Sequence record: NC_055781.1
From: Escherichia phage p000v
Reading direction: 5' to 3' (one strand)
DNA length: 64,000 nucleotides
Shown: piece after piece, positions 1 through 64,000 of the stretch
How positions within the stretch are numbered: position 1 is the first letter of the stretch
How the letters are laid out: each line of letters begins with the position of its first letter
Notes under the pieces: generated by a model
What the model was told of the DNA's origin: nothing
What the model saw: the letters and a program-made list of their open reading frames with translations, nothing else
Databases searched by the model: none
Translations under genes and position numbers: made by a program

Positions 1-1763
1 TGAACGAGAATGCTAATAAAGATTCTCGTGTTTTTCCAACTCAACGGGACCTTATGGCTGGTATTGTGTCTAAGCACATTGCCAAAAATATGGTCCCGTC
101 TTTTATTATGAATGCGCATGAAAGTGGAATTATCCACATGCATGATATTGATTATTCTCCTGCTCTTCCGTTTACTAATTGTTGTTTAGTCGATTTAAAG
201 GGGATGCTTGAGAACGGATTTAAATTAGGCAATGCTCAAATTGAAACGCCTAAATCGATTGGTGTTGCTACTGCAATTATGGCACAAATTACTGCACAAG
301 TTGCTTCACATCAGTATGGCGGAACTACATTTGCAAATGTCGATAAAGTTCTTTCTCCTTATGTTAAACGTACATACGCTAAACATGTTGAAGATGCAGA
401 AAAATGGCAAATCGCTGATGCGTTGAATTATGCTCAATCTAAAACAGAAAAAGACGTATACGATGCATTCCAAGCTTATGAATATGAAGTAAATACTCTC
501 TTTAGTTCAAACGGACAAACGCCTTTTGTAACAATTACATTTGGTACGGGAACCGATTGGACTGAACGAATGATTCAGAAGGCAATTCTGAAAAATCGGA
601 TTAAAGGTCTTGGTCGTGATGGGATAACTCCTATTTTTCCTAAACTTGTTATGTTTGTTGAAGAAGGTGTTAATCTTTATAAAGATGATCCAAACTATGA
701 TATTAAACAACTTGCGTTAGAATGTGCAAGCAAAAGAATGTATCCTGACATTATTTCGGTTAAGAATAATAAAGCTATTACCGGTTCTTCAGTTCCTGTT
801 TCTCCAATGGGTTGCCGTAGTTTCTTGAGCGTATGGAAAGATTCAACTGGAAATGAAATTCTTGACGGTCGTAATAATCTCGGTGTTGTAACACTGAATC
901 TTCCTCGCATCGCATTAGATTCTTATATTGGAACACAGTTCAATGAACAGAAATTTGTTGAATTATTCAATGAACGAATGGATTTATGTTTTGAAGCTTT
1001 GATGTGTAGAATTAGTTCCTTAAAAGGAGTTAAAGCGACTGTTGCTCCTATTCTTTACCAAGAAGGTGCATTCGGGGTTCGTCTTAAACCTGATGACGAT
1101 ATAATTGAGTTATTTAAAAACGGTAGAAGTTCAGTGTCTTTAGGATACATCGGTATTCATGAATTGAATATTCTTGTTGGTCGTGATATTGGACAAGAAA
1201 TTTTAACTAAAATGAATGCTCATCTTAAACAGTGGACTGAAAGAACTGGTTTTGCTTTTAGTTTGTATTCTACTCCTGCTGAAAACCTTTGTTATCGCTT
1301 CTGTAAACTCGATACAGAAAAATATGGAAGTGTAAAAGATGTTACCGATAAAGGCTGGTACACTAACAGTTTCCACGTTTCAGTAGAAGAAAATATTACT
1401 CCGTTTGAAAAGATTTCTCGTGAAGCGCCATATCATTTCATTGCGACAGGTGGTCACATTTCTTATGTTGAACTTCCAGATATGAAAAACAATTTAAAGG
1501 GACTTGAGGCCGTCTGGGATTATGCTGCACAACATTTAGATTATTTTGGTGTTAATATGCCAGTGGATAAATGTTTTACATGTGGAAGTACCCATGAAAT
1601 GACTCCTACTGAAAACGGATTTGTTTGTTCAGTTTGCGGAGAAACTGATCCTAAAAAGATGAACACCATAAGAAGAACATGCGGTTATTTGGGAAATCCG
1701 AACGAACGCGGATTTAATCTCGGTAAAAATAAAGAAATCATGCATAGGGTTAAACACCAATGA
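1..1763 (+). CDS. nrdD: anaerobic ribonucleoside-triphosphate reductase (class III), 5' end cut by window edge
   Basis: ORF track 54..1763 but the frame is open back to nt 3; C-terminal glycyl-radical motif RTCGYLG and Cys4 zinc site CFTCG...CSVCG; nrdG follows. Confidence 0.9.
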   Translation, partial: NENANKDSRVFPTQRDLMAGIVSKHIAKNMVPSFIMNAHESGIIHMHDIDYSPALPFTNCCLVDLKGMLENGFKLGNAQIETPKSIGVATAIMAQITAQVASHQYGGTTFANVDKVLSPYVKRTYAKHVEDAEKWQIADALNYAQSKTEKDVYDAFQAYEYEVNTLFSSNGQTPFVTITFGTGTDWTERMIQKAILKNRIKGLGRDGITPIFPKLVMFVEEGVNLYKDDPNYDIKQLALECASKRMYPDIISVKNNKAITGSSVPVSPMGCRSFLSVWKDSTGNEILDGRNNLGVVTLNLPRIALDSYIGTQFNEQKFVELFNERMDLCFEALMCRISSLKGVKATVAPILYQEGAFGVRLKPDDDIIELFKNGRSSVSLGYIGIHELNILVGRDIGQEILTKMNAHLKQWTERTGFAFSLYSTPAENLCYRFCKLDTEKYGSVKDVTDKGWYTNSFHVSVEENITPFEKISREAPYHFIATGGHISYVELPDMKNNLKGLEAVWDYAAQHLDYFGVNMPVDKCFTCGSTHEMTPTENGFVCSVCGETDPKKMNTIRRTCGYLGNPNERGFNLGKNKEIMHRVKHQ

Positions 1764-2230
1764 ATTATGATAGATTTTATCCTTGCGATTTTGTGAATGG
1801 CCCGGGATGCAGGGTCGTTCTTTTCGTTACGGGTTGTTTGCATAAATGCGAAGGGTGTTATAATAAATCAACATGGAATGCTAGAAATGGTATTCCATTC
1901 ACTGGTGAAACACTAGAACAATTAATTGAATGTTTGAATAATGATTATATAGAAGGATTAACTATAACCGGAGGTGACCCTCTCTATCCTGATAACCGAG
2001 ATGTTATTCATTGCATTGCTCAAACAGTAAAAAATCTTTATCCCAATAAAAGCATTTGGTTGTGGACAGGATATAAGTTTGAAGATATTAAACAACTAGA
2101 AATGCTTAAATATGTTGATGTTATTATTGATGGGAAGTATGAGAAAAATCTTCCGACTAAAAAGCTGTGGCGAGGATCAGATAATCAGCGACTTTGGTCA
2201 AATACCGATGGGGTGTGGAAACATGATTAA
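1760..2230 (+). CDS. nrdG: anaerobic RNR activating enzyme (radical SAM)
   Basis: 156 aa; CxxxCxxC motif CLHKCEGC near N-terminus; ATGA overlap with nrdD stop. Confidence 0.85.
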   Translation: MNYDRFYPCDFVNGPGCRVVLFVTGCLHKCEGCYNKSTWNARNGIPFTGETLEQLIECLNNDYIEGLTITGGDPLYPDNRDVIHCIAQTVKNLYPNKSIWLWTGYKFEDIKQLEMLKYVDVIIDGKYEKNLPTKKLWRGSDNQRLWSNTDGVWKHD

Positions 2231-2340
2231 ATTGAATTACATTATGGATACTATAAATGATATGATTTTTCGTTTTGGTCCAGAATTTTATTCGCAATAT
2301 AGTTTAATGATTATCAATGCTTAGTTAATTAAGGGTAAAT

Positions 2341-2556
2341 ATGTACAAATTTCGTAAAGGTTTAGCTGATTTTCTTACAACTGTAACGTTCTTTTTGTTT
2401 ATGGCAGTTGGAGCTATTTTTCTTATTCCTTTTACTGGTGTATTTTTCGTGATTAGTTTAATTTCTCCAGAAAAGGGTTTATCCTCCAGCGAATTCAATG
2501 AACGTTTGGACAAAATTACTAATAAACTGAATTCTGTTCTTGATAAAAAGGCTTAA
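2341..2556 (+). CDS. small membrane protein (hypothetical)
   Basis: 71 aa with one long hydrophobic stretch (FLTTVTFFLFMAVGAIFLIPFTGVFFVISLI). Confidence 0.4.
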   Translation: MYKFRKGLADFLTTVTFFLFMAVGAIFLIPFTGVFFVISLISPEKGLSSSEFNERLDKITNKLNSVLDKKA

Positions 2557-2558
2557 TT

Positions 2559-2876
2559 ATGATTAGTTTTGAGCGGTATGTAGTAGAGAGTTGGAATGGT
2601 TTTGATATGTTCGGTAATGACTATTATTTCTATGAATGTAGTCTGAACCCAAGCTTCTGGGCTGGACGTGAACAAGACCTCGAAGAAATCAACGCTCGTG
2701 CCGATTTGTTAGGTGAACTGCCTACGGTTTATTTTACCTTTGATGAATCCGGCTTCGTTATCCAGGTTTATTTTCCTGAAGAAAACTCTGGTGAGGATTC
2801 TGTTAATCCTCCTTATTGGGCTTACCAAGGAATTATTTCTCGTGGAACAAAACTCGAACTTAAAGAACAAGATTGA
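2559..2876 (+). CDS. hypothetical protein
   Basis: 105-aa ORF, 2-nt gap from upstream ORF; no recognisable motif. Confidence 0.4.
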   Translation: MISFERYVVESWNGFDMFGNDYYFYECSLNPSFWAGREQDLEEINARADLLGELPTVYFTFDESGFVIQVYFPEENSGEDSVNPPYWAYQGIISRGTKLELKEQD

Positions 2877-3165
2877 AATTTATGGCATCCCTGAAGAAGT
2901 TGGACGTTGTCCAGGATGTTATACTGTTACAAAACTTTTAAAGGAGCTCAATGCTCCTTATACATTTTATAAAGTCCTCACTAATAATGGTAAGATTGAA
3001 TATGACCGTCCTTTAATCGTATCTCTTGCTAAACGTGCAGGATTCACTTCACTTAATATTCGTTATCCTGTCATATTTTTAAATGATAAGAAACAAAAGA
3101 ATATTGCAGAGTTTAAAAAGTCCTTGATTTCATTAGGATATGACTCTGATATCATAGAAGATTGA
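2842..3165 (+). CDS. nrdH: glutaredoxin-like protein, start uncertain (GTG at 2842 proposed)
   Basis: IEIYGIPEEVGRCPGCYTVTK thioredoxin-fold CxxC motif; no in-frame ATG nearby, the ORF-track N-terminus 2713.. overlaps the upstream gene; AAGGA 12 nt before GTG. Confidence 0.55.
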   Translation: MEQNSNLKNKIEIYGIPEEVGRCPGCYTVTKLLKELNAPYTFYKVLTNNGKIEYDRPLIVSLAKRAGFTSLNIRYPVIFLNDKKQKNIAEFKKSLISLGYDSDIIED

Positions 3166-3190
3166 CCAGGTGCCGCCTGGTCTTCTTTAT
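3164..3190 (+). terminator. intrinsic terminator (GACCAGG-tgccg-CCTGGTC then T-rich)
   Basis: 7-bp stem hairpin right after the nrdH stop, followed by TTCTTTAT. Confidence 0.5.
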
Positions 3191-3273
3191 CCCATTTCCA
3201 ATATAATCTATTGGAATCTTCACTTCACTATCTCCTTGTGCCCCTCTCAAACCAAAAATATTTTCATAAAACA

Positions 3274-3302
3274 GTTTACATCCTCAATAGTTGTGTTAAG
3301 AT
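3274..3302 (+). promoter_or_regulatory. T4-type early promoter (GTTTAC -17- TAAGAT)
   Basis: -35-like GTTTACA and -10-like hexamer 17 nt apart, about 30 nt upstream of the ATG at 3331. Confidence 0.45.
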
Positions 3303-3330
3303 TAAACCATCTACTATAGAGGAAAATAAA

Positions 3331-3513
3331 ATGACAATTGAAGATAAAGAAATTAAGGTTGACCAGTACTATTCTGTCAACGGTAATGCAGTACAGATAA
3401 CCAGAGTTTCAAGCCTGGATGTTTGGTACCGTTCAATCAAATATCCAGAAATTGGTGAAATGCTTTGTGACCGTGGTATCTTCTGTTCAATTGCAAAGGA
3501 AATTAAGCCATGA
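3331..3513 (+). CDS. hypothetical protein (60 aa)
   Basis: internal ATG of ORF 3211..3513, preceded by GAGGAAAATAAA RBS and an early promoter. Confidence 0.4.
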   Translation: MTIEDKEIKVDQYYSVNGNAVQITRVSSLDVWYRSIKYPEIGEMLCDRGIFCSIAKEIKP

Positions 3514-3758
3514 TTAGTTTAGACTCAAAGAAAGTTGTTCTAACCCTTAAAGTTAATGACGAGCGACTGGTATTCATTACCATTTCCGATTTACATGTTG
3601 AAATTGCTAATGGCGTCCGTACTTATCAAGCAAATAAAACTCATTGGGATTATATCCCGATGTTGACGCTTACTCAGCGTTTAGAATCAATCGGTCTTAA
3701 AGACCTTTCAGTAAGTGAAGTGAATTTTATCAAACGTGTCGTATCAATCAACCTCTGA
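3510..3758 (+). CDS. hypothetical protein
   Basis: 82-aa ORF, ATGA overlap with upstream gene. Confidence 0.4.
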   Translation: MISLDSKKVVLTLKVNDERLVFITISDLHVEIANGVRTYQANKTHWDYIPMLTLTQRLESIGLKDLSVSEVNFIKRVVSINL

Positions 3759-3765
3759 GGTACTT

Positions 3766-4059
3766 ATGGGTAAAACATATCGTCGTAAAGATTTGAAAGT
3801 TCGCGATTATGACTATTTTGGTAAGCGTAAAGCTCCTGACGGTGTTAGCCACAAGGACATGGTTGAAAACATTTTCCGCTCAGATAAATGGAAACGTATG
3901 AAAGGAGTTGATTCTGAAGTCAAGAATGAAATGAATCGACAACTCCGCAAAGAAGTTCGTAAGTTGAAAAAAGATGTTTACAGTAAAGAAGAGTATGATT
4001 ATAATACTTCTCATACTGAAGCCAAACGTAAAGCTAACGAATGTTATCGTTACAGTTGA
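3766..4059 (+). CDS. hypothetical basic protein
   Basis: ATG at 3766 with GAGG RBS; Lys/Arg-rich (RRKDLKVRDYDYFGKRK). Confidence 0.4.
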   Translation: MGKTYRRKDLKVRDYDYFGKRKAPDGVSHKDMVENIFRSDKWKRMKGVDSEVKNEMNRQLRKEVRKLKKDVYSKEEYDYNTSHTEAKRKANECYRYS

Positions 4060-4066
4060 GGAAATT

Positions 4067-4201
4067 ATGAATATCAAACGAATGCTTTTTAAGCAGGGAT
4101 TATATACTTTAAATGTTAATCCAAAGGGTGATACAACTAAATGGTCTGTAAATGACTGGATTAAGTTCATCGATGAAAATGGGGCGTGGAACACAAAATG
4201 A
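4067..4201 (+). CDS. hypothetical small protein (44 aa)
   Basis: ATG preceded by GAGGAAATT RBS right after the upstream stop. Confidence 0.3.
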   Translation: MNIKRMLFKQGLYTLNVNPKGDTTKWSVNDWIKFIDENGAWNTK

Positions 4202-4398
4202 ATCCTGAAAATATTGTGTCATGGCAACTTCGTGAAGAACGTGCCGAATTCTTTGCCAATATGAAACTCAACGGTGTTGAGGATGAAGACTTTTTACGCT
4301 GGTTCTGGATTTACAAATACAAAGAATGCCAACATGCTGTGCTATTGACTTGCGCAATTATGTACGAAGGCTGGAAAGGCGCTAAAAAGTTCGGTTAA
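4198..4398 (+). CDS. hypothetical protein
   Basis: ATG overlapping upstream stop (ATGA); 66 aa. Confidence 0.4.
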   Translation: MNPENIVSWQLREERAEFFANMKLNGVEDEDFLRWFWIYKYKECQHAVLLTCAIMYEGWKGAKKFG

Positions 4399-4453
4399 TA
4401 GTTTATGATGGTAGGAAGAAGTGTTATCTTCCTACCAATTTGAGGAGAATATC

Positions 4454-4693
4454 ATGGAACAAGAATTAGACATTATTACATCGAAAAAACGTCTTGAAGT
4501 TGTAGTGAACGGCTCAACTATTAAGTTTGTATATGACACTTTAACTGATGCTATTACCGTTAGTTGTGGCGGAAAGGCTTTTAGTCTAGATTCTACTGAA
4601 AACAAATACCCGTTCTATAAAGGTATCTTTGATATGGGTGTTGATATCAGTGTTCGTCAAGCAAACTATTTACATTATCTTATCACGAAATAA
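4454..4693 (+). CDS. hypothetical protein
   Basis: ATG with GAGGAGAATATC RBS; 79 aa. Confidence 0.4.
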   Translation: MEQELDIITSKKRLEVVVNGSTIKFVYDTLTDAITVSCGGKAFSLDSTENKYPFYKGIFDMGVDISVRQANYLHYLITK

Positions 4694-4696
4694 CGC

Positions 4697-4728
4697 ACAA
4701 ACTCTTGAGAGCAGAGTATAATGCTCTC
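4697..4728 (+). promoter_or_regulatory. promoter module, copy 1: AAACTCTTGAGAGCAGAG-TATAAT-GCTCTC (repeated at ~49641)
   Basis: perfect TATAAT lying in the loop of the 6-bp inverted repeat GAGAGC/GCTCTC; an identical ~30-nt sequence recurs upstream of ndd. Confidence 0.45.
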
Positions 4729-4759
4729 GTTGGATAATAAAATAACAGAGGAAAATAAT

Positions 4760-5092
4760 ATGTCTACTAAAATCAAAAACGTAGTGAACTCTTTCGCTTT
4801 CGATAAAGTTGTTAGTCTTCTAGAAAAAGGTGGTATTGTTACTCCTCAAGTTCTTGACGCGTGGGAATTCCGTCTTTATGAAATCATGCAAAAACACGAC
4901 CAGAAAATTGGACGTAATTCTATTCGTGAAATTCTAGTACAATATATTCTTTCTGAATTTGACGTTGCCGCATTTGGTGTTGAATCTAAAGCTTATCAGA
5001 AACATGAAATCTCTGAAAAAACTATCCGTCGTATGAAAAATCAACGTAAGAAAAAATTCGCTGACTTGAAAATTGTTAAGGCGGTAAAATGA
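4760..5092 (+). CDS. hypothetical protein
   Basis: ATG with AGGAAAATAAT RBS; 110 aa. Confidence 0.4.
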   Translation: MSTKIKNVVNSFAFDKVVSLLEKGGIVTPQVLDAWEFRLYEIMQKHDQKIGRNSIREILVQYILSEFDVAAFGVESKAYQKHEISEKTIRRMKNQRKKKFADLKIVKAVK

Positions 5093-5316
5093 GCATACTA
5101 ACAGAAACTTTGATTAATGATCTGCGTCTAGCTGGTTACGAAGTTGGTACAAATAGTCTAGGTCTTCCTCAGATCGAAGGTCCTGGATTTATTCTAGAAT
5201 ACGAATTCAAACAATGGTGGTTATATGCTACGGTTGACGATGCGTTGAATATTGATTTCGTTGACCAATTTGATTCATTGGATGCTGCCTTATTTGCAGC
5301 AAAGGAACTAGAATGA
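5089..5316 (+). CDS. hypothetical protein
   Basis: 75 aa, ATGA overlap with upstream gene. Confidence 0.4.
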   Translation: MSILTETLINDLRLAGYEVGTNSLGLPQIEGPGFILEYEFKQWWLYATVDDALNIDFVDQFDSLDAALFAAKELE

Positions 5317-5582
5317 AATTAACTCGAATCAGTATAACTGAAGAAAAGCTGGGCGAATTTTACGTCGACAACTTTATGAAAGTTACGTATTTTCCATTTG
5401 TTAAAGGTGTCGGTTTTTGGGAAACTCATGTATCTCAATTAAACGAAGGCGACTATAACGAAACACATGAGAACTTTTTAGATTTTCTTTATGGAGCTGG
5501 ATTAACCGAGCTTTATATTGATATACATGAGTTCAAACGTTTAATGGAAAAAGTATTCCAGGCGTATTGTTTGCTCCGATAG
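5313..5582 (+). CDS. hypothetical protein
   Basis: 89 aa, ATGA overlap with upstream gene. Confidence 0.4.
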   Translation: MKLTRISITEEKLGEFYVDNFMKVTYFPFVKGVGFWETHVSQLNEGDYNETHENFLDFLYGAGLTELYIDIHEFKRLMEKVFQAYCLLR

Positions 5583-5589
5583 TATCTCG

Positions 5590-5633
5590 TGCTTTAAGAT
5601 AGGTCTCTAAATATTATGATATAATAGACCTAT
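5590..5633 (+). promoter_or_regulatory. promoter region upstream of gene 55 (MotA-box-like TGCTTTA plus several -10-like hexamers inside an 8-bp inverted repeat)
   Basis: TGCTTTA at 5590-5596; TATTAT/TATGAT/TATAAT overlapping; inverted repeat ATAGGTCT (5599-5606) / AGACCTAT (5626-5633). Confidence 0.35.
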
Positions 5634-5654
5634 GAATTGAGCCAAGAGGTACTT

Positions 5655-6212
5655 ATGACTGAACAAAAACCTAAAAATAACTATGTGAATAATAAAGAGC
5701 TTCTCGCCGCTATAATCGAGTGGAAAAAGGAGCTCTTAAATAATAAAGACCCAAACAAAATTATTCGTCAGAATGATACCATCGGTTTAGCAATTATGCT
5801 TATCGCCGAAGGCCTGTCCAAACGTTTCAACTTTTCAGGATATACCCAGTCTTGGAAGCAGGAGATGATTGCAGATGGGATTGAAGCCTCTATTAAGGGA
5901 CTTCATAATTTCGACGAAACTAAGTACAATAACCCACATGCATACATAACTCGAGCTTGTTTTAATGCTTTTGTCCAACGTATCAAAAAAGAACGTAAGG
6001 AAGTTGCAAAGAAATATAGTTACTTCGTTCATAATGTCTACGACAGTCATGACGATGATATGGTAGCGTTGGTAGATGAAACGTTTATTCAAGACATCTA
6101 CGATAAAATGACGCATTATGAAGAATCCGCTTATAAAGCTCCTGGGGCTGAAAAGAAGGAAGTTGTTAGCGATTCGCCTAGTTTGGATTTTTTATATGAG
6201 GATGACAATTGA
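5655..6212 (+). CDS. 55: late-transcription sigma factor gp55
   Basis: 185 aa (same length as T4 gp55); ATG at 5655 after GAGG RBS; position between the nrd cluster and gene 47. Confidence 0.85.
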
Positions 6213-6411
6213 CATCTCTAACTACTTAGAAGAACCTTTTGACGAAGCAATCCCTTATTTGGTAAAACTGTTGGGTCGTGAATTTAAAATTAATTTTGAC
6301 ATCGACCCTTTGAACCCACATGACGTGTCATTTTCAATAAATGGGACTCCAGTTGAGTACGAGTTCTGTATTGAAGAGGATGGACGTTTTTATTTTAATT
6401 TAATGAGATAA
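6196..6411 (+). CDS. hypothetical protein
   Basis: ATG overlapping the 3' end of gene 55; about 71 aa. Confidence 0.35.
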
Positions 6412-6412
6412 T

Positions 6413-6736
6413 ATGACTACCGAGATTATTGAAAATAAAGAAGCAGAAGATGCAGTAGCTAAAATGCTACAAGAAATCCAAAAGAAAAATGAAGCTGAAG
6501 CACGTAAAAAATCCGAAAAGATTCTTAAAAAGAATCGTTTTGAACTAAACCGTCTTTATGCACATGCTCAAGAAGCAGCAATTCAAAACAACTTCGAAGC
6601 TTACGAATATGCTATTAAGAAATCTCGGGATATTCTACGACAACCATATAATGACAAGTTAATTAAAATCCAGTGGATTACTACTCGTCAGGCTATTGAG
6701 GACATCATTAATGGCGCTAGTTCAAACAAAGTTTAA
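6413..6736 (+). CDS. hypothetical protein (predicted helical, charged)
   Basis: 107 aa, Lys/Glu-rich. Confidence 0.4.
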   Translation: MTTEIIENKEAEDAVAKMLQEIQKKNEAEARKKSEKILKKNRFELNRLYAHAQEAAIQNNFEAYEYAIKKSRDILRQPYNDKLIKIQWITTRQAIEDIINGASSNKV

Positions 6737-6917
6737 ACGTCTGAAGCTGAACGCAGGGTTCTCTCTTAAATTGGGAGGTCCTCTTTGTGTTAAAATTTCT
6801 GAAAAGGAATATCACGACGGTTCTATTACAGAAATTTGTCCGCCTATTGTAAAGGCAGACCCAAAACAACTCGTATGGGTCGATTCATTTCAAGTTAAGA
6901 AATGGTGGAAACGATGA
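6711..6917 (+). CDS. hypothetical protein
   Basis: ATG at 6711 with GAGG about 10 nt upstream, overlaps upstream 3' end; 68 aa. Confidence 0.35.
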   Translation: MALVQTKFKRLKLNAGFSLKLGGPLCVKISEKEYHDGSITEICPPIVKADPKQLVWVDSFQVKKWWKR

Positions 6918-6956
6918 GAGAAATTGATTTAGGCATTTTCTGAGAGGTGCTTATGC

Positions 6957-7130
6957 ATGACGAACATCCCGACTTCTGAAAATTTCGATAAAATCCGTAA
7001 AGGCAAAGCAGAAAGAATGAGACGTTTTAAAGAGTCTTATGATAAAGCTAAAGCCGAAGGAACTATTACGTACAAGCCCATTCGATTTAAAAGTTCAAAT
7101 GAGCCTTTGTACGGTGTACTATGTGGATAG
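6957..7130 (+). CDS. hypothetical small protein (57 aa, below ORF-track cutoff)
   Basis: ATG after GAGAGG RBS; ends 1 nt before an intrinsic terminator. Confidence 0.3.
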   Translation: MTNIPTSENFDKIRKGKAERMRRFKESYDKAKAEGTITYKPIRFKSSNEPLYGVLCG

Positions 7131-7153
7131 GAACTCTTCGGAGTTCCTTTTTT
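7129..7153 (+). terminator. intrinsic terminator (AGGAACTC-ttcg-GAGTTCCT then TTTTT)
   Basis: 8-bp stem, UUCG tetraloop, T-run. Confidence 0.6.
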
Positions 7154-7176
7154 GCTTTATAAACGGATGATAGAAT
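7153..7176 (+). promoter_or_regulatory. MotA-dependent middle promoter upstream of gene 47
   Basis: TGCTTTA MotA box, 11-nt spacer, TAGAAT -10; 24 nt before the ATG at 7200. Confidence 0.55.
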
Positions 7177-7199
7177 GAATTAACTAATGAGGAAATAAT

Positions 7200-8219
7200 A
7201 TGAAAATTTTGCACTTAGGCGACTTCCATATCGGAGTCAAACAAGACGACCCATGGGTCCAAGATATTCAACGTGATGGTATTCGTCAAGCAATTGAATA
7301 CTCTAAGAAACACGGGATTAAAACTTGGATTCAGTACGGTGATTGGTTTGACGTCCGTAAAGCAATAACACATCGTACAATGGAATTCAATCGTGAAATC
7401 GTTGATATGATTTCTAAAGCAGGCATTCACGTTCATGTCACGATAGGAAACCATGACATGGCGTTTAAGAATACAATAACACCTAACACTGTTTCTGAAT
7501 TGTTAACTCAATTTGAAAACTTTACTATTTACGAACATCCAACTACTGTAGATTTTGACGGATGTCTGATTGATATCGTTCCGTGGATGTGTGAAGAAAA
7601 TACAGGTGAAATCTTAGAGCACATCAAGACTTCTTCTGCTGCGTATTGCGTTGGTCACTGGGAACTGAACGGCTTTTATTTCTATAAAGGAATGAAGTCT
7701 CATGGGCTTGAACCTGATTTCTTAAAGACCTATAAACAAGTCTGGTCTGGCCACTTCCACACAATCTCTGAAGCTGCTAACGTCAAATATATTGGGACAC
7801 CATGGACCCTTACTGCAGGTGACGAGAACGACCCACGTGGATTCTGGGTATTTGACACTGATGTTGAACGTATGGAATTTATTCCTAATGAAACAACATG
7901 GCATCGACGAATCACTTATCCATTTAAAGGCAAAATCAATTATTCTGATTATACTAATCTAGCCGTACGTGTTATAGTATCAGAAATTGATTCAGAGTTG
8001 ACTAAATTTGAATCTGAACTTGAAAAAGTAGTTCACTCTCTTCGTATGGTTTCTAAAGTTGATAACAGTGTTGAATCTGATGACGACCAGGAAATCGAGA
8101 TTAAATCACTTCAAGATATCATTAAAGAATATATTGACGCGATTCCAGATATCTCAGACGAAGACAGAGAAGCGCTGGTCAAATATTCCAACGAACTTTA
8201 TATTGAGGCAACACAATGA
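7200..8219 (+). CDS. 47: recombination endonuclease subunit gp47 (Mre11-like)
   Basis: 339 aa; phosphoesterase motifs LGDFH, GDWFD, GNHD. Confidence 0.9.
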   Translation: MKILHLGDFHIGVKQDDPWVQDIQRDGIRQAIEYSKKHGIKTWIQYGDWFDVRKAITHRTMEFNREIVDMISKAGIHVHVTIGNHDMAFKNTITPNTVSELLTQFENFTIYEHPTTVDFDGCLIDIVPWMCEENTGEILEHIKTSSAAYCVGHWELNGFYFYKGMKSHGLEPDFLKTYKQVWSGHFHTISEAANVKYIGTPWTLTAGDENDPRGFWVFDTDVERMEFIPNETTWHRRITYPFKGKINYSDYTNLAVRVIVSEIDSELTKFESELEKVVHSLRMVSKVDNSVESDDDQEIEIKSLQDIIKEYIDAIPDISDEDREALVKYSNELYIEATQ

Positions 8220-8473
8220 CTTTAGATGAATTTAACAATGCTGGGCTAGGGCTTGAAGTTGAAATAGACGTTAAAGATGATGATGGATTCGAGAACACTA
8301 TCAAGTATTGGATTGAGCCATTACGTGTTGAAGGCAATGAAGTTAAAGCAGTTCATGTCTACACCGACTGGGCTATTGAATTTAGCTTTAATATAATGGA
8401 CAACGATACTCCTGGCTCTATTCTTAAAATGGCTGAAGCATGTATCAAGGATGCGTATAATGACGAAGACTGA
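8216..8473 (+). CDS. hypothetical protein
   Basis: 85 aa, acidic; ATGA overlap with gene 47 stop. Confidence 0.4.
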   Translation: MTLDEFNNAGLGLEVEIDVKDDDGFENTIKYWIEPLRVEGNEVKAVHVYTDWAIEFSFNIMDNDTPGSILKMAEACIKDAYNDED

Positions 8474-8699
8474 CTATGAAATCCATCGTCACGAATTTAG
8501 TATTGGTGACGGTTATATTGGTATCGTTGAATGGACTGAGAATTACGAGGAATCAACTCCTCGTTTCTTTGGAACAATGTATGTTACCTGTGAGTACGCA
8601 CCAGGTGTTGTTATGTATGCAGAACTAGATGAATATTTTTCTGATAGGGATGACATGTTAAAATATGTAGAGGACTTCATTCGAAGAGAATACATATGA
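8451..8699 (+). CDS. hypothetical protein
   Basis: 82 aa; overlaps neighbours. Confidence 0.4.
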   Translation: MRIMTKTDYEIHRHEFSIGDGYIGIVEWTENYEESTPRFFGTMYVTCEYAPGVVMYAELDEYFSDRDDMLKYVEDFIRREYI

Positions 8700-10384
8700 A
8701 ATCATTTAAATTAAATCGTGTTCGTTATCAAAACATCATGTCGGTAGGTGGGAATCCTATTGATATCCAATTAGATAAAGTCCAAAAGACATTAATCACT
8801 GGTAAAAATGGTGGTGGTAAATCTACGATGTTAGAAGCCATTACTTTCGGACTTTTCGGTAAACCATTTCGTGATGTTAAGAAAGGACAAATCATTAATA
8901 GCACGAACAAGAAAGAGCTCTTAGTTGAGCTTTGGATGGAATTCGATGATAAAAAATACTTCATTAAACGTGGCCAAAAGCCCAATATTTTCGAAATCTC
9001 CGTTGACGGTGTTCGTCTTGATGAATCTGCCAGCAGTCGTGACTTCCAAGAAGAATTTGAACGTAGCATCGGAATGTCATACGCGTCTTTTAAACAGATC
9101 GTTGTGCTTGGGACGGCAGGGTATACCCCTTTCATGGCTCTTAGCACCCCTGCTCGTAGAAAACTTGTCGAAGACCTTTTAGAAGTCGGCACACTCGCTG
9201 AAATGGATAAAATCAATAAGTCTCAAGTTCGAGAACTTAATTCCCAGGGGCAAGTTCTCGATGCCAAGAAAGATGGTATTATCCAACAAATTAAGATTTA
9301 TAACGAGAATATCGAACGCCAAAAGAAATTATCTGGCGATAATGTAGCACGTCTACAGAATATGTATGACGACCTAGCCAAAGAAGCTCGTTCATTAAAA
9401 GCAGAAATTGAAGAAGCTAATGAGCGTCTACTTAATATCGTTCTTGACGAAGACCCTACTGAGGCATTCAACAAGATCGGACAAGAAGCATTCTTGATTA
9501 AATCTAAAATCGACTCATATAACAAAGTTATTAAGATGTATCATGACGGTGGCACATGTCCTACTTGTGCATCACAGTTGCACCAGGGTGATCCTATTGT
9601 CTCTAAGATTACCGATAAGCTTCATGAATGTAATCACTCATTCGAGCAACTTACCTGTCACAGAGATAATCTGAGTGTCCTAGTGGACGAATATAGAGCT
9701 AATGTTAAGACTAAACAGGACCTTGCATCTGATATTCGTACCAAGAAACAAGCAATGATTGCCACTATTGATAAAGCTAAGAAAGTTAAAGCTGCAATAG
9801 AACAAGCCTCGGCGGAATTTATCGACCATGCCGATGAGATAGCTTTGCTTCAAAAAGAACTTGATAAAATCATTAAAACAAAATCGGATAACGTTCTTGA
9901 AAAATACCATCGTGGTATTATAACAGATATGTTAAAAGATTCTGGTATTAAAGGTGCTATCATTAAAAAATATGTGCCTCTGTTCAACAAGCAGATTAAC
10001 CATTACCTTAAAATCATGGAAGCTGATTATGTGTTTTCTATTGACGAAGAATTCAATGAATCTATAAAATCACGTGGTCGTGAAGATTTTAGTTATGCTT
10101 CATTTAGTCAAGGTGAAAAGGCACGTATCGATATCGCATTGTTGTTTACATGGCGAGATATTGCTGAAAAAGTTTCTGGTGTTAAAATCAACACGTTGAT
10201 TCTTGATGAGGTTTTTGACGGCGCTGTAGATTCTGAAGCTGTTAAGGCTATAGATACCATTCTTGGAAGTTTACAAAATACTAACGTGTTCATTATCTCT
10301 CATCGAGACCATGACCCTCAACGTTATGGACAACATCTTCAGATGAGTAAAGTTGGACGATTTACTGTAATGACTGTTTCATAA
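8696..10384 (+). CDS. 46: recombination endonuclease subunit gp46 (Rad50/SbcC-like ATPase)
   Basis: 562 aa; Walker A GKNGGGKST, zinc-hook CPTC, C-terminal LILDEVFDG. Confidence 0.9.
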   Translation: MKSFKLNRVRYQNIMSVGGNPIDIQLDKVQKTLITGKNGGGKSTMLEAITFGLFGKPFRDVKKGQIINSTNKKELLVELWMEFDDKKYFIKRGQKPNIFEISVDGVRLDESASSRDFQEEFERSIGMSYASFKQIVVLGTAGYTPFMALSTPARRKLVEDLLEVGTLAEMDKINKSQVRELNSQGQVLDAKKDGIIQQIKIYNENIERQKKLSGDNVARLQNMYDDLAKEARSLKAEIEEANERLLNIVLDEDPTEAFNKIGQEAFLIKSKIDSYNKVIKMYHDGGTCPTCASQLHQGDPIVSKITDKLHECNHSFEQLTCHRDNLSVLVDEYRANVKTKQDLASDIRTKKQAMIATIDKAKKVKAAIEQASAEFIDHADEIALLQKELDKIIKTKSDNVLEKYHRGIITDMLKDSGIKGAIIKKYVPLFNKQINHYLKIMEADYVFSIDEEFNESIKSRGREDFSYASFSQGEKARIDIALLFTWRDIAEKVSGVKINTLILDEVFDGAVDSEAVKAIDTILGSLQNTNVFIISHRDHDPQRYGQHLQMSKVGRFTVMTVS

Positions 10385-10385
10385 A

Positions 10386-10419
10386 CGCTTTAACACGATG
10401 TGGTTATAATGACCACATC
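10386..10419 (+). promoter_or_regulatory. middle-type promoter with -10 in a hairpin loop
   Basis: CGCTTTA box, 12-nt spacer, TATAAT; TATAATG sits in the loop of the 8-bp inverted repeat GATGTGGT/ACCACATC. Confidence 0.45.
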
Positions 10420-10426
10420 AAATTAA

Positions 10427-10627
10427 ATGGAGAACAACATGGAGTATTCAACCGGACAACATCTTCTTGTTGTCCCTGAAATTAAAAAATATGTTTTGAC
10501 CAATACGTTTTCAGGTGAAGAACATATTGTTACTGAACAAATGCTCAAATCTGCTTTTAAAGATGAGTATAATAAAATAATGTCTAATCGCAATTCCGCA
10601 TGGACAGTTACTGACTTCTACGAATAA
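10427..10627 (+). CDS. hypothetical protein
   Basis: 66-aa ORF between 46 and the rpbA-like gene. Confidence 0.4.
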   Translation: MENNMEYSTGQHLLVVPEIKKYVLTNTFSGEEHIVTEQMLKSAFKDEYNKIMSNRNSAWTVTDFYE

Positions 10628-10639
10628 GAGAGAAATAAT

Positions 10640-11056
10640 ATGTTTACTACTGCTAAAGGTTTCACTGCTGCTGATCTGAAAGTTACTTCTATCCGTACTG
10701 ACGCTAACCCGCATAACCATAATCGTGTTCGTAAAGCATGGGTCCTGCATTGTGATGACGCAAGTGCTAAAAAGCTTCAATCTTTGCCACAAGAAACTCG
10801 TTTTATGATTTATGGTTTTATTGATAACGATGTATCTGATATGTGGATTCATCTGATGCGTAAGCACTATAAAGATTCTATTGAAGCAGGTGGAAAAATC
10901 GTTCTTGATAAAGATGGTTCTGAGCGCCTGGAAGATTTCTACTGTGTTGATGCTGACGAACAACTAATTGCAGCTGGCGAAATTGTTGCTTCTAAAATTC
11001 CAGAATATATTGAATCACTGCCTGAAGCTATTAAAAAGCAGATGGTTGCTGCATAA
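10640..11056 (+). CDS. rpbA: RpbA-like protein (assigned by position)
   Basis: 138-aa ORF immediately upstream of gene 45, where T4 has rpbA; no motif checked. Confidence 0.45.
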   Translation: MFTTAKGFTAADLKVTSIRTDANPHNHNRVRKAWVLHCDDASAKKLQSLPQETRFMIYGFIDNDVSDMWIHLMRKHYKDSIEAGGKIVLDKDGSERLEDFYCVDADEQLIAAGEIVASKIPEYIESLPEAIKKQMVAA

Positions 11057-11098
11057 TAAATTTGTTATAAACTTTGAATTGTCTTGAAAGGAAATAAA

Positions 11099-11785
11099 AT
11101 GAAACTGTCTAAAGATACTATCGCTATTCTGAAAAACTTTGCCTCTATTAACTCCGGTATTCTGCTGAGTCAAGGTAAATTTATTATGACCCGTGCAGTT
11201 AATGGCACCACTTATGCGGAAGCAAATATCTCTGATGAAATTGATTTTGACGTAGCACTTTATGATTTGAATAGCTTCTTAAGCATTTTGAGTCTAGTGT
11301 CTGATGATGCTGAAATTTCAATGCACACCGATGGCAATATTAAAATTGCAGATACACGTTCCACAGTTTATTGGCCTGCTGCCGACAAGAGCACCATTGT
11401 TTTTCCTAATAAGCCAATTCAATTCCCGGTGGCTTCTGTGATTACTGAAATTAAAGCTGAAGACCTTCAACAATTGCTTCGAGTTTCACGTGGTCTTCAG
11501 ATTGATACAATTGCTATTACAAATAAAGATGGTAAAATTGTTATCAACGGTTACAATAAAGTTGAAGATTCTGGCTTGACCCGTCCTAAGTATTCTTTGA
11601 CTCTTACAGATTATGATGGTTCTAACAACTTTAACTTCGTAATCAATATGGCTAATATGAAAATCCAGCCAGGTAACTATAAAGTAATGTTGTGGGGAGC
11701 TGGTGATAAAGTTGCAGCCAAGTTTGAAAGCTCTCAAGTAAGTTATGTTATTGCAATGGAAGCCGATTCTACTCACGACTTCTAA
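11099..11785 (+). CDS. 45: sliding clamp gp45
   Basis: 228 aa from ATG at 11099; N-terminus MKLSKDTIAILKNFASINSGI matches T4 gp45 as recalled. Confidence 0.9.
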   Translation: MKLSKDTIAILKNFASINSGILLSQGKFIMTRAVNGTTYAEANISDEIDFDVALYDLNSFLSILSLVSDDAEISMHTDGNIKIADTRSTVYWPAADKSTIVFPNKPIQFPVASVITEIKAEDLQQLLRVSRGLQIDTIAITNKDGKIVINGYNKVEDSGLTRPKYSLTLTDYDGSNNFNFVINMANMKIQPGNYKVMLWGAGDKVAAKFESSQVSYVIAMEADSTHDF

Positions 11786-11790
11786 GTCAA

Positions 11791-11815
11791 AGCTTTACGT
11801 TTAATGTAGTACGAT
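11791..11815 (+). promoter_or_regulatory. middle-promoter-like element upstream of gene 44
   Basis: AGCTTTA box, 12-nt spacer, TACGAT. Confidence 0.35.
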
Positions 11816-11860
11816 TATGGAGGAGAAATCCTCCAGTTTAATGATAATGAGGAAAATTAC

Positions 11861-12823
11861 ATGATTACTATCAATTCCAAAGAACACATTCTAGAACAGA
11901 AATATCGTCCTTCTTCCATTGACGAATGTATTCTGCCTGCGTATGACCATGAAACATTCAAGTCTTTAGTATCTAAAGGAAAACTTCCTCATATTATTTT
12001 GCACTCTCCTTCTCCTGGTACAGGTAAAACAACCGTAGCAAAAGCATTATGTAATGATATCAATGCCGAAATGATGTTCGTCAACGGTTCTGATTGTAAG
12101 ATTGATTTTGTGCGTGGTCCGTTAACTGCATTCGCTCGTTCAGTCTCAATGGAAGGCAAGCCTAAAGTTATTGTTATTGATGAATTCGACCGTAGTGGCC
12201 TCGCCGAATCACAACGCCATCTTCGTACGTTTATGGAAGAATTCTCTAGTAACTGCTCTATTGTTATTACTGCTAACAACATCGATGGAATTATTGAACC
12301 ATTACGTAGCCGTTGTCGAGTTATCGAATTCGGTCGTCCAACCGAAGAAGATAAAATCTCGATGATGAAGAAAATGATTCATCGTATGGTTGAAATCTGT
12401 AAGAACGAAAATATCGAAATCGCTGATATGAAAGTTGTTGCAGCTCTTGTTAAAAAGAACTTCCCAGACTTTCGTCGTACAATTGGACAATTAGACCAGT
12501 ACTCGTCTAAAGGTGTTCTTGATGCGGGTATTCTGTCTATCGTAACTAATGACCGTGGCACAGTCTCTGATGTTATCGAAGCAATGAAGAACAAAGATAT
12601 AAAACAGCTTCGTGCATTAGCTCCAAAATATGCTGCAGATTATTCATGGTTCATCGATAAATTAGTTTCAGAATGTTATGACCAAGTTGCACCTGGTAAA
12701 AGTATTATTTCGCTTTACGAAATTGCAGGCGAAAATAATAAGTTTCATGGATTAGCAAGTAATATTGAATTACATGTTATGTATATGCTTCTTCAACTGA
12801 CCTGCGAACTGACTTGGAAATAA
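11861..12823 (+). CDS. 44: clamp loader large subunit gp44 (AAA+)
   Basis: 320 aa; Walker [11 protein letters not shown], Walker B VIVIDEFD. Confidence 0.9.
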
Positions 12824-12824
12824 T

Positions 12825-13388
12825 ATGAACTTATTCGATGATGACGTCCAGCTTAACGAGCACCAAATTGCATGGAAGTCTAATGACGCTGATGCGATTC
12901 AAAAATGTGCTGATATGTTTAAAGAAAAACCTGAGAATGAATTCTTTAAAATCATTAATGCTATTAATGAAAAGAAATCTATGTCAATTGCTCAGGTCGA
13001 CTACTCAAAATTTATGGTTGAGAACTCATTATCCCAGTTTCCAGAATGTATGCCAGCCGTTTACATGATGAACTTAGTCGGTTCTGAATTAAGTGATGAA
13101 GCGCACTTCAACTATATGATGGCGGCAATTCCACGTGGTCGTCGATTCTCTAAATGGGCTAAACTAGTCGAAGACACTTCAGAGTTACTAGTTATCAAAC
13201 TGTTGATGAAACATTACACAATCAACATGAATGATGCCACCGAGTATAAACGGCTCCTTGAAAAAAATAACAAGCTGCCAATAGTCCTTAAAGAACTGAA
13301 GGCCATGGTCACTGATGAATTTCTCAAAGAAGTTACTAAAAACGTAAAAGAACAAAAACAATTTAAAAAATTAGCATTGGAATGGTAA
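12825..13388 (+). CDS. 62: clamp loader small subunit gp62
   Basis: 187 aa (T4 gp62 size) directly after gene 44. Confidence 0.8.
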
Positions 13389-13759
13389 AAATGATTGAAA
13401 TTAAATTGAAGAACCCTGAAGATTTTCTGAAAGTCAAAGAGACTCTGACCCGTATGGGCATCGCTAATAACAAGGATAAAGTTCTTTATCAGTCCTGTCA
13501 TATCCTCCAAAAGCAAGGTAAATACTACATCGTCCACTTTAAAGAAATGCTGCGTATGGACGGACGTCAGGTTGATATTGATGGTGAAGACTATCAGCGA
13601 CGTGATTCGATTGCTCAGTTGCTTGAAGACTGGGGATTAATTGTTATTGAAGACTCTGCTCGTGAAGATCTATTTAGCCTGACTAATAACTTCCGAGTTA
13701 TCTCTTTTAAACAGAAAGATGACTGGACTTTGAAAGCAAAATATACAATTGGTAATTAA
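13382..13759 (+). CDS. regA: translational repressor RegA
   Basis: 125 aa, overlaps gene 62 3' end, directly upstream of gene 43 as in T4. Confidence 0.8.
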
Positions 13760-13764
13760 AGCAA

Positions 13765-13783
13765 TGGGACTTCGGTCCCATTT
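13765..13783 (+). terminator. intrinsic terminator (TGGGAC-ttcg-GTCCCA then TTT)
   Basis: 6-bp stem with UUCG tetraloop after the regA stop. Confidence 0.55.
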
Positions 13784-13840
13784 GGAGTATAATAAGTTCA
13801 TCAACAAACAAAAGACAATAACTCGTCTAAAGGAAATTAA

Positions 13841-16552
13841 ATGAAAGAATTTTACTTAACGGTTGAACAGATTGGTGATTCAATTTTTGAACGTTACATC
13901 GATTCTAATGGCCGTGAACGTACTCGTGAAGTAGAATATAAACCATCACTGTTTGCTCATTGTCCGGAAAGTCAGGCTACGAAATATTTTGATATCTACG
14001 GTAAGCCGTGTACTCGTAAACTATTCGCTAACATGCGTGATGCGTCTCAATGGATTAAACGCATGGAAGATATCGGACTTGAAGCACTTGGCATGGACGA
14101 TTTCAAATTAGCGTATTTGTCTGACACTTATAACTATGAAATCAAATACGACCATACAAAAATTCGTGTGGCTAACTTCGACATCGAAGTAACATCTCCG
14201 GATGGGTTCCCTGAGCCGTCACAAGCAAAACATCCTATTGATGCTATCACCCATTATGACTCAATTGACGACAGGTTCTACGTATTTGATCTATTGAATT
14301 CTCCATATGGTAATGTAGAAGAATGGTCTATTGAAATCGCTGCTAAGCTTCAAGAACAAGGTGGTGATGAAGTTCCATCTGAAATTATCGATAAAATCAT
14401 TTATATGCCGTTCGATAACGAAAAAGAATTGTTGATGGAATATCTCAACTTCTGGCAACAGAAAACTCCTGTCATTTTGACTGGATGGAACGTTGAGTCA
14501 TTTGATATTCCATATGTGTATAACAGAATCAAGAATATTTTTGGCGAATCTACTGCGAAACGTTTATCACCACATCGTAAAACTCGTGTTAAAGTTATCG
14601 AAAACATGTATGGTTCTCGTGAAATCATTACATTGTTCGGTATCTCTGTTCTTGATTACATTGACCTTTACAAAAAATTCTCTTTTACCAATCAACCGTC
14701 GTATTCTCTGGATTACATTTCAGAATTTGAATTGAACGTTGGTAAACTGAAATATGACGGCCCTATTTCTAAGCTTCGTGAAAGCAATCACCAACGATAT
14801 ATTTCTTATAACATCATCGACGTGTATCGTGTATTGCAAATTGATGCTAAGCGCCAGTTCATCAACTTGAGTTTGGACATGGGTTATTATGCTAAGATAC
14901 AGATTCAATCTGTGTTCAGCCCAATTAAAACATGGGATGCTATTATTTTTAATAGCCTTAAAGAGCAGAACAAGGTGATTCCACAAGGTCGTTCTCACCC
15001 GGTTCAACCTTATCCTGGCGCTTTTGTTAAGGAACCTATTCCAAATCGATACAAATATGTAATGAGTTTCGACCTTACATCTCTGTATCCAAGTATTATT
15101 CGCCAAGTGAATATTAGCCCAGAAACAATAGCAGGAACGTTTAAAGTAGCTCCATTGCATGATTATATTAACGCAATCGCTGAACGTCCTTCAGATGTGT
15201 ACAGCTGCTCTCCTAATGGCATGATGTATTATAAAGACCGTGATGGTGTAGTTCCAACTGAAATCACTAAGGTCTTTAATCAACGTAAAGAACATAAAGG
15301 TTACATGCTTGCAGCTCAACGTAATGGTGAAATAATTAAAGAGGCATTGCATAATCCTAATCTTTCTGTTGACGAACCATTAGATGTTGATTATCGTTTC
15401 GACTTCACTGATGAGATTAAAGAAAAGATTAAAAAGTTGTCTGCTAAATCTCTTAATGAAATGTTGTTCAGAGCTCAACGTACTGAAGTTGCAGGTATGA
15501 CTGCACAAATTAACCGTAAATTGCTTATCAACTCACTTTATGGTGCACTTGGAAACGTTTGGTTCCGTTATTACGATTTGCGTAATGCAACTGCAATCAC
15601 AACATTTGGTCAAATGGCTTTACAGTGGATTGAACGTAAAGTTAATGAATATCTGAATGAAGTTTGTGGTACAGAAGGTGAAGCTTTCGTTCTTTATGGT
15701 GATACAGACTCTATTTACGTATCTGCAGATAAAATTATTGATAAGGTTGGTGAATCTAAATTCCGTGATACCAACCATTGGGTGGACTTTTTAGATAAGT
15801 TTGCACGTGAACGTATGGAACCGGCTATTGATAGAGGTTTCCGTGAAATGTGTGAATACATGAACAATAAACAACACTTAATGTTCATGGACCGAGAAGC
15901 TATCGCTGGTCCTCCGCTCGGTTCTAAAGGTATTGGTGGATTCTGGACTGGTAAGAAACGTTATGCATTAAACGTGTGGGATATGGAAGGTACTCGTTAC
16001 GCTGAGCCTAAACTCAAAATCATGGGTCTAGAGACTCAGAAATCTTCGACCCCTAAAGCAGTACAGAAAGCTCTTAAAGAATGTATTCGTCGTATGCTTC
16101 AAGAAGGTGAAGAATCATTACAAGAATATTTTAAAGAGTTTGAAAAAGAATTCCGTCAATTGAATTATATTAGCATCGCGTCGGTATCTTCTGCGAATAA
16201 CATTGCTAAATATGACGTTGGTGGATTCCCTGGTCCTAAATGCCCGTTCCATATTCGTGGAATTCTGACATATAACAGAGCTATCAAAGGTAATATTGAT
16301 GCTCCACAAGTTGTAGAAGGCGAAAAGGTATACGTTCTGCCTTTACGTGATGGAAACCCGTTCGGTGATAAATGTATCGCATGGCCTTCTGGTACTGAAA
16401 TCACAGATTTAATTAAAGACGACGTACTTCATTGGATGGACTACACTGTTCTCCTTGAGAAGACATTTATTAAACCACTTGAAGGATTCACATCAGCAGC
16501 GAAACTCGATTACGAGAAGAAAGCATCTCTGTTCGATATGTTCGATTTTTGA
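13841..16552 (+). CDS. 43: DNA polymerase gp43 (family B, with 3'-5' exonuclease)
   Basis: 903 aa; exo motif FDIEV, polymerase motifs DLTSLYPSII, KLLINSLYG, YGDTDS; sequence matches RB69 polymerase as recalled. Confidence 0.97.
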   Translation: MKEFYLTVEQIGDSIFERYIDSNGRERTREVEYKPSLFAHCPESQATKYFDIYGKPCTRKLFANMRDASQWIKRMEDIGLEALGMDDFKLAYLSDTYNYEIKYDHTKIRVANFDIEVTSPDGFPEPSQAKHPIDAITHYDSIDDRFYVFDLLNSPYGNVEEWSIEIAAKLQEQGGDEVPSEIIDKIIYMPFDNEKELLMEYLNFWQQKTPVILTGWNVESFDIPYVYNRIKNIFGESTAKRLSPHRKTRVKVIENMYGSREIITLFGISVLDYIDLYKKFSFTNQPSYSLDYISEFELNVGKLKYDGPISKLRESNHQRYISYNIIDVYRVLQIDAKRQFINLSLDMGYYAKIQIQSVFSPIKTWDAIIFNSLKEQNKVIPQGRSHPVQPYPGAFVKEPIPNRYKYVMSFDLTSLYPSIIRQVNISPETIAGTFKVAPLHDYINAIAERPSDVYSCSPNGMMYYKDRDGVVPTEITKVFNQRKEHKGYMLAAQRNGEIIKEALHNPNLSVDEPLDVDYRFDFTDEIKEKIKKLSAKSLNEMLFRAQRTEVAGMTAQINRKLLINSLYGALGNVWFRYYDLRNATAITTFGQMALQWIERKVNEYLNEVCGTEGEAFVLYGDTDSIYVSADKIIDKVGESKFRDTNHWVDFLDKFARERMEPAIDRGFREMCEYMNNKQHLMFMDREAIAGPPLGSKGIGGFWTGKKRYALNVWDMEGTRYAEPKLKIMGLETQKSSTPKAVQKALKECIRRMLQEGEESLQEYFKEFEKEFRQLNYISIASVSSANNIAKYDVGGFPGPKCPFHIRGILTYNRAIKGNIDAPQVVEGEKVYVLPLRDGNPFGDKCIAWPSGTEITDLIKDDVLHWMDYTVLLEKTFIKPLEGFTSAAKLDYEKKASLFDMFDF

Positions 16553-16592
16553 TATAATGCCATGGACGGTAAACTAATTAAATGAGAGAAAT

Positions 16593-17228
16593 ATGAAAAC
16601 TACACCAATCACTATCGCTATTGACGCAATCGTAAAACAAGCTTCATCTCTTGCCACTATGGCTAAAGTAATTAGTCAAAACTCTGCCCGATATAATGCT
16701 ATTCTTGAAACTCTTCGTCGCCCTGGACTGAGTAATTATGAAAGCCGAGTAATTATTACAGGTGTTGGTAAGAACGCTAATATCGCAACTAAAGCTTCCG
16801 AGACTTTTGCTTCACTAGGTATTCCTAGCATGTATTTGAACACCGGGCATTATTCTCATGGCGACGCAGGATTTATTGCACCTAATGATGTATTAGTTCA
16901 CATCAGTCGTTCTGGTAAGACTGAAGAAATGATAGGTGTTGCTAAACATCTTCGTATGATTCGTCCTCAGGTTAAACAGATTCTGTTACATTGTAACCCT
17001 GACATTCCGCAAGAATACGAAGCTCTTTTTGATTATACGTTCTGTACAGGCATCGCGGTAGAGGTTGATGAGAATTCTCTGGCTCCGACCATGTCCACTA
17101 CATTGTTGTTAGCGCTTATCGATACGTTTGCTATCAACCTTTCGTCTGAACGTGGATTTACCTCTAATGACTTCCTTAAGTTCCACCCTGGTGGTGCACT
17201 AGGTGCCATGTTACGAGGCGAACAATGA
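16593..17228 (+). CDS. SIS-domain sugar-phosphate isomerase, arabinose-5-phosphate isomerase-like (KdsD/GutQ N-domain type)
   Basis: 211 aa; VIITGVGKNANIA, HISRSGKTEE and C-terminal HPGGALG motifs typical of A5P isomerases; no CBS domains. Confidence 0.75.
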   Translation: MKTTPITIAIDAIVKQASSLATMAKVISQNSARYNAILETLRRPGLSNYESRVIITGVGKNANIATKASETFASLGIPSMYLNTGHYSHGDAGFIAPNDVLVHISRSGKTEEMIGVAKHLRMIRPQVKQILLHCNPDIPQEYEALFDYTFCTGIAVEVDENSLAPTMSTTLLLALIDTFAINLSSERGFTSNDFLKFHPGGALGAMLRGEQ

Positions 17229-17368
17229 AAGCAATAACAATAGGACTTTTACTATTGATGCTTGTCATGACTATCTACTGGAGCTTAACGGCTCCAGTAA
17301 TGATTCCGACTCTTATAATCGGATGGATTATGATTGGACTACAAGCAAAGTATGAATGCTTTAACTAG
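17225..17368 (+). CDS. small two-helix membrane peptide (47 aa)
   Basis: ATGA overlap with isomerase stop; MKAITIGLLLLMLVMTIYWSLTAPVMIPTLIIGWIMIGL; below ORF-track cutoff. Confidence 0.35.
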   Translation: MKAITIGLLLLMLVMTIYWSLTAPVMIPTLIIGWIMIGLQAKYECFN

Positions 17369-17381
17369 AATAGTGTACAAT
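17357..17381 (+). promoter_or_regulatory. MotA-dependent middle promoter upstream of the nucleotidyltransferase-kinase gene
   Basis: TGCTTTA box, 12-nt spacer, TACAAT -10; 28 nt before the ATG at 17410. Confidence 0.5.
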
Positions 17382-17409
17382 ACACCTACTTACCAATGAG
17401 GACTTCAAC

Positions 17410-19095
17410 ATGAAAAAAGCTGTTATTCTTGGTGCTGGACTGGCAACTCGTTTGTATCCAATAACGCACCATATTCCTAAGGTGCTTGTTAACTATAAAC
17501 AAGACACTATTCTGAGCAATTTGTATACAATTTATTCTGACCTTGGCGCAGATGAAATTATTGTAGTAGTTCATTCAAAATTTGCTGAAACTGTTCGAGC
17601 TTATTGCGAGCAAGAAGGGTTCAATGTGACTATTCGTACAGTTGATGAAGCGTATGGTTCTGCTTATGCTCTTGCTAAATTATACAAAGATTTAGATGGC
17701 CATAACGTAATTGTTAACTGGTGTGATATTATTCCTGACTTTGGTTCATGGTCTTGGAATGTTAACGCAATCTATGTTAAGGGTGATGAATGTCGATATA
17801 ATTTCGATGGTGAAAATATCACTAACGTAGGTTCAACAGGTGGTAATGTTGTAGGAATTTATCAGTTCAAAGACTGGGAATTCTACATGGGTTCTACTGA
17901 TGAGGAAATTCACGAATACTGCAAAGGTCGTGATTTCGTAGAATTCCTTTACGGCAGTGCATTCAATAAATCAGAGCTTATGAATCTAATTGATTTAGGT
18001 GATATGCCTAAACTTGAAAAGGCTCATGAAGTTCGTGAACTGAATCGTAGTTTTAATGCAGTTGAAATTGGCGAAGAAACTGTAACTAAATTCGCGTTAA
18101 CCGAACAAGGTCGAGCTCTTCAAAAAGATGAGATTTCATGGTATTTGAAAGTGAAATCAGATTCAGTTCCTCAGTTAGTTTCGGTAAATGAAAATAATTT
18201 TGAAATGGAACGTATTAAAGGTAAGCCGGCATTTGAATATATTAAATCCAAATCAAGTCTTGCTCGTCCACAAATTGTTGATGCAATTTTAGATGCACTG
18301 AAATTCAGCACGGACACTTATTTTGTAAGTCCTGAAACTGTTCGCCGTGATTTCACTAAAGAGTTCTATACGAAAGTTATTGATCGTTGTGAAAGCATTC
18401 AGCCATTGATTGATTCATTTGGTAAAATCACACGTGTGAACTACACTAAGATTGGACGTCTGAAGCCAATGTTGAAACAAGCTTTAGAACATCTTATTCG
18501 TTATCATAACCGTTCTCAGGGACAGTACTCTGTTATTCATGGTGACCCGAACTTCAGTAATACTATGATTACCGATAACGGCGAAGTCAAGTTTATCGAC
18601 CCTCGTGGATATTTTGGTGAAACCAAGATTTACGGGCCAAAATTGTATGATGAAGCTAAAGTGCTTTATGCTGTTTCAGGTTATGATGAATTCAATGCTA
18701 ATCCGACCTGGGGTCAGTTTACTATTGATGAAACAACTTGTAATGTGACTATTAACATCAATCCATTAGTTTACAAATATGGAAAGATGAGTTCGTTTAA
18801 CGAGTATCATCATTTGGCAGTAGCAATTATCTGGATTGCATTAGGTGGTTATTTCAAGAATAATCCACTTAAAGCGGTTGCCGCATATTATAAAGGTATG
18901 GAACTTCTGACTAAGCAATTACGTAACATGGGCCGTGTACTTCAAGACGGCTCTATTAGTTATGACGTAGCAGAACCTGTAACGGCTACTCTGATTACAA
19001 AAAATCCTGGTAAATGGGTACTAACTGATAAAGAAACTGGTGTTTCCTATCGTCCAATCGGCGGCGATATCACTCATCAATGGGAACGAATCTAA
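17410..19095 (+). CDS. bifunctional sugar-1-phosphate nucleotidyltransferase (N-terminal) / sugar kinase of APH-choline-kinase type (C-terminal)
   Basis: 561 aa; N-terminal KKAVILGAGLATRLYPIT (G-x-G-T-R-L-x-P-x-T nucleotidyltransferase signature); C-terminal HGDPNFSNTMI...IDPRG catalytic-loop-like motifs. Confidence 0.7.
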   Translation: MKKAVILGAGLATRLYPITHHIPKVLVNYKQDTILSNLYTIYSDLGADEIIVVVHSKFAETVRAYCEQEGFNVTIRTVDEAYGSAYALAKLYKDLDGHNVIVNWCDIIPDFGSWSWNVNAIYVKGDECRYNFDGENITNVGSTGGNVVGIYQFKDWEFYMGSTDEEIHEYCKGRDFVEFLYGSAFNKSELMNLIDLGDMPKLEKAHEVRELNRSFNAVEIGEETVTKFALTEQGRALQKDEISWYLKVKSDSVPQLVSVNENNFEMERIKGKPAFEYIKSKSSLARPQIVDAILDALKFSTDTYFVSPETVRRDFTKEFYTKVIDRCESIQPLIDSFGKITRVNYTKIGRLKPMLKQALEHLIRYHNRSQGQYSVIHGDPNFSNTMITDNGEVKFIDPRGYFGETKIYGPKLYDEAKVLYAVSGYDEFNANPTWGQFTIDETTCNVTININPLVYKYGKMSSFNEYHHLAVAIIWIALGGYFKNNPLKAVAAYYKGMELLTKQLRNMGRVLQDGSISYDVAEPVTATLITKNPGKWVLTDKETGVSYRPIGGDITHQWERI

Positions 19096-19481
19096 TGCAC
19101 CGTGTAGAAAACATGCTTAATCTTTGTTTTGATGTCGATGATTGTATAACAGAGTGGAATAACAATCGTGATTACGTGAACTTCAAACCAGACGTCGAAA
19201 TGGTGTCTGCCATTAATGCCCTGTATGATGCAGGGCATACCATAACGCTTTACACTGCCCGTGGTATGAAGTCGGTAGGTCCTGGTCGTATAGCAATTGA
19301 CATTCTCCCAAGTCTGATTCAGAACTTGGAAAACATTGGTTTGAAGTACCATAATTTGCTAACACATAAACCAGTATATGATTGGATTATCGACGACAAA
19401 GCTATGCGTCCTGACGAATTCAAAGCTCTTATGAATAAAGGCGAATTCGAAACATTTAAATCATATAAACCAAATCTATAA
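19095..19481 (+). CDS. small HAD-like phosphatase (putative)
   Basis: about 129 aa from ATG overlapping upstream stop (TAATG); FDVDDCIT resembles HAD motif I, WIIDDK resembles motif IV; capless. Confidence 0.45.
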   Translation: MHRVENMLNLCFDVDDCITEWNNNRDYVNFKPDVEMVSAINALYDAGHTITLYTARGMKSVGPGRIAIDILPSLIQNLENIGLKYHNLLTHKPVYDWIIDDKAMRPDEFKALMNKGEFETFKSYKPNL

Positions 19482-19538
19482 TAATTTAAGTAAGACCTGC
19501 AAAAACCATCGCATCAATTAACGCGAGATGCAAAAAAA

Positions 19539-20699
19539 ATGAATACTTTTAAAATCGGAACGAATTTTGATTTAGCTCTTCTTGATAAAATCGTAGAGCT
19601 CAATAAAACCTATCCTAATAGCTTGATAAACGAAGTATATGGCTCTACAAGAGAAATGGCTTTTGTAGCAGCCAGACCTGATTTTAGGCTTCCTGACGTT
19701 GACAAAAAGATGTTAGAAGACTACGTTAAACGTTGTAACGAATTAGGTATTTGCTTTAACTATACACTCAACACGATAAATCCTGGTTCAAAAAGAGAAC
19801 TAGTTGAGTGGAAGAAGAAAGCTATTCAGGATTATGTTCAGTATCTTTGGTCAATAGGCGTATGGCGTATTACTATCGCTAACCCTGTTGTTATGGAAAT
19901 TGTTCGTGAAGTCAATAAAGATATTGAGATTGAAGTTTCAACAATTCTACATGTCGATGCGGTAACTCAAATCAAATACTTACATGACCAATATAACATC
20001 AAAAAGGTCTGTTGCGGAATTCATAAGAACCGTTCAGTTTCTTTCCTGAAGCGTGCAGCAGAGTTTTGCAATAAGAACAATATAATATTTGAAGTTCTTG
20101 TAAATGAGTTCTGTTCTAATGCTGGTAAAGGGTATACAACACATTGTAGTTATCGTGACTCTTGCTATATTTTCCATAGTACTGATGTTACCGCTGATGA
20201 TGCTAAATCCTTAAATGGATATCCTATGCAGCACTGTATTAAAGCTCGTGATACAGACCCATTTAACTGGTTGAGAACTCGTTTTGTTCGTCCTCAAGAT
20301 TTGAAACTTTATAATGATATTGGTATCACTCAATTCAAAGTTTCAGGACGTACAGGTAGCACAGACTACATTTTGAAAGTTCTTGAAGCATACGCTTCTG
20401 AAAAGTTTGAAGGTAATTTGTTAGAACTGTGGAAGCCTTTAGAGACTATTTTCACTCTTGAAAATGAGACTGAGTTTTCACATACAGTAAATATTGAAAC
20501 CTCTTTGTTAGATGGCTTTTTAGAAAAAAGGTGGTTCAGACATCCAGATTTTGATTGTGCTAATGAAATCTGTGGGTCAACGTGTACATATTGTGAAAGG
20601 TATTATAAACGTCAATTATCTAAAAACGGGTTAGCAGAAAACTCCATATCTATTATTGATATAACTAACTCTGATGACGCTTTGAGGTACCCGGAATGA
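19539..20699 (+). CDS. Cys-rich protein, possible U32-family TIM-barrel/Fe-S enzyme
   Basis: 386 aa; motif order FKIGTNFD, NEVYGS, YTLNT, EVLVNEFCSNAGKGYTTHCSYRDSC resembles peptidase-U32 signatures by eye; C-terminal CANEICGSTCTYC Cys4 cluster. Confidence 0.35.
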   Translation: MNTFKIGTNFDLALLDKIVELNKTYPNSLINEVYGSTREMAFVAARPDFRLPDVDKKMLEDYVKRCNELGICFNYTLNTINPGSKRELVEWKKKAIQDYVQYLWSIGVWRITIANPVVMEIVREVNKDIEIEVSTILHVDAVTQIKYLHDQYNIKKVCCGIHKNRSVSFLKRAAEFCNKNNIIFEVLVNEFCSNAGKGYTTHCSYRDSCYIFHSTDVTADDAKSLNGYPMQHCIKARDTDPFNWLRTRFVRPQDLKLYNDIGITQFKVSGRTGSTDYILKVLEAYASEKFEGNLLELWKPLETIFTLENETEFSHTVNIETSLLDGFLEKRWFRHPDFDCANEICGSTCTYCERYYKRQLSKNGLAENSISIIDITNSDDALRYPE

Positions 20700-20935
20700 T
20701 TTCTAGAAAAAGTTTTAATTATAAACTTAACGAAGAGATTTTGACTATGAAACTGAACACTAACGAACAAATTCTTAAAAAGGCCCTTATGGGCCTGTTT
20801 GAAACCAAAGCGGCTAAAGTGATTAAAGAACCTGTTCAATTGGAATACTACGCTGATGCATTTCTTCATAGTGTTCTTGGAAGTATCGATGCTGAAGCTT
20901 TACGTTATATCAACATTGTCAAGAAATTCAAATAA
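20696..20935 (+). CDS. hypothetical protein
   Basis: 79 aa; ATGA overlap with upstream gene; not hydrophobic, so not Imm-like. Confidence 0.4.
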   Translation: MISRKSFNYKLNEEILTMKLNTNEQILKKALMGLFETKAAKVIKEPVQLEYYADAFLHSVLGSIDAEALRYINIVKKFK

Positions 20936-20958
20936 GCTTTACGAATTGAGTATATAAT
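20935..20958 (+). promoter_or_regulatory. middle-promoter-like element upstream of gene 42
   Basis: AGCTTTA box, 11-nt spacer, TATAAT; 20 nt before the ATG at 20978. Confidence 0.4.
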
Positions 20959-20977
20959 AAATTGTATTGAGGTAAAC

Positions 20978-21694
20978 ATGGGAAAACATAACACAATGAA
21001 ATATATCAAAGCCGCAGATTTTCAAACCGCATTTAAAGCAGTCAATCGTGAAATTTTAGAAAACCCGGAATTCGTAACTGATTCTCGTATTGGACGTTGT
21101 AATGAAATTGGGTCTATGACAGTAGTTGTTGACACTCCATCATCATTCAAAATGACCGACCCACGTATTAACCGCATCTCTTATGAATATGCCGAAGACT
21201 TCTGGAAGTTTATGATTTCTGGTGGTACCAACGCAGAAGAAGCGTTTAAGGCATATCCTAATGTCGCTAAATTTATTTCTAAACCAAAATCAGATGTTTT
21301 GCCGGCGAACTTCAACACTTTCTATGGTCCTCGCATTGCGGCCCAATTACCAACTCTTCTAAAAGAACTTAAAGAGAAGCCTAACTCCCGAAGAGTTGTG
21401 TTCCAAATTCTAGAAAGTTCTGATCAGGCTTTGCTTGATTCGGACGAAACACTTGAATATCCATGTACTGACTCAGTAACTTATTATATTCGTGATGGTA
21501 AGCTTTATACCCACTGTCATATGCGTTCTCAGAACTGTGCTGTTGTTATGCAGTTGGATTTTTATCTCCAAGGAAAATTACTTCATTATATCGCTAACGA
21601 ATGCGGTGTAGAAGTTGGTGATTATACTCATACCATGGTAAGTGCCCATGTGTTTGAACGTGATTTTGATTATGTTAAAGGATTCCTTGACTAA
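20978..21694 (+). CDS. 42: dCMP hydroxymethylase gp42 (thymidylate-synthase fold)
   Basis: 238 aa, close to T4 gp42 length; assigned by position after gene 43 and size; no catalytic motif checked by eye. Confidence 0.85.
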   Translation: MGKHNTMKYIKAADFQTAFKAVNREILENPEFVTDSRIGRCNEIGSMTVVVDTPSSFKMTDPRINRISYEYAEDFWKFMISGGTNAEEAFKAYPNVAKFISKPKSDVLPANFNTFYGPRIAAQLPTLLKELKEKPNSRRVVFQILESSDQALLDSDETLEYPCTDSVTYYIRDGKLYTHCHMRSQNCAVVMQLDFYLQGKLLHYIANECGVEVGDYTHTMVSAHVFERDFDYVKGFLD

Positions 21695-22593
21695 TGGCTA
21701 TTTTCCGCGTACCAATCTTGAGTATGCGGTCTTATGAAACTGGACAGTATGCTATCCTTAAGGATGGCAACTTCCAACTTCATTTGCACCGTGCTAATCC
21801 GGGTGATGTGATTACATATCCACGTAATGCATCTGATATTAAAGAATGCGAACGTCTTTTCCCAGAATTTAAGTTTGTTCCATTATGGTATAAAGATAAC
21901 GCGTATAACACTCGTAAATATTTCTGGACTGAAAATGAATTTGTGGTTGATTCATTAATTGATTATTATGATTGTGATTTTCTAATCACAGATATCACTG
22001 GTTATGGTGGCGCTTTTGATGTGGAATTCAATTTCAATATCACTGCAGACCCTAATAAACCACGTTTTTATATTGATGAATTCTTAAAAACCGACATGTT
22101 GTCTGTTAATCGTTCACTTCAAACTACTGTGTTGAATGAACGTCAAAAAGAAGTGCTGGTTAACGCAGGTGCAGATGGTAATAAGATTATCGTAACGCAG
22201 AAAGTTATACGTCCTTCCATCATGCAGCGTCTTGTAGGTGATTTGGCTCCTATTCATCTAGATGGTATTTTTCATCCATTTCGAATTAGTGACCCATGTT
22301 ATCGTTTTGAACAAGTGGTTGAATGTGCAATTCAATTAGGTCAACCGCTTTATATAACCGATCCAAATAATAGCTTCGACAGAAATAAGTATCCTGAAGA
22401 AGCGCTGATTCGAATTTTTAAACCAACTAAAACTGAGTACTATCAAATTCTTAAAGGACGTCCGAAAATTCAATATTTCGAAAATCCTGAAGAAGTATTC
22501 CATCCAGGTCTTGGTGAGTTCATCTACTTTAATGCTTTAATTTCTTCGCCGTATAATATACCTAAATACGAAGATGTCGTAATCGAGGAATAA
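21694..22593 (+). CDS. hypothetical protein occupying the T4 beta-glucosyltransferase slot
   Basis: 299 aa; TAATG overlap with gene 42 stop; no resemblance to T4 beta-gt seen by eye. Confidence 0.45.
   Translation: MAIFRVPILSMRSYETGQYAILKDGNFQLHLHRANPGDVITYPRNASDIKECERLFPEFKFVPLWYKDNAYNTRKYFWTENEFVVDSLIDYYDCDFLITDITGYGGAFDVEFNFNITADPNKPRFYIDEFLKTDMLSVNRSLQTTVLNERQKEVLVNAGADGNKIIVTQKVIRPSIMQRLVGDLAPIHLDGIFHPFRISDPCYRFEQVVECAIQLGQPLYITDPNNSFDRNKYPEEALIRIFKPTKTEYYQILKGRPKIQYFENPEEVFHPGLGEFIYFNALISSPYNIPKYEDVVIEE
22533..22557 (+). promoter_or_regulatory. MotA-dependent middle promoter inside the 3' end of the 299-aa gene
   Basis: TGCTTTA box, 12-nt spacer, perfect TATAAT; 38 nt before the ATG at 22595. 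Confidence 0.5.
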
Positions 22594-22594
22594 A

Positions 22595-23143
22595 ATGGCT
22601 AAAATTATTTTAGTAGATGGCCCGGATAATGCCGGTAAAACAACTTTCATTAATGACATAATGGAAATTAGTGAAAGATATGTAAAGATTGATTTCCCTA
22701 AACGAACAGTTGATGGACGTTTCGATGTTAAGTCTCGAAATGAAGTTGGCTGTTTCGAAACGATGTTGAATTATTTAGACCCTACTAAGATTTATCTGTT
22801 AGACCGTGGATATATTAGTAACTGGGTTTATGGACGTATTCGACAAGATGCGGACTCGATTCTTGACGTTTATGAACAGGACTATGTTCGTCTTTGCCAA
22901 AACCATGATGTGTTCACAATTATTTTAACACGTAACGAAATGACTGAAAGTTTTGAAGACGACCTTATTACTTTGTCTTCATTCGGTTTTAATACAGTCA
23001 TTTCACATTTTGAAGAGTTTGCAATTCATAACAAAATCCAAACATATCAATTACTTAATCATGATGGTGCTAACAAAGTTATAGGATTTAATGCAAGCGA
23101 ACGTAATGGTTTGATTACAGAAATCATCAAATGGGCTCGTTAA
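22595..23143 (+). CDS. P-loop nucleotide/nucleoside kinase-like protein (thymidylate-kinase-like fold)
   Basis: 182 aa; Walker A VDGPDNAGKTT and DR motif LLDRGYISNWVYG. Confidence 0.55.
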   Translation: MAKIILVDGPDNAGKTTFINDIMEISERYVKIDFPKRTVDGRFDVKSRNEVGCFETMLNYLDPTKIYLLDRGYISNWVYGRIRQDADSILDVYEQDYVRLCQNHDVFTIILTRNEMTESFEDDLITLSSFGFNTVISHFEEFAIHNKIQTYQLLNHDGANKVIGFNASERNGLITEIIKWAR

Positions 23144-23164
23144 GAGCCTGTTTAAAGTTTTAAA

Positions 23165-23189
23165 TGCTGTATAACCCTTAGTATATAAT
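23165..23189 (+). promoter_or_regulatory. middle-promoter-like element upstream of uvsX
   Basis: TGCTGTA box (one mismatch), 12-nt spacer, TATAAT. Confidence 0.4.
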
Positions 23190-23242
23190 CGTTTTATCTT
23201 TTAAACATGAGTAAAATATAATGATGCCTATGGAAAAATACA

Positions 23243-24415
23243 ATGTCTGATTTAAAATCTCGTCTGATTAAAGCTTCTACTTCTAAAATGACTGCAGACT
23301 TGACTAAGTCTAAGCTGTTTAATAATCGTGATGAAGTCCCTACTCGTATTCCGATGTTGAATATTGCACTAGGTGGTGCTCTGAATGCAGGATTGCAATC
23401 AGGCTTGACTATTTTTGCTGCACCTTCTAAACACTTTAAAACGCTGTTTGGACTAACTATGGTTGCAGCGTATATGAAGAAATATAAAGATGCAATCTGT
23501 TTGTTCTATGACTCAGAATTTGGTGCTTCAGAATCTTATTTTCGTTCAATGGGTGTTGATTTAGACCGTGTAGTTCATACACCAATTCAGTCCGTCGAAC
23601 AACTTAAAGTTGATATGACTAATCAGCTTGACGCGATTGAACGCGGTGATAAAGTTATTATCTTTATCGATTCAATCGGTAATACTGCATCTAAGAAAGA
23701 AACCGAAGATGCATTGAATGAGAAAGTCGTAGGTGATATGTCTCGTGCTAAGGCACTTAAATCTCTGTTCCGTATTGTGACCCCGTATCTGACTATTAAA
23801 GATATTCCGTGTGTTGCAATCAACCATACAGCAATGGAAATCGGCGGACTATATCCTAAAGAGATTATGGGTGGTGGTACAGGTATTCTTTATTCTGCCA
23901 ACACGGTATTTTTTATCTCTAAACGTCAGGTTAAAGAAGGTACAGAATTGACCGGTTATGACTTCACGTTGAAAGCAGAAAAATCTCGTACAGTTAAAGA
24001 GAAATCTACTTTCCCGATCACGGTTAATTTCGATGGTGGTATCGACCCATTCAGTGGCTTGCTAGAAATGGCAACTGAAATCGGTTTTGTGGTTAAGCCT
24101 AAAGCTGGTTGGTATGCTCGTGAATTCCTTGACGAAGAAACAGGTGAAATGATTCGTGAAGAAAAATCATGGCGTGCTAAAGCTACTGATTGTGTAGAAT
24201 TCTGGGGACCTTTGTTTAAACACAAACCTTTCCGTGATGCGATTGAAATGAAATATAAGCTAGGCGCTATCTCGTCTATTAAAGAAGTTGATGACGCTGT
24301 TAACGACCTTATTAATTGCAAAGCAACAACTAAAGTTCCGGTTAAAGCTTCTGATGCTCCGTCTGCAGCAGATATAGAAAACGACCTTGACGAAATGGAA
24401 GATTTCGATGAATAA
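23243..24415 (+). CDS. uvsX: RecA-like recombinase UvsX
   Basis: 390 aa; N-terminus MSDLKSRLIKASTSK matches T4 UvsX as recalled; RecA-fold ATPase. Confidence 0.95.
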   Translation: MSDLKSRLIKASTSKMTADLTKSKLFNNRDEVPTRIPMLNIALGGALNAGLQSGLTIFAAPSKHFKTLFGLTMVAAYMKKYKDAICLFYDSEFGASESYFRSMGVDLDRVVHTPIQSVEQLKVDMTNQLDAIERGDKVIIFIDSIGNTASKKETEDALNEKVVGDMSRAKALKSLFRIVTPYLTIKDIPCVAINHTAMEIGGLYPKEIMGGGTGILYSANTVFFISKRQVKEGTELTGYDFTLKAEKSRTVKEKSTFPITVNFDGGIDPFSGLLEMATEIGFVVKPKAGWYAREFLDEETGEMIREEKSWRAKATDCVEFWGPLFKHKPFRDAIEMKYKLGAISSIKEVDDAVNDLINCKATTKVPVKASDAPSAADIENDLDEMEDFDE

Positions 24416-24749
24416 TCTCGATGATTTAAATCTAGAAATCGTTGATGAATCCCCTTCTTCGGAAGGGGAAGACATTCGCAAAGAACGAGTGTTTAATGAA
24501 TCTCTTAAAATTATCCGTTCAGCAATGGAAAATGTCATTCAAGAGATTCTGATTACACTTGAAGATGGTTCTCATCATATAGTCTATATTACAAAACTAG
24601 ACTGGGTTGATGGTAAAATCGTAATGGACTTTGCAGTTCTTGACCAGGACAGAAAAGCAGAACTTGCACCACATGTTGAAAAATGTGTTACAATGCAAGT
24701 ACAACAAGCTTTTAATGAACGAACCAAGAAAAAATTTAAATTCTTTTAA
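24408..24749 (+). CDS. 40: gp40-like protein (assigned by position)
   Basis: about 113 aa from ATG overlapping the uvsX 3' end; between uvsX and 41 as in T4. Confidence 0.5.
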   Translation: MNNLDDLNLEIVDESPSSEGEDIRKERVFNESLKIIRSAMENVIQEILITLEDGSHHIVYITKLDWVDGKIVMDFAVLDQDRKAELAPHVEKCVTMQVQQAFNERTKKKFKFF

Positions 24750-24758
24750 GGAGTTATC

Positions 24759-26201
24759 GTGGTAGAAATTATTTTGTCTCATCTAGTATACGACCAGGCT
24801 TATTTTTCTAAGGTCTGGCCTTATATGGATTCTGATTACTTTGAGCGTGGACCGGCAAAAAACGTCTTTAAAATTATAAAGAGCCACGTTAACGAATATA
24901 ATGCAATGCCATCTATCAATGCATTAAAGGTGGCTTTAGATAACAGTTCTTTAACTGAAGCTGAATATAAAGGAACTTCAGACCTAATTGAAAAATTGGC
25001 TGATACTCCTGAAGACCATGAATGGCTGGTTAAAGAAACTGAGAAATATGTCCAGCAAAAAGCGATGTATAATGCTACATCCAAAATCATTGAGATTCAG
25101 TCTAATGCTGAACTACCTCCAGAACAACGTAACAAGAAAATGCCTGACGTAGGAGCTATTCCTGATATTATGCGTCAAGCGCTTTCAATTTCGTTCGATA
25201 GTTATGTTGGACATGACTGGATGGAAGACTACGAAGCACGCTGGCTTTCTTATCTAAATAAAGCACGTAAGGTCCCGTTCAAATTAAACATTTTGAATAA
25301 AATCACCAAAGGTGGTGCCGAAACCGGTACACTAAACGTTTTAATGGCGGGTGTTAACGTTGGTAAATCTTTAGGCCTTTGTTCACTTGCTGCAGATTAT
25401 CTTCAAACAGGTCATAATGTTCTTTATATTTCCATGGAAATGGCTGAAGAAGTTTGTGCTAAGCGTATAGATGCAAACATGCTTGACGTATCACTTGATG
25501 ATATCGATGATGGTAACGTATCTTATGCTGAATATAAAGCCAAGATGGAAAAATGGCGTTCAAAAACAACATTAGGACGTTTAGTAGTTAAACAGTATCC
25601 TACCGGTGGAGCTAATGCTAATACATTCCGTGCATTGCTTAATGAGTTAAAACTCAAGAAGAACTTTGTGCCGTCTGTAATCATGGTTGATTACTTAGGT
25701 ATTTGTGGGTCTTGTCGTATCAGAGTTTACACTGAAAATAGCTACACATTAGTTAAAGCTATCGCAGAAGAACTTCGTGCATTAGCAGTAGAATCTGAAA
25801 CAGTTCTATGGACTGCTGCTCAGGTAGGACGTGCAGCATGGGATGCTTCAGACATGAACATGAGTGATATCGCAGAATCAGCAGGTTTACCAGCAACGGC
25901 AGATTTCATGTTGGCTGTAATTGAAACCGAAGAACTTGCACAAGCTGAACAACAACTTATCAAACAAATCAAATCACGATATGGTGATAAGAATAAGTGG
26001 AATAAATTCCTGATGGGTGTACGTAAAGGCAATCAGAAATGGGTTGAGATTGAGCAAGAAGGCATGAACACACCTAACACAGTAAATGAAAACGCAGGTG
26101 CTCAGATGCGTCAAGCAGAGGTGAATCGTACGGAACGCGTAGGTAAAGCCAAAGCAACACGTGCTGACCTAGATAGCTTAGCCAACGAGTTAAAATTTTA
26201 A
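24759..26201 (+). CDS. 41: replicative DNA helicase gp41 (DnaB-like)
   Basis: 480 aa; Walker A GVNVGKS; GTG start preceded by AAGGAG RBS. Confidence 0.95.
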   Translation: MVEIILSHLVYDQAYFSKVWPYMDSDYFERGPAKNVFKIIKSHVNEYNAMPSINALKVALDNSSLTEAEYKGTSDLIEKLADTPEDHEWLVKETEKYVQQKAMYNATSKIIEIQSNAELPPEQRNKKMPDVGAIPDIMRQALSISFDSYVGHDWMEDYEARWLSYLNKARKVPFKLNILNKITKGGAETGTLNVLMAGVNVGKSLGLCSLAADYLQTGHNVLYISMEMAEEVCAKRIDANMLDVSLDDIDDGNVSYAEYKAKMEKWRSKTTLGRLVVKQYPTGGANANTFRALLNELKLKKNFVPSVIMVDYLGICGSCRIRVYTENSYTLVKAIAEELRALAVESETVLWTAAQVGRAAWDASDMNMSDIAESAGLPATADFMLAVIETEELAQAEQQLIKQIKSRYGDKNKWNKFLMGVRKGNQKWVEIEQEGMNTPNTVNENAGAQMRQAEVNRTERVGKAKATRADLDSLANELKF

Positions 26202-26207
26202 TAAAAA

Positions 26208-26226
26208 GGAGACTTCGGTCTCCTTT
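26208..26226 (+). terminator. intrinsic terminator (GGAGAC-ttcg-GTCTCC then TTT)
   Basis: UUCG tetraloop hairpin right after the gene 41 stop. Confidence 0.55.
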
Positions 26227-26230
26227 CGGG

Positions 26231-26260
26231 GTTTACATCTTCCTCTAGGCATGATATGAT
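26231..26260 (+). promoter_or_regulatory. T4-type early promoter (GTTTAC -18- TATGAT)
   Basis: consensus-like -35 and -10 upstream of ORF 26290. Confidence 0.45.
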
Positions 26261-26289
26261 GTACTTACACTAACCAAGAGGAAAACATT

Positions 26290-26664
26290 ATGAATATGTC
26301 TCAAGCAATTTTTACTGCAATCACCGAAAACACAACTGTTGAAGTAGTTTCTCCGCTGGCAACCTACGTTATTCTTGCTCCTAAATCTATTGTATCTCGT
26401 ATGGAAAACATGGGCAAACGTATCGTACAAATCGTTGGAGCCGGAAATCAAAAACTTGATTATCTGCGAACCATCAAAGCTTATGAACATTTCCAACTCG
26501 AAAAAGGTTCTCCCATCCAGGTAGAACTCGTAAATGGTGATATCGTTCGAGCAATGTTCCATCATTTCTATGCATTGAATGACCCATCTAAAGCGGTTCG
26601 TTTAATTGCATACGACGCAAACCAAAACGAAATCAACGCAGATATATCTAAATTACGTTTTTAA
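26290..26664 (+). CDS. hypothetical protein
   Basis: 124-aa ORF. Confidence 0.4.
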   Translation: MNMSQAIFTAITENTTVEVVSPLATYVILAPKSIVSRMENMGKRIVQIVGAGNQKLDYLRTIKAYEHFQLEKGSPIQVELVNGDIVRAMFHHFYALNDPSKAVRLIAYDANQNEINADISKLRF

Positions 26665-26715
26665 GTTTACTTCTCCAGTAGTTATGTTATTATAGATCTA
26701 TCAACTACTGGAGAA
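26665..26715 (+). promoter_or_regulatory. early promoter (GTTTAC -17- TATTAT) embedded in a 13-bp perfect inverted repeat
   Basis: TTCTCCAGTAGTT (26671-26683) / AACTACTGGAGAA (26703-26715); -10 in the loop; the right arm contains the GGAGAA RBS of the next gene. Confidence 0.5.
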
Positions 26716-26719
26716 CAAA

Positions 26720-27037
26720 ATGAAAACCATCGATTGTAAAGCAGAATTTAAGATTTTTTATCACGGTTCAAGTAGTTCAGCTAACATCGAAAACATGCTT
26801 TGTCCTCCTGAAGAAACAGGAGTTCTGTCTGAAACCGGACGTAAGAAAAACTTGAATCGTGTATTCTTTACTGAAGATATCGGTTTAGCAAAGATTTACG
26901 CAGGACGAGCAGCACGCTCTTATGGAGGTGAACCACGTCTCTATCGAGTAATTTCTCCGGTAGATGTAGTTCAAATGAATGATACTAAAGGTGCTACAGT
27001 TTATCATGCTGAATGGGCATTTTGCGAGGAAATATGA
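26720..27037 (+). CDS. hypothetical protein
   Basis: 105-aa ORF with RBS; no recognisable family. Confidence 0.4.
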   Translation: MKTIDCKAEFKIFYHGSSSSANIENMLCPPEETGVLSETGRKKNLNRVFFTEDIGLAKIYAGRAARSYGGEPRLYRVISPVDVVQMNDTKGATVYHAEWAFCEEI

Positions 27038-27222
27038 GCAAATTAACTAAAATTACTTTTATTGGCTGGTTTAAAAGCGGTGAGATGTTCACTAAAGATA
27101 TCATGTTATCAGGTGATCGTGAAGAAATCGAGTGGGTTGCGGTGCAACTCGCCGAAGTGAACAATGCATTAGTTAAAGCATTTATTAATGACGAGAAAGT
27201 TTTTGAAGCTGATTTTCGATAA
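27034..27222 (+). CDS. dmd: Dmd-like small protein (possible antitoxin, discriminator of mRNA degradation)
   Basis: about 62 aa from ATG at 27034 (ATGA overlap); size and position between 41 and 61 match T4 dmd; assignment from recalled family features. Confidence 0.4.
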   Translation: MSKLTKITFIGWFKSGEMFTKDIMLSGDREEIEWVAVQLAEVNNALVKAFINDEKVFEADFR

Positions 27223-27235
27223 TTTTAAAATAACT

Positions 27236-27265
27236 GTTTACAAGCACCACATACTGTGTTACTAT
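27236..27265 (+). promoter_or_regulatory. T4-type early promoter (GTTTAC -18- TACTAT)
   Basis: upstream of lipoprotein ORF 27294. Confidence 0.45.
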
Positions 27266-27293
27266 CTTTTTATCAACTACAGAGGAAATTGAA

Positions 27294-27662
27294 ATGAAAA
27301 AATTAATCGCTTTAGCAATGGTATTTGGATTAACAGGATGTGGTGCTCATGGCTTTATCCCTAATAACGTTGGCCAATTGATTTATAACCCGAATGTTAA
27401 ACAGTACAACCAACCTAAAGTTGAAGTGGAAGACCCGGTTACTGTAGGTAATCGAATGATTCAAGCTGATGCCCATGCTCAACGTTATCGTGATTCTGAT
27501 ACTGTAGCATTGTCAAAAGAACAACGCGTTAAAGAACATTGCTTACAGGCTACTGAAATCGCATTCATTCGCTATGTTGAAACAACTGGCAAAGAGCCTT
27601 CCCAGAAACAAATCGCGAATAACTACGTCCAGTGTATTGAACGTTTAAACAAATTTAATTAA
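27294..27662 (+). CDS. putative lipoprotein
   Basis: 122 aa; signal peptide with lipobox MKKLIALAMVFGLTGC. Confidence 0.5.
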   Translation: MKKLIALAMVFGLTGCGAHGFIPNNVGQLIYNPNVKQYNQPKVEVEDPVTVGNRMIQADAHAQRYRDSDTVALSKEQRVKEHCLQATEIAFIRYVETTGKEPSQKQIANNYVQCIERLNKFN

Positions 27663-27665
27663 TTG

Positions 27666-27695
27666 GTTTACACCAAAGTTAAACCAAGATACTAT
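27666..27695 (+). promoter_or_regulatory. T4-type early promoter (GTTTAC -18- TACTAT)
   Basis: upstream of ORF 27724. Confidence 0.45.
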
Positions 27696-27723
27696 AAACA
27701 TAACAAATCAAGAGGAAATTAAC

Positions 27724-27972
27724 ATGGAATTATTCGTGGCTAGTTCAGTAGCAGTTTTAATCGCAGGTATTGGTTCAATCATCATTTACATGTTGCCTTG
27801 GGTAATCGCACTTATTCGTGGCACAAAAAGCACAACAGCAATCTTCTTTGTATCTTTACTCTTTAACTGGACGATGATTGGTTGGATTGGAACTTTAATT
27901 TGGTCTATCGTTGCCGAAAAGAAATCTGCTCAGCAGACTCAACAAGTAATTATTATTCGCGAAAAAGAATAA
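27724..27972 (+). CDS. small inner-membrane protein (two predicted TM helices)
   Basis: 82 aa, two hydrophobic segments. Confidence 0.45.
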   Translation: MELFVASSVAVLIAGIGSIIIYMLPWVIALIRGTKSTTAIFFVSLLFNWTMIGWIGTLIWSIVAEKKSAQQTQQVIIIREKE

Positions 27973-27976
27973 ACTT

Positions 27977-28011
27977 GTTTACATTATAGATGGACTATAG
28001 TATAGTAGTCC
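27977..28011 (+). promoter_or_regulatory. T4-type early promoter (GTTTAC -18- TATAGT) with inverted repeat GGACTA/TAGTCC around the -10
   Basis: upstream of ORF 28036. Confidence 0.45.
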
Positions 28012-28035
28012 TATCAAATCAACTAAGGAGTTAAA

Positions 28036-28329
28036 ATGAAAAAGTTATCATTGGCAGCAATCCTACTTGCAGTATCATGTGCACCGGCTCCAGTTACGGC
28101 AGGTTATGATAAAGACCTCTGTGAGTGGTCAATGACTGCAAATCAAGAAGATGTTGAACAACAAATCTTCTCTGATATCATGAACATCACTAAACGAGAC
28201 CGTCCTAATATGGTTAATAAAGTTGTTGAACAACTTAAGTCTGGCGGTATCATGCAGTACAACTATGTTTTGTATTGTGACCCTAATTTCGATAACAAAG
28301 ATATCGTAACCGAAATCACAGGTGAATAA
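28036..28329 (+). CDS. sp: secreted/periplasmic protein, Spackle (Sp)-like
   Basis: 97 aa with N-terminal signal peptide (MKKLSLAAILLAVSCAPAPVTAG); size and position between 41 and 61 match T4 sp. Confidence 0.45.
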   Translation: MKKLSLAAILLAVSCAPAPVTAGYDKDLCEWSMTANQEDVEQQIFSDIMNITKRDRPNMVNKVVEQLKSGGIMQYNYVLYCDPNFDNKDIVTEITGE

Positions 28330-28330
28330 T

Positions 28331-28981
28331 ATGATTTATTATATGCACAAAAACGCGCCATTTAAATATGGTAAATTTCCTAATGCACAATGTTATAATA
28401 TAACGCCGAATGAAAATAATAACGGATACCATATTGGTGTAATTTTTGTAATTGTTAAAGATAACGAAATCGTTGCCTGGGCAGATTTTAAAGGTACAAC
28501 ATATGATGTTAATCCTGTGCCTTTCACATATTACAATATAATGGATTTGGCATATGATTATAATTGGTTTACTCATGACACGTTGGCTCATATTGAAGGT
28601 GTAGGATTTGACATCTCTTATTCTAGCTATTCGTTACGTCCTATGAGCCGAGCTCACGGTAAAGATGTATCATATCTTTCAATTCGGAAACGTGTAAACT
28701 TCAAACGTAGTACAGAGTATGTTGGTGGACTCTTTGTTAAAGATAATAAAATAACCCGTATTAGTTATCCTTTAAGTGTAGATCAAAAAGATGTTGATGT
28801 TGATTTAGTCTTAACTGAAAGTAACATTAATCGTATTGCTTCTGTATATTTTGATATCAATGAAAAAATTGTAGTGTGTGGATACGAATTACCACTTGAA
28901 GAAAAGGCTGAAGCAATTGAAGTCGAATTAGAAATTTCTGTTGATGACCAAATATTTAATGCATTTATGAATCGAGGTTAA
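28331..28981 (+). CDS. hypothetical protein
   Basis: about 216 aa from the ATG right after the upstream stop. Confidence 0.4.
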   Translation: MIYYMHKNAPFKYGKFPNAQCYNITPNENNNGYHIGVIFVIVKDNEIVAWADFKGTTYDVNPVPFTYYNIMDLAYDYNWFTHDTLAHIEGVGFDISYSSYSLRPMSRAHGKDVSYLSIRKRVNFKRSTEYVGGLFVKDNKITRISYPLSVDQKDVDVDLVLTESNINRIASVYFDINEKIVVCGYELPLEEKAEAIEVELEISVDDQIFNAFMNRG

Positions 28982-28982
28982 A

Positions 28983-29180
28983 ATGACTACTGCAATTTGC
29001 ACTGGTTCTAAAATTAGTGTTTTTACAAGTTTTGAAGATTATGAAGTTGTTTCAAAACACCAATACAATATTAACGTAAAAGCTAATGATGGTGTAATTT
29101 GGAATATTCCACACTATGAAGACACTACATATGAAGTCACAGATGCGAACGGTGATAAAGCGATCTTTGTGATTGATTAA
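28983..29180 (+). CDS. hypothetical protein
   Basis: 65-aa ORF. Confidence 0.35.
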   Translation: MTTAICTGSKISVFTSFEDYEVVSKHQYNINVKANDGVIWNIPHYEDTTYEVTDANGDKAIFVID

Positions 29181-29199
29181 ATATACTCAGGAGGTACCT

Positions 29200-29667
29200 A
29201 TGGGTATTATTAACACTGCAATAGATTCTGTTTACGCATATAAGTTTATTCGACTAATGCAAAAACCTTTTACCGAATGGAAAGCGTACGAAGCCAAAAT
29301 AATCGACGAACGTGGAAGTGTTCTTAAACGTCCTTCTACTCCCGAAGAGAAAGCGGCTTATACACCTTTTCATGCTTCAGTTCGTTCAATGAAGCGAATG
29401 ATGAGTACTGTTCCAGGTCTTAATGGAATGGCCTCAATGATGTCTGCCTGGAGTGCTGTAGCTTCACGCTATAACATTACTGAAGAACAACAGAAAGAAA
29501 TATTTAAAGAACTCCCTTTATTTGAGGATATGGTTGCTGGTGATTCAGGTGGCAGTCCTCAAGCTATTGCATCAGGAACAACTACAGGTGCAGTCGTAAA
29601 TAAAGGTCCAGAACAAATTCCTTCCAAGAAAAGAAAGCGAATTAAAGTAAATATTAATAAGTTGTGA
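29200..29667 (+). CDS. hypothetical protein
   Basis: ATG at 29200 with CAGGAGGTACCT RBS; 155 aa. Confidence 0.45.
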   Translation: MGIINTAIDSVYAYKFIRLMQKPFTEWKAYEAKIIDERGSVLKRPSTPEEKAAYTPFHASVRSMKRMMSTVPGLNGMASMMSAWSAVASRYNITEEQQKEIFKELPLFEDMVAGDSGGSPQAIASGTTTGAVVNKGPEQIPSKKRKRIKVNINKL

Positions 29668-29706
29668 TAAGATGGCCTTATTAATTTAAGGCCTCTGGAG
29701 AATACT

Positions 29707-30729
29707 ATGGCTGAATGGATAGATAATGAATTTGCTTATCGTGCGTTTTCTCACCTACCTCGTTTTAGACAAATCAATAATTCAAGCACATTTAAATTAA
29801 CATTTCGATGCCCAGTTTGTGGCGACTCTCAGACAGATGCAATGAAAGCCCGCGGATGGTATTATGGCGGTACTCCAGGTAATGTGCATTGCTATAACTG
29901 CCAATATCATAATACAATTTCTGGATACTTAAAAGAGTACGATGAAGAGCTTTATCGCGAGTATCTAATGGAAGTTCGTAAAGAAAAAGCTAGAATGGAA
30001 CCAAAGATTGAAAAGGTTCCTGAACATAAACCGGAACCGGAGAAAAAGACTATAAATTCTTTGCCGTCTTGTTCTCGTCTGGACAAGTTGCCTGAAGAGC
30101 ATCCTATTGTGAAATATGTTAAGTCTCGGTGTATTCCTAAAGAATCATGGAACAGATTATGGTTCACATTAGAATGGCCCAAATTGGTCAACAAGATTCA
30201 ACCTGGTACGTATAAGAAAGAGATTCCCGAGCCACGTTTAGTGATTCCTATTTTTAATAAAGACGGGAAGGCCGAGTCATTCCAAGGACGTGCACTTCGT
30301 AAAGATGCTCCTCAAAAATATATCACTATTAAAGCTTTTGAATCCGCAACAAAAATTTATGGTGTTGAACGTGTTAAGGAAGGGGACGTCTGGGTAATGG
30401 AAGGCCCTATTGATAGTTTATTCATACCCAATGCAATAGCTATTACAGGCGGCTCAATAGATTTAGATGTGGTGCCATTTAAAGAACGTCGGGTATGGGT
30501 AATGGATAATGAACCTAGGCATCCGGATACTATAGCTCGTATGAAGCGATTAGTTGATGCAGGCGAACGTGTCATGTTCTGGGACCGAGCTCCATGGAGA
30601 TCAAAGGATGTGAATGATATGGTAATGAAAGAAAATGCAACACCACAAGAAATTTTAGAATATATGAAACAGAATATTTCAAGTGGGTTGCATGCTAAAA
30701 TGAGATTATCTCGTTATTCGAAGATTTAA
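29707..30729 (+). CDS. 61: DNA primase gp61
   Basis: 340 aa; N-terminal zinc ribbon CPVCGDS...CYNC; TOPRIM-like acidic motifs. Confidence 0.9.
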   Translation: MAEWIDNEFAYRAFSHLPRFRQINNSSTFKLTFRCPVCGDSQTDAMKARGWYYGGTPGNVHCYNCQYHNTISGYLKEYDEELYREYLMEVRKEKARMEPKIEKVPEHKPEPEKKTINSLPSCSRLDKLPEEHPIVKYVKSRCIPKESWNRLWFTLEWPKLVNKIQPGTYKKEIPEPRLVIPIFNKDGKAESFQGRALRKDAPQKYITIKAFESATKIYGVERVKEGDVWVMEGPIDSLFIPNAIAITGGSIDLDVVPFKERRVWVMDNEPRHPDTIARMKRLVDAGERVMFWDRAPWRSKDVNDMVMKENATPQEILEYMKQNISSGLHAKMRLSRYSKI

Positions 30730-30923
30730 ACAAGCCCTATAATAGCAAAGGCCAAATCAACTACAGTATCCAATGGAACAGAAGGAACTATAATACCATG
30801 GGCAACTAACAATGGTGCAATCCCGAAGTTCCATGAAATAATGCCACCTACAACTATTGCAGCGATAGCAGTTTTCTTTTTATTGCCTTTAATAGCGTTG
30901 ATTAACGATGGAAGTTTAAACAT
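30726..30923 (-). CDS. small membrane protein encoded antisense to the early genes
   Basis: 65 aa, strongly hydrophobic; AAGGAGATATT RBS before the ATG on the - strand; convergent with gene 61. Confidence 0.45.
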   Translation of the reverse strand: MFKLPSLINAIKGNKKKTAIAAIVVGGIISWNFGIAPLLVAHGIIVPSVPLDTVVDLAFAIIGLV

Positions 30924-31011
30924 AATATCTCCTTAGTTACCTATTATTTATTACGCTTTATAAAATTAATGTTAGAATTAACTCTCTTATACTGAATTGA
31001 AAGGAAAAATA

Positions 31012-31533
31012 ATGGCACACTTTAACGAATGTTCACAACTTATTTCTGGTGTTGATAAAGCAGAAGAAGCTTATTTTAATGCTCTGATTCACGAAGATAA
31101 AGACCCACTGCAGGTAATGCTTGATATGCAGAAATCTTTACAGGTTCGTCTGGCAAATGACAAGCCTGAACATAACAAACATCCTGATGAATTGGCCACT
31201 GCTGGTGATGTTGTTGATTGGCTGCGTAATCAGAAAGATTATATTGATGATGAATTTCGTGAACTGCTGACTTCACTTGGTGGTATGAGCAACGGTGAAA
31301 AAGCCGCCAGCAGTGTATGGAAGCCGTGGAAGGCACAACACGCTGAATATCGAAATCGTCGTATCGATGAACTGTCTCCTGAAGACCAGCTCGAAATTAA
31401 ATTCGAAATGATTGATATTCTGCACTTCGTTCTGAACATGTTCCAAGGTCTGGGTCTTTCCGCTGAAGAAATCTTTAAACTTTACTACTTGAAAAACCAA
31501 CACAACTTTGAACGTCAGGATAATGGTTACTGA
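31012..31533 (+). CDS. 56: dCTP pyrophosphatase gp56 (MazG-like)
   Basis: 173 aa from ATG at 31012; T4 gp56 size; MazG-like helical acidic motifs. Confidence 0.8.
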   Translation: MAHFNECSQLISGVDKAEEAYFNALIHEDKDPLQVMLDMQKSLQVRLANDKPEHNKHPDELATAGDVVDWLRNQKDYIDDEFRELLTSLGGMSNGEKAASSVWKPWKAQHAEYRNRRIDELSPEDQLEIKFEMIDILHFVLNMFQGLGLSAEEIFKLYYLKNQHNFERQDNGY

Positions 31534-31539
31534 TTAAGT

Positions 31540-31547
31540 TATAAATA
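31540..31547 (+). promoter_or_regulatory. late promoter TATAAATA upstream of soc
   Basis: exact T4 late-promoter octamer 32 nt before the soc ATG. Confidence 0.55.
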
Positions 31548-31578
31548 CACCTGTAATTAAACAACAAAGGAGTTAATT

Positions 31579-31815
31579 ATGGGTGGTTACGTTAATATCA
31601 AAACCTTTACTCATCCAGCGGGTGAAGGCAAAGAAGTTAAAGGTATGGAAGTTTCTGTTCCGTTTGAAATCTATTCTAACGAGCATCGTATTGCAGATTC
31701 TCATTACCAAATCTTTCCATCAGAAAAGGCAGCTTATTCTACTGTAGTTTCTGATGCAGCTGACTGGAAAACTAAGAACGCTGCAATGTTTACCCCTACA
31801 CCAGTAAGTGGTTAA
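31579..31815 (+). CDS. soc: small outer capsid protein Soc
   Basis: 78 aa; GYVNIKTF...FPSEKAAYSTV matches T4 Soc as recalled; late promoter upstream. Confidence 0.8.
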   Translation: MGGYVNIKTFTHPAGEGKEVKGMEVSVPFEIYSNEHRIADSHYQIFPSEKAAYSTVVSDAADWKTKNAAMFTPTPVSG

Positions 31816-31823
31816 ATAATTTA

Positions 31824-31849
31824 AGGAATCCTTCGGGATTCCTTTTTTC
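31824..31849 (+). terminator. intrinsic terminator (AGGAATCC-ttcg-GGATTCCT then TTTTT)
   Basis: 8-bp stem, UUCG loop, T-run after soc. Confidence 0.6.
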
Positions 31850-31858
31850 GTTTCTAGA

Positions 31859-31888
31859 GTTTACATCTACTAAAAACTGTGTTAAGAT
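31859..31888 (+). promoter_or_regulatory. T4-type early promoter (GTTTAC -18- TAAGAT)
   Basis: near-duplicate of the promoter at 3274. Confidence 0.45.
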
Positions 31889-31916
31889 ATTCTTACTTAC
31901 TCAAGAGGAGAACAAT

Positions 31917-32144
31917 ATGTTAAATCGTTGGATTAAACCTAATAACACATTAGGTGCTTTGATTGCTCAAGAAGTTTCGTTGAAATACGGTCTTGGATAT
32001 TACGATGATGTAGTCGTACACTCATTCATGATGGATGGTGAAGACGTCAAATTTAATGCCGAAATCCGTTGGGATGATGGTGGTGTTCGTTTTGTTCGAG
32101 GAACAATTAATGCTTACGATACTGAAGAAGTTATTTGCTGTTAA
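31917..32144 (+). CDS. hypothetical protein
   Basis: 75-aa ORF. Confidence 0.4.
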   Translation: MLNRWIKPNNTLGALIAQEVSLKYGLGYYDDVVVHSFMMDGEDVKFNAEIRWDDGGVRFVRGTINAYDTEEVICC

Positions 32145-32157
32145 ACCAGGCGAAGGT

Positions 32158-32346
32158 ATGATGCCTATTCCTGATACACACGAAAAAAGTTGGGAATACA
32201 TTGGTGACGGCATGATGGAAGAAGTTATTCGTCCTAAGTCTGCTTCAAACTCTTCAAGTTATAATCATTCATACGTATCGTCTTGGCCTGGTGATTCCGG
32301 GTCAAGTTATTCTGATTGTGGTTCAAGCTCAGGGAGCTGCGAATGA
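32158..32346 (+). CDS. hypothetical Ser-rich protein
   Basis: ATG ATG after GAAGG RBS; 62 aa, C-terminal Ser/Gly/Cys-rich tail. Confidence 0.3.
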   Translation: MMPIPDTHEKSWEYIGDGMMEEVIRPKSASNSSSYNHSYVSSWPGDSGSSYSDCGSSSGSCE

Positions 32347-32522
32347 ACAAGATAGTTAAATGGTTTAAAAGCTGGGACGATGGTGTCGGTCCAGAAGATT
32401 GGCTGGATGTTCTTGAAGAGAATATGGCTAAAGAATTCCAGAAACATGAAGAAAAGCTCGTCGAAGATGAAGGCGAACGTATTGTAAAACTTTATATGGG
32501 TGAACCATCGAGGAAATTATAA
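32343..32522 (+). CDS. hypothetical protein
   Basis: 59 aa from ATG overlapping upstream stop. Confidence 0.35.
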   Translation: MNKIVKWFKSWDDGVGPEDWLDVLEENMAKEFQKHEEKLVEDEGERIVKLYMGEPSRKL

Positions 32523-32986
32523 TGGATGCTATGTTATTTAAAATGTACTTGCTTGAAGCCAAGTCGTTTAAACATATACCAGTAGAAGATAAGACTCCAC
32601 TAGAAATAGCTATTCTCATTAACAAAAGTCTAAATAATCCGCAATATATCGTAGAAGAATTCTGCAAATTGCAGATTCCTAAAGGTTACAAAATTCGTGT
32701 AGAGCGAGTTGGAGCTATTACTCGTTCTAAAAATTCTCCGTTTAGTCTTGAAGAAGGCATAAAGGACTTAGGTTATGAATCTACGGAAAATGCCGTTTAT
32801 GTGAATCCTGAAAAGCGTTTAGACTTGTTTGAAAAGCGAGACCATAAGTATTTTGCCAAAAAATACTTTATTACATCATTAGCAGATTTAATCCATTTGC
32901 AACGAGCTATTTGGAAATTTTTTAAGACAAAAGGTGTAGCGCTAGAAACATTCTCCGAGCAGCCTAGTTTTTATTTAGGTGAATAA
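32522..32986 (+). CDS. hypothetical protein
   Basis: 154-aa ORF. Confidence 0.45.
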   Translation: MDAMLFKMYLLEAKSFKHIPVEDKTPLEIAILINKSLNNPQYIVEEFCKLQIPKGYKIRVERVGAITRSKNSPFSLEEGIKDLGYESTENAVYVNPEKRLDLFEKRDHKYFAKKYFITSLADLIHLQRAIWKFFKTKGVALETFSEQPSFYLGE

Positions 32987-33167
32987 TATGGACCTTATGA
33001 GTATGTTTGACGAGCCTGAAGTTGAGGCTCCTAAAGTGCATCGTAGTGAACTTGTTGATGAACTAGATAGTATTATACAACGACACGGCTTTAGTTTACC
33101 TGTTGAAGCCCTGAAAGACCTTGCCTCTTATTATGACGACCCTCCACCATGGAGTCCTTGGAAATGA
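32979..33167 (+). CDS. hypothetical acidic protein
   Basis: 62-aa ORF; the start could instead be the ATG at 32988. Confidence 0.35.
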   Translation: MNNMDLMSMFDEPEVEAPKVHRSELVDELDSIIQRHGFSLPVEALKDLASYYDDPPPWSPWK

Positions 33168-33326
33168 AAGAGAAATTTAAAGAGAAATTCTTACTAGAAA
33201 TCAAGGAAAAAGACTTTGAGACATGGTATCGAATGGTGAAAGGGTTGACATTGCTTTTTAAAGCATCCTTATTCATGTTAGAACAACCTGGTCCTGATGG
33301 ACCTTTAGTAGGAAAGCTTAAAAAGT

Positions 33327-33356
33327 AGTTTACATTCCCTCCTCTCGTGTTATGAT
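33327..33356 (+). promoter_or_regulatory. T4-type early promoter (GTTTAC -18- TATGAT)
   Basis: followed by an 18-codon micro-ORF, then a second promoter-like element before the modA-like gene. Confidence 0.4.
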
Positions 33357-33514
33357 AGGCTTATCTTTAAATGGAGGTCTATCATGACATGTCAATCTGA
33401 ACTTCAAGAACGCGAATACCTAACAAAATCATTCATTTGAAAATGTTGAATTTTTAGTGTACAAACTCTACTGACGATGATACTATACTTTTATCAACCA
33501 CAGGAGAAACCTAA

Positions 33515-34123
33515 ATGTTTATGCCGTATAATGAATGTGAAATTGAAGAAATGGTTCGTCGTGCTCAAAACCCCGAATATCAAGATGTATTGCAGTACGA
33601 AATTGATAGTCAATTCAGCGACATTGAACAAAGTGTACTGTGGCAGTGTATGGAAAACAAGCCTGATAGCATCCAACAGGAGTTAAGTTCAATCGTTCGT
33701 AGAAATTGGACGTCTTCTGTTCCTGAGACAATGTATCGTGGAATCTCTAAGAAAACTATGGCCACACTCGATGATAAAGGCGTTGGTAGTATTATTAAAT
33801 TTGACAGAGTAATGAGCTTTAGCCCGGTGTTTGGTGTAGCACGTAACTTTGCTTCGTATAATTTTTACGGAACATTTAATATGTTCTGCATCAAAGATGC
33901 ACCATTTGCTTTCAACTTCCGTGAACATATGCTTAACATGATTCTGGCTGCGCCATCTTGTGAGTTCAATGGAGCTTTCCCTGAAGCGACAAGACGGTCT
34001 AATGCTAGACTTATATCTGACGAATGTGAATTTATGCTCCCTATAGGGACTACACTGCGTGTAGATTCTATTATTCAAGATGGAAGTTATACAATCTGGA
34101 ATCTGTCTATTGTCGGTTACTGA
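33515..34123 (+). CDS. modA: ADP-ribosyltransferase, ModA/ModB-like
   Basis: 202 aa; R-S-E pattern (YRGIS, FSPVFG, ECEFMLP); T4 mod position relative to dda. Confidence 0.55.
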   Translation: MFMPYNECEIEEMVRRAQNPEYQDVLQYEIDSQFSDIEQSVLWQCMENKPDSIQQELSSIVRRNWTSSVPETMYRGISKKTMATLDDKGVGSIIKFDRVMSFSPVFGVARNFASYNFYGTFNMFCIKDAPFAFNFREHMLNMILAAPSCEFNGAFPEATRRSNARLISDECEFMLPIGTTLRVDSIIQDGSYTIWNLSIVGY

Positions 34124-34197
34124 CTGGATTGGAATAACCGGATGGAACTCAGAACCATTATAACACATAAAAAATTAAAGCATTTTATGAAAAAAGA

Positions 34198-34226
34198 GTG
34201 TACACTACCTGAGGGCATGATATTAT
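34198..34226 (+). promoter_or_regulatory. early promoter (GTGTAC -17- TATTAT)
   Basis: upstream of ORF 34277. Confidence 0.4.
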
Positions 34227-34276
34227 AGACCTATCAGCTAAATGACCTTAACGTCCGTAAGACAGAGGAAAATATT

Positions 34277-35023
34277 ATGTTATCAAATAATAAAATTAAC
34301 AAAATCAATCGTCGTCTTGACCACACCAGAGCTTCTGCGAAGAGACGCTCTAAGGATTTTAACTTAGACTTTAATTACCTTAAAAACATTCTTGATCAAA
34401 AGGTCTGCGCTTACTCAGGTGAATCTTTCAATAACGCTGTTGAAGGTGAGAAATTATCCTTAGAACGTTTTAATAACGATATCGGCTACATTAAAGGTAA
34501 TGTTATCCCAGTTAAGAAAAAATATAACACGGCTCGTTCTGATTTAACATTAGAAGAACTTATTGAGAAACGTGATGCCATTGCAAGACGTATCGCTAAT
34601 CCTTCTGTCCGTAAAGTAGAGAAACTTAATCTCGACGAGAAGAAATGGGCCCAAATCAAAAAGGTTTATGATACCATTTTAAAAATCCGAGCAAAACGTG
34701 AAAATCGTGTTAAGCATATGGCGAACATGATGAAAAATCAACCTTTATCTAACGAATCTAAACTTAGAATTGTTGCTTTGAAAGCACGCATTAACGGCTC
34801 ACATCAAGCGGAAGGACATGAACTTACTAAACTCAACGTTCTTCTTAAAGGCTCTGACTGGAAAACTAAAACTAAATTAACTGACGCTGAATCGCTTTTC
34901 GATACATATGATAAAGTTATCCAAGGTCTGCAACGTTTTGAAAAGATTGGTTTCATTGGTAAATTAAAATTGAAACGTGGCCTACCACTTAGCGCATCAT
35001 TATTCCAACTGATTAAAGGTTAA
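34277..35023 (+). CDS. srd: Srd-like basic protein (assigned by position)
   Basis: 248 aa, Lys/Arg-rich; between the mod-like gene and dda as in T4. Confidence 0.35.
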   Translation: MLSNNKINKINRRLDHTRASAKRRSKDFNLDFNYLKNILDQKVCAYSGESFNNAVEGEKLSLERFNNDIGYIKGNVIPVKKKYNTARSDLTLEELIEKRDAIARRIANPSVRKVEKLNLDEKKWAQIKKVYDTILKIRAKRENRVKHMANMMKNQPLSNESKLRIVALKARINGSHQAEGHELTKLNVLLKGSDWKTKTKLTDAESLFDTYDKVIQGLQRFEKIGFIGKLKLKRGLPLSASLFQLIKG

Positions 35024-35025
35024 TT

Positions 35026-35337
35026 ATGGTTTATGTATATGCAATAGTTTATCGAGATATGGAAGGATTTACTGTCCCGGTTCCACTTGATGAGCATCGT
35101 CCTGCAGTATTTTTTAGAAAGGATATTGCAGATAAAGTTTTCGATACTTTGAAAACACAGTATAAAACAGATTTAAAAATGGGAGTTCTAAGAATGGTCG
35201 AAACTCCGCGTAAGTTCTGGTTTAATAAGCTTGAAATGAAACACATTAAACTAGATGCGGAGACGCAAAGATTGTATCAACGAATTCTAGATACTGGCCG
35301 TATTGTTAGTATTCCAATTGCAGGGACTTTACGATGA
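35026..35337 (+). CDS. hypothetical protein
   Basis: 103-aa ORF directly upstream of dda. Confidence 0.4.
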   Translation: MVYVYAIVYRDMEGFTVPVPLDEHRPAVFFRKDIADKVFDTLKTQYKTDLKMGVLRMVETPRKFWFNKLEMKHIKLDAETQRLYQRILDTGRIVSIPIAGTLR

Positions 35338-36647
35338 CATTTGATGATTTGACTGAAGGCCAGAAAAACGCCTTCAACGTTGTTATGAAAGCTATTAAAG
35401 AAAAGAAACATCACGTAACTATTAATGGGCCTGCTGGTACAGGTAAAACAACCCTTACTAGATTCATCGTTGAAGCCCTTATTTCTTCTGGAGAATCAGG
35501 TATTATTTTAGCAGCCCCTACACATGCTGCTAAAAAGGTTCTAAGCAAACTTGCAGGTCAAGAAGCATCGACTATTCATAGCATTCTTAAAATCAACCCA
35601 ACTACATACGAAGAAAACGTATTGTTTGAACAGAAAAAGGTTCCCGACTTAGCCTTGTGTCGTGTACTGTTATTTGATGAAGCATCAATGTGCGACCGTT
35701 CTCTGTTTAAAATAATGTTAGCTAGTATCCCTAAATGGTGTACAGTAATTGGAATCGGCGACAGATGCCAGATTCGTCCAGTGGACCCCGGCGAATCAAC
35801 TGCGTATCTAAGTCCTTTCTTCACTCACAAAGACTTCGTGCAATGCAACCTTACAGAAGTTAAACGTAGCAATGCACCAATTATTGATGTTGCGACTGAT
35901 ATTCGTAATGGCAAATGGATTTACGATAAAGTAGTTGATGGACACGGTGTTCATGGATATACAGACCTTAAATCGTATATGATGAACTATTTTAATGTCG
36001 TTAAAACTCCTGAAGACCTTTTCGAAAATCGAATGATGGCATTCACAAATAAGTCGGTTGACAAGTTGAATTCAATTATTCGCCGAAAACTTCTTGAAAC
36101 AGAAAAGCCATTTATTAAAGACGAAGTCATTGTTCTACAAGAGCCGTTTACCAAGACGTATAAGCTAGATGGCAAAAATATGACTGAAATGCTTTTCAAT
36201 AACGGGCAATTCGTTCGTATTCGAGATGCCGTAGAAACGTCTACATTCGTTAAAGCACGCGGTGTTTCAGGCGAATATATGATACGATACTGGAATCTTA
36301 CAGTAGAAACATATGGGGATGATGAAGAATACGTCCGCGAGGATATAAAGGTTATTTCTTCCGAAGAAGAGCTTTATAAATTCAATTTGTTTTTGGCTAA
36401 GACCGCAGAAACATACAAATTCTGGAATAAAGGTGGTAAAGCTCCATGGAGTGAATTCTGGGATGCTAAACGTATGTTCACTAAGGTGAAGGCACTACCA
36501 GTATCAACCTTCCATAAGGCCCAGGGTATGTCTGTTGACACGGCCTTTGTTTATACACCGTGTATCCATTATGCTGATTCAGAATTAGCTAAACAGTTAT
36601 TGTATGTCGGCACAACTCGTGGTCGTTTTGACGTCCATTTTATTTGA
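35334..36647 (+). CDS. dda: DNA helicase Dda (SF1)
   Basis: 437 aa; Walker A GPAGTGKTT, Walker B LFDEASM. Confidence 0.9.
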   Translation: MTFDDLTEGQKNAFNVVMKAIKEKKHHVTINGPAGTGKTTLTRFIVEALISSGESGIILAAPTHAAKKVLSKLAGQEASTIHSILKINPTTYEENVLFEQKKVPDLALCRVLLFDEASMCDRSLFKIMLASIPKWCTVIGIGDRCQIRPVDPGESTAYLSPFFTHKDFVQCNLTEVKRSNAPIIDVATDIRNGKWIYDKVVDGHGVHGYTDLKSYMMNYFNVVKTPEDLFENRMMAFTNKSVDKLNSIIRRKLLETEKPFIKDEVIVLQEPFTKTYKLDGKNMTEMLFNNGQFVRIRDAVETSTFVKARGVSGEYMIRYWNLTVETYGDDEEYVREDIKVISSEEELYKFNLFLAKTAETYKFWNKGGKAPWSEFWDAKRMFTKVKALPVSTFHKAQGMSVDTAFVYTPCIHYADSELAKQLLYVGTTRGRFDVHFI

Positions 36648-36656
36648 GAGAAAATT

Positions 36657-37334
36657 ATGAGCACTGATGTTATTATAGATTTTGAAACATTCGGCAATAC
36701 GTCAAAAGCTGCTGTTATTGACCTTGCGGTTATTGCATATAATTCAGACCCTGAAGTTGTTGAAACATTTGAAGAACTTGTTCAACGAGGTAAGCGAATT
36801 AAATTTAATTTAGCTTCTCAAAAAGGGAAGCGAGTTTTCGCTAAATCCACTATGAAATGGTGGAAAGAACAATCGGCTGAAGCACGTAAAAACCTGGCTC
36901 CGTCTGAAGACGATGTCACTACGCTTGAAGGCATTAAAATCTTTTTAGATTATTGTCGAGCTAATAAAGTTGACCAATGGAAATCACAGATGTGGTGCCG
37001 TGGTATGAGCTTTGACTTCCCGATCTTGGTCGATTTGATTCGTGACCTCTATCGTGATGAAGGTGTTCTTGAACCAGATATTGATACCGATAAATTAGAA
37101 CCTGTTAAATTCTGGGCTCAACGCGATATTCGTACGGCAATCGAAGCTTACTCGTTGACACGAGGATTAAGTATGTGTCCATTACCGATGGGTACGCTAA
37201 AAGGATTCGTTGCCCATGATAGTATTCATGATTGTGCTAAAGATATTTTGATGTTAAAATATGCTCAGCGTTATGCGCTTGGCCTTGAAGATGTCCCTGA
37301 GAATCCTGACCCGTTAAGTGTAAAACAGCGATAA
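36657..37334 (+). CDS. dexA: exonuclease A (DEDD family)
   Basis: 225 aa; N-terminal IIDFETFG; adjacent to dda as in T4. Confidence 0.8.
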   Translation: MSTDVIIDFETFGNTSKAAVIDLAVIAYNSDPEVVETFEELVQRGKRIKFNLASQKGKRVFAKSTMKWWKEQSAEARKNLAPSEDDVTTLEGIKIFLDYCRANKVDQWKSQMWCRGMSFDFPILVDLIRDLYRDEGVLEPDIDTDKLEPVKFWAQRDIRTAIEAYSLTRGLSMCPLPMGTLKGFVAHDSIHDCAKDILMLKYAQRYALGLEDVPENPDPLSVKQR

Positions 37335-37339
37335 AACCA

Positions 37340-37369
37340 GTTTACAACCAAGGATGGTTGGAGTATAAT
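37340..37369 (+). promoter_or_regulatory. early promoter (GTTTAC -18- TATAAT), duplicated at 37898
   Basis: GTTTACAACCAAGGATGGTTGGAGTATAAT. Confidence 0.5.
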
Positions 37370-37400
37370 CTTTCTATCTTAACCAAACAGGAAAAACATT

Positions 37401-37895
37401 ATGAATATCAATACTATGGCTACTTACATCCTGAAAGACGAAAAACAAATCAACTGGTACGGTGCTTCAGTGCGAGCTTATGAAAAGTTTTGTGAAATTT
37501 TAGGTGCCACTCAAGGTAATAGTTTCACTATTGTTAACTTCATCAAACAAGTTGAAGGCCCTTGGTTATTCTTAGAAATTAAAAATTCATATGGTACAAT
37601 TTCTACTACCGCCCTTCCAAGCACCGACTTTGAACTGTTGATTGAAGAAGCACCTGTTAAAGATGGTCTCCACTTTGATATGGATATCGCTTGTATGTAC
37701 GGTACTCTGATTAAGCCTATTGAGCCTACTGATTTGTTGTGTAAATATGTTTCAATTCGACGCCCATTCGTTGGTCCAGTAAATGGATGGGTAACTGACC
37801 AATGGATTGAAGACGGTGTTGAACTTCTGAACGTTGTTCATGCAGGTGATTTTAGTGTAGTTCCACGTAGTGCTGTGGTTAATATCCTTAATTAA
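37401..37895 (+). CDS. paralog family member A (hypothetical)
   Basis: 164 aa; C-terminal GWVTDQWIEDGVELLNVVHAGDFSVV shared with the two following genes. Confidence 0.5.
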   Translation: MNINTMATYILKDEKQINWYGASVRAYEKFCEILGATQGNSFTIVNFIKQVEGPWLFLEIKNSYGTISTTALPSTDFELLIEEAPVKDGLHFDMDIACMYGTLIKPIEPTDLLCKYVSIRRPFVGPVNGWVTDQWIEDGVELLNVVHAGDFSVVPRSAVVNILN

Positions 37896-37897
37896 TG

Positions 37898-37927
37898 TTG
37901 TACATCCAAGGATGGATGGAGTATAGC
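37898..37927 (+). promoter_or_regulatory. early promoter (TTGTAC -18- TATAGC), near-copy of the one at 37340
   Basis: TTGTACATCCAAGGATGGATGGAGTATAGC; 25 of 30 nt identical to the upstream copy. Confidence 0.45.
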
Positions 37928-37957
37928 GAATTCAATTTAAACAAAGAGAGAGAAATT

Positions 37958-38413
37958 ATGATTACTATTGGTGAAATTAAGCGTGTATCGTCTGCATCTC
38001 GTTCTAAAGCTGCAGGTCGTCTAGTTGAAGTTGTCGGACTTCGTACTAATGGTACTGGTCGTGTTAAAGAAGTTAAAGTTCGAATCATTCCTAGTTCTGG
38101 AAAAAGTGAAACTCAGTACGCTTACGTAAGTCCTAAATTCTTGGAAACTCATGTGAGCGCTCATTTTGCTTCTACTGAACCTAATGTACAGTTCAAATGG
38201 GCCCTTTGCAAAGGCGTTGAATTCCAGACTGATAAAGAATTTGATTTCATCGACGAATATGGTTATCCAAGCAAAACTGATATCATGTGTGGCTTCATTA
38301 GTGACCAATGGGTTGAAGATGGTGAAAAGTTATACAATATCGTATTCTTAGGTGACTTCCGAGTTGTTAAAGAATCTGAAATCACTCGCTATGTATCTCC
38401 TCGTAAAGCTTAA
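37958..38413 (+). CDS. paralog family member B (hypothetical)
   Basis: 151 aa from ATG at 37958; ASRSKAAGRLVEV and GFISDQWVEDGEKLYNIVFLGDFRVV shared with member C. Confidence 0.5.
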   Translation: MITIGEIKRVSSASRSKAAGRLVEVVGLRTNGTGRVKEVKVRIIPSSGKSETQYAYVSPKFLETHVSAHFASTEPNVQFKWALCKGVEFQTDKEFDFIDEYGYPSKTDIMCGFISDQWVEDGEKLYNIVFLGDFRVVKESEITRYVSPRKA

Positions 38414-38422
38414 GGAATTATT

Positions 38423-38842
38423 ATGAATATTGCAAATCTCTCTATTGGTGATTATGTACACGTATCAGATGCTTCTCGCTCTAAAGTTGCTGGGAAGTTG
38501 GTTGAAGTTCTTTATGTAAGTGATCCGGTTTTTGGACGTAACGAAGTTAAAGTTCGTGACGCCGATGGCAACATTGGTTACGTTAAAAGCCAATTCATTG
38601 AACCAGAAGAAAAAGCGTTCAAATGGGGACTATGCAGATCAGTTTCTGTTGAAAAAGACCATGAATTCACTATTGCTGCGGCAACTGATGGGACACCGTG
38701 GAAAACTAAGCAAATCGCTGGATTTATTAGCGACCGTTGGGTAGAAGATGGTGTTAAGCTTTATAACATCGTTTTCGCTGGACAGTTCATGGTAGTTCCT
38801 GAATTCCAAATTAAAAAATATAGCCCAGCTGCTTTCGCATAA
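38423..38842 (+). CDS. paralog family member C (hypothetical)
   Basis: 139 aa; ASRSKVAGKLVEV and GFISDRWVEDGVKLYNIVFAGQFMVV. Confidence 0.5.
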   Translation: MNIANLSIGDYVHVSDASRSKVAGKLVEVLYVSDPVFGRNEVKVRDADGNIGYVKSQFIEPEEKAFKWGLCRSVSVEKDHEFTIAAATDGTPWKTKQIAGFISDRWVEDGVKLYNIVFAGQFMVVPEFQIKKYSPAAFA

Positions 38843-38846
38843 AGTT

Positions 38847-38875
38847 GTTTACTTCTCCTCTGGTTTTGATATTAT
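38847..38875 (+). promoter_or_regulatory. early promoter (GTTTAC -17- TATTAT)
   Basis: upstream of ORF 38902. Confidence 0.45.
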
Positions 38876-38901
38876 AACCATATCAACCAGAGGAGAATAA
38901 T

Positions 38902-39426
38902 ATGTTAGTTTACCGCGTAGAACGTAGTTTTTGTACTCAACGTGAATCATTACCAGGAGTTGCTATCGAAGACGGTAAAGCCGTCAGAATTTGGGAAACC
39001 TCCTGGAATAAAGAACCTCGTTCGCCATACGGTTGGTCGGGCACCGACAACTCTGAAGAAACATGGGAGTTCCTTGATAAGCATGGAATACTCTCAGGTA
39101 ACTTCTACCATCACGGCGACAACTATAATGTACCTAATCGTCCTACAGTAAATGAAGACAAACTCCTTGAACAAAATATCTTAAGATACTATAGAATTGA
39201 GCACACATTTGAATTGAACGAAGATTGGGCTCAAGGGTTCTATTTTGGATTTGAAAGCGTTGACGCGGTTTATGCATGGTTTGATGACCAGGTGGATGTT
39301 GAACTCTTGAAAGCTAAAGGATACTACATCGCGGTCTATGAAGCACCTGATTTCATCCTCGGAAGTTGTCAATTAATGTTTAGACGTTCATTGGCAGAAC
39401 AAGTTGATTTTATTTTGCTAAAATGA
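38902..39426 (+). CDS. hypothetical protein
   Basis: 174-aa ORF with GAGGAGAATAAT RBS. Confidence 0.45.
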   Translation: MLVYRVERSFCTQRESLPGVAIEDGKAVRIWETSWNKEPRSPYGWSGTDNSEETWEFLDKHGILSGNFYHHGDNYNVPNRPTVNEDKLLEQNILRYYRIEHTFELNEDWAQGFYFGFESVDAVYAWFDDQVDVELLKAKGYYIAVYEAPDFILGSCQLMFRRSLAEQVDFILLK

Positions 39427-39460
39427 TGTACAACAACTATGGTCTATGATACTATAGACC
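39425..39460 (+). promoter_or_regulatory. early promoter with -10 in hairpin (GGTCTAT-gatact-ATAGACC)
   Basis: TACTAT -10 overlapping a 7-bp inverted repeat. Confidence 0.4.
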
Positions 39461-39483
39461 TATCAAAACAAGAGGAGAATATT

Positions 39484-39711
39484 ATGAAACGACAAATCAT
39501 TAAAAACGTAACTACTGATTCAAACATCGATGAGTTTGAAGATGTTCTGTTTAATCCTGATTTAGTTGTTGTACAGAAAAACTGGACCGGATTTTTATGC
39601 TACACCGAAGTGGTTTACGTTTACGAAAAACTCGGTGATGAAATGCCTATCTACGGTATCTTCCGTGAAATCACTGAAAACGGTACAACTTATTGGAAGG
39701 AAACTTACTAA
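39484..39711 (+). CDS. hypothetical protein
   Basis: 75 aa from ATG with GAGGAGAATATT RBS. Confidence 0.4.
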
Positions 39712-40121
39712 TGGCTAATAAATTCCGCGTTAACTCATGGTACCAATTTAAAGATAAACGTGCCCAAGAAGAGTTTATTAAAGACCATACTGATAACGGG
39801 ATTTATGCACGACGTCTTGGCATGGAACCATTTAAAGTATTAGATGTTGACCATCTTGGTCGTCCTACTAAAATTGTGACATCTACTGGCATGGTTGGAT
39901 ACGCGACAGGTGGTGATATCCTTGATGAAAACTTTATCTGGCTCTCCACGAATGAAGCAGAGTTCTTTGACGAAGTTGGAAATCCATATCAAGCGTCTGA
40001 AGAGCAAGACTCTGGAGAACTTGATGAATTGTCTGAATTTCCGGTGATGACGATTACTATCAAAAATAACGACCAGGCATGGTCTTTGTATCAAATGTTG
40101 AAAGCACATTTTAAGGAATAA
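39711..40121 (+). CDS. hypothetical protein
   Basis: 136 aa from ATG overlapping upstream stop (TAATG); ORF-track start 39693 is an upstream TTG. Confidence 0.45.
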
Positions 40122-40123
40122 TA

Positions 40124-40303
40124 ATGCCGTTATACGACTATAAATGCCAATCTGAAGATTGTGGTCATGAATATGAAAAAATTAAAAGGATTTCTGAACG
40201 AGAAAACGATGTTTGCCCTGAATGTCATCGTCTGTCTACTCGTCGGGTTTCTGCTCCTAAACATGTGAACGGTGGTTTTTACGACTTACTTAAAAAGGGT
40301 TAA
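40124..40303 (+). CDS. zinc-ribbon protein (FmdB-like, 59 aa; below ORF-track cutoff)
   Basis: MPLYDYKCQSEDCGHEYE...CPECHRLSTRR: CxxC-x17-CxxC; starts 3 nt after upstream stop. Confidence 0.5.
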   Translation: MPLYDYKCQSEDCGHEYEKIKRISERENDVCPECHRLSTRRVSAPKHVNGGFYDLLKKG

Positions 40304-40305
40304 TT

Positions 40306-40728
40306 ATGGCTTTTAAAGGTTTTGAAGTTGGTAAGAAATATCGTATTATCAAAGGTCAAGAAGATAATTTCTTGAGAATTCTTAATACGACTGGTAAACG
40401 TCTTAACACTACTCTGCATACAGTTTTATTATCAAGAGATTTTATTGTAGAAGAGATGATTGGCTACGGTGTTTCAATGATTGCCGCTGAAACCGATGGA
40501 CCTGGACGTACAATCATTAGTATGCAAGGTGATATTCTAATTTACGGTGCAGAATTTAAATTCTTTGAAGAAGTTCAGGAACCAGATACAGCTGTCGATT
40601 TCAAAAAAGGCTCTATAGAATTTGTTGATGGTTCGGTGATCGTATCAGGCGATGTGGTCATTACAGTTAAAAGTGAACAAGGGCGTTTGGCTGCAATTGA
40701 TGCACTTCAGAAAATTAAATTTAAATAA
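40306..40728 (+). CDS. hypothetical protein
   Basis: 140-aa ORF; followed by a terminator. Confidence 0.45.
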   Translation: MAFKGFEVGKKYRIIKGQEDNFLRILNTTGKRLNTTLHTVLLSRDFIVEEMIGYGVSMIAAETDGPGRTIISMQGDILIYGAEFKFFEEVQEPDTAVDFKKGSIEFVDGSVIVSGDVVITVKSEQGRLAAIDALQKIKFK

Positions 40729-40746
40729 GGGCTTCGGCCCTTTTTG
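40728..40746 (+). terminator. intrinsic terminator (AGGGC-ttcg-GCCCT then TTTTT)
   Basis: UUCG hairpin and T-run upstream of gene 39. Confidence 0.6.
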
Positions 40747-40791
40747 CTTTAGATTTCGGATGATAGAATACCTTCATAACGAGGAGACAAC

Positions 40792-42612
40792 ATGATTAAA
40801 AATGAAATTAAGGTATTGTCGGATGTAGAACATATTAAGAAACGTAGTGGCATGTATATTGGTTCTTCTGCTAAAGAAGCCCACGAGCGTTTTTTGTTTG
40901 GTAAATATCAACAAGTTGAATATGTTCCTGGTCTGGTTAAATTAATCGATGAGATTATTGACAACTCGGTTGATGAAGCTATTCGTACATCATTTAAGTT
41001 TGCAAATAAAATTGATGTGCAAATTAAAAATAATCAAGTTTCGGTGGAAGATAACGGACGTGGTATTCCTCAAGGTTTAGTTACCGACCAAACAGGTGAA
41101 CAAATTCCTGGGCCTGTAGCAGCCTGGACTATTCCAAAGGCCGGTGGTAACTTTGGTGATGACTCTGAACGTAAGACTGGTGGTATGAACGGCGTCGGGA
41201 GTAGTTTAACTAATATCTTCTCTACGTTGTTTACAGGCATCACGTCAGATGGCGAAAATGAAATCACTGTTAACTGTTCAAACGGAATGGAAAACAAATC
41301 ATGGTCTTCTAAGAAATCTAAAGGTAAAGGCACTAAAGTAATCTTCACTCCTGATTTCACTTCATTTGAAGAGCATAATTTATCTCAAATTTATTTAGAT
41401 ATTACTTTAGACCGACTTCAAACATTGGCAGTCGTTTATCCTGATATCAAGTTCACATTTAATGGTAAAAAGGTCGATGGTAATTTTAAACGATTTGCTA
41501 AACAATTTGGTGAAGATAACATCATTCAAGAAAATGATAAAGTCTCTATAGCATTCACAACATCACCAGATGGCTTCCGTCATTTAACTTATGTGAATAA
41601 CATCCATACTAAAAATGGTGGACATCATGTTGAATGTGTAATGGACGATATCTGCGAACATCTTTTGCCGGGTATTAAAAAGAAATATAAGGGTATTGAA
41701 GTCACTAAAGCTCGTGTTAAAGAATGTCTCACAATGTTGATGTTTATTAGAGACATGAGCAACATGCGTTTTGATTCTCAGACTAAAGAACGTTTAACGT
41801 CAACGTACGGTGATATTCGTAATCATATCCAATTAGATGCTAAGAAAATTGCTCAGGCACTTCTTAAAAATGAAGCCTTGATTATGCCTATTGTTGAAGC
41901 AGCATTAGCTCGTAAATTGGCGGCAGAAAAGGCTGCAGAAACTAAAGCAGCTAAAAAGGCAACTAAAGCTAAGGTTCATAAGCATATTAAAGCTAACCAA
42001 TGTGGTAAAGATGCAGATACGACATTGTTTTTAACAGAAGGTGATTCGGCAATTGGATATCTCATTGATGTTCGTGACCGTGAACTACATGGTGGATTCC
42101 CATTACGTGGTAAGGTGATGAATAGCTGGGGTATGTCATATGCTGATATGATGAAGAACAAAGAGCTCTTTGATATCTGTGCTATCACGGGTCTTATTCT
42201 TGGTGAAAAAGCAGAGAATACGAACTATCGTAATATTGCAATTATGACCGATGCCGATCATGACGGCCTTGGAAGTATTTATCCTGCTTTGCTTGCTTTC
42301 TTTAGTAATTGGCCTGAATTGTTTGAACAAGGACGTATTCGCTTTGTTAAAACACCTGTAATTATTGCACAAATTGGCAAAACTCAAAAATGGTTTTATA
42401 CTGTAGCTGAGTATGAAGAAGTTAAAGATACACTGCCTAAGCATAGTATTCGATACATCAAGGGATTGGGCTCACTTCAGCGGGATGAATATAAAGAAAT
42501 GATTCAAAACCCTGTGTACGACGTAGTTAAACTTCCTGAAAATTGGAAAGAACTATTTGAAATGCTCATGGGTAACGACCCTGAACTCCGTAAAGATTGG
42601 ATGCTAGGATAA
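40792..42612 (+). CDS. 39: DNA topoisomerase II large subunit gp39 (GyrB-like), uninterrupted
   Basis: 606 aa; GHKL ATPase region (IDEIIDNSVDEA) and TOPRIM (LFLTEGDSA, IMTDADHDG); no split into 39 and 60. Confidence 0.9.
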   Translation: MIKNEIKVLSDVEHIKKRSGMYIGSSAKEAHERFLFGKYQQVEYVPGLVKLIDEIIDNSVDEAIRTSFKFANKIDVQIKNNQVSVEDNGRGIPQGLVTDQTGEQIPGPVAAWTIPKAGGNFGDDSERKTGGMNGVGSSLTNIFSTLFTGITSDGENEITVNCSNGMENKSWSSKKSKGKGTKVIFTPDFTSFEEHNLSQIYLDITLDRLQTLAVVYPDIKFTFNGKKVDGNFKRFAKQFGEDNIIQENDKVSIAFTTSPDGFRHLTYVNNIHTKNGGHHVECVMDDICEHLLPGIKKKYKGIEVTKARVKECLTMLMFIRDMSNMRFDSQTKERLTSTYGDIRNHIQLDAKKIAQALLKNEALIMPIVEAALARKLAAEKAAETKAAKKATKAKVHKHIKANQCGKDADTTLFLTEGDSAIGYLIDVRDRELHGGFPLRGKVMNSWGMSYADMMKNKELFDICAITGLILGEKAENTNYRNIAIMTDADHDGLGSIYPALLAFFSNWPELFEQGRIRFVKTPVIIAQIGKTQKWFYTVAEYEEVKDTLPKHSIRYIKGLGSLQRDEYKEMIQNPVYDVVKLPENWKELFEMLMGNDPELRKDWMLG

Positions 42613-43409
42613 TGAATTATCGTAAAATTTATGATAAACTTATCGCTGCGGCTAAAAACCGCAGCACTATTCCTAATTATACTGAAACTCACCATATTTT
42701 GCCTAAATCTATGGGTGGGAGTAATGCTAAATCAAATCTAGTTAAAATGACCCCTAGAGAGCATTTTATCGCCCATTTATTGCTTTATAAAATTCATAAG
42801 AACCGTTCTATGCTTATGGCTATTAGAGCTTTTTACATGGGAGCTAGAAATTCTAGAGATTATGATTGGCTTAAACAAGAATTCTCTAAAGAGCACTCTA
42901 GATTTATGAAAGAATGGATTGCTAAAAATGGCAACCCATTTAAAGGTAAAAAACATACTAAAGCAACAAGAGAATTAATGTCACATATTGCTTCACAACG
43001 TATAGGCGAATTAAATCCGTTTTATGGTAAAACTCATACGCAAGAAGCAATAGATAAAATAATACAGGCCAACAAGTTATCTTGGGAGAATGGGCGAAAA
43101 GCACCTGTAAAAACAAAAGAACACCAGGATAAAATAACTAAATCAAGAATGGAAACATTTAAAACAAAAGGATTTAAACCATACACTCCTAGGTCGGAAG
43201 AAACTAAAGCTAAGACTAGAGAGTTGTATAAATCTAAATATGAAAGAAGGCCTATAAGAATCACAAGTGTAAAAACAGGTGAAACTATTGATTTTAACTA
43301 TCTTTATGAATTAAGGGAGTATTTAGGTATAGGGTCTTCTAATATATTGAAAGCATTAAATAATCCTAACAGAACCTGCAAAGGTTATAAAATGTGTTGG
43401 ATGTCCTAA
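42612..43409 (+). CDS. HNH homing endonuclease with NUMOD3 repeats (freestanding mobile gene)
   Basis: HNH motif ETHHILPKSMGGSNAKSNLVKMTPREH; repeats NPFKGKKHTKATRE and NPFYGKTHTQEAIDKI; ATG overlaps gene 39 stop. Confidence 0.8.
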   Translation: MNYRKIYDKLIAAAKNRSTIPNYTETHHILPKSMGGSNAKSNLVKMTPREHFIAHLLLYKIHKNRSMLMAIRAFYMGARNSRDYDWLKQEFSKEHSRFMKEWIAKNGNPFKGKKHTKATRELMSHIASQRIGELNPFYGKTHTQEAIDKIIQANKLSWENGRKAPVKTKEHQDKITKSRMETFKTKGFKPYTPRSEETKAKTRELYKSKYERRPIRITSVKTGETIDFNYLYELREYLGIGSSNILKALNNPNRTCKGYKMCWMS

Positions 43410-43430
43410 GCTCCTTCGGGAGCTTCATTT
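43408..43430 (+). terminator. intrinsic terminator (AAGCTCC-ttcg-GGAGCTT then T-rich)
   Basis: UUCG hairpin right after the HNH gene. Confidence 0.5.
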
Positions 43431-43451
43431 TAATTTTAATAAGGCTTAATT

Positions 43452-44552
43452 ATGAAAGTTATGTTTATCCCATCTCGCGCAGTCCCATTTAACCCAGAAC
43501 GTGTACAAGGTGGTCTTGAAGCAGTACATTTAAATGTATTGAAATATCTTGTGTCCATCGGTGCTGATATTGATTATATCGGCTTTGATAATGACACGTT
43601 TGGTGACTGGAAGGTTAATCATCATCCTGTTGGTCATCTGACTAAATTCAGTCTAGGTATGAGTTATACTATGGCTCGTAAGATTGTTGAACTAGCCGGC
43701 ATCCATGAATACGATTTTGTTGTTACTATGGAACCGACTAAACTAACCGTTCAGGCAATTAAAGACGCAGGTCTCTCTAAAGTTCATAAGAATTTTATGG
43801 CAACACCATTTGAACCGGTATCTCGTGGCATTGTTCAAATTTGGGACCAGACTATTCAAATTCATAAGAATGGTGGTAAGAGTTATGCTCCTACTAAAGC
43901 CTTCCGTGAATTTGAACGCAAATATTGTTATATGACTTCAGGTCTGACTGACAAAATTGATTATGATTATTGGCGAGCAAATCCGTTGTTTGAAGCCGAA
44001 GATTATCCGGTTATTTGTTTGACTGAAAAGCCAGAAGTTCTTCCGGCGACGGATCTGATTATTAGTGCACAACGTTATGACACTAAAATGCGTCGTACTG
44101 ATGTTGCTCTTGAAGCGATTAAAGCACTAGGCGAAAATGGTGCAGGATACTGTCCTAGTAAATGGGCACCACCAGCTAAATATCCTGTTATTATTGATGC
44201 TCCACACAGCGAAATCATGGAACGTCTTAAAACAGCTAAAGCACTTATCAATACGTGTCCTGACACGGGTACGGTAGAGAATAGTTCTATTGAAGCCATC
44301 TCTAAAGGTGTCCCTGTGATTCAGTTAGTTTTTAAGGATTATCCGCACGCGACATTCGAATATGACCCAGATACTGTGCGTGTAGAAATTGATTCCTCTA
44401 CTCCTAAGAAAGAAGTAGTTGCGCTTTACACAAAAGCTGTATTAGAATTCACTGACACATACGAAGCTCGAGTTAAACGTGCTGAAGCAGTATGGAAGAA
44501 GTATAACCGAGATGCAGTTGTTGCGATGTGGGATAAAATCTTCACAGCGTAA
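43452..44552 (+). CDS. GT-B fold glycosyltransferase (GT4-like), candidate DNA hydroxymethylcytosine arabinosyltransferase
   Basis: 366 aa; N-terminal MKVMFIPS...GGLEAVHLNVLKYL and C-terminal TGTVENSSIEAISKGVPVIQ resemble the GT4 E-x7-E/PVI motif. Confidence 0.65.
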   Translation: MKVMFIPSRAVPFNPERVQGGLEAVHLNVLKYLVSIGADIDYIGFDNDTFGDWKVNHHPVGHLTKFSLGMSYTMARKIVELAGIHEYDFVVTMEPTKLTVQAIKDAGLSKVHKNFMATPFEPVSRGIVQIWDQTIQIHKNGGKSYAPTKAFREFERKYCYMTSGLTDKIDYDYWRANPLFEAEDYPVICLTEKPEVLPATDLIISAQRYDTKMRRTDVALEAIKALGENGAGYCPSKWAPPAKYPVIIDAPHSEIMERLKTAKALINTCPDTGTVENSSIEAISKGVPVIQLVFKDYPHATFEYDPDTVRVEIDSSTPKKEVVALYTKAVLEFTDTYEARVKRAEAVWKKYNRDAVVAMWDKIFTA

Positions 44553-44568
44553 ATCCTGAATCGCCTGA

Positions 44569-44619
44569 GGCACTATTACACATAAGATGATAGATTATAT
44601 GGTCTTTAGTAATAGTGCC
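44569..44619 (+). repeat. 11-bp perfect inverted repeat GGCACTATTAC / GTAATAGTGCC with 29-nt AT-rich loop
   Basis: read directly; lies between the glycosyltransferase gene and the small ORF before rIIA. Confidence 0.6.
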
Positions 44620-44644
44620 CTAGGAATCTACTGAAGAGAATATT

Positions 44645-44845
44645 ATGAGAACATATAACGTGGACTTGGAACTTTTTGATAAAGCAGTGCTCCGGGAATT
44701 CCGGCTTATCCAAAGATTTTTTGATATCGAATCAGCAGAGTCCTTTAAAGAACGCTTTAAAGAAATTCGATATAAAATACAAACCGATACAGCTACTAAA
44801 GAAGAACTTCTTGAAGTAGCAGAAATTTTTAAACGTAACTTGTGA
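44645..44845 (+). CDS. hypothetical protein (rIIA.1 position)
   Basis: 66-aa ORF with GAAGAGAATATT RBS. Confidence 0.4.
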   Translation: MRTYNVDLELFDKAVLREFRLIQRFFDIESAESFKERFKEIRYKIQTDTATKEELLEVAEIFKRNL

Positions 44846-44857
44846 TGAGAGAAAAAT

Positions 44858-47071
44858 ATGATTATTGAAACGGCTAAAGAAACGATTATTGGTTCAGGCG
44901 GTAAGAGCACAGCATTCACTATTCAAGGCAATAGCAAAGTTTATAAGATTTTGTCTAATGACCTTTATACAAACAAAGAATTGGCTTGTGTACGTGAATT
45001 AATTACAAACTGTATCGATGGACAAATTCTTAACGGTTGCACTGATAAGTTTATTGTTCAGGCTCCAGGTCGTTTAGACCCACGCTTTGTAGTTCGAGAC
45101 TTTGGTCCTGGTATGAGCGATTTCACCATTAGAGGTAATGACGAAGAGCCAGGAATCTATAACTCATATTTTGCTTCAACTAAAACATCGAGTAACGATT
45201 TCATCGGTGGATTCGGACTCGGTTCTAAAGCTCCGCTAGCATATACCGATACGTTTAACCTTACGTCTTATCACAACGGTGAAGTTCGTGGTTACGTAAT
45301 CTACCAAGATGACACAGGTCCACAAATTAAGCCGACCTTCGTAGATAAGATGGGTCCTGATGACCGTACGGGTGTAGAAGTAGTTGTACCGGTTAACCCG
45401 GAAGATTTTGAAAAGTTCGCATCCGAAATTGCATATGTTATGCGTCCTCTAGGTGATATTGCAGAAGTTCGTGGTGTTAAAGATATTAAATACTTCCCGG
45501 AATTTGACGATGTATATTTGGCCAAGGAAGCTCCATGGGGTGAACGTGGTAATATCATGGCTGTTTATGGCGGTATTGTATATCCAATCGGAAGCGTTAT
45601 TAAAGAACAAACATGGATGATGACACGATGCACTACAGCTTATATTAAATTCCCTATGGGTGAACTAGATGTAGCTCCGTCTCGTGAAGCATTGTCATTT
45701 GATAAACGTACGGTAGCAAATATCCATAAACGCGTTGCAGAAATCGATGCTAAATTGTTCGCTGAAGATTCTAAGAAATGGATTGATTGTAAATACCCAC
45801 GTCATGTGTTCCGTGAAATTGATTCTCTTGGCTATACCGCTCGTAAATACATGGAAAAGGCTGGGTCTAATATTGAATCACTGAAATACTCTAAAGAACA
45901 ACTAACTTATTCTGAGTTGTACAAACGTTTTAAAATGGGGCCTGAGTGGTGTAATCTTGGTGTCGTATACGATATCGTTGAATCCCCTCGTCTTCGTCGT
46001 ATTCGTGAAAGTGGTAGCTCAACGGCAACCATTTCAATTAACAGTCTGATTGGCATTAACATTAAAAACGTTGAAATTGTTATTGACGACGTTAAGGGAC
46101 GCGTTCCATTAATGCGAGCTCTTAATTCAATTGAAATGTCTAAAGACGAGGTTAAATTAACTGGTAAAGTTCCACGCGGTTTTGGTAAAAGCGTACTATT
46201 CGTTGACCCTACAGACGAAGATGCAATGAAACTTCTGGAACGCCTTAAAGTTATCTTTGATGGCGACAACATTAACATGTACAAGACTTCAGAGCTTTTA
46301 CAAATCGTTAAGCCATGGATTGAAGTCAGGAAACGGACTAATGAGCCTCGTCCTAAATCGCCAAGTGCTCATCGATTCTTTAAGAATGAAAACGATGTTT
46401 GGGTATCAGAAGACCTCTTTATTCCGGCAAGTGAAGCAGATGAAATCCAAGGTTATGCTATAGTTCGTAATCGTTCTAATGCTGAATGTCTTGACGCAGA
46501 TAAAGGTTGGTTGAACTATGACTCCAATTTCTTGACCCGTATTGCTGATTTGTCAGGTATTAAAGAGTTCACTGTAGTTCGTCCACAGATTGCTAAGAAA
46601 GTTCGTAAACTTGGTGAAGTAGAATGTTTGTTCGAAAAATCAATTAATGACTATATTACGCTAATCGATAAAGTGGATTATGATGAGTATGTATCACCAA
46701 GTCGTAGAGCACAGCCTTATTTGAATCATATTACTCGTAATGAAGAGCTTAACTTCCTTAGTAAGTATTTTAGCTCTAAGAACAAAGAAATCAGTAAAGA
46801 CTTTGCAAAACTCTCAACAGTAAATAATCGTTGGGGATGGAATCGATTCGCAGGTGCTACTAATACAGACATGAATAAGAAGTTAGAACTGTGTGCTAAA
46901 ATTTTCGATAAGCTTAAAGATAATGCTTACGATAATGATGATAAAATGGTTATTGAATTCGAAACCAATTATCATATTGTGTCAGAATACATGGGACGAC
47001 GTGGTACTCTTTCCAAAGAACAGGTCGCTCAAATCGTTAAATTCATGAAGGCCGTGGAAGCGGCCAAATAA
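44858..47071 (+). CDS. rIIA: rIIA protein
   Basis: 737 aa; N-terminal GHKL-ATPase-like region; immediately upstream of rIIB. Confidence 0.9.
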   Translation: MIIETAKETIIGSGGKSTAFTIQGNSKVYKILSNDLYTNKELACVRELITNCIDGQILNGCTDKFIVQAPGRLDPRFVVRDFGPGMSDFTIRGNDEEPGIYNSYFASTKTSSNDFIGGFGLGSKAPLAYTDTFNLTSYHNGEVRGYVIYQDDTGPQIKPTFVDKMGPDDRTGVEVVVPVNPEDFEKFASEIAYVMRPLGDIAEVRGVKDIKYFPEFDDVYLAKEAPWGERGNIMAVYGGIVYPIGSVIKEQTWMMTRCTTAYIKFPMGELDVAPSREALSFDKRTVANIHKRVAEIDAKLFAEDSKKWIDCKYPRHVFREIDSLGYTARKYMEKAGSNIESLKYSKEQLTYSELYKRFKMGPEWCNLGVVYDIVESPRLRRIRESGSSTATISINSLIGINIKNVEIVIDDVKGRVPLMRALNSIEMSKDEVKLTGKVPRGFGKSVLFVDPTDEDAMKLLERLKVIFDGDNINMYKTSELLQIVKPWIEVRKRTNEPRPKSPSAHRFFKNENDVWVSEDLFIPASEADEIQGYAIVRNRSNAECLDADKGWLNYDSNFLTRIADLSGIKEFTVVRPQIAKKVRKLGEVECLFEKSINDYITLIDKVDYDEYVSPSRRAQPYLNHITRNEELNFLSKYFSSKNKEISKDFAKLSTVNNRWGWNRFAGATNTDMNKKLELCAKIFDKLKDNAYDNDDKMVIEFETNYHIVSEYMGRRGTLSKEQVAQIVKFMKAVEAAK

Positions 47072-47080
47072 GGAAACATT

Positions 47081-48028
47081 ATGTACAATATCAAATGCTT
47101 GTCCCAAGAAGAACAGTTAGAAGCTTACGGCCTGGTTGAATCAGGCAAATGGACTCGTAAAGAAATTGCCGATTACTTCGACATTTCAACAGATACTCTT
47201 CGTAAGATTGTTAAGAATTTTAAAGCAGAAGGCGTTGTCCCTGAAGCAAACGATGCCTCTTATGTAATCGAAGAAGTTCCAGAAAATGATGAACCTATTA
47301 TCGGCGGACATCGTCCTGAAATCGTATGGAACGCGTCATCTAAATTTATTTCAATTATTGAAGGACGCGTAGCATACAATGCGACCCCATCAAGTCATGC
47401 AAATTTTGAAGAAATTAAAGCTAATCTGGTCGCAGGAAACCTTAGTAAAGCTGTCGAACTTATTAACATCAAGAAAGCTATTAGTAAGTTTGTTGACGGT
47501 AATGTTGTTATTGAAGGTGGTAGTTTATTTTATCAAGGTATAGAGATTCGTTCTGGCCTGGTTAATCGTATTATTGATTCCATGGAAAAAGGCGAAGACT
47601 TTAAATTCTATCTGCCGTTCCTTGAAAACCTGTTAGAAAACCCAAGCGAAAAAGCTGTACAACGTTTATTCGACTTCTTGGTTGCAAACGATATTGAAAT
47701 CACTGAAGATGGGTATTTCTATGCGTGGAAAGTAGTTCGTAAGGACTATTTAGACTGCTATAGTGGTACATTTGATAACTCCCCAGGTAAAGTTGTTTCA
47801 ATGCCTCGTACTCGAGTTAACGACGATGATACTCAAACCTGTTCTCGCGGTCTCCACGTTTGTGCTAAATCTTATATTCGCCACTTTGGTTCAAGCTCAG
47901 ATAAAGTTGTGAAAGTTAAAGTTCATCCACGTGATGTTGTATCCATCCCGGTTGACTACGGTGATGCTAAGATGCGTACTTGTCGTTATGAAGTAATTTC
48001 AGACGTTACTGAATTATTTGCAGAATAA
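47081..48028 (+). CDS. rIIB: rIIB protein
   Basis: 315 aa; N-terminus MYNIKCL and C-terminal region match T4 rIIB as recalled. Confidence 0.85.
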   Translation: MYNIKCLSQEEQLEAYGLVESGKWTRKEIADYFDISTDTLRKIVKNFKAEGVVPEANDASYVIEEVPENDEPIIGGHRPEIVWNASSKFISIIEGRVAYNATPSSHANFEEIKANLVAGNLSKAVELINIKKAISKFVDGNVVIEGGSLFYQGIEIRSGLVNRIIDSMEKGEDFKFYLPFLENLLENPSEKAVQRLFDFLVANDIEITEDGYFYAWKVVRKDYLDCYSGTFDNSPGKVVSMPRTRVNDDDTQTCSRGLHVCAKSYIRHFGSSSDKVVKVKVHPRDVVSIPVDYGDAKMRTCRYEVISDVTELFAE

Positions 48029-48033
48029 TAATT

Positions 48034-48056
48034 GGGGACTTCGGTCCCCTTTTTTT
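48034..48056 (+). terminator. intrinsic terminator (GGGGAC-ttcg-GTCCCC then TTTTTTT)
   Basis: strong UUCG hairpin and T-run after rIIB. Confidence 0.65.
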
Positions 48057-48070
48057 CTTTAGGGGTAATT

Positions 48071-48358
48071 ATGATTCATCCATTTGACGTATCAGAATCC
48101 AAAATTGCTAATCTTCGTGGTCATCATAAGTGTAAATCAGTTTATTGTGCTAAATTGGTAAAACATCCTGGTGATGCACACTACGGCTGGTTAGAATGCG
48201 ACGAAGTTGTTATTGAAATCCCGCCTGTAGATGCAGAATATCTTGAAGAAGGAGACCGCATTTATTTTGGCGAACTACACATCAGAGGTATCTATGGTAA
48301 AGACGAACTTGGGACTGTTGAGGCTGAAGAATCTTCCGACATTTATCCTGTCGAATGA
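48071..48358 (+). CDS. hypothetical protein
   Basis: 95 aa from ATG after AGGGGTAATT RBS; ORF-track start 48032 lies inside the terminator. Confidence 0.4.
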   Translation: MIHPFDVSESKIANLRGHHKCKSVYCAKLVKHPGDAHYGWLECDEVVIEIPPVDAEYLEEGDRIYFGELHIRGIYGKDELGTVEAEESSDIYPVE

Positions 48359-48374
48359 GTTTTTGACTAGCGAA

Positions 48375-48851
48375 ATGAAGGTTAAGATCGCTGATACTGC
48401 TCGGTACTCGTTGAAACAAGATCCAGGTCAAATAAAAGAAGACGTTGTTCGACGTTGTAAGGTTGCAGTCTTTGCAGAGTATGTAGTAGCAAATTGGCTA
48501 GACGGATATGTTAATAAAGGTAATGAAGACGTAGAAGACCCGTACACGTATGCATGGGACGTTTTAGCTCATCCTAAGTACTGTGGTCTACGCATAGAAG
48601 TAAAGACCCATCAGATGGATTCGAAATGGATTTCGGTTACCACAGGATACAGTGGTGATTATCCGGGTGGTAACGGAATCAACATAGGGCCCTTCTTGAA
48701 CCATCGAGTCGCTGACTGTATTATTATATTGAATGTCAAAGAAACCTCACCTGACGTCTTCTCTTATTCTATAAAGTTCGTGGGAGACCATGAAGACCTA
48801 AAGAAAATCGTCCGCAAGAGCAACTACAACGGATGGTATCTTCATCTTTAA
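48375..48851 (+). CDS. hypothetical protein, possible PD-(D/E)xK nuclease (T4 denB position)
   Basis: about 158 aa from internal ATG; AWDVLAH...RIEVKTH resembles a D...E-x-K nuclease core. Confidence 0.3.
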   Translation: MKVKIADTARYSLKQDPGQIKEDVVRRCKVAVFAEYVVANWLDGYVNKGNEDVEDPYTYAWDVLAHPKYCGLRIEVKTHQMDSKWISVTTGYSGDYPGGNGINIGPFLNHRVADCIIILNVKETSPDVFSYSIKFVGDHEDLKKIVRKSNYNGWYLHL

Positions 48852-48863
48852 TTTCATAAAAGT

Positions 48864-48900
48864 GTTTACAACTAAGTAGGACTATGATATAGTAGTCCTA
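48864..48900 (+). promoter_or_regulatory. early promoter (GTTTAC -18- TATAGT) with inverted repeat TAGGACTA/TAGTCCTA
   Basis: upstream of ORF 48920. Confidence 0.45.
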
Positions 48901-48919
48901 TCTAAAAGAGGATAACATC

Positions 48920-49183
48920 ATGAAATTTAAATTTTTCTACGCAAAACATAAAGTAACAGGCGAATTTGTTTCAATGTACAACACTGCAGATGACGAAGGG
49001 ATGATTTATACCCATTTGGGTCTATCTCATTGGGACTCGGACGTGCCTTATATGTCATCTGAAGCCGAAATAACTCGTTTAGTTAACGGACATATGAACG
49101 ACCATTTTGGTGTTATTCTTTCTAAAGACCTTAAAGAGGTTATCAACAAAGGATATATGGAACTCGCGGAAGTTGAGATATGA
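48920..49183 (+). CDS. hypothetical protein
   Basis: 87-aa ORF with AAGAGGATAACATC RBS. Confidence 0.4.
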   Translation: MKFKFFYAKHKVTGEFVSMYNTADDEGMIYTHLGLSHWDSDVPYMSSEAEITRLVNGHMNDHFGVILSKDLKEVINKGYMELAEVEI

Positions 49184-49266
49184 GCTCTAAAATGTGGATC
49201 GGAATATGGTTGCTTAGTATCCCAATGATTTGTATAATATTTTCAATTGTGTTGAGGTACTTATGA
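49180..49266 (+). CDS. micro-ORF, hydrophobic peptide (28 aa)
   Basis: MSSKMWIGIWLLSIPMICIIFSIVLRYL; ATGA overlap with upstream stop. Confidence 0.25.
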   Translation: MSSKMWIGIWLLSIPMICIIFSIVLRYL

Positions 49267-49373
49267 AAAATGCACTTCTTATTGTACTAAGAACAATTTG
49301 TGATACGGGTTTTTACATTGCATGTTCGTTCACTGGAACATGGTTGGCTTTAACATATTTTAATGTAATTTAA
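49263..49373 (+). CDS. micro-ORF, hydrophobic peptide (36 aa)
   Basis: MKNALLIVLRTICDTGFYIACSFTGTWLALTYFNVI; ATGA overlap with the previous micro-ORF. Confidence 0.25.
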   Translation: MKNALLIVLRTICDTGFYIACSFTGTWLALTYFNVI

Positions 49374-49375
49374 TT

Positions 49376-49415
49376 GTTTACAACACAGTAGGATTATGGT
49401 ATAGTAGTCCTACTG
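49376..49415 (+). promoter_or_regulatory. early promoter (GTTTAC -18- TATAGT) with inverted repeat CAGTAGGA/TCCTACTG
   Basis: upstream of ORF 49435. Confidence 0.45.
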
Positions 49416-49434
49416 AAACATGAGGAATACAAAA

Positions 49435-49635
49435 ATGGCTAAGCTTTTTAAAGATGTTGAAATTGGTGAAAAATTCGTCCTGAATAATGGACAGCAGCTT
49501 ATTCGTGTAGCTTCTATAGCCGGACAAACTCATAACTGTATCGCCCCAACGTGTTGGACTCGATTCTTTATTGAAGATGACACTGAATGTTTAACTGTTG
49601 AAGAGCTTTTTGAACGTTCTGATATAGCCGAATAA
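49435..49635 (+). CDS. hypothetical protein
   Basis: 66 aa from ATG after GAGGAATACAAAA RBS. Confidence 0.4.
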   Translation: MAKLFKDVEIGEKFVLNNGQQLIRVASIAGQTHNCIAPTCWTRFFIEDDTECLTVEELFERSDIAE

Positions 49636-49637
49636 AA

Positions 49638-49674
49638 TTGTACAAACTCTTGAGAGCAGAGTATAATGCTCTCA
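49638..49674 (+). promoter_or_regulatory. promoter module, copy 2: TTGTAC -18- TATAAT inside GAGAGC/GCTCTC inverted repeat
   Basis: about 30 nt identical to 4697..4728; upstream of ndd. Confidence 0.45.
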
Positions 49675-49711
49675 TGGATTACAAAAACATTAATCAATTG
49701 AGGAAATTAGC

Positions 49712-50158
49712 ATGTCCAAATATTTAACTCGTAAAGACCTTCTGGCAGTTGGTGGTGAAGTTGTTGCAGTAGTTCGTAATGGCGAATACGGTTCTGAAGT
49801 TTCTAAAGAGTTTCGTTCTCGTGAAGGTTTTTACTTCTTCGTTAAAGGTTCATCTGACTGGCGACAAGTAGCAGCACGATTCTTTGTAGGACGTCAACGT
49901 TCTAAACAAGGGTTAGATGCAATTCTTTCTCACATTCGTCAAGGCCGTTCACAACTCGCCCGTACTATGGGCACTAACAATATTGAATATGATGTAATCT
50001 TTGTTTCAGCTAAGAACATGAAACCTCTGACTACTGGTTACGGTAAAGGACAATTGGCTCTAGCGTTCACTCGCAACCATACATCAGAATATCAAACACT
50101 CACTGAAATGAACCGTCTTCTGGCCGATAATTTCAAATTCATTCTGCAGAGTTACTAA
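49712..50158 (+). CDS. ndd: nucleoid disruption protein Ndd
   Basis: 148 aa; region [29 protein letters not shown] and C-terminal [10 protein letters not shown] match T4 Ndd as recalled. Confidence 0.65.
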
Positions 50159-50165
50159 TTTATAC

Positions 50166-50198
50166 AGGCCTATTAAGTTAGGCCTTTAATTTATTTTT
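50166..50198 (+). terminator. terminator-like hairpin (AGGCCTA-ttaagt-TAGGCCT) with T-rich tail
   Basis: 7-bp stem followed by TTAATTTATTTTT after ndd. Confidence 0.45.
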
Positions 50199-50210
50199 GA
50201 GGTAATTAAA

Positions 50211-50357
50211 ATGGTAGCATGGATTATTGCATTGCTGTGTTGGTCGTTTTTATTCGTTAACACTTTAGTTACAGGCGAAACAACAGTACTTCAACAGGCC
50301 GTATCACAAGGTACCTTAGCGGTCTTAGCTCTTCTTAACGTATTAAAAGGCGAGTAA
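50211..50357 (+). CDS. small membrane peptide (48 aa), ac-like position
   Basis: MVAWIIALLCWSFLFVNTLVTGETT...; GAGG RBS; between ndd and 52, where T4 has ac/stp. Confidence 0.35.
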   Translation: MVAWIIALLCWSFLFVNTLVTGETTVLQQAVSQGTLAVLALLNVLKGE

Positions 50358-50497
50358 TGATTAAGAAAATCTTAGCAGGAGCCTTAGGGCTCTTGTTGTT
50401 GCTTACGGTTCTGTACTACGGTGTGATGTTTGGACTAATCCAAGTAGTGCTTTTCATTTCAGATGTTATAATGGATATTCGTTCATTAATATGGTGA
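50357..50497 (+). CDS. small membrane peptide (46 aa)
   Basis: MIKKILAGALGLLLLLTVLYYGVMFGLIQVVLF...; TAATG overlap with the previous peptide gene. Confidence 0.35.
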   Translation: MIKKILAGALGLLLLLTVLYYGVMFGLIQVVLFISDVIMDIRSLIW

Positions 50498-50501
50498 AAA
50501 T

Positions 50502-51827
50502 ATGCAATTGAATTCTCGTAATCTAAAAAGTATTATTGATAACGAAGCCTTAGCATATGCGATGTACACCGTTGAAAACCGTGCAATCCCAAACATGATT
50601 GATGGATTTAAGCCGGTTCAACGTTTTGTGGTTCATCGTGCATTAGATTTGGCTCGTGGTAATAAAGAAAAATTTCATAAACTTGCGTCAATTGCAGGCG
50701 GTGTCGCAGATTTAGGTTATCACCATGGTGAATCTTCTGCACAAGATGCAGGTGCATTAATGGCTAACACATGGAACAACAACTATCCACTGTTAGATGG
50801 TCAAGGCAACTTTGGTTCTCGAACAGTCCAAAAAGCTGCAGCATCTCGTTATATTTTTGCTCGTGTAAGTAAAAATTTCTATAACGTATATAAAGATACT
50901 GAATATGCTCCAGCTCATGAAGATAAAGAACACGTTCCACCAAAATTCTATCTTCCTATTATTCCGACAGTTCTTTTGAATGGCGTCTCTGGTATTGCAA
51001 CCGGTTACGCAACAAATATTCTGCCTCATAGTTTTAAATCGGTAAAAAAGGCTGTATTACAAGCTCTTCAAGGTAAAAATGTCACTAAGCCAAAAGTTGA
51101 ATTCCCGGAATTCCGTGGTGAAGTGCATGAAGTTGATGGGCGTTATGAGATTCACGGAACATATAAGTTCACATCTCGTACTCAAATGCAGATAACTGAA
51201 ATCCCATATAAATTCGACCGTGAAACGTATGTGAGTAAGGTTCTCGACCCGTTGGAAGACAAAGGTCTAATCTCATGGGAAGATGATTGTGGTGAACACG
51301 GCTTTGGGTTTAAGGTGAAGTTCCGTAAAGAGTACTCGCTTCCTGATGATGAAGAGCTACGTCATGAAAAAATCATGAAAGATTTTAGTCTCATCGAACG
51401 TCGTTCACAAAACATCACAGTGATTAATGAAAAGGGTAAATTAGCTGTCTATGATAACGTAGTGGACTTAATCAAAGATTTTGTTGAAGTCCGTAAGACT
51501 TACGTTCAGAAACGTATTGACAACAAAATCCTTGAATCTGAAAAAGCATTTAAACTGGCTTTTGCTAAGGCACACTTCATCAAAAAAGTTATCAACGGTG
51601 AAATTGTGATTCAGGGCAAGACTCGTAAAGCTTTGACTGAAGAGCTAGCACAAATCGAAATGTATAAAGAACATGTCGATAAACTGGTAGGTCTTAACAT
51701 CTTCCATATCACTTCCGATGAAGCACGTAAACTAGCAGAAGAAGCTAAAGCTAAGAAAGAAGAAAATGAGTATTGGAAGTCTACTGATGTTGTGACAGAG
51801 TACACTAAAGACTTGGAGGCACTTTGA
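50502..51827 (+). CDS. 52: DNA topoisomerase II medium subunit gp52 (GyrA-like)
   Basis: 441 aa; N-terminus with PNMIDGFKPVQR motif typical of type IIA topoisomerase A subunits. Confidence 0.9.
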   Translation: MQLNSRNLKSIIDNEALAYAMYTVENRAIPNMIDGFKPVQRFVVHRALDLARGNKEKFHKLASIAGGVADLGYHHGESSAQDAGALMANTWNNNYPLLDGQGNFGSRTVQKAAASRYIFARVSKNFYNVYKDTEYAPAHEDKEHVPPKFYLPIIPTVLLNGVSGIATGYATNILPHSFKSVKKAVLQALQGKNVTKPKVEFPEFRGEVHEVDGRYEIHGTYKFTSRTQMQITEIPYKFDRETYVSKVLDPLEDKGLISWEDDCGEHGFGFKVKFRKEYSLPDDEELRHEKIMKDFSLIERRSQNITVINEKGKLAVYDNVVDLIKDFVEVRKTYVQKRIDNKILESEKAFKLAFAKAHFIKKVINGEIVIQGKTRKALTEELAQIEMYKEHVDKLVGLNIFHITSDEARKLAEEAKAKKEENEYWKSTDVVTEYTKDLEAL

Positions 51828-51904
51828 GTGCCCTAGCCTTAGGATTTCTCGGTGCAATAGCTGCACTAGTGATTTGGCTGTATTGGTTGGACAAACATGA
51901 TTAG

Positions 51905-51923
51905 GGAGCTTCGGCTCCTTTTT
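51905..51923 (+). terminator. intrinsic terminator (GGAGC-ttcg-GCTCC then TTTTT)
   Basis: UUCG hairpin and T-run after gene 52. Confidence 0.6.
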
Positions 51924-51944
51924 GTGCATTTTTCTCACAAAACA

Positions 51945-51973
51945 GTTTACACGTGCTTCAAACATGATATTAT
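51945..51973 (+). promoter_or_regulatory. early promoter (GTTTAC -17- TATTAT) upstream of motA
   Basis: consensus-like elements 45 nt before the motA ATG. Confidence 0.5.
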
Positions 51974-52017
51974 AAACCTATCAAAACAAAACAAAACAAC
52001 CGAATTGGAGAAATAAA

Positions 52018-52650
52018 ATGTCTAAAGTTACTTACATCATCAAAGCTTCTGAAAACGCTCTGAATGAAAAAACTGCTGCAATAATGGTTTATATCATTAA
52101 GAACAACTTCACCACTGCTGCCAATGTCCGTGAAGCTCTGGAAGCAGAATACAATGCATCAGTTGTTAACTCTAACATCGGTGTATTGATTAAGAAAGGT
52201 TTAGTCGAAAAATCAGGTGATGGACTTGTAGCAACAGGCGAAGCAATGGATATTATCCAAAAAGCCGCAGATCTATTTGCTCAAGAAAATGCTCCAGAAC
52301 TTCTTCAGAAACGTAACACTAGAAAAGCACGTGGAGTTACTCCTGAAATGCATGAATTAGCAAACTTTGTTTTTGAAAATATTAAAGATAAAGTTGAAGT
52401 TAAAGAAATTGGTGAAAACCGTAGTAACTTAGAAGTTCGATTTGCAAAACGAGTTCTAGGTATTCGTCAGATCGAAATTCGTCGAGATGGCGCTCTTAGA
52501 ATCTTTGCATACAACATGTCAGAAACTGAATCAAAGCTGTTTACTTCTCTTGAAAATGATGTTAAGATTAAGATCGGTGGTAAATATACTTACATTGACT
52601 TCCCTAATGTGTCCAAAGAAATCATTACCCTTGTAACTAACGTACTGTGA
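52018..52650 (+). CDS. motA: middle-transcription activator MotA
   Basis: 210 aa (T4 MotA is 211); N-terminus MSKVTYIIKAS and SNIGVLIKKGLVEKSGDGL match T4 MotA as recalled. Confidence 0.8.
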   Translation: MSKVTYIIKASENALNEKTAAIMVYIIKNNFTTAANVREALEAEYNASVVNSNIGVLIKKGLVEKSGDGLVATGEAMDIIQKAADLFAQENAPELLQKRNTRKARGVTPEMHELANFVFENIKDKVEVKEIGENRSNLEVRFAKRVLGIRQIEIRRDGALRIFAYNMSETESKLFTSLENDVKIKIGGKYTYIDFPNVSKEIITLVTNVL

Positions 52651-52660
52651 GGAATACATA

Positions 52661-52990
52661 ATGAATAAGCTGAATATTATTAACGAACTTCGTAAATGTG
52701 CAGAACCTACTCAGGAAGGATGGGATATTTGGTACCACGGGGCTTATTTAGGGACAATTGTAAAGATTAAAGCAGGTCAATATACGGTTATTCGTGAAAA
52801 TAATGACGCGCCATTTGGCCTTCGTAAAAACTACATGGCAGCGATCAGTTCATTTGTTGATGCAGCTTACGAAATCTATAAAGAAGATTATAAAGAATAT
52901 CAGCAGTCACAACCGGTTATTCGTTCGATTGGTGTAAATAAACAATCACAAAAATCTATTTGGCAACGTATTAAAGGATGGTTTAAATGA
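52661..52990 (+). CDS. hypothetical protein
   Basis: 109-aa ORF. Confidence 0.45.
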
Positions 52991-53448
52991 AAACTTTTAA
53001 AGAACGTTTAGCTCTGTTAGATAAAGCTTTGTCGCGTGAGACTCCGGAAAGTCTGGCTGCTAAATTAGCTTCTTACGGTGGTGAATATACAGAACAAAAT
53101 GTTTTAGACGAAGTTCCTGAAATCTGTTGGCAGACTCTGTATTGGGATGAAAACCAAAAGTATCAACGACGAATTGTCTGCGCAGCCAACCGTTTTAAAT
53201 TAAAAGATGGACGAACTCTTATTATTCCAGGTGCTCGTCATTATTCTAAAGATATGGCAGAAGTTTTAGATGTAGTTAAACCTCAATTAGTTACTCAACA
53301 AGTTTGTGATGATGACCAAGGGTTTATTGACCAATATAGTAATTATTGGACACGTGAAGAAGCAATGATTATTGCAACTTACGCTGGACAAGTACGTATT
53401 GAACGTGGTGGTAATGAAAAAGAACTTTACTCTGAGGACCTTTACTAA
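52987..53448 (+). CDS. hypothetical protein
   Basis: 153-aa ORF, ATGA overlap. Confidence 0.45.
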
Positions 53449-53729
53449 TGAATCTTAAACAACTCCAGATTGATGCTATTGAAGCCCACATTAATCATAT
53501 CAAACGCCTGAATGCTATGATGGAAGAAAATTATGGTATGTATGCTAATCAGCCTGGTTGGGATGCTTTAGATCATCCTTATTTGGTTAATTTATGTAAA
53601 GGTGATACGTTAGCAATTATTCGTGATGGGTTAAAACCTTTCTTGCGCGACATGTATATTAAAATGAACGAAGAAATTATTAGCTCGTTGCAATATCAAT
53701 TAAGGAAATTAGATGATGAGAATAATTGA
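53448..53729 (+). CDS. hypothetical protein
   Basis: 93-aa ORF, TAATG overlap. Confidence 0.45.
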   Translation: MNLKQLQIDAIEAHINHIKRLNAMMEENYGMYANQPGWDALDHPYLVNLCKGDTLAIIRDGLKPFLRDMYIKMNEEIISSLQYQLRKLDDENN

Positions 53730-53940
53730 TTCTAAAGCAGATTATTTTAATTCTGTTAATGATAAGAATAAAGCTTTAATTCGCCACTTTATTACTGAGA
53801 TGGGTTATACTGACTCTAAAGATTTGAAAGAGCACATTATCGAATGTTCTGTGGCTAAAAAGTTTTCTTTCACAGACAAATGTTTAAATGAGGTTATAAA
53901 TCATTATGAACAATCTTGTAGCAAAACACGATTTCAATAA
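53713..53940 (+). CDS. hypothetical protein
   Basis: 75-aa ORF overlapping upstream 3' end. Confidence 0.35.
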   Translation: MMRIIDSKADYFNSVNDKNKALIRHFITEMGYTDSKDLKEHIIECSVAKKFSFTDKCLNEVINHYEQSCSKTRFQ

Positions 53941-54014
53941 GGCTTCCGTCCATAAGGACAAGAAGAAATCAGAACTTCAATCTAAACGCAAACAAAAACA
54001 TAAGGGTAAAGACT

Positions 54015-54302
54015 ATGCTTACTAAAATCAAAGAAAATCCTGCCACTGAACTTGTTATTCGTTGTGAAGAACTTGCAGAGCTTTATCAGGTTAACCGAGA
54101 AGTGTGTCGTAGTGTTATCGTAGATATGGCAGACGAAGTATGTTCTCGTATTCCTTTTAGTGTCGATTTCAACCATATGAAGCCTGGTGAAATCACTATC
54201 GTCTTTGGTTCTGACTATACTGAAGAACGGGCTCTTAATGTCCTAGAATATGAAATGTCATTCTTTGACATACAGGATTACATTGATAGTTATAAGGAAT
54301 GA
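54015..54302 (+). CDS. hypothetical acidic protein
   Basis: 95 aa, Asp/Glu-rich; lies in the T4 arn/motA.1 neighbourhood. Confidence 0.4.
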   Translation: MLTKIKENPATELVIRCEELAELYQVNREVCRSVIVDMADEVCSRIPFSVDFNHMKPGEITIVFGSDYTEERALNVLEYEMSFFDIQDYIDSYKE

Positions 54303-54303
54303 T

Positions 54304-54465
54304 ATGAGTCATAATCTTCAGAACGTAGTAGAGGCCGAACGTGAGCGTGAGGCTTTAATCTATAATGAACTATTAGTTCCATTCTTGGCCTTACACTCGT
54401 ATGAACAGGAAGACTACATTGATTACGTTAAAAGCGTAGAAAAAGCCGTTTACAATCAACACTGA
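54304..54465 (+). CDS. hypothetical small protein (53 aa)
   Basis: ATG right after upstream stop; acidic. Confidence 0.3.
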   Translation: MSHNLQNVVEAEREREALIYNELLVPFLALHSYEQEDYIDYVKSVEKAVYNQH

Positions 54466-54511
54466 TAATGGTACTATATCCATATCAACTAAGTGGAATG
54501 AATAAAACGTT

Positions 54512-54784
54512 ATGAATAAAGACATTGAAATCGTACGCGAAATTATTACTATTGCTTCTATTTTGATTAAATTCTCTAGGGAAGATATTGTTGAAGACCG
54601 AGCAAGTTTCATCGGATTCTTGAATGAGATTGGAATTAAAAAAGATGGTCGGCAGCTAAATCAGAATTCGTTCAGAAAACTAATTACAAATTTAACTGCC
54701 GAAGAAAAGAAAACACTGATTAGTGAATTCAATGAAGGTTTTGAAAATATTTATCGTCATTTAGCGATGTATTCTAACAACTAA
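54512..54784 (+). CDS. asiA: anti-sigma70 factor AsiA
   Basis: 90 aa; MNKDIEIVREIITIASILIKFSREDIVE... matches T4 AsiA as recalled. Confidence 0.85.
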   Translation: MNKDIEIVREIITIASILIKFSREDIVEDRASFIGFLNEIGIKKDGRQLNQNSFRKLITNLTAEEKKTLISEFNEGFENIYRHLAMYSNN

Positions 54785-55444
54785 TTATTTAGCCCTTCCT
54801 AGTATTCGGACCGCTTGGTTGCATATAGCTGCTAAGCGATCTTCCTCAAGTATATTACTCCCCTTATACCAATACATCGTCACAGTTCCAGCGTAGATGT
54901 TATCCAAATTAAAGTATGGACAACTATACATATAAGAAAGTTCGGCAGTCTTAGATTTTGTAGGCAAAAATGCAAATTCTGATTTAGACGAGAAATGACG
55001 GCCACTTAAATGAATTATATATTCATTGGCCGTTTTATCCACCGGGAATCCCCCAAGGGACTTTTCAGAAATTGTGCTAGGTAGTTTGCCTTCATAAGCT
55101 ATAAGGTCGACGAAATAATTTAAGTTTTTAGGTCTGAAAGAATACACAGCACTAAAATCTGCACCAGATGAGATATGAACTATTTGCAGTTGTTCTAGAG
55201 CCGCAGATTCAAAACGTAAAGCTCGTTCTTTTTGGATTATTTCAGTATAAGTATCATACTTAGATCTTACATAATAATCCAGCAAAATACTTCCTTTGTA
55301 CCATATTAGTGCCATTAGGAACAAAAGAATAATTACCGCTACTCGGGACATTAAAACCTTTCCAGTAGCGTTATCTTTGAAAATACGATCTAGCAACCCA
55401 AATAGAATATCACTAGGCGAAAATGACACTTTTGGTGTTGCCAT
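54785..55444 (-). CDS. t: holin (gene t)
   Basis: 219 aa; N-terminal TM segment; sequence matches T4 holin T as recalled; abuts the asiA stop with no spacer (convergent). Confidence 0.9.
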   Translation of the reverse strand: MATPKVSFSPSDILFGLLDRIFKDNATGKVLMSRVAVIILLFLMALIWYKGSILLDYYVRSKYDTYTEIIQKERALRFESAALEQLQIVHISSGADFSAVYSFRPKNLNYFVDLIAYEGKLPSTISEKSLGGFPVDKTANEYIIHLSGRHFSSKSEFAFLPTKSKTAELSYMYSCPYFNLDNIYAGTVTMYWYKGSNILEEDRLAAICNQAVRILGRAK

Positions 55445-55453
55445 AATACCTCC

Positions 55454-56005
55454 TTACTTAAAGATATTTATAATCGCTTTGATAATAGATTTGTTTTCAA
55501 GGTCAGGGAATTTAGGGAATTCGCCGCCAAGATGTTCATGTTTTTCTAAAAGGGCAAAGAATTTTTTGAGCTCTTTAAATTTTCGTTTTTCTTCTCTATT
55601 AGCAACCTCTGCGTCAATAAGAGAACTTAAAACACTGAATAATTTATAGAGTTCATGAATTTTCTTATCACGTTGAACTACACGTTTATATGCTTCATCT
55701 TCCTTCCACCCGTCGTCGGTCCAAAGGTCAAATTCACCAGGTTCTTCTGTAGTAACATTTTGAAGAGCACCTGGAGTGTCAATAACAATTTTTTGCTTAT
55801 CATATGTCCATACTGTTTTTCCTCGATGGTCTTCAACATATACCCATTCTTGCTCGCGTTCGTCAAATATAACAGCATAGCCTTCTTTAGGGTCTAAAGG
55901 TTTTTTTGGTGTCGAATGAGCCGGAAATCCTACGCCTTTTAATGGTTTATAATTTTCTTCTTTGTAAAATTCTTTAGTGTCAAAATAATAGTGATAGAGT
56001 TTCAT
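55454..56005 (-). CDS. 38: long tail fiber assembly/adhesin protein gp38 (short T4-type)
   Basis: 183 aa (T4 gp38 length); N-terminus MKLYHYYFDTKEFYKEENYKP. Confidence 0.85.
   Translation of the reverse strand: MKLYHYYFDTKEFYKEENYKPLKGVGFPAHSTPKKPLDPKEGYAVIFDEREQEWVYVEDHRGKTVWTYDKQKIVIDTPGALQNVTTEEPGEFDLWTDDGWKEDEAYKRVVQRDKKIHELYKLFSVLSSLIDAEVANREEKRKFKELKKFFALLEKHEHLGGEFPKFPDLENKSIIKAIINIFK
55465..55472 (-). promoter_or_regulatory. late promoter TATAAATA (- strand) for gene t, inside the 3' end of gene 38
   Basis: + strand reads TATTTATA about 20 nt upstream of the t start. Confidence 0.45.
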
Positions 56006-56010
56006 ATTAT

Positions 56011-56030
56011 AAAAAGGGACCGAAGTCCCT
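56011..56030 (-). terminator. hairpin with UUCG loop and U-run on the - strand between genes 37 and 38
   Basis: - strand reads AGGGAC-ttcg-GTCCCT then TTTTT; ends 5 nt before the gene 38 ATG. Confidence 0.45.
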
Positions 56031-56035
56031 TCTCC

Positions 56036-59000
56036 TTATGCTAAACGAACGATATAGTTAAAAGCAACGTTTTTAACTGTGTTTTCTGTATTTCCTGTGG
56101 CATTTACAGTTATTGTATGTCCATGGGAACCAATTGCAACAGTATGAGAATGAGCACCAATACCTACCGAATGGGTATGAGCACCAATACCCACAGTATG
56201 AGCATGGTTACCCGTAGCGCTAGTAGTTCCAGACCAACTATGGGTGTGGGCACCATCTGAAGAAGTTTTGGCCATATTCGACGATGCAGTGGCACCACTC
56301 ACGGTTGCAGTGAATTTAGCGTTACCGTTTGGACCCGCACTATTGTATCCATCATAGAATACGCTAGTGGGTATGCCGCCTTGTACCTGAGGACCTGAAC
56401 GCGCGTGTTGGTGCGCACCAGCGGAACTAGTATTACCACTCACTGTATGGTTATGGTTACCAGTGGTATTACTGGTCTTAGTACCATAATCAAAGCTTGA
56501 AGTCGTTTTGCTTCCGTAATCAAAACTAGAAGTGGTCTTAGTACCCAAATCTGTGCTTGATGCACTTGCACTATGGCTATGTGACTTAACACCATCTGCT
56601 TCTGTACTTAATACTGCACGTCCGGATGGTTTACCTTTAATCGTTTGCCCACGCATATCAGGCAGAGAGCCGGAAGGATACACTGCAGCTAACTTAGGAT
56701 ACAAGTCGACATCAAATGTTTGACCTTCCATTATGGCATAACCTTCAGGAGGTGTATCAGTAGGCCAAGGAATCGGAGCGCCAATTGGATAACTTGAGAC
56801 GATATCCGTCTTAAGGTTATTTATTGTGGTGTTCAAGTTGGCAAAGTTACCAGAACCACCTGTGATGTTACCATCAGTACCTAATTGAGCATTACCGACT
56901 TTAAGAGGTTTAGCTATATCAACCGTATCAGAGTTTAATGCAATACCATGGGAGTAGGTGTAACTGTGCATACGAACGATGTTACCACCATCGCCAATAC
57001 CTAAATACCATTTCGGAACATCTGCTTTACGTCCTTGGATGAAGTTAGAATATTCTTGTGTTGGGGCATTTATTCTAATAGCATCGGAGGCAGTATTAAC
57101 TGTAATACGTTGCCCTGATGTTGTTCCACTAGTTTCTACTTTAAATCTTCCACCACCGATATCAACATCATGATCCATGCTGACTTTACCAGTACTTAAT
57201 GTAATATAGAACGGACGTAAATTAGAAATACCACCTGATTCACCAACATTCTGTGGAGTTGGAATAATATAAAGCTTATCTTCAGAACGACGGAAAATAG
57301 CCCCGTATTCAGCATCGTAAATACGGAAAGCATCAGCAGTCCCGCCAATTTTAACCTGTCCGGTAATTGAGGCACCACCTTGAACAAACAATCCATTATT
57401 CATTGTAACGTTGCCAACTAGAGTGCTTAATCCGTTAACTCTAAGACTTCCGTCGGTTATTAAGCTTCCTCTAGCATTAACCTGTCCATTGAACTGAGTT
57501 ACAACAGGGCCTGTAGTTTCAGAACCGGTCGGAGCTACGCGTTGAGAATAGAAATAATAACCTTGGCCATCAGAAACCTCAAATACGGTTTCTCGAGCTT
57601 TATCACCAGTAGCATTAAATGAGTTACCCCATGCTTTAACTGTAACAGGGCTTTTGTTTTGACCTGCGCGAGTACCACTGTTCCAGTATATACTTCTAGT
57701 ACCATCTGCAGCCGTCGGAGCGTTAAACTGGAATCCCTGATTATCAGGTCCATCAATAATTATGCCTTTATTAAGACGAAAAGCTAATGTAGAATTAATA
57801 CTTCCAGTTGCGGCATTAAAGCTAATACTTTCACCGCCGGTGGTTAACTTCAATATACCTGGGTTAACTTCCATGCCTTCTTGAGTATTAATATTAGTTT
57901 TGCCTTTACCACGGAAATAGTGGTTCATTTTTCCGCCAGAATTATATCCAATATGGGTTTGACCGTCTCCAGCAGTGTTTTCATCAGCTTGTGTTTGAAC
58001 TGATAAAAATGCAACATTCGTTCCAGGCATAATCCATGTAGTGCCTTGGTCTTCTGAACGACCAAATATACCTTTACGAGTACTACGGAAACTATCAGGA
58101 GTAATAGAAGCAACAGAATTCCAATTACCTACTAAATCATAAACACCCTGCTTAATGTATTTTAAACCAGTGGCAGCATCACCCAAAGCAATATATCTTT
58201 CTCCCATTGGAGTAGGAGAGCCGTAGTTATTGGTATTTTCATCAGTGGTAATTGTGCCAATAGCAAGTGAACGACGTAATACCATTGCGCCATCATTACG
58301 AAGACCCATTAATTTAGTAGTAAGTGTATTTCCGGTCCACCAAGAAATTTCATCATTCTTACCAGTTTGAGCTGAAGCGATTTCATGGTAAATAGTTCCA
58401 CCTGATTTAGCTCGAACTTTACGAAGATAGTTTATACCATTTTCTTCACCTGTTCCAGGATAAACATACTGAACTAATGATTGCGAATCATATTGTCCAA
58501 ATGCTTTTGTATCTAAAATAATATTTTTAGTATTAATCTGAGGCGAAGTAATATTTCCGAGAGCTGCAATATTTCCAGATGTAGTTATACTACCTCCTGA
58601 TACTGCTAAACCTCCACCATCAACAGTAAATCCACCGTCACGGTGAAACGTCCAATATTTCGAATAACCAGATTCATTCATAAAATGAATTTTAAAACTT
58701 CCTTCGTTTACTAACGTACCAACAGAAAAAGTTCCATCTTTATAGCGTTGTTTAATCAGCGGATGATATTCTGAAACAGAAGTAGTTGAACTTAAATCTG
58801 TAAAGATAGGAGCTTTATTTAGATGTTGATTTGCCCAAGCGCCATTTCCAGCAGTTTTTGGCAAGAATTCAATATACTTTCCTGCATAAACAAACTGGTT
58901 TCCATTAAGATTATATGTGCCGTTTTGTAAATAATCACCATTTTGAGTTACATTACCGTTAATATCCCCGCCCTTAGCAAAGCCTAGGCTAATAATATTA

Positions 59001-59134
59001 CCGAGGTCATCTTTAGTAAAAAGAGTTCGATCTTTTAAGTTTATCGCTAATTCGCCTTCGGCTAATTGTGCTGCAGTAGGATTAACTCCTGCCACTTTGC
59101 TTCTTTTAAATTGTATCTGTTTTAATGTAGCCAT
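56036..59134 (-). CDS. 37: long tail fiber distal subunit gp37
   Basis: 1032 aa; C-terminal His-x-His repeats ([32 protein letters not shown]) typical of the T4 gp37 needle. Confidence 0.9.
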
Positions 59135-59142
59135 AAGTCCTC

Positions 59143-59808
59143 TTAATAATAGCCGAAATCTTGAACAGAATCTTTAATTACAATCTGGTCGAAACGAGGA
59201 ACATGATTAGCCTCAGACGCCGGATTCTGTGAGAAAAAGTTTGGTGCTGTTAAAGTACCAGTCATGGTATCGCCTTTACGCAATACACGGGAATTTGCGT
59301 TATCCGTAACAATATTTATTCGTCCATCAACATAATCTTTTCTTGTGAGATCATTTGCTGCAACTGGAGCAGTCATATCGCTTCTTACTTGTCCTGAAGC
59401 AGATACAACGCCTTTTGTGTTAATATCACCATTACGTGCATTAATTACTACAGTTCTACCTGCAGATCCTTGTGATGATTTAAAACCAATGCCATACCAT
59501 GAAACAATATCAATATTTGCTGTAACAAAAGTAGCAGCATCACCATTGCCAGGAAAAATACCGCTTTGGTTTGTGTTGTTTATAGCATATGGTATTTGCA
59601 CGCCACTGTTAAATGTTACCTTTGAAGCGTAAGTACCACCATTTGCTTTAGAAACGAAATCGTTATCAGCCGCTTGTGGTTTATTATATTCTGAATAGAG
59701 TTTAAACGTTTTATACAGGACGTCATCACCTGCTGGCATTAAAGGGAAATTACCTTGATGCCATATAACGGCACCGCCAGTTGTACTACCAGCTTTTAAA
59801 TCGGCCAT
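59143..59808 (-). CDS. 36: long tail fiber distal connector gp36
   Basis: 221 aa (T4 gp36 length); late promoter upstream. Confidence 0.85.
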
Positions 59809-59832
59809 AGTTGTCTCCTTATATGTATACCA

Positions 59833-59840
59833 TATTTATA
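59833..59840 (-). promoter_or_regulatory. late promoter TATAAATA (- strand) upstream of gene 36
   Basis: + strand reads TATTTATA about 25 nt before the gene 36 ATG. Confidence 0.55.
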
Positions 59841-59865
59841 CAAAAATGGGAGACCGAAGTCTCCC
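59841..59865 (-). terminator. intrinsic terminator on - strand (GGGAGAC-ttcg-GTCTCCC then AUUUUUG)
   Basis: between the gene 35 stop and the gene 36 late promoter. Confidence 0.5.
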
Positions 59866-59870
59866 TAAAT

Positions 59871-60998
59871 TTATTCTGATGCTTCTTTAAATTCTTGTCC
59901 AAATACCTTACCGGTATCAGTTGAAGATTGAGTAGGTAATGTCATTATGTCTGGAGCACTTAAAGATTCTGAAACATAATTTACACGAATACCATTTATA
60001 CCAAACTCAGCAGGTTTTGAAACGCTTCCATTACATGATACTTCAGTGAATATAACGTTTCTTAATCCGCCTTGCCCGACTGGAGCTGTACGATAACAAT
60101 AAATCGTGAACCCGTCAGCACCAGCAGGAATTTCTATGTAGTCTTCATATATCTTCCATTCACCTGCATCCCCATCAAAGTTTATATCCTTAAATGAAAT
60201 AGGTGAAGTAGAAGGAGATTTAAAGAAACGAATAGAAAGTCGTGTCGTCCCTTGTGCTAACAAATCAGCATCGGCCATTAGTTGGAATTTCATATAAAGG
60301 AAATCTCCGGGCTTCAATTTATACCCAGCGAGAGGTGTAATAATGGATGTTGTAGGCATCCTTTTAATTTCATTATTAGTACCTCCAATGGCAGATAAAA
60401 ATGTGTCTGTCGATTCATACGTACGACTAGGGAAGCCGGTAGCACCGATATCATCAATCGTGTCGTACACAACATCAAGTGGTGTACTATAGTCGGTTGA
60501 AGTTTTCTTATTACTATACTTAATATGTTCTAGTGCTATAGCATTCTTACCAGAAATATAAAATGCAGAATAAGAAATGTCAACTATATTTAAAACCTGT
60601 TGAGCTAATGGAATAACAGAACTCCCAGCTTTCGTAAACCATGCAAGAACTTCAGGAGGAAAGTTTGTTTTAGCGTTAGTGACAAGAGCAAATATAAAAT
60701 TCGAAGCATATGTGTCCATGTAAGTAACAAATGCACTTGATGTGGCGTCGTTTTCAGTAGAGAAATTATATGACTTAGATTCAACTACTGCACCTGTTGT
60801 AGGATTTATTACACGAACGTTTAATCCAACAGAAAAAACCTGGGACCCAAGTGGATTATCTTGGAACTTAATATAAGCAGGAGATGTTGATAGCGGACAA
60901 GAGCCCGCTATGCTTAATTTAAATCGTACTGAATTGCTTTCCGATAAAAATGGCGTTTGGACGTATCCTTGTCCAAACTTAGCCATAAATTTTTCCAT
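59871..60998 (-). CDS. 35: long tail fiber hinge protein gp35
   Basis: 375 aa (T4 gp35 is 372); between 34 and 36. Confidence 0.85.
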   Translation of the reverse strand: MEKFMAKFGQGYVQTPFLSESNSVRFKLSIAGSCPLSTSPAYIKFQDNPLGSQVFSVGLNVRVINPTTGAVVESKSYNFSTENDATSSAFVTYMDTYASNFIFALVTNAKTNFPPEVLAWFTKAGSSVIPLAQQVLNIVDISYSAFYISGKNAIALEHIKYSNKKTSTDYSTPLDVVYDTIDDIGATGFPSRTYESTDTFLSAIGGTNNEIKRMPTTSIITPLAGYKLKPGDFLYMKFQLMADADLLAQGTTRLSIRFFKSPSTSPISFKDINFDGDAGEWKIYEDYIEIPAGADGFTIYCYRTAPVGQGGLRNVIFTEVSCNGSVSKPAEFGINGIRVNYVSESLSAPDIMTLPTQSSTDTGKVFGQEFKEASE

Positions 60999-61006
60999 AA
61001 TACCTC

Positions 61007-64000
61007 TTATTCAATCCACTCGAATTTAACAGATTTATTCACAGGGTCTGGAATAATGCGGACATTACCAATCCTTAAGAAATCCCTTATTGTCAAGTTT
61101 CCGATTGTTGCATTATCAGAAGGTAAAGCACCAATATCAGAAGGTTGAGGAGGGTTTCCGCCATCAAATACCTGAACAAAACTTGACCAAGAATTTTTAG
61201 TTTTCTGCCATGTACGAGTCCAACGGGTTGTACGTGCTTCTGGAGTTGTTGGATAAGTAATCCAATCTTGGTAAAGAGAATCAAGCGTATTACCAAACTG
61301 AGTCAATGTACCAGGAGATTTAACTTCTTCGCCACGTTCTAAGTATGGAAGCCCAGTCACTTCATTAGTTTTTTCAACCATTTTAAAATAACCCGGGAAC
61401 TGGTTATAAGTGGCTGAATCGTTAATATCGATTGACCAGAATCCTACAGTATCAGATGTCGGTGCGCGAGTGTATAAATCAGCAGTTTTAGAGCCCTGAG
61501 AACGAATTCTCGAGTTAACAGTTAAACCACCTGAATTTATAGTAGCACCTTTGGCAATGATTAAGCTTTCACCAATCGTTACTTGGCCAGATGCATTATT
61601 AATAGCTAAAGGACGTAATCCATTAAATCCGCCGGTCTGATCGCCTGATGCAGTGAGCATAAAATAGGTATTAACAGCGTCATTACGAATAAAGAATCCG
61701 TAATCACCACTAATTGCTCTGAAAGCATTTGCAGACTTACTAATGAATTCACCATTGGCTGTAACTGAACTATTAAACGTTGAGACACCTGTAACGTTCA
61801 GAACGCCACGAACGCTAGCGTTGACTGATTGCATCGTACCTGAAATATTGAACAGCACATTATTCGACGTATCTCTTTGAGAATAGAAATGAGAGCCGGT
61901 AGCATCAGAGAATTCTATAATCGTTGCACGAGTTACATCAGAACCTCCGCTGTACTTATTACCCCATACACGAACATACAATGCAGAATCAGCATTACTA
62001 CCAGAAGCAGGACCTTTCTCAAATGTAAATCGAGAAGAAGTCGTTCCAGTATTAGAAATAGTCAGTGTACTATTAGCAGATACTGAACCACCAAACGTAG
62101 CAGTACTAGTTGATACAAGAGGGGCACTCAGATTCGTTTGTTGGGTTAAGGTTAGTGAACCATTAACCGTCTGTGCAATGTCCCTACGAATGAACTGAGA
62201 TGAATCTAGGCCATCTAATAAATTACTATCTACGGCTTTAGCTTTCAATGGCAAATAGTTAGCAAGTACACGGTTTAATTCATATGGTGATACTGCATAG
62301 CTATTTTTTTCGTATGATTCTAAAGGTTGTGTTGAACCAACTGTATCATTACCAACAAATGTAATAGAACCGGACGAAGTTTTAACGAATCCGCGAATTG
62401 CTGTAGTAGCAGCCCATGTTGGTTCATTCTGGACAATCCATTTTAAATTCTTAGGAGATACAGCAGTATTAGCAGAAGTTCCTGTTACAGTTTCAGCCTG
62501 AGTAGCAACCTTAATTACGCCTTCAGACGTTTCAGTGGACTTAGTCCCTAAAAGCTTTTTAGGAGTAATAAGAACATCATCTAAAGTTCCTGCATTAGAT
62601 TCTGCCTGGGTCGCTACGCGGAGTGTACCACGTTGTGTTTCATTTGCTTTAGAAATATCAAGAGTATAATGGTTCCACAAGGTTCCTTCTTCAATAAGTC
62701 CGGAATCAGAATTAACACTGGTACGGTCAGAAGAATCAAAATGAGTTTTAATTTTCAGTGGAGTCGAGATACGAGTATCATCAGTTCCAGTATCAAATTC
62801 AACTTGCGTAGCAAGTTCGGCTATGCCGGATAATCCTTCCGTAGCTTTCCTATCATTTAACGTCTTAGGCGTTACTGCACGTGTATAATCAGTCCCAGCA
62901 TTAGTTTCTGCTTGCGTAGCAATTTCAATTAAACCAATACGTCCATCAGTAGAAGTTTTCTTATGTAGTGTTTCAGGAGTTACTACAGCGTGAGAATAAC
63001 CTGCTTGTGATTGACCAGCAATTACTTCACTATCAACAGCTAAAATTACTGCACCTTGTTGAGCATAAGTTGCTTTATATTGGTCAAGGGCTTTAGGAGA
63101 AATAGTTAAATTATTTACGGTTTTATTATAAACGTTAGTGCCTGCAGCCCCACGAGTTTCAGCAGGAGTAGCAGAAGTAGTTGATACATATTTAACTATA
63201 CCAGACAGTGTTTCAGAACCCTGACGTGCCTGTAATTTCTTAGGTGTAATAATCGTTGTGTCATCAAGACCAGCATCGGTTTCAACCTGAGTAGCAATTT
63301 CAGCAAGACCACGACGAGTTTCAGTTGCTGTACGCTCATTTAGTTTTTTAGGCGTAACAATAGTATCATCCACAAATGTTGCAGTGGAATTCTGGTTAAC
63401 TTGTGCTGTTGTAGCAATTTTAGCGATACCACGTCGAGCTTCAGTTGCTGTACGATTTGCCAATGTTTCAGGAGTAATAGCAACTTCTTTAGCCGGAGAA
63501 TTTTCAAAATCAACATTTGCCTGTGCCTGAGTTGCAAGAGCAATAACACCTACACGAGCTCTAGTTGTATCGGTTCCAGCATCGACACGTTCTACAGTTG
63601 GGACATTCTGTTGAACAACCCAATAACGTGTACCAGCAACGGTGTCTTCGATATACGCTAATTCTAATACAGGAACATATGAAGTAGTGCCATTGAATTC
63701 CAATTCAGTAACAGAGACCCATTGAGCATCAGGTGGATATTCAGAACGTTTAGGGAACTGAAGCAATGCAACAGAAGAAGCAATTGTATCACCTTCAGCA
63801 GCTTTAATTTTTACTGTTTGGCCTTTACGCATGTAGTTCATTGAAATTTTAACAGTGTCACCACTCAAAATTCCGCTAGGCAGCGTAAGATTAATAGTTC
63901 CGGCTGTAGCGTTATTTGTGCCAAAAATAAGAACTTCTTCATTTGGACGAATATTTGAATCCGCACGGATAATACGAAGACGCGATTTCTGGTCGCCTTC
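61007..64000 (-). CDS. 34: long tail fiber proximal subunit gp34, 5' end outside window
   Basis: at least 997 codons open to the window end (ORF-track start 63868 is an internal TTG); repeated motifs TPKKL and GTLRVATQ; C-terminus matches T4 gp34 as recalled. Confidence 0.9.
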   Translation of the reverse strand, partial: EGDQKSRLRIIRADSNIRPNEEVLIFGTNNATAGTINLTLPSGILSGDTVKISMNYMRKGQTVKIKAAEGDTIASSVALLQFPKRSEYPPDAQWVSVTELEFNGTTSYVPVLELAYIEDTVAGTRYWVVQQNVPTVERVDAGTDTTRARVGVIALATQAQANVDFENSPAKEVAITPETLANRTATEARRGIAKIATTAQVNQNSTATFVDDTIVTPKKLNERTATETRRGLAEIATQVETDAGLDDTTIITPKKLQARQGSETLSGIVKYVSTTSATPAETRGAAGTNVYNKTVNNLTISPKALDQYKATYAQQGAVILAVDSEVIAGQSQAGYSHAVVTPETLHKKTSTDGRIGLIEIATQAETNAGTDYTRAVTPKTLNDRKATEGLSGIAELATQVEFDTGTDDTRISTPLKIKTHFDSSDRTSVNSDSGLIEEGTLWNHYTLDISKANETQRGTLRVATQAESNAGTLDDVLITPKKLLGTKSTETSEGVIKVATQAETVTGTSANTAVSPKNLKWIVQNEPTWAATTAIRGFVKTSSGSITFVGNDTVGSTQPLESYEKNSYAVSPYELNRVLANYLPLKAKAVDSNLLDGLDSSQFIRRDIAQTVNGSLTLTQQTNLSAPLVSTSTATFGGSVSANSTLTISNTGTTSSRFTFEKGPASGSNADSALYVRVWGNKYSGGSDVTRATIIEFSDATGSHFYSQRDTSNNVLFNISGTMQSVNASVRGVLNVTGVSTFNSSVTANGEFISKSANAFRAISGDYGFFIRNDAVNTYFMLTASGDQTGGFNGLRPLAINNASGQVTIGESLIIAKGATINSGGLTVNSRIRSQGSKTADLYTRAPTSDTVGFWSIDINDSATYNQFPGYFKMVEKTNEVTGLPYLERGEEVKSPGTLTQFGNTLDSLYQDWITYPTTPEARTTRWTRTWQKTKNSWSSFVQVFDGGNPPQPSDIGALPSDNATIGNLTIRDFLRIGNVRIIPDPVNKSVKFEWIE

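What the first reader, a model, noticed from the sequence alone, without database searches (positions are those of the whole stretch)
37340..38842. Tandem triplicated gene family with duplicated promoters
Three consecutive ORFs share a C-terminal motif G(W/F)(V/I)(T/S)D(Q/R)W(I/V)EDG...L(L/Y)N(V/I)V...G(D/Q)F.VV; members B and C also share ASRSK(A/V)AG(R/K)LVEV. Members A and B are each preceded by nearly identical early promoters (25 of 30 nt identical), so the duplication included the promoter. Function is unknown; a diversifying host-interaction or anti-defence family is possible.
Basis: seen in the sequence. Interest (0 to 1): 0.55.

Follow-up and report, generated by a model that had tools for sequence, protein, structure and literature searches.

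The report
Known MotB/MotB.1 early-gene cluster of RB69-like phage
The three genes are the already described motB.1, motB and second motB copy of an RB69-like T4-type phage (early proteins, of which MotB is a DNA-coating protein that counteracts the host silencer H-NS), so the finding is real but ordinary.

Summary

- **Where it sits:** the window is an RB69-like Mosigvirus (96-97% identical to RB69). The three ORFs lie between dexA and motB.2.
- **The genes:** A is motB.1. B is motB (Pfam PF17613, 9e-39). C is RB69ORF010c, annotated "similar to motB" since 2003.
- **Relatedness:** B and C are full-length paralogues (44% identity, E 9e-33). A shares only its last ~37 residues with them (hhalign 98%); the N-terminal domains are unrelated.
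- **Prior work:** Patterson-West et al. 2021 described this, including RB69's two motB copies.
- **Promoters:** the repeat is real (23/25 core, 50/66 through the ATG, only two copies in 64 kb). It does not mark a gene-plus-promoter duplication. The two units are direct repeats flanking motB.1, and natural relatives lacking motB.1 carry one hybrid unit (A-type promoter, B-type leader). This points to recombination between repeated promoter cassettes.
- **Selection:** dN/dS is 0.05-0.35, so there is no gene-wide diversifying selection.
- **Structure:** models suggest tandem Tudor/KOW-like barrels.

Side observation: the T4 reference record carries a one-base frameshift that truncates MotB.1.

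The parts
37340..37369 (+). P_A, a sigma-70-type early promoter upstream of motB.1 (GTTTACA N17 TATAAT), followed by its leader to the ATG at 37401
   Evidence: It matches 11 of 12 consensus positions. The same site is annotated as a promoter in the related phage SA79RD. It is identical in RB69 and SSE1.
37401..37895 (+). Gene A = motB.1 (164 aa, pI 4.65). It has an N-terminal beta-barrel domain unrelated to MotB, plus a short MotB-type C-terminal module (residues about 109-164).
   Evidence: It matches phrog_2333 at 3e-80 over its full length, and Pfam motB at 1e-8 over residues 88-159 only. Its homologues are annotated motB.1. hhalign homology to MotB is limited to residues 125-160. The AF2 model has mean pLDDT 65.7 and a disordered linker at 86-109.
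37897..37927 (+). P_B, a degenerate copy of P_A upstream of motB (GTTGTACA...TATAGC), followed by a leader to the ATG at 37958. It occupies the same position as the T4 motB early promoter.
   Evidence: The direct repeat is 23/25 identical. It aligns with the T4 motB promoter immediately after the motB.1 stop codon. The -10 varies among relatives.
37958..38413 (+). Gene B = motB (151 aa, pI 8.5, N-terminal domain pI 10.7), orthologue of T4 MotB
   Evidence: It matches Pfam PF17613 at 9e-39 and phrog_1671 at 2e-64. It is annotated motB in RB69. tblastn gives 48-49% identity to T4 records. The 21-codon upstream extension from ATG 37895 is closed by a stop codon in RB69.
38423..38842 (+). Gene C = second motB copy (RB69ORF010c type, 139 aa, pI 6.1). 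It starts 9 nt after the motB stop codon and has no promoter of its own.
   Evidence: It matches Pfam PF17613 at 9e-23 and is 44% identical to B. It is annotated 'similar to motB' in RB69. Orthologues are 82-94% identical. The AF2 model has pLDDT 86.5 and two small beta-barrels.
38847..38897 (+). P_D, the downstream boundary of the unit: an early promoter-like site with a 13-bp perfect hairpin (38853-38865 / 38885-38897). The hairpin holds the -10 in its loop and the motB.2 Shine-Dalgarno sequence in its 3' arm.
   Evidence: Promoter scan. Inverted repeat I7. The RNA fold is -23.9 kcal/mol with z = -5.7. The same hairpin is annotated as a terminator in SA79RD.

Best explanation
**What it is (shown).** The locus is the motB.1 - motB - motB' segment of the early, dispensable dda-to-gene-39 region of an RB69-like Mosigvirus.
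- B is the MotB orthologue.
- C is a tandem full-length paralogue of B. It sits 9 nt downstream of B with no promoter between them, so co-transcription with B is inferred.
- A is MotB.1, a different protein that carries only the short MotB-type C-terminal module.

**How it works (inferred by homology to T4 MotB; not tested for this phage).** B is made immediately after infection and binds DNA without sequence specificity. The charge distribution suggests it does so through its very basic KOW-like N-terminal barrel. Binding remodels H-NS-DNA complexes and modestly raises burst size.

**C and A (inferred).**
- C is kept under purifying selection but has lost most of the positive charge of the N-terminal domain. 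It is therefore probably a sub-functionalised partner rather than a redundant copy.
- A is acidic and unlikely to bind DNA non-specifically. Its shared C-terminal barrel probably serves as a common interaction module.

**The promoter repeat.**
- Shown: the two promoter-leader units are direct repeats flanking motB.1, and relatives without motB.1 have one hybrid unit.
- Inferred: homologous recombination between repeated early-promoter cassettes inserts or removes motB.1. This is the modular-shuffling mechanism described for T4-type phages.
For: **Identity**
- 96-97% DNA identity to RB69 and other Mosigvirus phages, with the same gene order.
- Pfam and PHROG matches.

**Paralogy**
- BLASTP and hhalign.

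**Already published**
- MotB and MotB.1 share a C-terminal domain but have different N-terminal domains. RB69 has two motB, one motB.1 and a 29-aa peptide (PMC7827196).

**Function of T4 MotB**
- It is toxic, binds DNA non-specifically, co-purifies with H-NS and StpA, and gives a two-fold burst effect (PMC6070864).
- It alters H-NS footprints and up-regulates H-NS-repressed genes (PMC7827196).

**Charge**
- B N-terminal domain pI 10.7; shared C-terminal module pI about 4.7-4.9; A pI 4.65; C pI 6.1.

**Selection**
- dN/dS is 0.14-0.35 for B (one outlying pair, RB3 vs PP01, at 0.67), 0.09-0.24 for C (0 to 0.03 in near-identical pairs) and 0.05 for A.

**Cassette recombination**
- JK45, AV114 and S143_2 lack motB.1. 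Their dexA-motB spacer equals P_A up to the -10 and the P_B leader after it.
- 132 records carry the window-type junction, and several carry the deleted form.
- The mechanism is described in PMC2839356 and PMC4122927.

**Structure**
Against: - No experiment exists for the Mosigvirus B, C or A proteins.
- B is only about 48% identical to T4 MotB, so transfer of function is an inference.
- T4 motB.1 deletion had no phenotype, and no RNA effect was found (PMC12152347).
- P_A and P_B lack the stem-loop that defines classical PeSL cassettes (z = -0.04 and -1.6).
- The direction of the event (insertion or deletion of motB.1) was not resolved.
- The published domain assignment for the C-terminal domain is an OB-fold from HHpred. 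My fold searches point to SH3/Tudor-like barrels instead, but I could not search the domains separately.
- The A model is of low confidence (pLDDT 65.7).
Confidence: 0.85

Rival explanations
1. One ancestral gene with its promoter was triplicated in tandem, and the copies are diversifying under host-interaction or anti-defence selection.
For: - All three share a C-terminal motif.
- The A and B upstream regions are homologous.
- B and C evolve faster than their neighbours: dN is 0.03-0.15 against 0.002-0.014 for dexA and motB.2.
- Copy number varies among relatives: T4 has one motB; RB69, RB3 and PP01 have two.
Against: - The A and B N-terminal domains show no detectable homology (hhalign probability 0.3%).
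- Gene-wide dN/dS stays below 0.7, and is mostly 0.1-0.35. dS is also raised 3-5 fold, which points to exchange of old alleles rather than positive selection.
- There are no PADLOC matches.
- The hybrid promoter in motB.1-less phages fits cassette recombination better than gene duplication.
Confidence: 0.1
2. The similarity of P_A and P_B is convergence on the strongly constrained T4-type early promoter consensus, not common descent or recombination.
For: - Early promoters in this window are all alike (mean 17.7 of 31 identical).
- Two unrelated pairs are as similar as, or more similar than, A/B (25 and 27 of 31).
Against: - The identity lies mostly in the spacer, which the consensus does not constrain.
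- It continues through the 5' leader to the ATG (shuffle p = 0.0004).
- The 25-mer occurs only twice in 64 kb.
- Natural hybrids of the two units exist.
Confidence: 0.05
3. The shared C-terminal barrel is not a DNA-binding OB-fold. It is a protein-docking module (Tudor/KOW-like) that brings different N-terminal domains to one common partner, such as RNA polymerase, H-NS/StpA filaments or another MotB-family protein.
For: - The module is acidic (pI 4.7-4.9), while the DNA-binding charge sits in the MotB N-terminal domain.
- The same module is fused to at least four kinds of N-terminal region: LSm-like, KOW-like, and the 180-aa and 248-aa types.
- It is 74-88% identical across these architectures.
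- Fold matches include Tudor, NusG/Spt5 KOW and the RapA N-terminal domain.
- The MotB literature reports MotB in a prereplicative complex that contains RNAP (PMC6070864).
Against: - There is no interaction data.
- The fold matches are generic for small beta-barrels, which also bind nucleic acids.
- The published HHpred analysis assigns a cold-shock-type OB-fold (PMC7827196).
- The C-terminal domain of C is mildly basic (pI 8.1).
Confidence: 0.25

Closest known systems
T4 MotB (gene motB, Pfam PF17613, phrog_1671)
   Same: B and C have the same two-domain layout as T4 MotB. They share the N-terminal SRSKAAGKLVEV motif and the C-terminal DQWVEDGVKLYN(I/V)VF motif. The genes are early and lie between dexA and cef.
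   Different: B is about 48% identical to T4 MotB, and C is 36-40% identical to T4-type MotB clusters. This phage has two copies in tandem, whereas T4 has one. C is 23 residues shorter and much less basic than T4 MotB (pI 6.1 against 9.2).
T4 MotB.1 (phrog_2333; 'Category 2' of Patterson-West et al. 2021; LSm-like fold family of Kim et al. 2025)
   Same: A matches the family over its full length (3e-80). It is 46% identical to the intact 143-aa T4 protein and has an almost identical C-terminal module.
   Different: A has a 21-residue insertion in the linker. It also has its own promoter and follows dexA directly. In T4, motB.1 follows motB.2 without a promoter.
RB69 motB.1 / motB / RB69ORF010c (GenBank AY303349, 2003)
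   Same: The genes, their order and the promoters are the same, at 96% DNA identity.
   Different: In the RB69 record, two extra bases split motB.1 into a 132-aa ORF and the 29-aa RB69ORF012c. The window and most relatives have one intact 164-aa ORF.
PeSL promoter-early stem-loop cassettes of T4-type phages (Arbiol et al. 2010; Comeau et al. 2014)
   Same: Repeated early promoters flank a dispensable gene whose presence differs between close relatives, and the junction lies inside the repeat. The neighbouring P_D has the full promoter-plus-hairpin form.
   Different: P_A and P_B have no significant stem-loop. The repeat includes the 5' leader.
Tandem Tudor / tandem KOW domains (53BP1, UHRF1, Spt5 KOW6-7, NusG KOW)
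   Different: Sequence identity is 10-19%. TM-scores are only 0.38-0.45 because the domain orientation differs. This is a structural analogy only and does not establish membership.

Membership tests
MotB family (Pfam PF17613) | Sequence match to the family profile above the curated threshold (25 bits) | tested here: met
   A scores 35.7 bits (C-terminal part only), B 133.3 bits and C 81.4 bits.
MotB family (Pfam PF17613) | Full two-domain architecture: a KOW-like N-terminal domain with the SRSKAAGKLVEV motif, plus the C-terminal WVEDG...YNxVF domain | tested here: met
   Met for B and C. Not met for A, whose N-terminal domain is unrelated (hhalign probability 0.3%). A is therefore filed as MotB.1, not MotB.
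MotB family (Pfam PF17613) | Early gene in the dexA-cef interval of a Tevenvirinae genome | tested here: met
   The gene order dda-dexA-motB.1-motB-motB'-motB.2-cef is the same as in RB69. A sigma-70-type promoter lies upstream. The timing of expression was not measured.
MotB family (Pfam PF17613) | Non-specific DNA binding, co-purification with H-NS/StpA, and toxicity in E. coli | not testable with these tools
   Known only for T4 MotB (PMC6070864, PMC7827196).
MotB.1 (phrog_2333) | Full-length match to the family | tested here: met
   E 3.1e-80, residues 1-164. Homologues of 143-169 aa align end to end.
MotB.1 (phrog_2333) | LSm-like five-stranded N-terminal barrel (Kim et al. 2025) | tested here: inconclusive
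PeSL promoter-early stem-loop cassette | Early promoter of the type TTTACW N17 TAYWAT | tested here: met
   P_A is TTTACA N17 TATAAT. P_B deviates in this phage (TGTACA, TATAGC).
PeSL promoter-early stem-loop cassette | Adjacent conserved stem-loop | tested here: not met
   P_A has z = -0.04 and P_B has z = -1.6. Only the neighbouring P_D has a hairpin (z = -5.7).
PeSL promoter-early stem-loop cassette | Marks the boundaries of gene insertion or deletion between close relatives | tested here: met
   motB.1 is present in the window, RB69 and SSE1 and absent in JK45, AV114 and S143_2. The junction lies inside the repeat.
OB-fold (cold-shock type) C-terminal domain, as proposed for MotB | Structural similarity of the C-terminal domain to OB-fold proteins | tested here: inconclusive

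The most novel reading that the evidence does not exclude
The short acidic C-terminal barrel shared by MotB, the second MotB copy, MotB.1 and the 180-aa and 248-aa relatives may be a common docking or oligomerisation module. It would deliver different N-terminal effector domains (a basic KOW-like DNA binder, an LSm-like barrel, and others) to one shared target on the host nucleoid or RNA polymerase. On this reading the three adjacent genes form one functional set rather than redundant copies. Published assays with the 119-aa T4 MotB.1 would then have tested a protein that lacks this module.
Probability: 0.2. Interest if true: 0.45.

Novelty: already known. Interest (0 to 1): 0.15.

Why it matters
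As a discovery it matters little. The genes have been annotated since the RB69 genome of 2003. The family relationship, including RB69's extra motB copy and the shared C-terminal domain of MotB.1, was published in 2021.

Three small points may be useful to people who work on T4 early genes:
1. The promoter-leader repeats flanking motB.1, together with the matching hybrid junction in natural motB.1-less phages, give a clean example of promoter-mediated cassette gain or loss.
2. Both domains of the MotB paralogue are predicted to be Tudor/KOW-like barrels, rather than a KOW domain plus an OB-fold.
3. The T4 reference sequence (NC_000866.4) has an extra G that truncates MotB.1 within the conserved module, whereas 13 other listed records of T4 and near-identical phages encode an intact 143-aa protein. 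The 2025 functional study synthesised its constructs from that reference.

Tried and rejected
- **Whole-gene homology of A with B/C:** profile-profile comparison of the N-terminal domains gave probability 0.3%, so I rejected it.
- **Defence or anti-defence family:** PADLOC gave no match.
- **Hidden RNA gene:** Rfam gave only a sub-threshold Y_RNA hit inside gene A (26.6 bits against 38; E 0.029). I treat it as chance.
- **Solved structure of a relative:** a profile search of PDB sequences found nothing (best E 0.16).
- **PeSL-type hairpins at P_A and P_B:** not significant.
- **The 21-codon upstream extension of B from ATG 37895:** rejected. It overlaps P_B, has no Shine-Dalgarno sequence and is closed by a stop codon in RB69.
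- **The identical 11-mer ATTATGAATAT at the starts of A and C:** too short to be meaningful in an AT-rich 1.6-kb region.
- **Two long repeat proteins in the exhaustive profile search (P0184, P0185):** of the two weak, multi-stretch matches, the one whose sequence I read (P0184) is a repeat protein and I judge the match spurious; I did not read the P0185 sequence.
- **Son et al. 2021 (NAR, DNA compaction by MotB):** the paper is not held in the library. I know it only through a citation.

Full report
**Observation**

The region holds three consecutive + strand ORFs:
- A, 37401-37895, 164 aa.
- B, 151 aa from ATG 37958 to 38413. The mechanical ORF list starts it at 37895.
- C, 38423-38842, 139 aa.

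B and C also share the N-terminal ASRSK(A/V)AG(R/K)LVEV motif. The similarities are far beyond chance:
- BLASTP gives A-B 3e-10, A-C 8e-11 and B-C 9e-33 at 44% identity over 145 residues.
- All three pass the curated threshold of Pfam PF17613 'motB'.

The promoter repeat is also real:
- 37343-37367 and 37901-37925 are 23/25 identical.
- They are the only two matches to that 25-mer within 3 mismatches in the 64-kb window, with none expected by chance.
- With one gap, the similarity runs from the -35 element through the 5' leader to the ATG: 50 of 66 columns are identical, and the leader alone has shuffle p = 0.0004.

**Identity**

The window is an RB69-like T4-type phage.
- The stretch 36600-39500 is 96-97% identical to RB69, mobillu, ATK47 and about 150 other records.
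- In the RB69 GenBank record the genes are, in order, dda, dexA, motB.1, RB69ORF012c, motB, RB69ORF010c ('similar to motB'), motB.2 and cef.
- So A is motB.1, B is motB and C is RB69ORF010c.
- PHROGs agrees. A is phrog_2333 (3e-80, function unknown). B and C are phrog_1671, 'MotB-like transcriptional regulator'.

**What is already published**

- Patterson-West et al. 2021 (PMC7827196) report that MotB and MotB.1 share a conserved C-terminal domain but have different N-terminal domains. They suggest that one gene may have arisen from the other. They also note that RB69 has two motB copies, one motB.1 and a 29-aa peptide matching the core C-terminal motif.
- Patterson-West et al. 2018 (PMC6070864) show that T4 MotB is an early protein. 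It is toxic in E. coli, binds DNA without sequence specificity, co-purifies with H-NS and StpA, and doubles burst size.
- The 2021 paper shows that MotB alters H-NS footprints and up-regulates H-NS-repressed host genes.
- Kim et al. 2025 (PMC12152347) predict an LSm-like N-terminal barrel in MotB.1. They found no phenotype for a motB.1 deletion.

The finding is therefore an independent rediscovery of a known family.

**How far the 'triplication' goes**

- Profile-profile comparison of a MotB.1 alignment (16 sequences) with a MotB alignment (19 sequences) finds homology only over the last 36-37 residues (probability 98%, E about 1e-14). The N-terminal domains give probability 0.3%.
- B and C are thus true tandem paralogues. 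A shares only a module with them.
- The database searches show that this module is combined with several N-terminal regions:
  - the MotB.1 type;
  - a KOW-like MotB type (for example P0060, P0074, P0171, P0174);
  - the 180-aa and 248-aa types.
- An exhaustive profile search of 1.84 billion representatives finds only 28 clusters. Apart from two weak repeat-protein matches, they are small proteins with the module at the C-terminus.

**The promoters**

- P_A is a near-consensus sigma-70-type promoter (11 of 12). It is annotated as a promoter in a related record.
- P_B lies immediately after the motB.1 stop codon, where T4 has its motB early promoter. In this phage it is degenerate: an extra base in the -35 region, and a -10 of TATAGC. 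SSE1 has TATAAT and RB69 has TATAAA.
- High similarity between early promoters is not unique to this pair. Of 78 pairs among 13 early-promoter-like sites in the window, two other pairs score 25 and 27 of 31, against 25 for A/B (mean 17.7, sd 3.2).
- The comparison with relatives is the informative part.
  - JK45, AV114 and S143_2 lack motB.1, and motB follows dexA directly.
  - Their single intergenic unit is identical to P_A from dexA through the -10, and matches the P_B leader from there to the motB ATG.
  - So the two units are direct repeats flanking motB.1, and the natural junction lies inside the repeat.
- This is what homologous recombination between repeated early-promoter cassettes would produce. 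The mechanism was proposed for T4-type phages by Arbiol et al. 2010 and Comeau et al. 2014.
- I could not tell whether motB.1 was inserted or deleted.
- P_A and P_B lack the hairpin of classical PeSLs.
- 132 phage records have the window-type dexA-P_A-motB.1 junction. JK45, JK42, phi25-307 and RPN187 are among those with the short form.
- Gene order also differs between genera. Tequatroviruses have dexA-motB.2-motB.1-motB. Mosigviruses have dexA-motB.1-motB-motB'-motB.2. The B-type/C-type pair also occurs in the tequatroviruses RB3 and PP01.

**Selection**

Pairwise Nei-Gojobori estimates over six to eight phages give the dN/dS values below.

| Gene | dN/dS |
|---|---|
| B | 0.14-0.35 (one outlying pair, RB3 vs PP01: 0.67) |
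| C | 0.09-0.24 (0 to 0.03 in near-identical pairs) |
| A | 0.05 (one pair) |
| dexA | 0 to 0.07 |
| motB.2 | 0.03-0.16 |

- All the genes are under purifying selection.
- B and C have both dN and dS raised several-fold over their flanks. This fits exchange of older alleles, and chimeric proteins support it: P0147, P0149 and P0151 combine a B-type or T4-type N-terminus with a C-type C-terminus.
- There is no gene-wide sign of diversifying selection. Site-specific tests were not run.

**Structure and mechanism**

- The AF2 model of C is confident (pLDDT 86.5, pTM 0.75). It shows two small five-stranded barrels.
- Foldseek aligns about 125 of its 139 residues to the 53BP1 tandem Tudor domains (E 5e-4). 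UHRF1 tandem Tudor, Spt5 KOW6-7 and the RapA N-terminal domain follow.
- The A model is weaker (pLDDT 65.7) but gives the same kind of matches.
- No OB-fold or cold-shock protein appears among the top matches. The published KOW + OB-fold assignment may therefore need revision to two SH3-like barrels. I could not search the domains separately.
- Charge is informative:
  - the B N-terminal domain has pI 10.7;
  - the shared C-terminal module has pI 4.7-4.9 in A and B;
  - A as a whole has pI 4.65;
  - C has pI 6.1.
- From this I infer three things:
  - DNA binding by MotB resides mainly in the N-terminal barrel.
  - The shared module is more likely an interaction surface.
  - C has diverged in function from B.
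- None of this was tested.

**Verdict**

The feature is already known, so interest is low.

Noticed in passing
L002 about 2305-2306 (NC_000866.4 about 7304-7305), compared with L009 and L010: The T4 reference sequence has an extra G (ATTGGAAG instead of ATTGAAG) in motB.1. The annotated protein therefore ends ...GWVTDQWIGRWR* at 119 aa, and the conserved tail EDGVELLNVVHAGEYSVVPRSAVVAILN sits intact in the next frame. Thirteen other listed records of T4 and near-identical phages (including T4T, RB55 and RB59) encode an intact 143-aa protein in one tblastn piece. Kim et al. 2025 synthesised their MotB.1 constructs (13.8 kDa) from NC_000866.4.
   Followed up: yes
L001 about 3664-3671 and about 3718-3719 (RB69 AY303349): The RB69 record has two extra T bases in motB.1 relative to the window. 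These split the gene into a 132-aa 'motB.1' and the 29-aa RB69ORF012c. That peptide is the 'Category 3' entry of Patterson-West et al. 2021. The window, SSE1 and the clusters P0001 and P0002 have one intact 164-aa ORF.
   Followed up: partly
window 38847-38904: The promoter-like site before motB.2 carries a perfect 13-bp hairpin (38853-38865 / 38885-38897; -23.9 kcal/mol; z = -5.7). The -10 lies in the loop and the motB.2 Shine-Dalgarno sequence GAGGAG lies in the 3' arm. Read-through transcripts would therefore hide the ribosome site, while transcripts starting inside the loop would not. A related record annotates the hairpin as a terminator.
   Followed up: partly
window 37895-37957: An in-frame ATG overlapping the motB.1 stop codon (TAATG) extends motB by 21 codons across P_B. 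Some records (SA79RD) and gene calls (P0147, P0151) use it. In RB69 a stop codon closes the extension, so it is probably a mis-annotation.
   Followed up: partly
proteins P0147, P0149, P0151 (metagenomic contigs): These are chimeric MotB proteins. They combine a B-type or T4-type N-terminal part with a C-type C-terminal part, as if produced by recombination between the tandem paralogues or between alleles.
   Followed up: no
proteins P0060, P0074, P0171, P0174, P0175, P0179, P0181, P0182: These proteins combine the MotB-like KOW-type N-terminus (VS..S.SK.AG) with the MotB.1-type C-terminal module (DPTDLLC...GWVTDQWIEDGVELLNVVH). This may be the commoner architecture in more distant T4-like phages.
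   Followed up: no
window 48865 / 49377, 26666 / 38848, and 49639: Other early-promoter-like sites in the window also form near-identical pairs (27/31 and 25/31). The site at 49639 (TGTACAAACTCTTGAGAGCAGAGTATAATGCTCTCA) closely resembles the T4 motB promoter with its hairpin.
   Followed up: no
window 37958-38842 compared with L001 and L003-L008: Synonymous divergence of motB and its second copy (dS 0.13-0.68) is several times that of the flanking dexA and motB.2 genes (0.05-0.15) in the same phage pairs. This indicates mosaic allele exchange confined to these two genes.
   Followed up: partly
window 37550-37640: There is a sub-threshold Rfam match to Y_RNA (26.6 bits against a gathering score of 38; E 0.029) inside the motB.1 coding sequence. 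I treat it as chance.
   Followed up: no

Follow-up and report, generated by a model that had tools for sequence, protein, structure and literature searches.

In a 64,000-nucleotide stretch of the RB69-like Mosigvirus Escherichia phage p000v (NC_055781.1; the window), we examined a homing endonuclease gene (HEG) that very likely encodes a Mob-type HNH enzyme specialized for the 3' end of the T-even gene 39. Domain content, predicted fold, placement, and distribution among relatives together suggest a promoter-less and free-standing element, with the caveat that its insertion point falls inside the coding sequence of its host gene. The coordinates of the locus are given in Table 1.

Table 1. 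Features of the gene 39/HEG locus (nucleotide positions refer to the window; aa positions refer to the HEG protein)
Feature	Position	Strand	Description and basis
Gene 39, DNA topoisomerase II large subunit	40792..42612	+	ORF, Pfam, annotation of relatives
Recoded patch 1, after KGLG motif	42474..42495	+	SLQRDEYKE for native SLEKSEYRE; 11/22 nt changed
Recoded patch 2, beside insertion point	42567..42588	+	GNDPEL for native GDDSEL
800-bp insertion relative to empty Mosigvirus allele	42597..43396	+	Four-way alignment
7-nt direct repeat bounding insertion	42597-42603 and 43397-43403		TTGGATG
Cassette-supplied gp39 C terminus	42597..42612	+	D-W-M-L-G-stop replacing native E-W-M-S-stop
Homing endonuclease CDS	42612..43409	+	265 aa; ORF call, Pfam, PHROG, alignment, AF2 model
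HNH domain, N-terminal	roughly aa 1-75
NUMOD3 repeats	~aa 107-124 and ~aa 134-150
C-terminal beta-beta-alpha-alpha-beta DNA-binding domain	~aa 213-263		Predicted
RNA hairpin, perfect 7 bp	42645..42665	+	GCUGCGG-CUAAAAA-CCGCAGC; within 5' coding part of HEG
Displaced native gene 39 3' end	43398..43409	+	TGG ATG TCC TAA; identical in FP43 and RB69
Intrinsic terminator	43408..43435	+	AAGCTCC-TTCG-GGAGCTT then CATTTTAATT
Glycosyltransferase, downstream neighbor	43452..44552	+	RB69 ORF003c/gp3 orthologue; PHROG 8302

The sequence-only reading had described an HNH endonuclease ORF with a clear catalytic motif, two NUMOD3 repeats, and a start codon that shares a nucleotide with the gene 39 stop codon, and each of these features was recovered. 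The ORF opens with an ATG (42612 to 42614) and closes with a TAA (43407 to 43409), and A42612 is common to this ATG and to the TAA of gene 39 (42610 to 42612; i.e., TAATG). The start given in the ORF list, an upstream TTG at 42597, was ruled out; since the N termini of homologues read MNY or MNF, the ATG is the real start. Pfam detected NUMOD3 (PF07460) in two stretches of the protein (E = 4.6e-9; 36.5 bits versus a cutoff of 20.4), and the protein matched PHROG 655 ("homing endonuclease"; E = 1.9e-54). The HNH motif ETHHILPKSMGGSNAKSNLVKMTPREHFIAH was found in the protein and aligns with the McrA HNH core. Matches to the Pfam families HNH, HNH_4, and HNH_5 (E = 0.012 to 0.016; approximately 16 bits) were under the gathering scores, and a direct sequence search of the PDB returned only a marginal match to McrA, so that a profile was needed. 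The profile of 40 HEG-family sequences matched the HNH domain of McrA (E = 9e-5), PDB HNH domains (E = 9e-5 to 3e-4), and the DNA-binding domain of I-TevI (1I3J; E = 7e-5).

In the alignment of these 40 sequences, N42, H51, and H55 are fully conserved and H27/H28 almost so, and the family carries the HNH signature (i.e., a catalytic His in an HH/DH dyad on the first strand, an Asn with a structural role, and, on the helix, a distal His/Asn that binds metal). The AF2 model (pLDDT 89) places strands at residues 25 to 28 and 43 to 46 ahead of a helix at residues 48 to 62, which corresponds to a beta-beta-alpha core. The top PDB fold match of the model was I-HmuI (1U3E; probability, 1.0; E = 4e-3; TM, 0.20/0.30), a weak match followed by Cas8-HNH and McrA; no PDB fold match reached an E value of 0.001. 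The predicted fold and the domain evidence match an HNH homing endonuclease, and each of the six full copies examined has an unbroken reading frame in which the catalytic residues are conserved.

The gene had been read as an inserted mobile cassette lying between gene 39 and the glycosyltransferase gene. A clean presence/absence polymorphism among near-identical phages supports the cassette, but its position is not simply intergenic: it lies inside the gene 39 CDS, 12 nt before the native stop codon. Mosigvirus records with an empty site span 1801 bp, versus 2601 bp in occupied ones. Entering 12 nt before the native stop, the cassette therefore gives gp39 a substitute tail, and the native tail becomes the end of HEG itself; the displaced codons (W-M-S-stop), read in the same frame, now close the HEG ORF as its three final codons and stop codon. 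A Shine-Dalgarno-like AGGA for HEG lies in the last codons of the replacement tail (CTAGGATAA). The terminator that had been assigned to the cassette is not its own: an identical hairpin lies directly 3' of gene 39 in the HEG-less phages FP43 and RB69, so it is the native terminator of gene 39 and lies outside the insert. For annotators, the last four codons of the HEG ORF and the terminator belong to gene 39, and the gp39 of HEG-positive phages has a substituted C terminus.

Gene 39 is the host gene of HEG and its presumed target. As the sequence-only reading had stated, it is a single 606-aa ORF (i.e., the unsplit 39+60 form), and the 39/60 split is absent. HATPase_c and DNA_gyraseB were detected in gp39 above the Pfam cutoff, and Toprim and TOPRIM_C below it. 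The downstream glycosyltransferase is identical to RB69 ORF003c/gp3 at 364 of 366 aa, and the RB69-type enzyme has been proposed as a putative DNA arabinosyltransferase (PMC6024577, PMC13326640). HEG is neither intron nor intein borne: gp39 reads to its own stop codon, HEG has its own start codon, the host reading frame is uninterrupted, and the placement is not that of an endonuclease gene in a group I intron. An Rfam scan of positions 41500 to 45000 returned no family at E <= 1, neither an intron nor another structured RNA. Neither a TATAAATA late promoter nor a MotA-type middle promoter was found near HEG, and sigma-70-like matches were at chance level (9 found versus 8.7 expected). The sole near promoter match, TATAAAGA at 42490, lies within recoded patch 1 and is unconserved in the metagenomic loci L022, L025, and L026; we do not propose it as a promoter. 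The predicted fold of positions 42570 to 42680 (minimum free energy, -29 kcal/mol; z = -3.6 versus shuffles) pairs the AGGA (42606 to 42609) with a UCCU at approximately 42671 to 42674, and the hairpin within the 5' part of HEG may have a functional role.

Comparison of the junction across relatives revealed HEG in 18 of approximately 162 Mosigvirus records (i.e., those at >=90% identity); in the remaining records, exactly 800 bp are absent at a single site. Approximately 90% of close relatives thus lack the gene, and the site is polymorphic. HEG always lies at the gene 39 end, both in these 18 records and in 8 of approximately 500 or more Tequatrovirus records. Its presence is not congruent with flank similarity. 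The flanks of the window are nearest to those of FP43 (99.3% on both sides), and the HEG-positive phages AV118 and ECO111 5-P are approximately 91% identical to the window in the downstream gene and 98.6 to 99.4% identical across the HEG ORF. Overall, HEG is 98.6 to 99.6% identical across backgrounds, while the neighboring genes differ by up to 9%. The copies in AV118 and ECO111 5-P are frameshifted in one common A6 run (window positions 42948 to 42953), as would result either from pseudogene formation or from a homopolymer sequencing error. Seven HEG-less alleles (TH12, LF82-4, phiEC1, TH58, OLB35, CCU7, and the IMG/VR contig L030) keep a footprint, in which only 4 to 7 nt separate a gp39 tail of the cassette type from the displaced native one; these alleles look like HEG deletions. 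HEG-less NHEP36 carries GATTGGATGTCCTAA, the sequence that recombination between the two TTGGATG repeats would be expected to leave, and looks like a repeat-mediated excision. Given the frameshifted copies and the seven footprint alleles, part of the HEG population therefore appears to be decaying or lost.

HEG-positive and native gene 39 alleles of Mosigvirus differ essentially within positions 42474 to 42611, where two recoded patches are located. Patch 1 is present in all HEG-positive alleles of both genera, and FP43, RB69, RB32, and PST have the native form. The HEG-less phages JM17 and SP21535 carry patch 1 alone, and L030 combines patch 2 and the footprint with a native patch 1; the two patches are thus separable in both directions. 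JM17 and SP21535 favored patch 1 as the only site of immunity or cleavage, but the opposite combination in L030 weakened this reading, and we regard both patches as candidate recognition/self-immunity sites. Exact-pattern scans of IMG/VR for further mosaic alleles returned phiE142 and L030 only, and a blastn search for the donor lineage of the recoded tail found nothing between the HEG-linked and native alleles (approximately 88% identity).

The mobility suggested by the sequence-only reading is borne out by a second genus. Eight Tequatrovirus records, from 6 phages, have HEG 3' of gene 39 at 99.3 to 99.5% nucleotide identity, while their gene 39 is otherwise approximately 70 to 80% identical to the window (approximately 75 to 80% for the flanks of the 99.5% identical copy). 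In fPS-90, F1, and BYEP01, gene 39 turns from Tequatrovirus to Mosigvirus type at approximately window position 42204, so that approximately 390 nt of Mosigvirus-type gene 39 came in with HEG. On the other side, all four Tequatrovirus loci examined carry the Mosigvirus terminator and approximately 48 nt of the glycosyltransferase gene 3' of HEG, and the right junction joins the native Tequatrovirus tail CTTCGTAAAGAATGGATGAGCCAGTAG at CTGACC, a 6-nt microhomology. We interpret this block of donor-genus DNA (approximately 390 nt upstream and 90 nt downstream of HEG) as a cross-genus co-conversion fossil, although a single cross-genus event could in principle reflect ordinary recombination.

Marker exclusion involving the neighboring modification gene had also been suggested. 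The target link is with the 3' end of gene 39 and not with the glycosyltransferase, since rIIA.1 lies downstream in Tequatrovirus. The suggestion keeps weak support from the glycosyltransferase fragment that entered Tequatrovirus; against it, the glycosyltransferase allele is unlinked to HEG in Mosigvirus.

More distant homologues also lie beside topoisomerase genes. The three nearest relatives (P0002, P0003, and P0004; 41 to 45% aa identity) come from metagenomes of other T4-like phages and are all encoded directly 3' of the topoisomerase II large-subunit gene. GTGA/ATGA start-stop overlaps are found in two of the three, and at one of their loci (L022) a displaced native gene 39 tail is found at the end of the endonuclease gene. 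Two further relatives (P0005 and P0006; 39 to 40% identity) are located in an unrelated PrkA/DUF444/SpoVR context, and the association with gene 39 is thus limited to the closer subfamily.

These observations suggest the following cycle. HEG would be cotranscribed with gene 39 and translated weakly, its initiation being coupled to that gene by the TAATG overlap and the AGGA only 2 nt upstream of its start. During mixed infection, the NUMOD3 repeats and the C-terminal helix-turn-helix would bind the conserved last 135 bp or so of an HEG-less gene 39, where the HNH domain would introduce a nick or a cut. The recombination-dependent repair of T-even phages would then copy HEG and its flanks from the HEG-positive genome, which may itself be protected by patch 1 and/or patch 2, plus the insertion itself.

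Active homing at the gene 39 end has to be weighed against other histories of the locus. It is very unlikely that HEG is an inert passenger, acquired once, inherited vertically, and repeatedly deleted. The footprint alleles, the excision-like NHEP36 allele, and the two frameshifted copies would suit such a history, but alleles that have lost the gene are expected wherever homing runs its usual course and do not speak against it. Moreover, vertical descent fits poorly with a gene this nearly identical between neighbors diverged by up to 9%, and between two genera diverged by 20 to 30%, and with window flanks that are nearest to those of an HEG-less phage. Ordinary homologous or illegitimate recombination could instead have moved the cassette with no break introduced by the encoded nuclease, which would be inactive or act elsewhere. 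T-even phages recombine at very high frequency, and a microhomology join such as that at the right junction in Tequatrovirus needs no specific nuclease. We nevertheless consider this explanation quite unlikely: the catalytic residues of HEG are conserved, and four diverged members of the subfamily (41 to 45% identity) are found independently at the same gene end, a placement difficult to account for in the absence of site specificity. Both the right junction in Tequatrovirus and the remnant in L022 start at CTTCGTAAAGA, and the Mosigvirus insertion point is the end of this motif; the three junctions thus fall within approximately 12 nt.

There is a small but appreciable chance that the nuclease is active on a distant target, hundreds of base pairs or more away and not within the terminal 135 bp of gene 39, and that the patches are hitchhiking polymorphisms. 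Free-standing T4 endonucleases (e.g., SegG) are reported to cut hundreds to thousands of base pairs from their own genes (PMC2988022), and the Tequatrovirus tract reaches far upstream of HEG (approximately 390 nt). However, the confinement of the Mosigvirus allele differences to positions 42474 to 42611 argues for a target at the gene end, and because the sequence upstream is 99.3% identical to that of HEG-less FP43, no other immunity polymorphism is visible nearby.

RB69-like and T4-like phages are considered genetically isolated and have been described as unable to recombine (PMC6024577), and the cross-genus tract documents real DNA flow from the former to the latter. HEG itself may have begun this flow from an arabinose-modifying Mosigvirus into a glucosyl-hmC Tequatrovirus, a reading that we consider nearly as likely as not. 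For want of homology on one side of the break, repair would have run into the arabinosyltransferase gene and ended in the microhomology join. If this reading is right, HEG breaks at conserved genes can carry adjacent nonhomologous DNA, including DNA modification genes, across genera, and the enzyme would need to act on differently hypermodified DNAs.

HEG is already labeled "homing endonuclease" in approximately 20 GenBank phage records. The phiC120 and fPS-90 genome papers merely list it, and our literature search found no paper on its target, insertion architecture, or spread. The public genomes amount to a natural experiment, with empty, occupied, footprint, and single-patch alleles as well as a cross-genus co-conversion tract whose illegitimate junction has been mapped, and this allele set provides testable substrates for mapping the site and immunity determinants of a Mob-type enzyme.

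Among known systems, the T4 Mob family is the closest. Like its members, HEG is free-standing, promoter-less, and sporadically distributed; tblastn searches with the HEG protein matched annotated mobB, mobD, and mobE genes, and the protein is 33 to 44% identical to regions of MobD, MobE, and MobB. Over aa 1 to 71, its N-terminal HNH domain and full-length MobA of CJY920 share 61% identity, and nothing significant was found beyond this stretch; the C-terminal region, with two NUMOD3 repeats and a small helix-turn-helix domain, is unrelated. MobA too targets the topoisomerase large-subunit gene, and both elements bring diverged host coding sequence around the insertion point (bioRxiv 10.1101/2022.08.31.505936). 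The MobA site is the 39/60 junction, whereas the HEG site is the last 12 nt of gene 39, and HEG, unlike the MobA/gene 60 cassette, leaves gp39 unsplit and introduces no 50-nt bypass. The T4 locus (L008), taken for comparison, has the split topoisomerase and the bypass, and CJY920 carries both elements in one host gene.

I-HmuI, an intron-encoded HNH nicking enzyme of Bacillus phage SPO1, shares with HEG the layout of an N-terminal HNH domain, an extended linker, and a C-terminal DNA-binding region, but HEG has no intron and the two are 19% identical over 89 columns. As with MobE in nrdA of Aeromonas phage Aeh1 and other homing endonuclease genes set within coding regions, the endonuclease gene lies inside a gene that is conserved and essential, and the host protein is made whole again by coding sequence from the cassette (PMC2988022); HEG, however, displaces the last four codons only, and gp39 is still one polypeptide with a 5-residue substitute tail. 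The expected outcome, unidirectional gene conversion in which flanking host markers are co-converted, is the same as that for SegG and SegF (PMC2988022), and for HEG a natural co-conversion tract is visible in Tequatrovirus. SegG and SegF belong to the GIY-YIG type and cut at distant sites that have been mapped experimentally, while HEG is of the HNH type. We regard HEG as an element of a common type whose recent spread has left an unusually clear record.

The sequence-only reading of this locus as a mobile, inserted HNH homing endonuclease gene (here, HEG) is supported, with three corrections that concern its terminator, its boundaries, and its target association. The 265-aa ORF lies where it was placed, and A42612 is indeed common to its ATG and to the stop codon of gene 39 (TAA, 42610-42612), which is unsplit as described (i.e., one 606-aa ORF with gyrase-B-type domains). 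Mosigvirus (RB69-like) phages, phi25-307 among them, match the region at 96 to 98% identity. The sequence of the empty allele is ...CGTAAAGA-ATGGATGTCCTAA-GCTCCTTCGGGAGC, so that gp39 ends in RKEWMS-stop with a terminator directly after it, while the occupied allele reads ...CGTAAAGA-TTGGATGCTAGGATAATG...(HEG)...TGT-TGGATGTCCTAA-GCTCC. Allele alignment thus confirmed an inserted cassette but not one wedged between two genes: the 800 bp are inserted within gene 39, 12 nt ahead of the native stop, and are flanked on both sides by the 7-nt direct repeat TTGGATG. The cassette repairs gp39 with a new tail, DWMLG-stop, whose last codons contain the AGGA preceding the HEG start; the displaced native codons W-M-S-stop form the end of the HEG ORF. 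The terminator that had been ascribed to the HEG follows gene 39 directly in the empty allele and therefore belongs to gene 39. Downstream lie a 366-aa gene (364/366 identical to RB69 ORF003c/gp3, a proposed DNA arabinosyltransferase; PMC6024577, PMC13326640), rIIA.1, and rIIA.

Features of the HEG locus and of related alleles (positions are window coordinates unless marked as locus coordinates)
Feature	Carrier	Position	Description
HEG ORF	window	42612-43409 (+)	ATG 42612-42614, TAA 43407-43409
Patch 1, recoded gene 39	HEG+ alleles	42474-42495	SLQRDEYKE vs native SLEKSEYRE; just past conserved KGLG motif
Patch 2, recoded gene 39	HEG+ alleles	42567-42588	
Hairpin and T-run	window	43408-43435	after HEG ORF
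Codon 239	window	43326-43328	Gly239, C-terminal DNA-binding domain; Asp in 5/5 other full-length copies examined
Perfect 7-bp hairpin	window	42645-42665	in predicted RNA fold of 42570-42680
Frameshifted HEG	AV118 (+1 A), ECO111 5-P (-1 A) (L020, L021)	42948-42953	same A6 run, GGTAAAAAACAT
Footprint allele	TH12, LF82-4, phiEC1, TH58, OLB35, CCU7		patches 1 and 2, DWMLG-stop, 7 nt, then ATGTCCTAA
Footprint site	L010-L015 (footprint phages)	locus, around 1655-1700	
Footprint site	L030 (IMG/VR contig)	locus, reverse strand, around 2976-3060	native patch 1, patch 2 present
Repeat-excision type	NHEP36		both patches, ends GATTGGATGTCCTAA
Patch 1 only	JM17 (Mosigvirus), SP21535 (Tequatrovirus)		HEG-less
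Gene 39 3' end patchwork	SP21535 (L018, Shigella phage)	locus 1260-1600	in order: Mosigvirus-type (~42204-42347); Tequatrovirus; 42426-42539 100% identical to HEG-linked allele
Two HNH homing endonuclease genes in one host gene	CJY920 (L006)	locus 139-3798	MobA (272 aa, GTG start) splits 39/60; HEG at end of gene 60
Chimeric micro-ORF	HEG+ Tequatrovirus (L003-L006)	locus 3841-3915	in frame, 24 codons: MKVMFIPSRAVPFNPD + LRKEWMSQ
Endonuclease_7-domain protein, 235 aa	L022 (metagenomic contig)	locus 1144-1851	directly upstream of topoisomerase gene

The HNH motif ETHHILPKSMGG...N...H...H is discernible in the protein, and two NUMOD3 stretches exceed the Pfam threshold, as the sequence-only reading held. 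The best Pfam HNH model reached an E value of only about 0.012; the HNH assignment draws on a match to PHROG 655 ("homing endonuclease"; 1.9e-54), on matches of a 40-sequence family profile to the McrA HNH domain and the I-TevI DNA-binding domain in the PDB, on the lack of variation at N42, H51, and H55 in the family alignment, and on the AlphaFold model (pLDDT, 89), whose best PDB fold match was I-HmuI (a weak one; E = 4e-3; TM, 0.20/0.30). Judged from its sequence, the enzyme has intact catalytic residues. The window copy differs at codon 239 from the five other full-length copies examined.

Comparison of the junction in relatives revealed presence/absence polymorphism. At ≥90% identity, ~162 records match 42000-44600, but only 18 of them contain the whole stretch; in the HEG-less records, the match is broken in two and covers 1801 or 1820 bp, versus 2601 bp, and the site in RB69 is empty. 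The closest flanks to those of the window (99.3% on each side) belong to HEG-less FP43, whereas the downstream gene in HEG-carrying AV118 and ECO111 5-P is only ~91% identical to that of the window and their HEG ORFs are 98.6 to 99.4% identical. The distribution is therefore sporadic and does not track the flanks.

The most notable aspect of the HEG is a fossil of cross-genus coconversion. Eight Tequatrovirus records (six phages: fPS-90, F1, FN, BYEP01, FL12, and CJY920) also have the HEG directly behind gene 39, at 99.3 to 99.5% nucleotide identity. There, the downstream gene is rIIA.1, so the proposed association with the modification gene needed correcting in favor of gene 39. Gene 39 of fPS-90, F1, and BYEP01 is 93 to 100% identical to that of RB32/PST until about 42204, beyond which it is ~98% identical to the window and only ~80% to RB32. 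In all four Tequatrovirus loci examined, the HEG is followed by the Mosigvirus terminator and then by the start of the glycosyltransferase gene (48 nt) with its ribosome-binding site; a 6-nt microhomology (CTGACC) joins this block to CTTCGTAAAGAATGGATGAGCCAGTAG, the gene 39 tail native to Tequatrovirus. Read from these junctions, the arrangement is a directional fossil of one Mosigvirus-to-Tequatrovirus transfer, with a homologous left junction and an illegitimate right one, after which the gene spread within Tequatrovirus. We regard as established the site-specific occupancy, the sporadic distribution, and the recent horizontal spread with coconverted flanks. Among the phages reached is the T4-type CJY920, which carries the 39/mobA/60 split as well and encodes a full-length MobA. 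Directly past the terminator, the Tequatrovirus junction forms a micro-ORF equipped with the Mosigvirus glycosyltransferase ribosome-binding site.

The variant alleles fit a cycle of gain, decay, and loss. In the footprint alleles, a spacer (TTGATAG or TTGA; HEG-less L010-L015 and L030) separates the cassette-type tail from the displaced native tail and terminator, an arrangement explained most simply by deletion of the HEG. These alleles encode DWMLG-stop as CTTGGTTAA, not CTAGGATAA, and these two synonymous changes relative to the HEG+ alleles suggest that they reflect an older cassette variant, be it as deletion product or as precursor. The NHEP36 allele is the product expected of recombination between the 7-nt repeats. 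SP21535 probably descended from an HEG+ ancestor and has since lost the gene, since it has SNPs in common with HEG+ BYEP01. The frameshifts in AV118 and ECO111 5-P, each of which cuts the HNH domain off from the DNA-binding part, are due either to sequencing error in the homopolymer or to inactivation that recurred at a slippery run.

HEG+ and native Mosigvirus alleles differ only in about 42474-42597. Both the Tequatrovirus right-hand junction and the remnant on L022 begin at CTTCGTAAAGA, the motif at whose end the insertion in Mosigvirus lies. The cut site thus likely lies within this range, and it can be placed only to that extent because the candidate immunity patches are separable both ways (patch 1 alone in JM17 and SP21535; patch 2 with native patch 1 in L030). 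We propose that the product would nick or cleave native gene 39 within its last ~135 bp, that phage recombination would repair the cut, and that the recoded patches and the insertion would render the HEG+ allele immune. A search near the gene revealed no promoter, which points to cotranscription with gene 39. Translation may be coupled to that of gene 39 and possibly limited by a hairpin: the predicted RNA structure of 42570-42680 is more stable than shuffled sequences (z = -3.6), and the AGGA ahead of the HEG start is predicted to pair with a UCCU ~65 nt downstream. An RBS-sequestering hairpin has been reported for T4 mobE.

Among 5.8 billion proteins searched, the nearest relatives are only 41 to 45% identical. 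Three of them could be placed, and each directly follows the gene for a topoisomerase II large subunit in another metagenomic T4-like phage: on L022 (protein P0002), start and stop overlap as GTGA and the HEG ends in a displaced native tail; on L026, they overlap as ATGA; and on L025, the HEG begins 34 nt past the stop. The next relatives (39 to 40% identity) occupy other genomic contexts. The Endonuclease_7-domain protein on L022 could represent a homing endonuclease of the Endo VII type, similar to F-CphI, at the other end of the topoisomerase gene. The HEG is only listed in the phiC120 and fPS-90 genome papers and is absent from the MobA preprint and from a review of T4 mobile elements (PMC2988022). 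It is a Mob-type free-standing HNH homing endonuclease at a site for which our literature search turned up no description. Its HNH domain is 61% identical to that of MobA, the other endonuclease targeting gene 39, whereas their DNA-binding parts are unrelated, in agreement with the description of the Mob family (PMC2988022). Like the intragenic MobA and MobE insertions, the HEG brings replacement coding sequence; unlike them, it leaves the host protein unsplit.

Follow-up and report, generated by a model that had tools for sequence, protein, structure and literature searches.

Escherichia phage p000v carries, between gene 39 and the rIIA region, an open reading frame for a 366-aa protein. This locus raises two questions: is the protein one of the enzymes that place arabinose on phage DNA, and if so, which sugar of the chain does it add? 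The gene lies in the 64,000-nucleotide stretch of record NC_055781.1 that was analyzed here, referred to below as the window. A first-pass annotation, made from the sequence, had taken the protein for a GT-B glycosyltransferase and for the best candidate for the transfer of arabinose onto hydroxymethylcytosine. It had also described both slots of the T4 glucosyltransferase genes as empty, and it mentioned an arabinosyltransferase candidate proposed near rIIA in phage RB69.

The chemistry of the modified base has since been revised. Two studies published in 2026 found that the DNA of RB69 and of Mosigvirus NP carries arabinose ether-linked to C5 through 5-hydroxycytosine, and both call the earlier hydroxymethyl assignment erroneous (PMC13326640, PMC13390438). 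The RB69 nucleoside was identified by NMR as beta-D-Araf-(1->3)-alpha-D-Araf-5-hydroxy-2'-deoxycytidine, and experiments showed that RB69 gp48 makes 5hodCMP (PMC13326640). As for the transferases, Thomas et al. (2018) proposed RB69 ORF003c as an arabinosyltransferase; its similarity to T4 alpha-gt was seen only at the remote HHpred level, with 10% identity to the a-gt homolog of phage G (PMC6024577). More recently, gp46:47 of RB69 was proposed for the first sugar and gp3 ('beta-arabinosyltransferase 2') for the second (PMC13326640, Table 1 and section 26). The role of gp3 is given there as an explicit proposal, without the mark 'confirmed experimentally'.

Results

The 366-aa gene (43452..44552, plus strand) starts with ATG, and an AAGG ribosome-binding site (43441..43444, plus strand) can be read from the sequence 7 nt before it. 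Its placement between gene 39 and rIIA is real, with a homing endonuclease gene and rIIA.1 also intervening. Gene 39 (40792..42612) encodes a fused 606-aa topoisomerase subunit with HATPase_c, DNA_gyraseB, Toprim and TOPRIM_C domains. The HNH/NUMOD3 homing endonuclease (about 42612..43409, plus strand; Pfam NUMOD3 and HNH, PHROG 655) is inserted between gene 39 and the 366-aa gene. It is present in only 26 phage records, is absent from RB69 and is not part of the modification system. Downstream of the 366-aa gene are rIIA.1 (44645..44845; Pfam T4_RIIA1), a 737-aa ORF that holds the rIIA position of RB69 by synteny (44858..47071) and for which a Pfam search gave no match, and, where rIIB would be expected, a 315-aa ORF. 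The idea that the 366-aa ORF replaces T4 gene 60 was considered and rejected, since gene 39 is here fused and full-length, with Toprim and TOPRIM_C reaching residue 604. A consensus scan located a terminator-like hairpin, AAGCTCC-TTCG-GGAGCTT (43408..43425, plus strand), between the homing endonuclease ORF and the 366-aa gene. The hairpin is weak evidence because promoter and terminator sites around the gene were no more numerous than in shuffled sequence. Yersinia phage fPS-90 has an annotated terminator at the equivalent place.

Copies of the gene, 90-99% identical in DNA, were found in 154 phage records, two of which are short and partial. In LR027387 about 22 nucleotides differ (98.0% DNA identity) but only one residue of the protein (99.7% identity), and the gene is under purifying selection. 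RB69 ORF003c/gp3 (RB69p003, NP_861693.1) is identical to the p000v protein at 363 of 366 residues, and it is the candidate near rIIA that the first-pass annotation mentioned (PMC6024577). A profile search of the PDB with the family returned entry 9iqz at E 5e-196 with 98% identity. The spread over 154 records, the pattern of substitutions in LR027387 and the existence of this crystallized ortholog together establish the ORF as a real gene. Foldseek, run with a model of the protein, found the same entry, titled 'phage HY126 glycosyltransferase', along with 9ir0, 'phage HY126 glycosyltransferase with UDP', which is also 98% identical; the second title implies that the HY126 ortholog binds UDP. 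Both entries were released on 2025-07-16. Entry 9iqz contains at least eight chains (chain H), and its depositors' molecule name includes the phrase 'subfamily 4-like N-terminal domain'. The likely source of the two structures is He et al. (2026, Nat Chem Biol, doi 10.1038/s41589-026-02150-z), a study which, as described in PMC13326640, dealt with phage HY126 and reported the crystal structure of its ThyA homolog. The gene is therefore already known: it was proposed in 2018, its ortholog has been crystallized, and it has been placed in the arabinosylation pathway. Most of the 154 database copies nonetheless still bear the label 'hypothetical protein', and a few carry the mistaken name 'DNA alpha-glucosyltransferase'.

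Sequence profiles say little about the protein. PHROG 8302 ('unknown function') matches residues 1-366 at E 3e-222, no Pfam family was found at E<=1, and NCBIfam gave no match. The family has few members: five related clusters came from a word-indexed search of 5.8 billion proteins, and eleven from an HMMER profile search run exhaustively against 1.84 billion representatives. Since Pfam and NCBIfam do not recognize the protein and its PHROG family carries no function, its assignment to GT-B rests on structure. On that footing the GT-B character originally claimed is borne out, the 98%-identical solved ortholog being a named glycosyltransferase with UDP. Our AlphaFold2 model (pLDDT 60.9, built on a six-sequence alignment) shows strand and helix elements alternating in two halves, and it was used solely for structure search and general fold class, with no claim made at residue level. 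The search gave 272 PDB matches at E<=0.001, and among the matches listed almost all are GT-B enzymes. After the HY126 entries, the nearest are the UDP/GDP-sugar enzymes BshA, PimA, WlaC and MshA. These bacterial GT4-type proteins, the closest structures outside phages, share the N-terminal glycine loop and the C-terminal 'E-A-x-x-x-G-x-P-V' helix with the p000v protein, but identity is only about 12-15% and HMMER profiles do not connect them. A profile search of the PDB with the 366-aa family returned no entry other than 9iqz at E<=10, and the Pfam domains of CAZy GT4 sequence membership (Glycos_transf_1, Glyco_trans_4-like N domain) were not found in the protein.

Across the wider family G20, G142, R208, R214, N267, T268, T274, E281, G286-V-P-V, E303 and R340 are invariant, and G21 is nearly so. 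These residues would form a GT-B donor site, in which the glycine loop is joined by a pair of basic residues that contact the diphosphate and by a glutamate that contacts the ribose. Thomas et al. had aligned G20 and 'Arg-207' with the ligands of the beta-phosphate in T4 alpha-gt (PMC6024577). The second Glu of the E-x7-E motif (E281) is invariant and is set in the usual E-A-x-x-x-G-x-P-V sequence. The first, present in the bacterial GT4-type motif, is replaced in this family: Gly273 occupies the position eight residues upstream, and E276 is about 90% conserved.

A complete RB69-type arabinosylation cluster (16593..23143) lies between the genes for DNA polymerase (13841..16552) and uvsX (23243..24415), its genes being 96-99% identical to their RB69 counterparts and all on the plus strand. 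It begins with a SIS-domain arabinose-5-phosphate isomerase (16593..17228; Pfam SIS, 96.2% identity to RB69p055), which would catalyze the first step to the UDP-arabinose donor. Next is the intact ortholog of RB69 gp52:53 (17410..19095), a bifunctional protein with an N-terminal nucleotidyltransferase (Pfam NTP_transferase) and a kinase-like C-terminus whose kinase-family matches are weak and below threshold. Work on HY126 AfhE indicates that proteins of this type make the UDP-arabinofuranose donor (PMC13326640, section 27). A HAD-like sugar phosphatase follows (19080..19481; PHROG 1238, 98.4% identity to RB69p051), its role being taken from HY126 AfhF (PMC13326640), and then a U32-peptidase-family protein (19539..20699; Pfam Peptidase_U32 with a weak UbiU match, 99.2% identity to RB69p050). 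The thymidylate-synthase homolog in the 'gene 42' position (20978..21694; Pfam Thymidylat_synt) is identical to RB69 gp48 at 235 of 238 residues and is predicted to be the 5-hydroxy-dCMP synthase. The published 'D169N' column was not recovered in a three-sequence alignment that included E. coli ThyA, which gave Asn at 167 and Ala at 169, so this assignment rests on the 99% identity to gp48. The last gene of the cluster encodes a thymidylate-kinase-like nucleotide kinase (22595..23143; PHROG 761, 98.4% identity to RB69p045).

Examination of the two T4 glucosyltransferase slots gave different results. The alpha-gt slot is indeed empty, as no ORF longer than 107 aa is present between gp55 (5637..6212; PHROG 234) and gene 47 (start 7200; Metallophos). 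The beta-gt slot, between 42 and uvsX, was wrongly described as empty. A compact GT-B glycosyltransferase of 299 aa is encoded there (21694..22593, plus strand), directly after the gene-42 homolog and in the position of T4 beta-gt, and its model has a pLDDT of 95.3. Pfam and NCBIfam gave no match to this protein, and PHROGs gave only families of 'unknown function'. In RB69 its counterpart is ORF046c+047c (98.3% identity), of which the p000v protein is the intact version; PMC13326640 describes the two ORFs as one gene, gp46:47, split by a sequencing error and encoding the first arabinosyltransferase. The 299-aa protein is likewise proposed here to be the first, base-proximal enzyme. A sequence relationship between the 299-aa and 366-aa families was looked for, and none was detectable.

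The distribution of the two families bears on the division of labor between them. Members of the 299-aa family were found in 347 phage records. The hosts span at least ten genera, among them Escherichia, Acinetobacter, Klebsiella, Serratia, Enterobacter, Proteus, Yersinia and Shewanella, and of the two families this one alone is common to all arabinosylating phages. In annotated records its gene adjoins that of the ThyA homolog, whereas the 366-aa gene does not. The 366-aa family is found in 210 phage records: the 154 of Mosigvirus type, where each has a single copy; 55 of Acinetobacter phages, where two copies lie side by side; and one Tegunavirus. In the phage collection searched, no member was found in Thanatos or in Klebsiella, Serratia or Proteus phages, and about 137 records besides Thanatos have the 299-aa enzyme without a member of the 366-aa family. 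Within the Mosigvirus group the two enzymes occur together at about 1:1 (152 records with the Mosigvirus-type 299-aa enzyme, 154 with the 366-aa enzyme).

This distribution can be compared with published chemistry. [quoted passage not shown] The copy number of the 366-aa family thus tracks the length of the arabinose chain, with none in Thanatos, one in Mosigvirus and two in the Acinetobacter phages. In phage DLP1 the two paralogs, ADLP1_075 and ADLP1_074, are 43% and 41% identical to the p000v protein over their full length. They lie inside the arabinosylation cluster beside the kinase gene, and the order of the genes matches them to DLP3 gp77 and gp76. When combined in vitro, DLP3 gp76 and gp77 use UDP-Araf to attach a third arabinose to the DNA of RB69 (PMC13326640, section 26). 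Each was inactive alone and both were required, and individual DLP3 transferases were inactive on DNA containing only 5hoC (PMC13326640).

Discussion

Our analysis indicates with high confidence that the 366-aa protein is a DNA arabinosyltransferase of some step. We further consider it probable that the protein is a chain-extending DNA arabinofuranosyltransferase which makes the second, beta-(1->3) link. This reading is based on the published proposal, the phyletic pattern, the agreement between copy number and chemistry, and the activity of the DLP3 homologs. The earlier designation as best candidate for placing arabinose on hydroxymethylcytosine thus stands in part. The protein does belong to the arabinosylation system as a GT-B enzyme, but the base is 5-hydroxycytosine and the 299-aa enzyme is the better candidate for base-proximal transfer. 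A hydroxymethylcytosine acceptor is outdated because of the chemistry established for RB69 and NP and the near identity of the p000v ThyA homolog to RB69 gp48.

The pathway reported for RB69-type phages can be applied to p000v as follows. The flavin-dependent ThyA homolog (20978..21694) would make 5-hydroxy-dCMP, which would enter the DNA, while the genes at 16593..19481 would supply UDP-D-arabinofuranose. On newly replicated phage DNA, the 299-aa transferase would attach the first, alpha-linked arabinofuranose to the 5-hydroxyl. The 366-aa enzyme, presumably a soluble GT-B protein that binds the UDP-sugar in the cleft between two Rossmann-like domains, would then add the second arabinofuranose to the first through a beta-(1->3) bond, giving the di-arabinosyl-5-hydroxycytosine that is dominant in Mosigvirus DNA. 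The longer glycan may give more protection against host defenses that target DNA. We infer from these comparisons that the 366-aa enzyme would carry out the second step alone, and the linkage it makes and the benefit against defenses are suggested in the same manner. A Bas46 mutant without 'arabinosyltransferase Aat' is reported to be sensitive to a plasmid-borne defense, according to the account of Mahler et al. (2025) given in PMC13216743.

The order of the two enzymes could be reversed, with the 366-aa protein acting first on 5-hydroxycytosine and the 299-aa protein adding the second sugar. This is what was originally proposed for RB69 ORF003c, whose profile similarity to T4 alpha-gt fits such a role (PMC6024577), and the in vitro data of PMC13326640 assign the first step to no enzyme. 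Indeed, even the first transfer was not reconstituted there, because the individual DLP3 transferases did not act on DNA with 5hoC only. Against this stand mono-arabinosylated Thanatos and the roughly 137 other records that carry the 299-aa enzyme and lack the 366-aa family, the synteny with the ThyA homolog that is confined to the 299-aa gene among the two families in annotated records, and the action of the Acinetobacter paralogs on DNA that is already arabinosylated. We therefore find a reversed order quite improbable. Two independent enzymes may also be too simple a picture. Because the DLP3 paralogs worked only as a pair, the single-copy 366-aa enzyme may need a partner, and it could be competent only as an obligate oligomer or in a hetero-complex with the 299-aa transferase. 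The inactivity of gp76 and gp77 when assayed singly (PMC13326640, section 26) and the eight or more chains in 9iqz are consistent with this, but in Mosigvirus a single copy of the gene lies about 21 kb from that of the 299-aa enzyme, with no detectable sequence relationship between the two families. Such a dependence seems unlikely to us.

That the link with DNA modification is coincidental, and that the enzyme glycosylates a lipid of the host envelope, a protein, or a small metabolite of thiol or pterin-like type, would accord with the small-molecule and lipid acceptors of its closest structural relatives outside phages (BshA, PimA and a tetrahydrobiopterin glucosyltransferase). Within the phage collection, however, members of the family turn up in Mosigvirus-type phages and in those of Acinetobacter, where the arabinosylation cluster is present as well. 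The Acinetobacter genes lie inside that cluster and the homologs modify DNA in vitro, so a target other than DNA is very hard to credit. Taken together, these considerations favor a chain-extending DNA arabinofuranosyltransferase.

One feature of this system is puzzling. Both transferases most resemble GT4-type GT-B enzymes of the retaining kind, and both arabinose linkages are presumably drawn from one UDP-Araf donor, yet the RB69 linkages are opposite in anomeric configuration: alpha to the base and beta-1,3 between the sugars, with the bond made by the 366-aa product's RB69 counterpart proposed to be beta (PMC13326640). The fold thus does not reveal which of the two bonds either enzyme makes, and one of the enzymes would have to depart from the usual correlation between fold and mechanism. 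We tentatively raise two possibilities, though we would not wager on them: the 366-aa family, with its altered E-x7-E motif (Gly273, E276), could combine a GT4-like scaffold with an inverting mechanism, or it could be a portable chain-extension module that is exchanged to tune glycan length against defenses.

The p000v enzyme can be placed among known systems. It shares its length, its position beside rIIA.1 and the accompanying arabinose and 5-hydroxycytosine cluster with RB69 gp3 and the HY126 enzyme; three substitutions separate it from gp3, and the RB69 locus is without the homing endonuclease gene. DLP3 gp77 and gp76 (the counterparts of the DLP1 paralogs) belong to the same family and keep the G-G loop, R208, R214 and E281, and they move arabinofuranose from UDP-Araf to arabinosylated DNA (PMC13326640). 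They differ in being encoded in tandem, in the cluster by the kinase gene, and in being needed jointly for the third arabinose, whereas p000v has a single copy about 21 kb from its cluster and the DNA of its phage group stops at two arabinoses. T4 alpha-gt (GT72) and beta-gt (GT63) are likewise UDP-sugar-dependent GT-B enzymes that act post-replicatively on C5-modified cytosine and serve against restriction. In contrast to the system described here, their sugar is glucose rather than D-arabinofuranose, their base is hydroxymethylcytosine rather than 5-hydroxycytosine, and their loci differ. They have no sequence homology to the 366-aa protein that is detectable with Pfam, and the acceptor of the latter is likely a sugar hydroxyl and not the base. 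Compared with the bacterial GT4-type enzymes, the 366-aa enzyme is distinguished by an acceptor that is borne on DNA.

In conclusion, the value of this work for p000v is a correct annotation, and the biology is that of the publications of 2018-2026. Arabinosylated 5-hydroxycytosine, a recently defined hypermodification of DNA, protects T4-like phages against restriction enzymes, DNA glycosylases and some types of CRISPR-Cas, and leaves them open to type IV systems, BrxU among them. Whether a transferase adds the first sugar or sets the length of the chain matters for predicting defense evasion in therapeutic phages, for phage genome engineering and for the glycosylation of DNA in vitro.

Discussion

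The gene for the 299-aa transferase (21694..22593, + strand), the proposed first DNA arabinosyltransferase, and the gene for the 561-aa nucleotidyltransferase and kinase-like protein (17410..19095, + strand) are each a single unbroken ORF in the window. In the RB69 reference record, by contrast, the same two genes are broken into ORF046c/047c and ORF052c/053c. The unbroken ORFs agree with the view that errors in sequencing produced the splits in RB69 (PMC13326640). The 299-aa transferase gene also lies in a closely spaced group (20978..23143, + strand) with the genes for a ThyA homologue and a kinase. The transferase ATG (21694) and the stop codon of the ThyA homologue overlap by one base, the last of the stop codon, and the kinase gene begins 2 nt past the transferase stop (22593/22595). 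This close spacing suggests that translation of the three genes is coupled.

The 366-aa GT-B enzyme, proposed to extend the arabinose chain, is labeled "hypothetical protein" in most of its Mosigvirus copies among the matches listed. A few records, namely those of Escherichia phage HX01 and several Acinetobacter phages, label it "DNA alpha-glucosyltransferase", a name that is incorrect given the chemistry of these phages. When the phage collection was queried with window 43452..44549, a homologue with less than 60% identity was found in one record whose organism name starts with "Tegunavirus". This suggests that the extension enzyme has spread sporadically outside Mosigvirus and the Acinetobacter phages. 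Among the matches listed for both enzymes, Yersinia phage TG1-type records matched the 299-aa enzyme only.

Gene 39 and the 366-aa transferase gene are separated by an inserted HNH/NUMOD3 homing endonuclease gene (42612..43409, + strand). With the TTG listed as its start (42597), this ORF would overlap the last part of gene 39; translation more likely begins at the ATG at 42612. RB69 lacks the endonuclease, and only 26 phage records in the phage collection carry it. One carrier, Yersinia phage fPS-90 (Tequatrovirus), has a copy with 99.5% nucleotide identity, likewise located directly behind its gene 39, indicating that the endonuclease moved recently between genera that differ in DNA modification.

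The 5-hydroxycytosine/arabinose cluster also encodes a U32-peptidase-family protein (19539..20699, + strand; RB69p050 orthologue) with a weak NCBIfam match to UbiU. It is kept at 80% identity or more in 220 phage records, and the Shewanella phage Thanatos-2 protein is 82% identical to that of the window, whereas the 299-aa transferases share only 48%. The Acinetobacter phages in the phage collection lack it. The U32 family includes O2-independent hydroxylases, namely UbiU/V, RlhA (5-hydroxycytidine in rRNA) and TrhP (5-hydroxyuridine in tRNA). The U32-family protein might provide an oxygen-independent route to 5-hydroxycytosine beside the O2/flavin-dependent ThyA homologue.

Follow-up and report, generated by a model that had tools for sequence, protein, structure and literature searches.

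A PeSL-like Stem-Loop between a Putative Arabinosyltransferase Gene and rIIA.1 of Escherichia Phage p000v

Introduction

The stretch of DNA analyzed here, referred to as the window, comprises 64,000 nucleotides of Escherichia phage p000v (sequence record NC_055781.1; one strand, 5′ to 3′). Within it, a perfect inverted repeat occupies the spacer that precedes rIIA.1. What is this repeat for? In the initial annotation it was suggested to be an RNA processing site, a regulator binding site, or a recombination hot spot, and sequence analysis is not able to choose among these roles. Three features were missed at that stage: the −10-like box at the center of the loop, the resemblance to the PeSL cassettes of other T4-type phages, and the presence of rIIA.1 as the downstream neighbor.

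Previously, the PeSL cassettes of phages RB49 and phi1 were described as a sigma-70 promoter, an AT-rich upstream region, a stem-loop, and a Shine-Dalgarno sequence with ATG, where the stem-loop is usually found in the interval from the −35 to the −10 box or overlapping the latter (Arbiol 2010, PMC2839356). One such stem-loop cut downstream lacZ about as much as rrnB T1, and for PeSL211/210 of RB49 the attenuation of upstream transcription was demonstrated with a lacZ reporter (Arbiol 2010, PMC2839356). The stem-loops of RB49 and phi1 are also the crossover points for mini-circle formation (Arbiol 2010, PMC2839356). PeSLs were subsequently extended to T4/PST and KVP40/nt-1, and MotA-type PmSLs were added; near indels, degraded PeSLs were found in which the stem-loop is intact and the boxes are weak or mis-spaced (Comeau 2014, PMC4122927). 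A PeSL-type organization does not seem to have been described previously for RB69 or Mosigvirus. The element of p000v is a previously unannotated, and unsurprising, intercistronic PeSL-like stem-loop of T4-type phages.

Results and Discussion

Genomic Context

The window represents a Mosigvirus (RB69-like, T4-type) and is 98–99% identical to FP43, ATK47, APCEc01, and others. The features of the locus are listed in Table 1. The terminator downstream of gene 39 and the endonuclease ORF has its counterpart in the RB69 terminator at 3649–3662 (Nolan 2006 supplement). The repeat was initially placed between a glycosyltransferase gene and rIIA. The upstream part of this placement stands, with the gene read as the putative arabinosyltransferase gene aat; on the downstream side the adjacent gene is rIIA.1, and rIIA follows it. 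The protein encoded by RB69 ORF003c has been proposed as an hmC arabinosyltransferase (Thomas et al. 2018), and the phage records of the BASEL collection annotate the ORF003c homologue as arabinosyltransferase. The description of the genome as otherwise tight does not apply uniformly, since 41 gaps of at least 40 nt are listed on the + strand.

Table 1. Positions of the Features Discussed in the Text (Window Coordinates)
Feature	Position	Strand	Remarks
−10 boxes with straddling hairpins	4425, 10405, 26688, 28001, 38870, 48888, 49400, 49662		
gene 39 (topoisomerase)	40792–42612	+	
NUMOD3 homing-endonuclease ORF, 265 aa	42612–43409		within ~794-bp insertion 42604–43397; missing in RB69
intrinsic terminator, GCTCC-UUCG-GGAGC plus T-run	43408–43425	+	after gene 39 and the endonuclease ORF
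aat, RB69 ORF003c homologue, putative hmC arabinosyltransferase	43452–44552	+	stop codon 44550–44552
spacer with hairpin, 92 nt	44553–44644		between aat and rIIA.1
whole irregular stem-loop, 61 nt	44564–44624	+	MFE/centroid fold
left arm, GGCACTATTAC	44569–44579	+	direct reading and repeat search
29-nt “loop”	44580–44608	+	inner helices 44584–88/44602–06 and 44590–92/44598–600
11-mer, GATGATAGATT	44586–44596	+	exact center of loop; dyad axis 44594
right arm, GTAATAGTGCC	44609–44619	+	direct reading and repeat search
Shine-Dalgarno-like GAAGAG (44633–38) and rIIA.1 ATG (44645–47)	44633–44647	+	outside the hairpin
rIIA.1	44645–44845	+	Pfam T4_RIIA1
rIIA	start 44858		

In the other T4-like genera, the end of gene 39/60 abuts or overlaps rIIA.1, and there is no spacer, no aat, and no hairpin at the locus. 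Homologues of Aat were found in Mosigvirus (at least 95% identity) and otherwise in Acinetobacter phages at 42% identity, where they are encoded near gp40/41. The Acinetobacter homologues are uninformative for the hairpin because their genomic context is different. A search of 5.8 billion proteins with Aat returned one cluster at 99% followed by a drop to 43%. Since at this locus aat and the spacer are limited to Mosigvirus and the flanking genes abut in the other genera, the hairpin is located at the 3′ edge of an insertion that is specific to the genus.

The repeat had also been connected with the mobile endonuclease gene. The endonuclease ORF lies 1.2 kb upstream of the hairpin and is present in 26 of 161 related records. 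This connection is unsupported because the ORF is polymorphic while the hairpin is constant. A segment of 1039 bp with 99.2% identity to the endonuclease region was found in Yersinia phage fPS-90 (Tequatrovirus; L033, 2501–3539). The shared segment contains the endonuclease ORF, the 3′ end of gene 39, the terminator, and ~47 nt from the start of the arabinosyltransferase gene, and it has the appearance of homing between genera in which the flanking sequences were co-converted.

Inverted Repeat and Predicted Fold

The perfect repeat of 11 bp with a 29-nt loop was confirmed by direct reading of the sequence and by a repeat search, and its arms are 100% complementary. The repeat can be extended outward to 16 nt per arm (44564–79, CCTGAGGCACTATTAC; 44609–24, GTAATAGTGCCCTAGG) with one A·C mismatch. 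By itself, a perfect 11-bp repeat whose loop does not exceed 60 nt is not rare in 64 kb. Four perfect inverted repeats with an arm of at least 11 and a loop of 3–60 occur in the window versus 1.25 ± 1.1 in 200 dinucleotide shuffles, and four or more were reached in 7 of these shuffles. All four are intergenic; the intergenic gaps of at least 40 nt sum to ~5 kb, or roughly 8% of the window. No perfect copy of the arm sequence was found elsewhere in the window, and the matches with one mismatch fall inside called ORFs.

The 92-nt spacer folded as the sense RNA gave an energy of −28.5 kcal/mol (z = −4.24), and none of 200 shuffles was as good. The MFE and centroid structures are identical, and the same hairpin is retained when it is folded in a context of 181 nt. 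The predicted stem-loop begins 11 nt past the aat stop codon. At its base is a 4-bp outer helix with one G·U pair, separated by an A·C mismatch from the 11-bp core helix. Above the core, a 4 × 2 internal loop leads to a 5-bp helix with one U·G pair, and beyond a 1 × 1 mismatch a 3-bp helix is capped by a 5-nt apical loop. The folds of the antisense RNA (−23.8 kcal/mol) and of the single-stranded DNA (−11.9 kcal/mol) are weaker. The sense RNA folds best because G·U pairs contribute to the helices that lie beyond the perfect core. The intergenic location of all four repeats, together with the advantage of the spacer fold over its shuffles, indicates that the hairpin is real and non-random. When 44500–44680 is folded, both the MFE and the centroid structure leave the Shine-Dalgarno sequence and AUG of rIIA.1 unpaired or only weakly paired.

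The hairpin was compared with known RNA classes. No tRNA or tmRNA gene was found at the element. A covariance-model search of Rfam 15 gave scores of 14–17 bits against gathering scores of 35–86, with E values of 1–7.6, and there was no family match. An intrinsic terminator resembles the element in having a G+C-containing stem directly downstream of a stop codon, whereas the real terminators of this genome, such as that at 43408–25, have tetraloops and T-runs. The initial judgment that the repeat is not a typical terminator was borne out: there is no T-run 3′ of the repeat (tail sequence CCCTAGGAATCTACTG), and the terminator was rejected for the absence of a U-tract, the 29-nt loop, the tail CCCUAGGAAUCUACUG, and the failure of the terminator scan to call it.

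The polycistronic mRNAs of phages contain RNase III processing hairpins of the T7 R1.1 type. In its predicted fold the element is similarly intercistronic, irregular, and about 60 nt in length, without a U-tract, and an asymmetric internal loop likewise separates its lower stem from its upper one. The approximately 23 bp in four helices with an internal loop would form an interrupted dsRNA that is compatible with the geometry of an RNase III site. It differs from the T7 hairpins in that there is no sequence-family support, with Rfam returning noise only. RNase III is not known to us to process T4-type mRNAs in general.

Sequence Conservation

Conservation in relatives had been named initially as a check on the element, and the element is kept in close relatives. 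A blastn search with a 69-nt hairpin query gave 155 places in 153 phage records, all of which carry the element. The sequence is identical over 69 nt in 50 of the 153 records, and the others differ at 1–5 positions. For the analysis of variants, 22 relatives and 4 metagenome contigs were aligned. The left arm is invariant in all 22 relatives. In the right arm, T44616C of RB69 converts an A-U pair to A·C, and C44618T of ESCO47 converts a G-C pair to G·U. The terminal pair is lost in three phages. Most of the variation within the genus is found in the loop, at 44581, 44593, 44600, 44601, and 44608. The TAnnnT of the −10-like box is kept in all variants, including those with the common G44593A. 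The 20 nt of the 3′ flank (44625–44644) are invariant in the sample.

In AV115 and AV109, an adjacent CT>TC change at 44620–44621 converts the A·C and G·U pairs to A-U and G-C. The result is a perfect 16-bp stem of −35.3 kcal/mol. This change could reflect selection for pairing or, equally, a one-step templated “correction” of the quasi-palindrome. The same change deletes an in-frame TAG, and in these two phages a 5′-extended rIIA.1 is annotated from GTG 44615; the extension is probably an annotation artifact.

No compensatory change was found in the 23 pairs among the 22 relatives and 4 metagenome contigs. Variable sites account for 5 of 46 paired and 5 of 15 unpaired positions, a depletion that is not significant (Fisher p = 0.10; p = 0.72 for the core stem). 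The conservation is weak evidence because all of the relatives are at least 95% identical. A search for distant carriers in IMG/VR gave close relatives only, and a metagenome scan gave the 4 near-identical contigs. The comparative data neither prove nor disprove selection for the structure because the searched collections contain no relatives of intermediate distance.

These comparisons bear on the explanation that the repeat is a functionless quasi-palindrome or junction scar, generated by the insertion of aat or by a template-switch “correction” and retained through the recent divergence of its carriers. The lack of covariation, the lack of significant stem depletion, and the narrow range of carriers are all consistent with a scar, as is the mismatch tolerated in the core by RB69. 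Templated mutation in quasi-palindromes is an established part of T4 rII genetics, and the one-step perfection of the stem in AV115 and AV109 is the type of event expected from it. Against this explanation, an arm of 16 bp, perfect in some genomes, is far beyond chance in a spacer of 92 nt. Beyond the DNA palindrome, the structure also gains G·U pairs and inner helices, which are specific to the sense RNA, and all such repeats of the window are located at regulatory spacers. A scar without function is considered unlikely.

Promoter Analysis of the Loop

The 11-mer at the center of the loop (Table 1) includes an extended −10-like box, TGaTAGATT (44588–96). Exact matches to GATGATAGAWT were found at three positions in the window (7166, 40759, and 44586) versus 0.12 expected, and none of 200 shuffles reached three. 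The match at 7166 is the −10 region of the gene 47 middle promoter, and that at 40759 is the −10 region of the gene 39 middle promoter. At both sites, a terminator and a MotA box are combined with the −10 box, and these composites correspond to Pm:40046 and Pm:5538 of RB69 (Nolan 2006 supplement). The two middle promoters have in common the 13-mer CGGATGATAGAAT (7164–7176 and 40757–40769), which goes beyond the MotA/−10 consensus. Both are preceded by a terminator hairpin and TTTTTGCTTTA, in the manner of a PmSL-like composite.

A matrix for early promoters was constructed from 18 clear early promoters in this window, for which the consensus is GTTTACA, N16–17 usually ending in TGn, TAyTAT, and then AGnCCTATCAA. 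The best score in the spacer is −5.0 versus 9–37 for the leave-one-out members. The TAGATT −10 block scores −8.7 and ranks about 9,800th of 128,000 positions. No early-type promoter scoring above 3.5 was detected between 39650 and 47100. An early promoter in the loop was rejected on the basis of this matrix.

The criterion for a MotA-dependent middle promoter was (a/t)(a/t)(a/t)TGCTT(t/c)A at 11–13 bp upstream of TAnnnT. In the spacer, TAGATT is present at 44591–96 and is preceded by TGa. There is no GCTT within 44553–44590, and the position of the box reads CACTATTAC; the middle promoter was rejected for lack of the GCTT box. The region upstream is CCTGAATCGCCTGAGG and is not AT-rich. The best −35/−10 pair selected by eye, ATTACA-N17-TATGGT, is weak. 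The late promoter sequence TATAAATA is absent from both strands of the spacer. A perfect TATAAT on the minus strand (44600–44595) was rejected since both a −35 element and a TG extension are missing; transcripts from it would be antisense to aat. Nothing was reported in the spacer by a consensus promoter scan, and no early promoter, middle promoter, or terminator was predicted in the equivalent interval of RB69, 2428–2519 (Nolan 2006). On these sequence tests, there is no credible early or middle promoter in the spacer. Going upstream, the nearest recognizable promoters are found at 40745 (the middle promoter of gene 39) and at 39427 (an early promoter). With no promoter nearer than these, the RNA covering aat and rIIA.1 would have to read through the terminator at 43408 and would contain the hairpin.

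Hairpins with an internal promoter sequester the ribosome-binding site in e, soc, 49, and I-TevI of T4 (review PMC3014915). The element is similar to these in that its hairpin would form only in transcripts from upstream and in having a promoter-like box inside. It is unlike them in that the hairpin does not include the Shine-Dalgarno sequence or the AUG, both of which are left unpaired, so that no sequestering is predicted. The internal box, moreover, is no late promoter, and it is doubtful that it serves as a promoter at all.

The same logic underlies the proposal that the hairpin contains an active promoter. Transcripts would be initiated near 44602–44612 from TGaTAGATT or from ATTACA-N17-TATGGT and would not include the left arm. 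The genes rIIA.1 and rIIA would then be expressed from two forms of RNA, a read-through form with the hairpin and a shorter form without it. The proposal draws on the identity of the 11-mer with the −10 regions of two predicted middle promoters, on the position of the −10 box exactly on the dyad axis, and on the retention of TAnnnT by all variants. Each of the three other perfect repeats encloses the −10 box of a promoter, and in the Tequatrovirus fPS-90 the corresponding position before rIIA.1 is occupied by a good early promoter, GTTTAT..TGGTATAAT. The box of p000v, however, fits only 4 of 6 positions, and it has neither a −35 element nor a GCTT box at the required distance. The early matrix scores and the silence of both the consensus scan and the RB69 predictions count further against initiation here. 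Finally, because the right arm does not contain the Shine-Dalgarno sequence, the two forms of RNA would not differ in the way known from these T4 genes. An active promoter is regarded as doubtful, and somewhat more so than a scar.

Comparison with Other Stem-Loops in the Window

The other three perfect repeats of the window (4409/4427, 26671/26705, and 38853/38887) each wrap an early promoter. In all three, the left arm is in the promoter spacer and the right arm is downstream of the −10 box. The right arm has a Shine-Dalgarno sequence, and the left arm an anti-Shine-Dalgarno sequence, in two of the three. The repeats at 38853–38897 and 26671–26715 are perfect over 13 bp; the left arm (TTCTCC...) is inside the spacer of a GTTTACT..TATTAT promoter, and the right arm holds the GGAG Shine-Dalgarno sequence of the next gene. 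Read-through RNAs of these 13-bp repeats would mask the ribosome-binding site and promoter-proximal RNAs would not, as in T4 e, soc, 49, and I-TevI, but here with early promoters. Several early promoters also have in common the repeats TAGGACTA..TAGTCCTA and a conserved AGnCCTATCAA after the −10 box.

Among 27 recognizable early or middle promoters, 8 have a hairpin with z ≤ −3.3 that straddles the −10 box (Table 1). The spacer element is the strongest of the 28 sites compared, with a z of −6.2 (mononucleotide shuffle, 66-nt segment) and 21 pairs straddling the −10-like box.

The element shares four properties with PeSL cassettes: its location, the stem-loop, the downstream Shine-Dalgarno sequence with ATG, and a neighboring indel. 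The spacer is filled from the stop codon of aat, through the hairpin and GAAGAG, to the ATG of rIIA.1. A stable stem-loop straddles a −10-like box. The locus is a site of insertion or replacement of non-core genes, with aat absent from it in the other T4-like genera and the polymorphic endonuclease ORF upstream. Besides these four properties, and as in PeSLs and PmSLs, a block of sequence is common to other promoters of the same genome. What is missing is the sigma-70 early promoter (GTTTAC-like −35 box, N16–17, TAnnnT) with its AT-rich upstream region. The element is also unlike PeSLs and PmSLs in having no MotA box and in its loop of 29 nt versus 7–19 nt in the clear examples of the window. 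Because the four properties are present and the promoter is not, the element was classified as PeSL-like and degraded rather than as a full PeSL.

DNA-Level Explanations

The element could instead operate as DNA, either as the operator of a dimeric protein or as a cruciform or recombination hot spot for the shuffling of cassettes. The two perfect half-sites are 40 bp apart from center to center and flank the −10-like box, an arrangement that would suit an operator. The unique arms and the 155 blastn places in 153 records argue against a dedicated DNA-binding regulator. For recombination, the precedent is the mini-circle crossover at the stem-loops of RB49 and phi1; in addition, the element marks the edge of a lineage-specific insertion, and the four-gamete patterns of the variants, by our own reading, show recombination all around it. 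These signals are not concentrated at the hairpin, however, and the endonuclease ORF is polymorphic independently of the hairpin. The spacer of 29 nt disfavors cruciform extrusion, and the DNA fold amounts to just −11.9 kcal/mol. A role at the level of DNA is rated as improbable.

A repeated or mobile element was rejected on the same uniqueness of the arms and the same blastn result. A replication origin was judged unlikely at the rIIA.1 locus, which we take to be different from the soc/oriA region of the T4 map. T4 oriA has been placed near soc (Kreuzer and Brister review).

Proposed Function

The preferred reading, which is held tentatively and falls short of an even chance, is that the element represents a PeSL-like stem-loop in degraded form, whose role in read-through RNA is that of an attenuator, a 3′-end barrier, or a processing site. 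The spacer would be transcribed within a read-through RNA that extends from gene 39 through aat and rIIA.1 to rIIA, and the polymerase would mostly continue past the hairpin. Acting after initiation, the hairpin would partially attenuate or pause transcription, impede 3′-exonucleases, and/or offer a site to an endonuclease of the RNase III type. Attenuation by a hairpin without a U-tract is suggested by analogy with the PeSLs of RB49. In each case, the hairpin may define and stabilize the end of the aat message and set this message apart from that of rII. The −10-like box in the loop would be a vestige of the cassette promoter or, at most, a weak extended −10 promoter. No transcript map or transcript-end data for Mosigvirus or RB69 were found in the searched literature.

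If the hairpin sets the 3′ end or the stability of the arabinosyltransferase mRNA, it would help to tune the enzyme responsible for the arabinosyl-hmC DNA of the RB69-like phages, a modification that is relevant to the evasion of restriction. The concept of PeSLs as regulatory punctuation and as shuffling joints would then extend to Mosigvirus, beside a genus-defining gene.

A more elaborate possibility, and the least probable of those considered, is a Mosigvirus-specific RNA switch. The intact hairpin would leave the Shine-Dalgarno sequence of rIIA.1 free. Removal of the left arm, through cleavage by RNase III or RNase E or through initiation in the loop, would allow 44603–11 to re-pair with 44629–37 and mask that sequence. 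The alternative helix is predicted to have 9 bp with one G·U pair (44603–44611, UCUUUAGUA; 44629–44637, UACUGAAGA) and would form only in RNA without the left arm. The truncated RNA folds no better than its shuffles (z = 0.42). Such a switch, if true, would couple the processing of the arabinosyltransferase message to the translation of the rII operon.

A further repeat was observed within the coding sequence of rIIA.1. Its 13-nt arms (44720–44732 and 44765–44777) are 92% complementary and are separated by 32 nt. This repeat encloses the MotA box CGCTTTA (44753) of the annotated rIIA middle promoter and overlaps its −10 sequence, TAAAAT.
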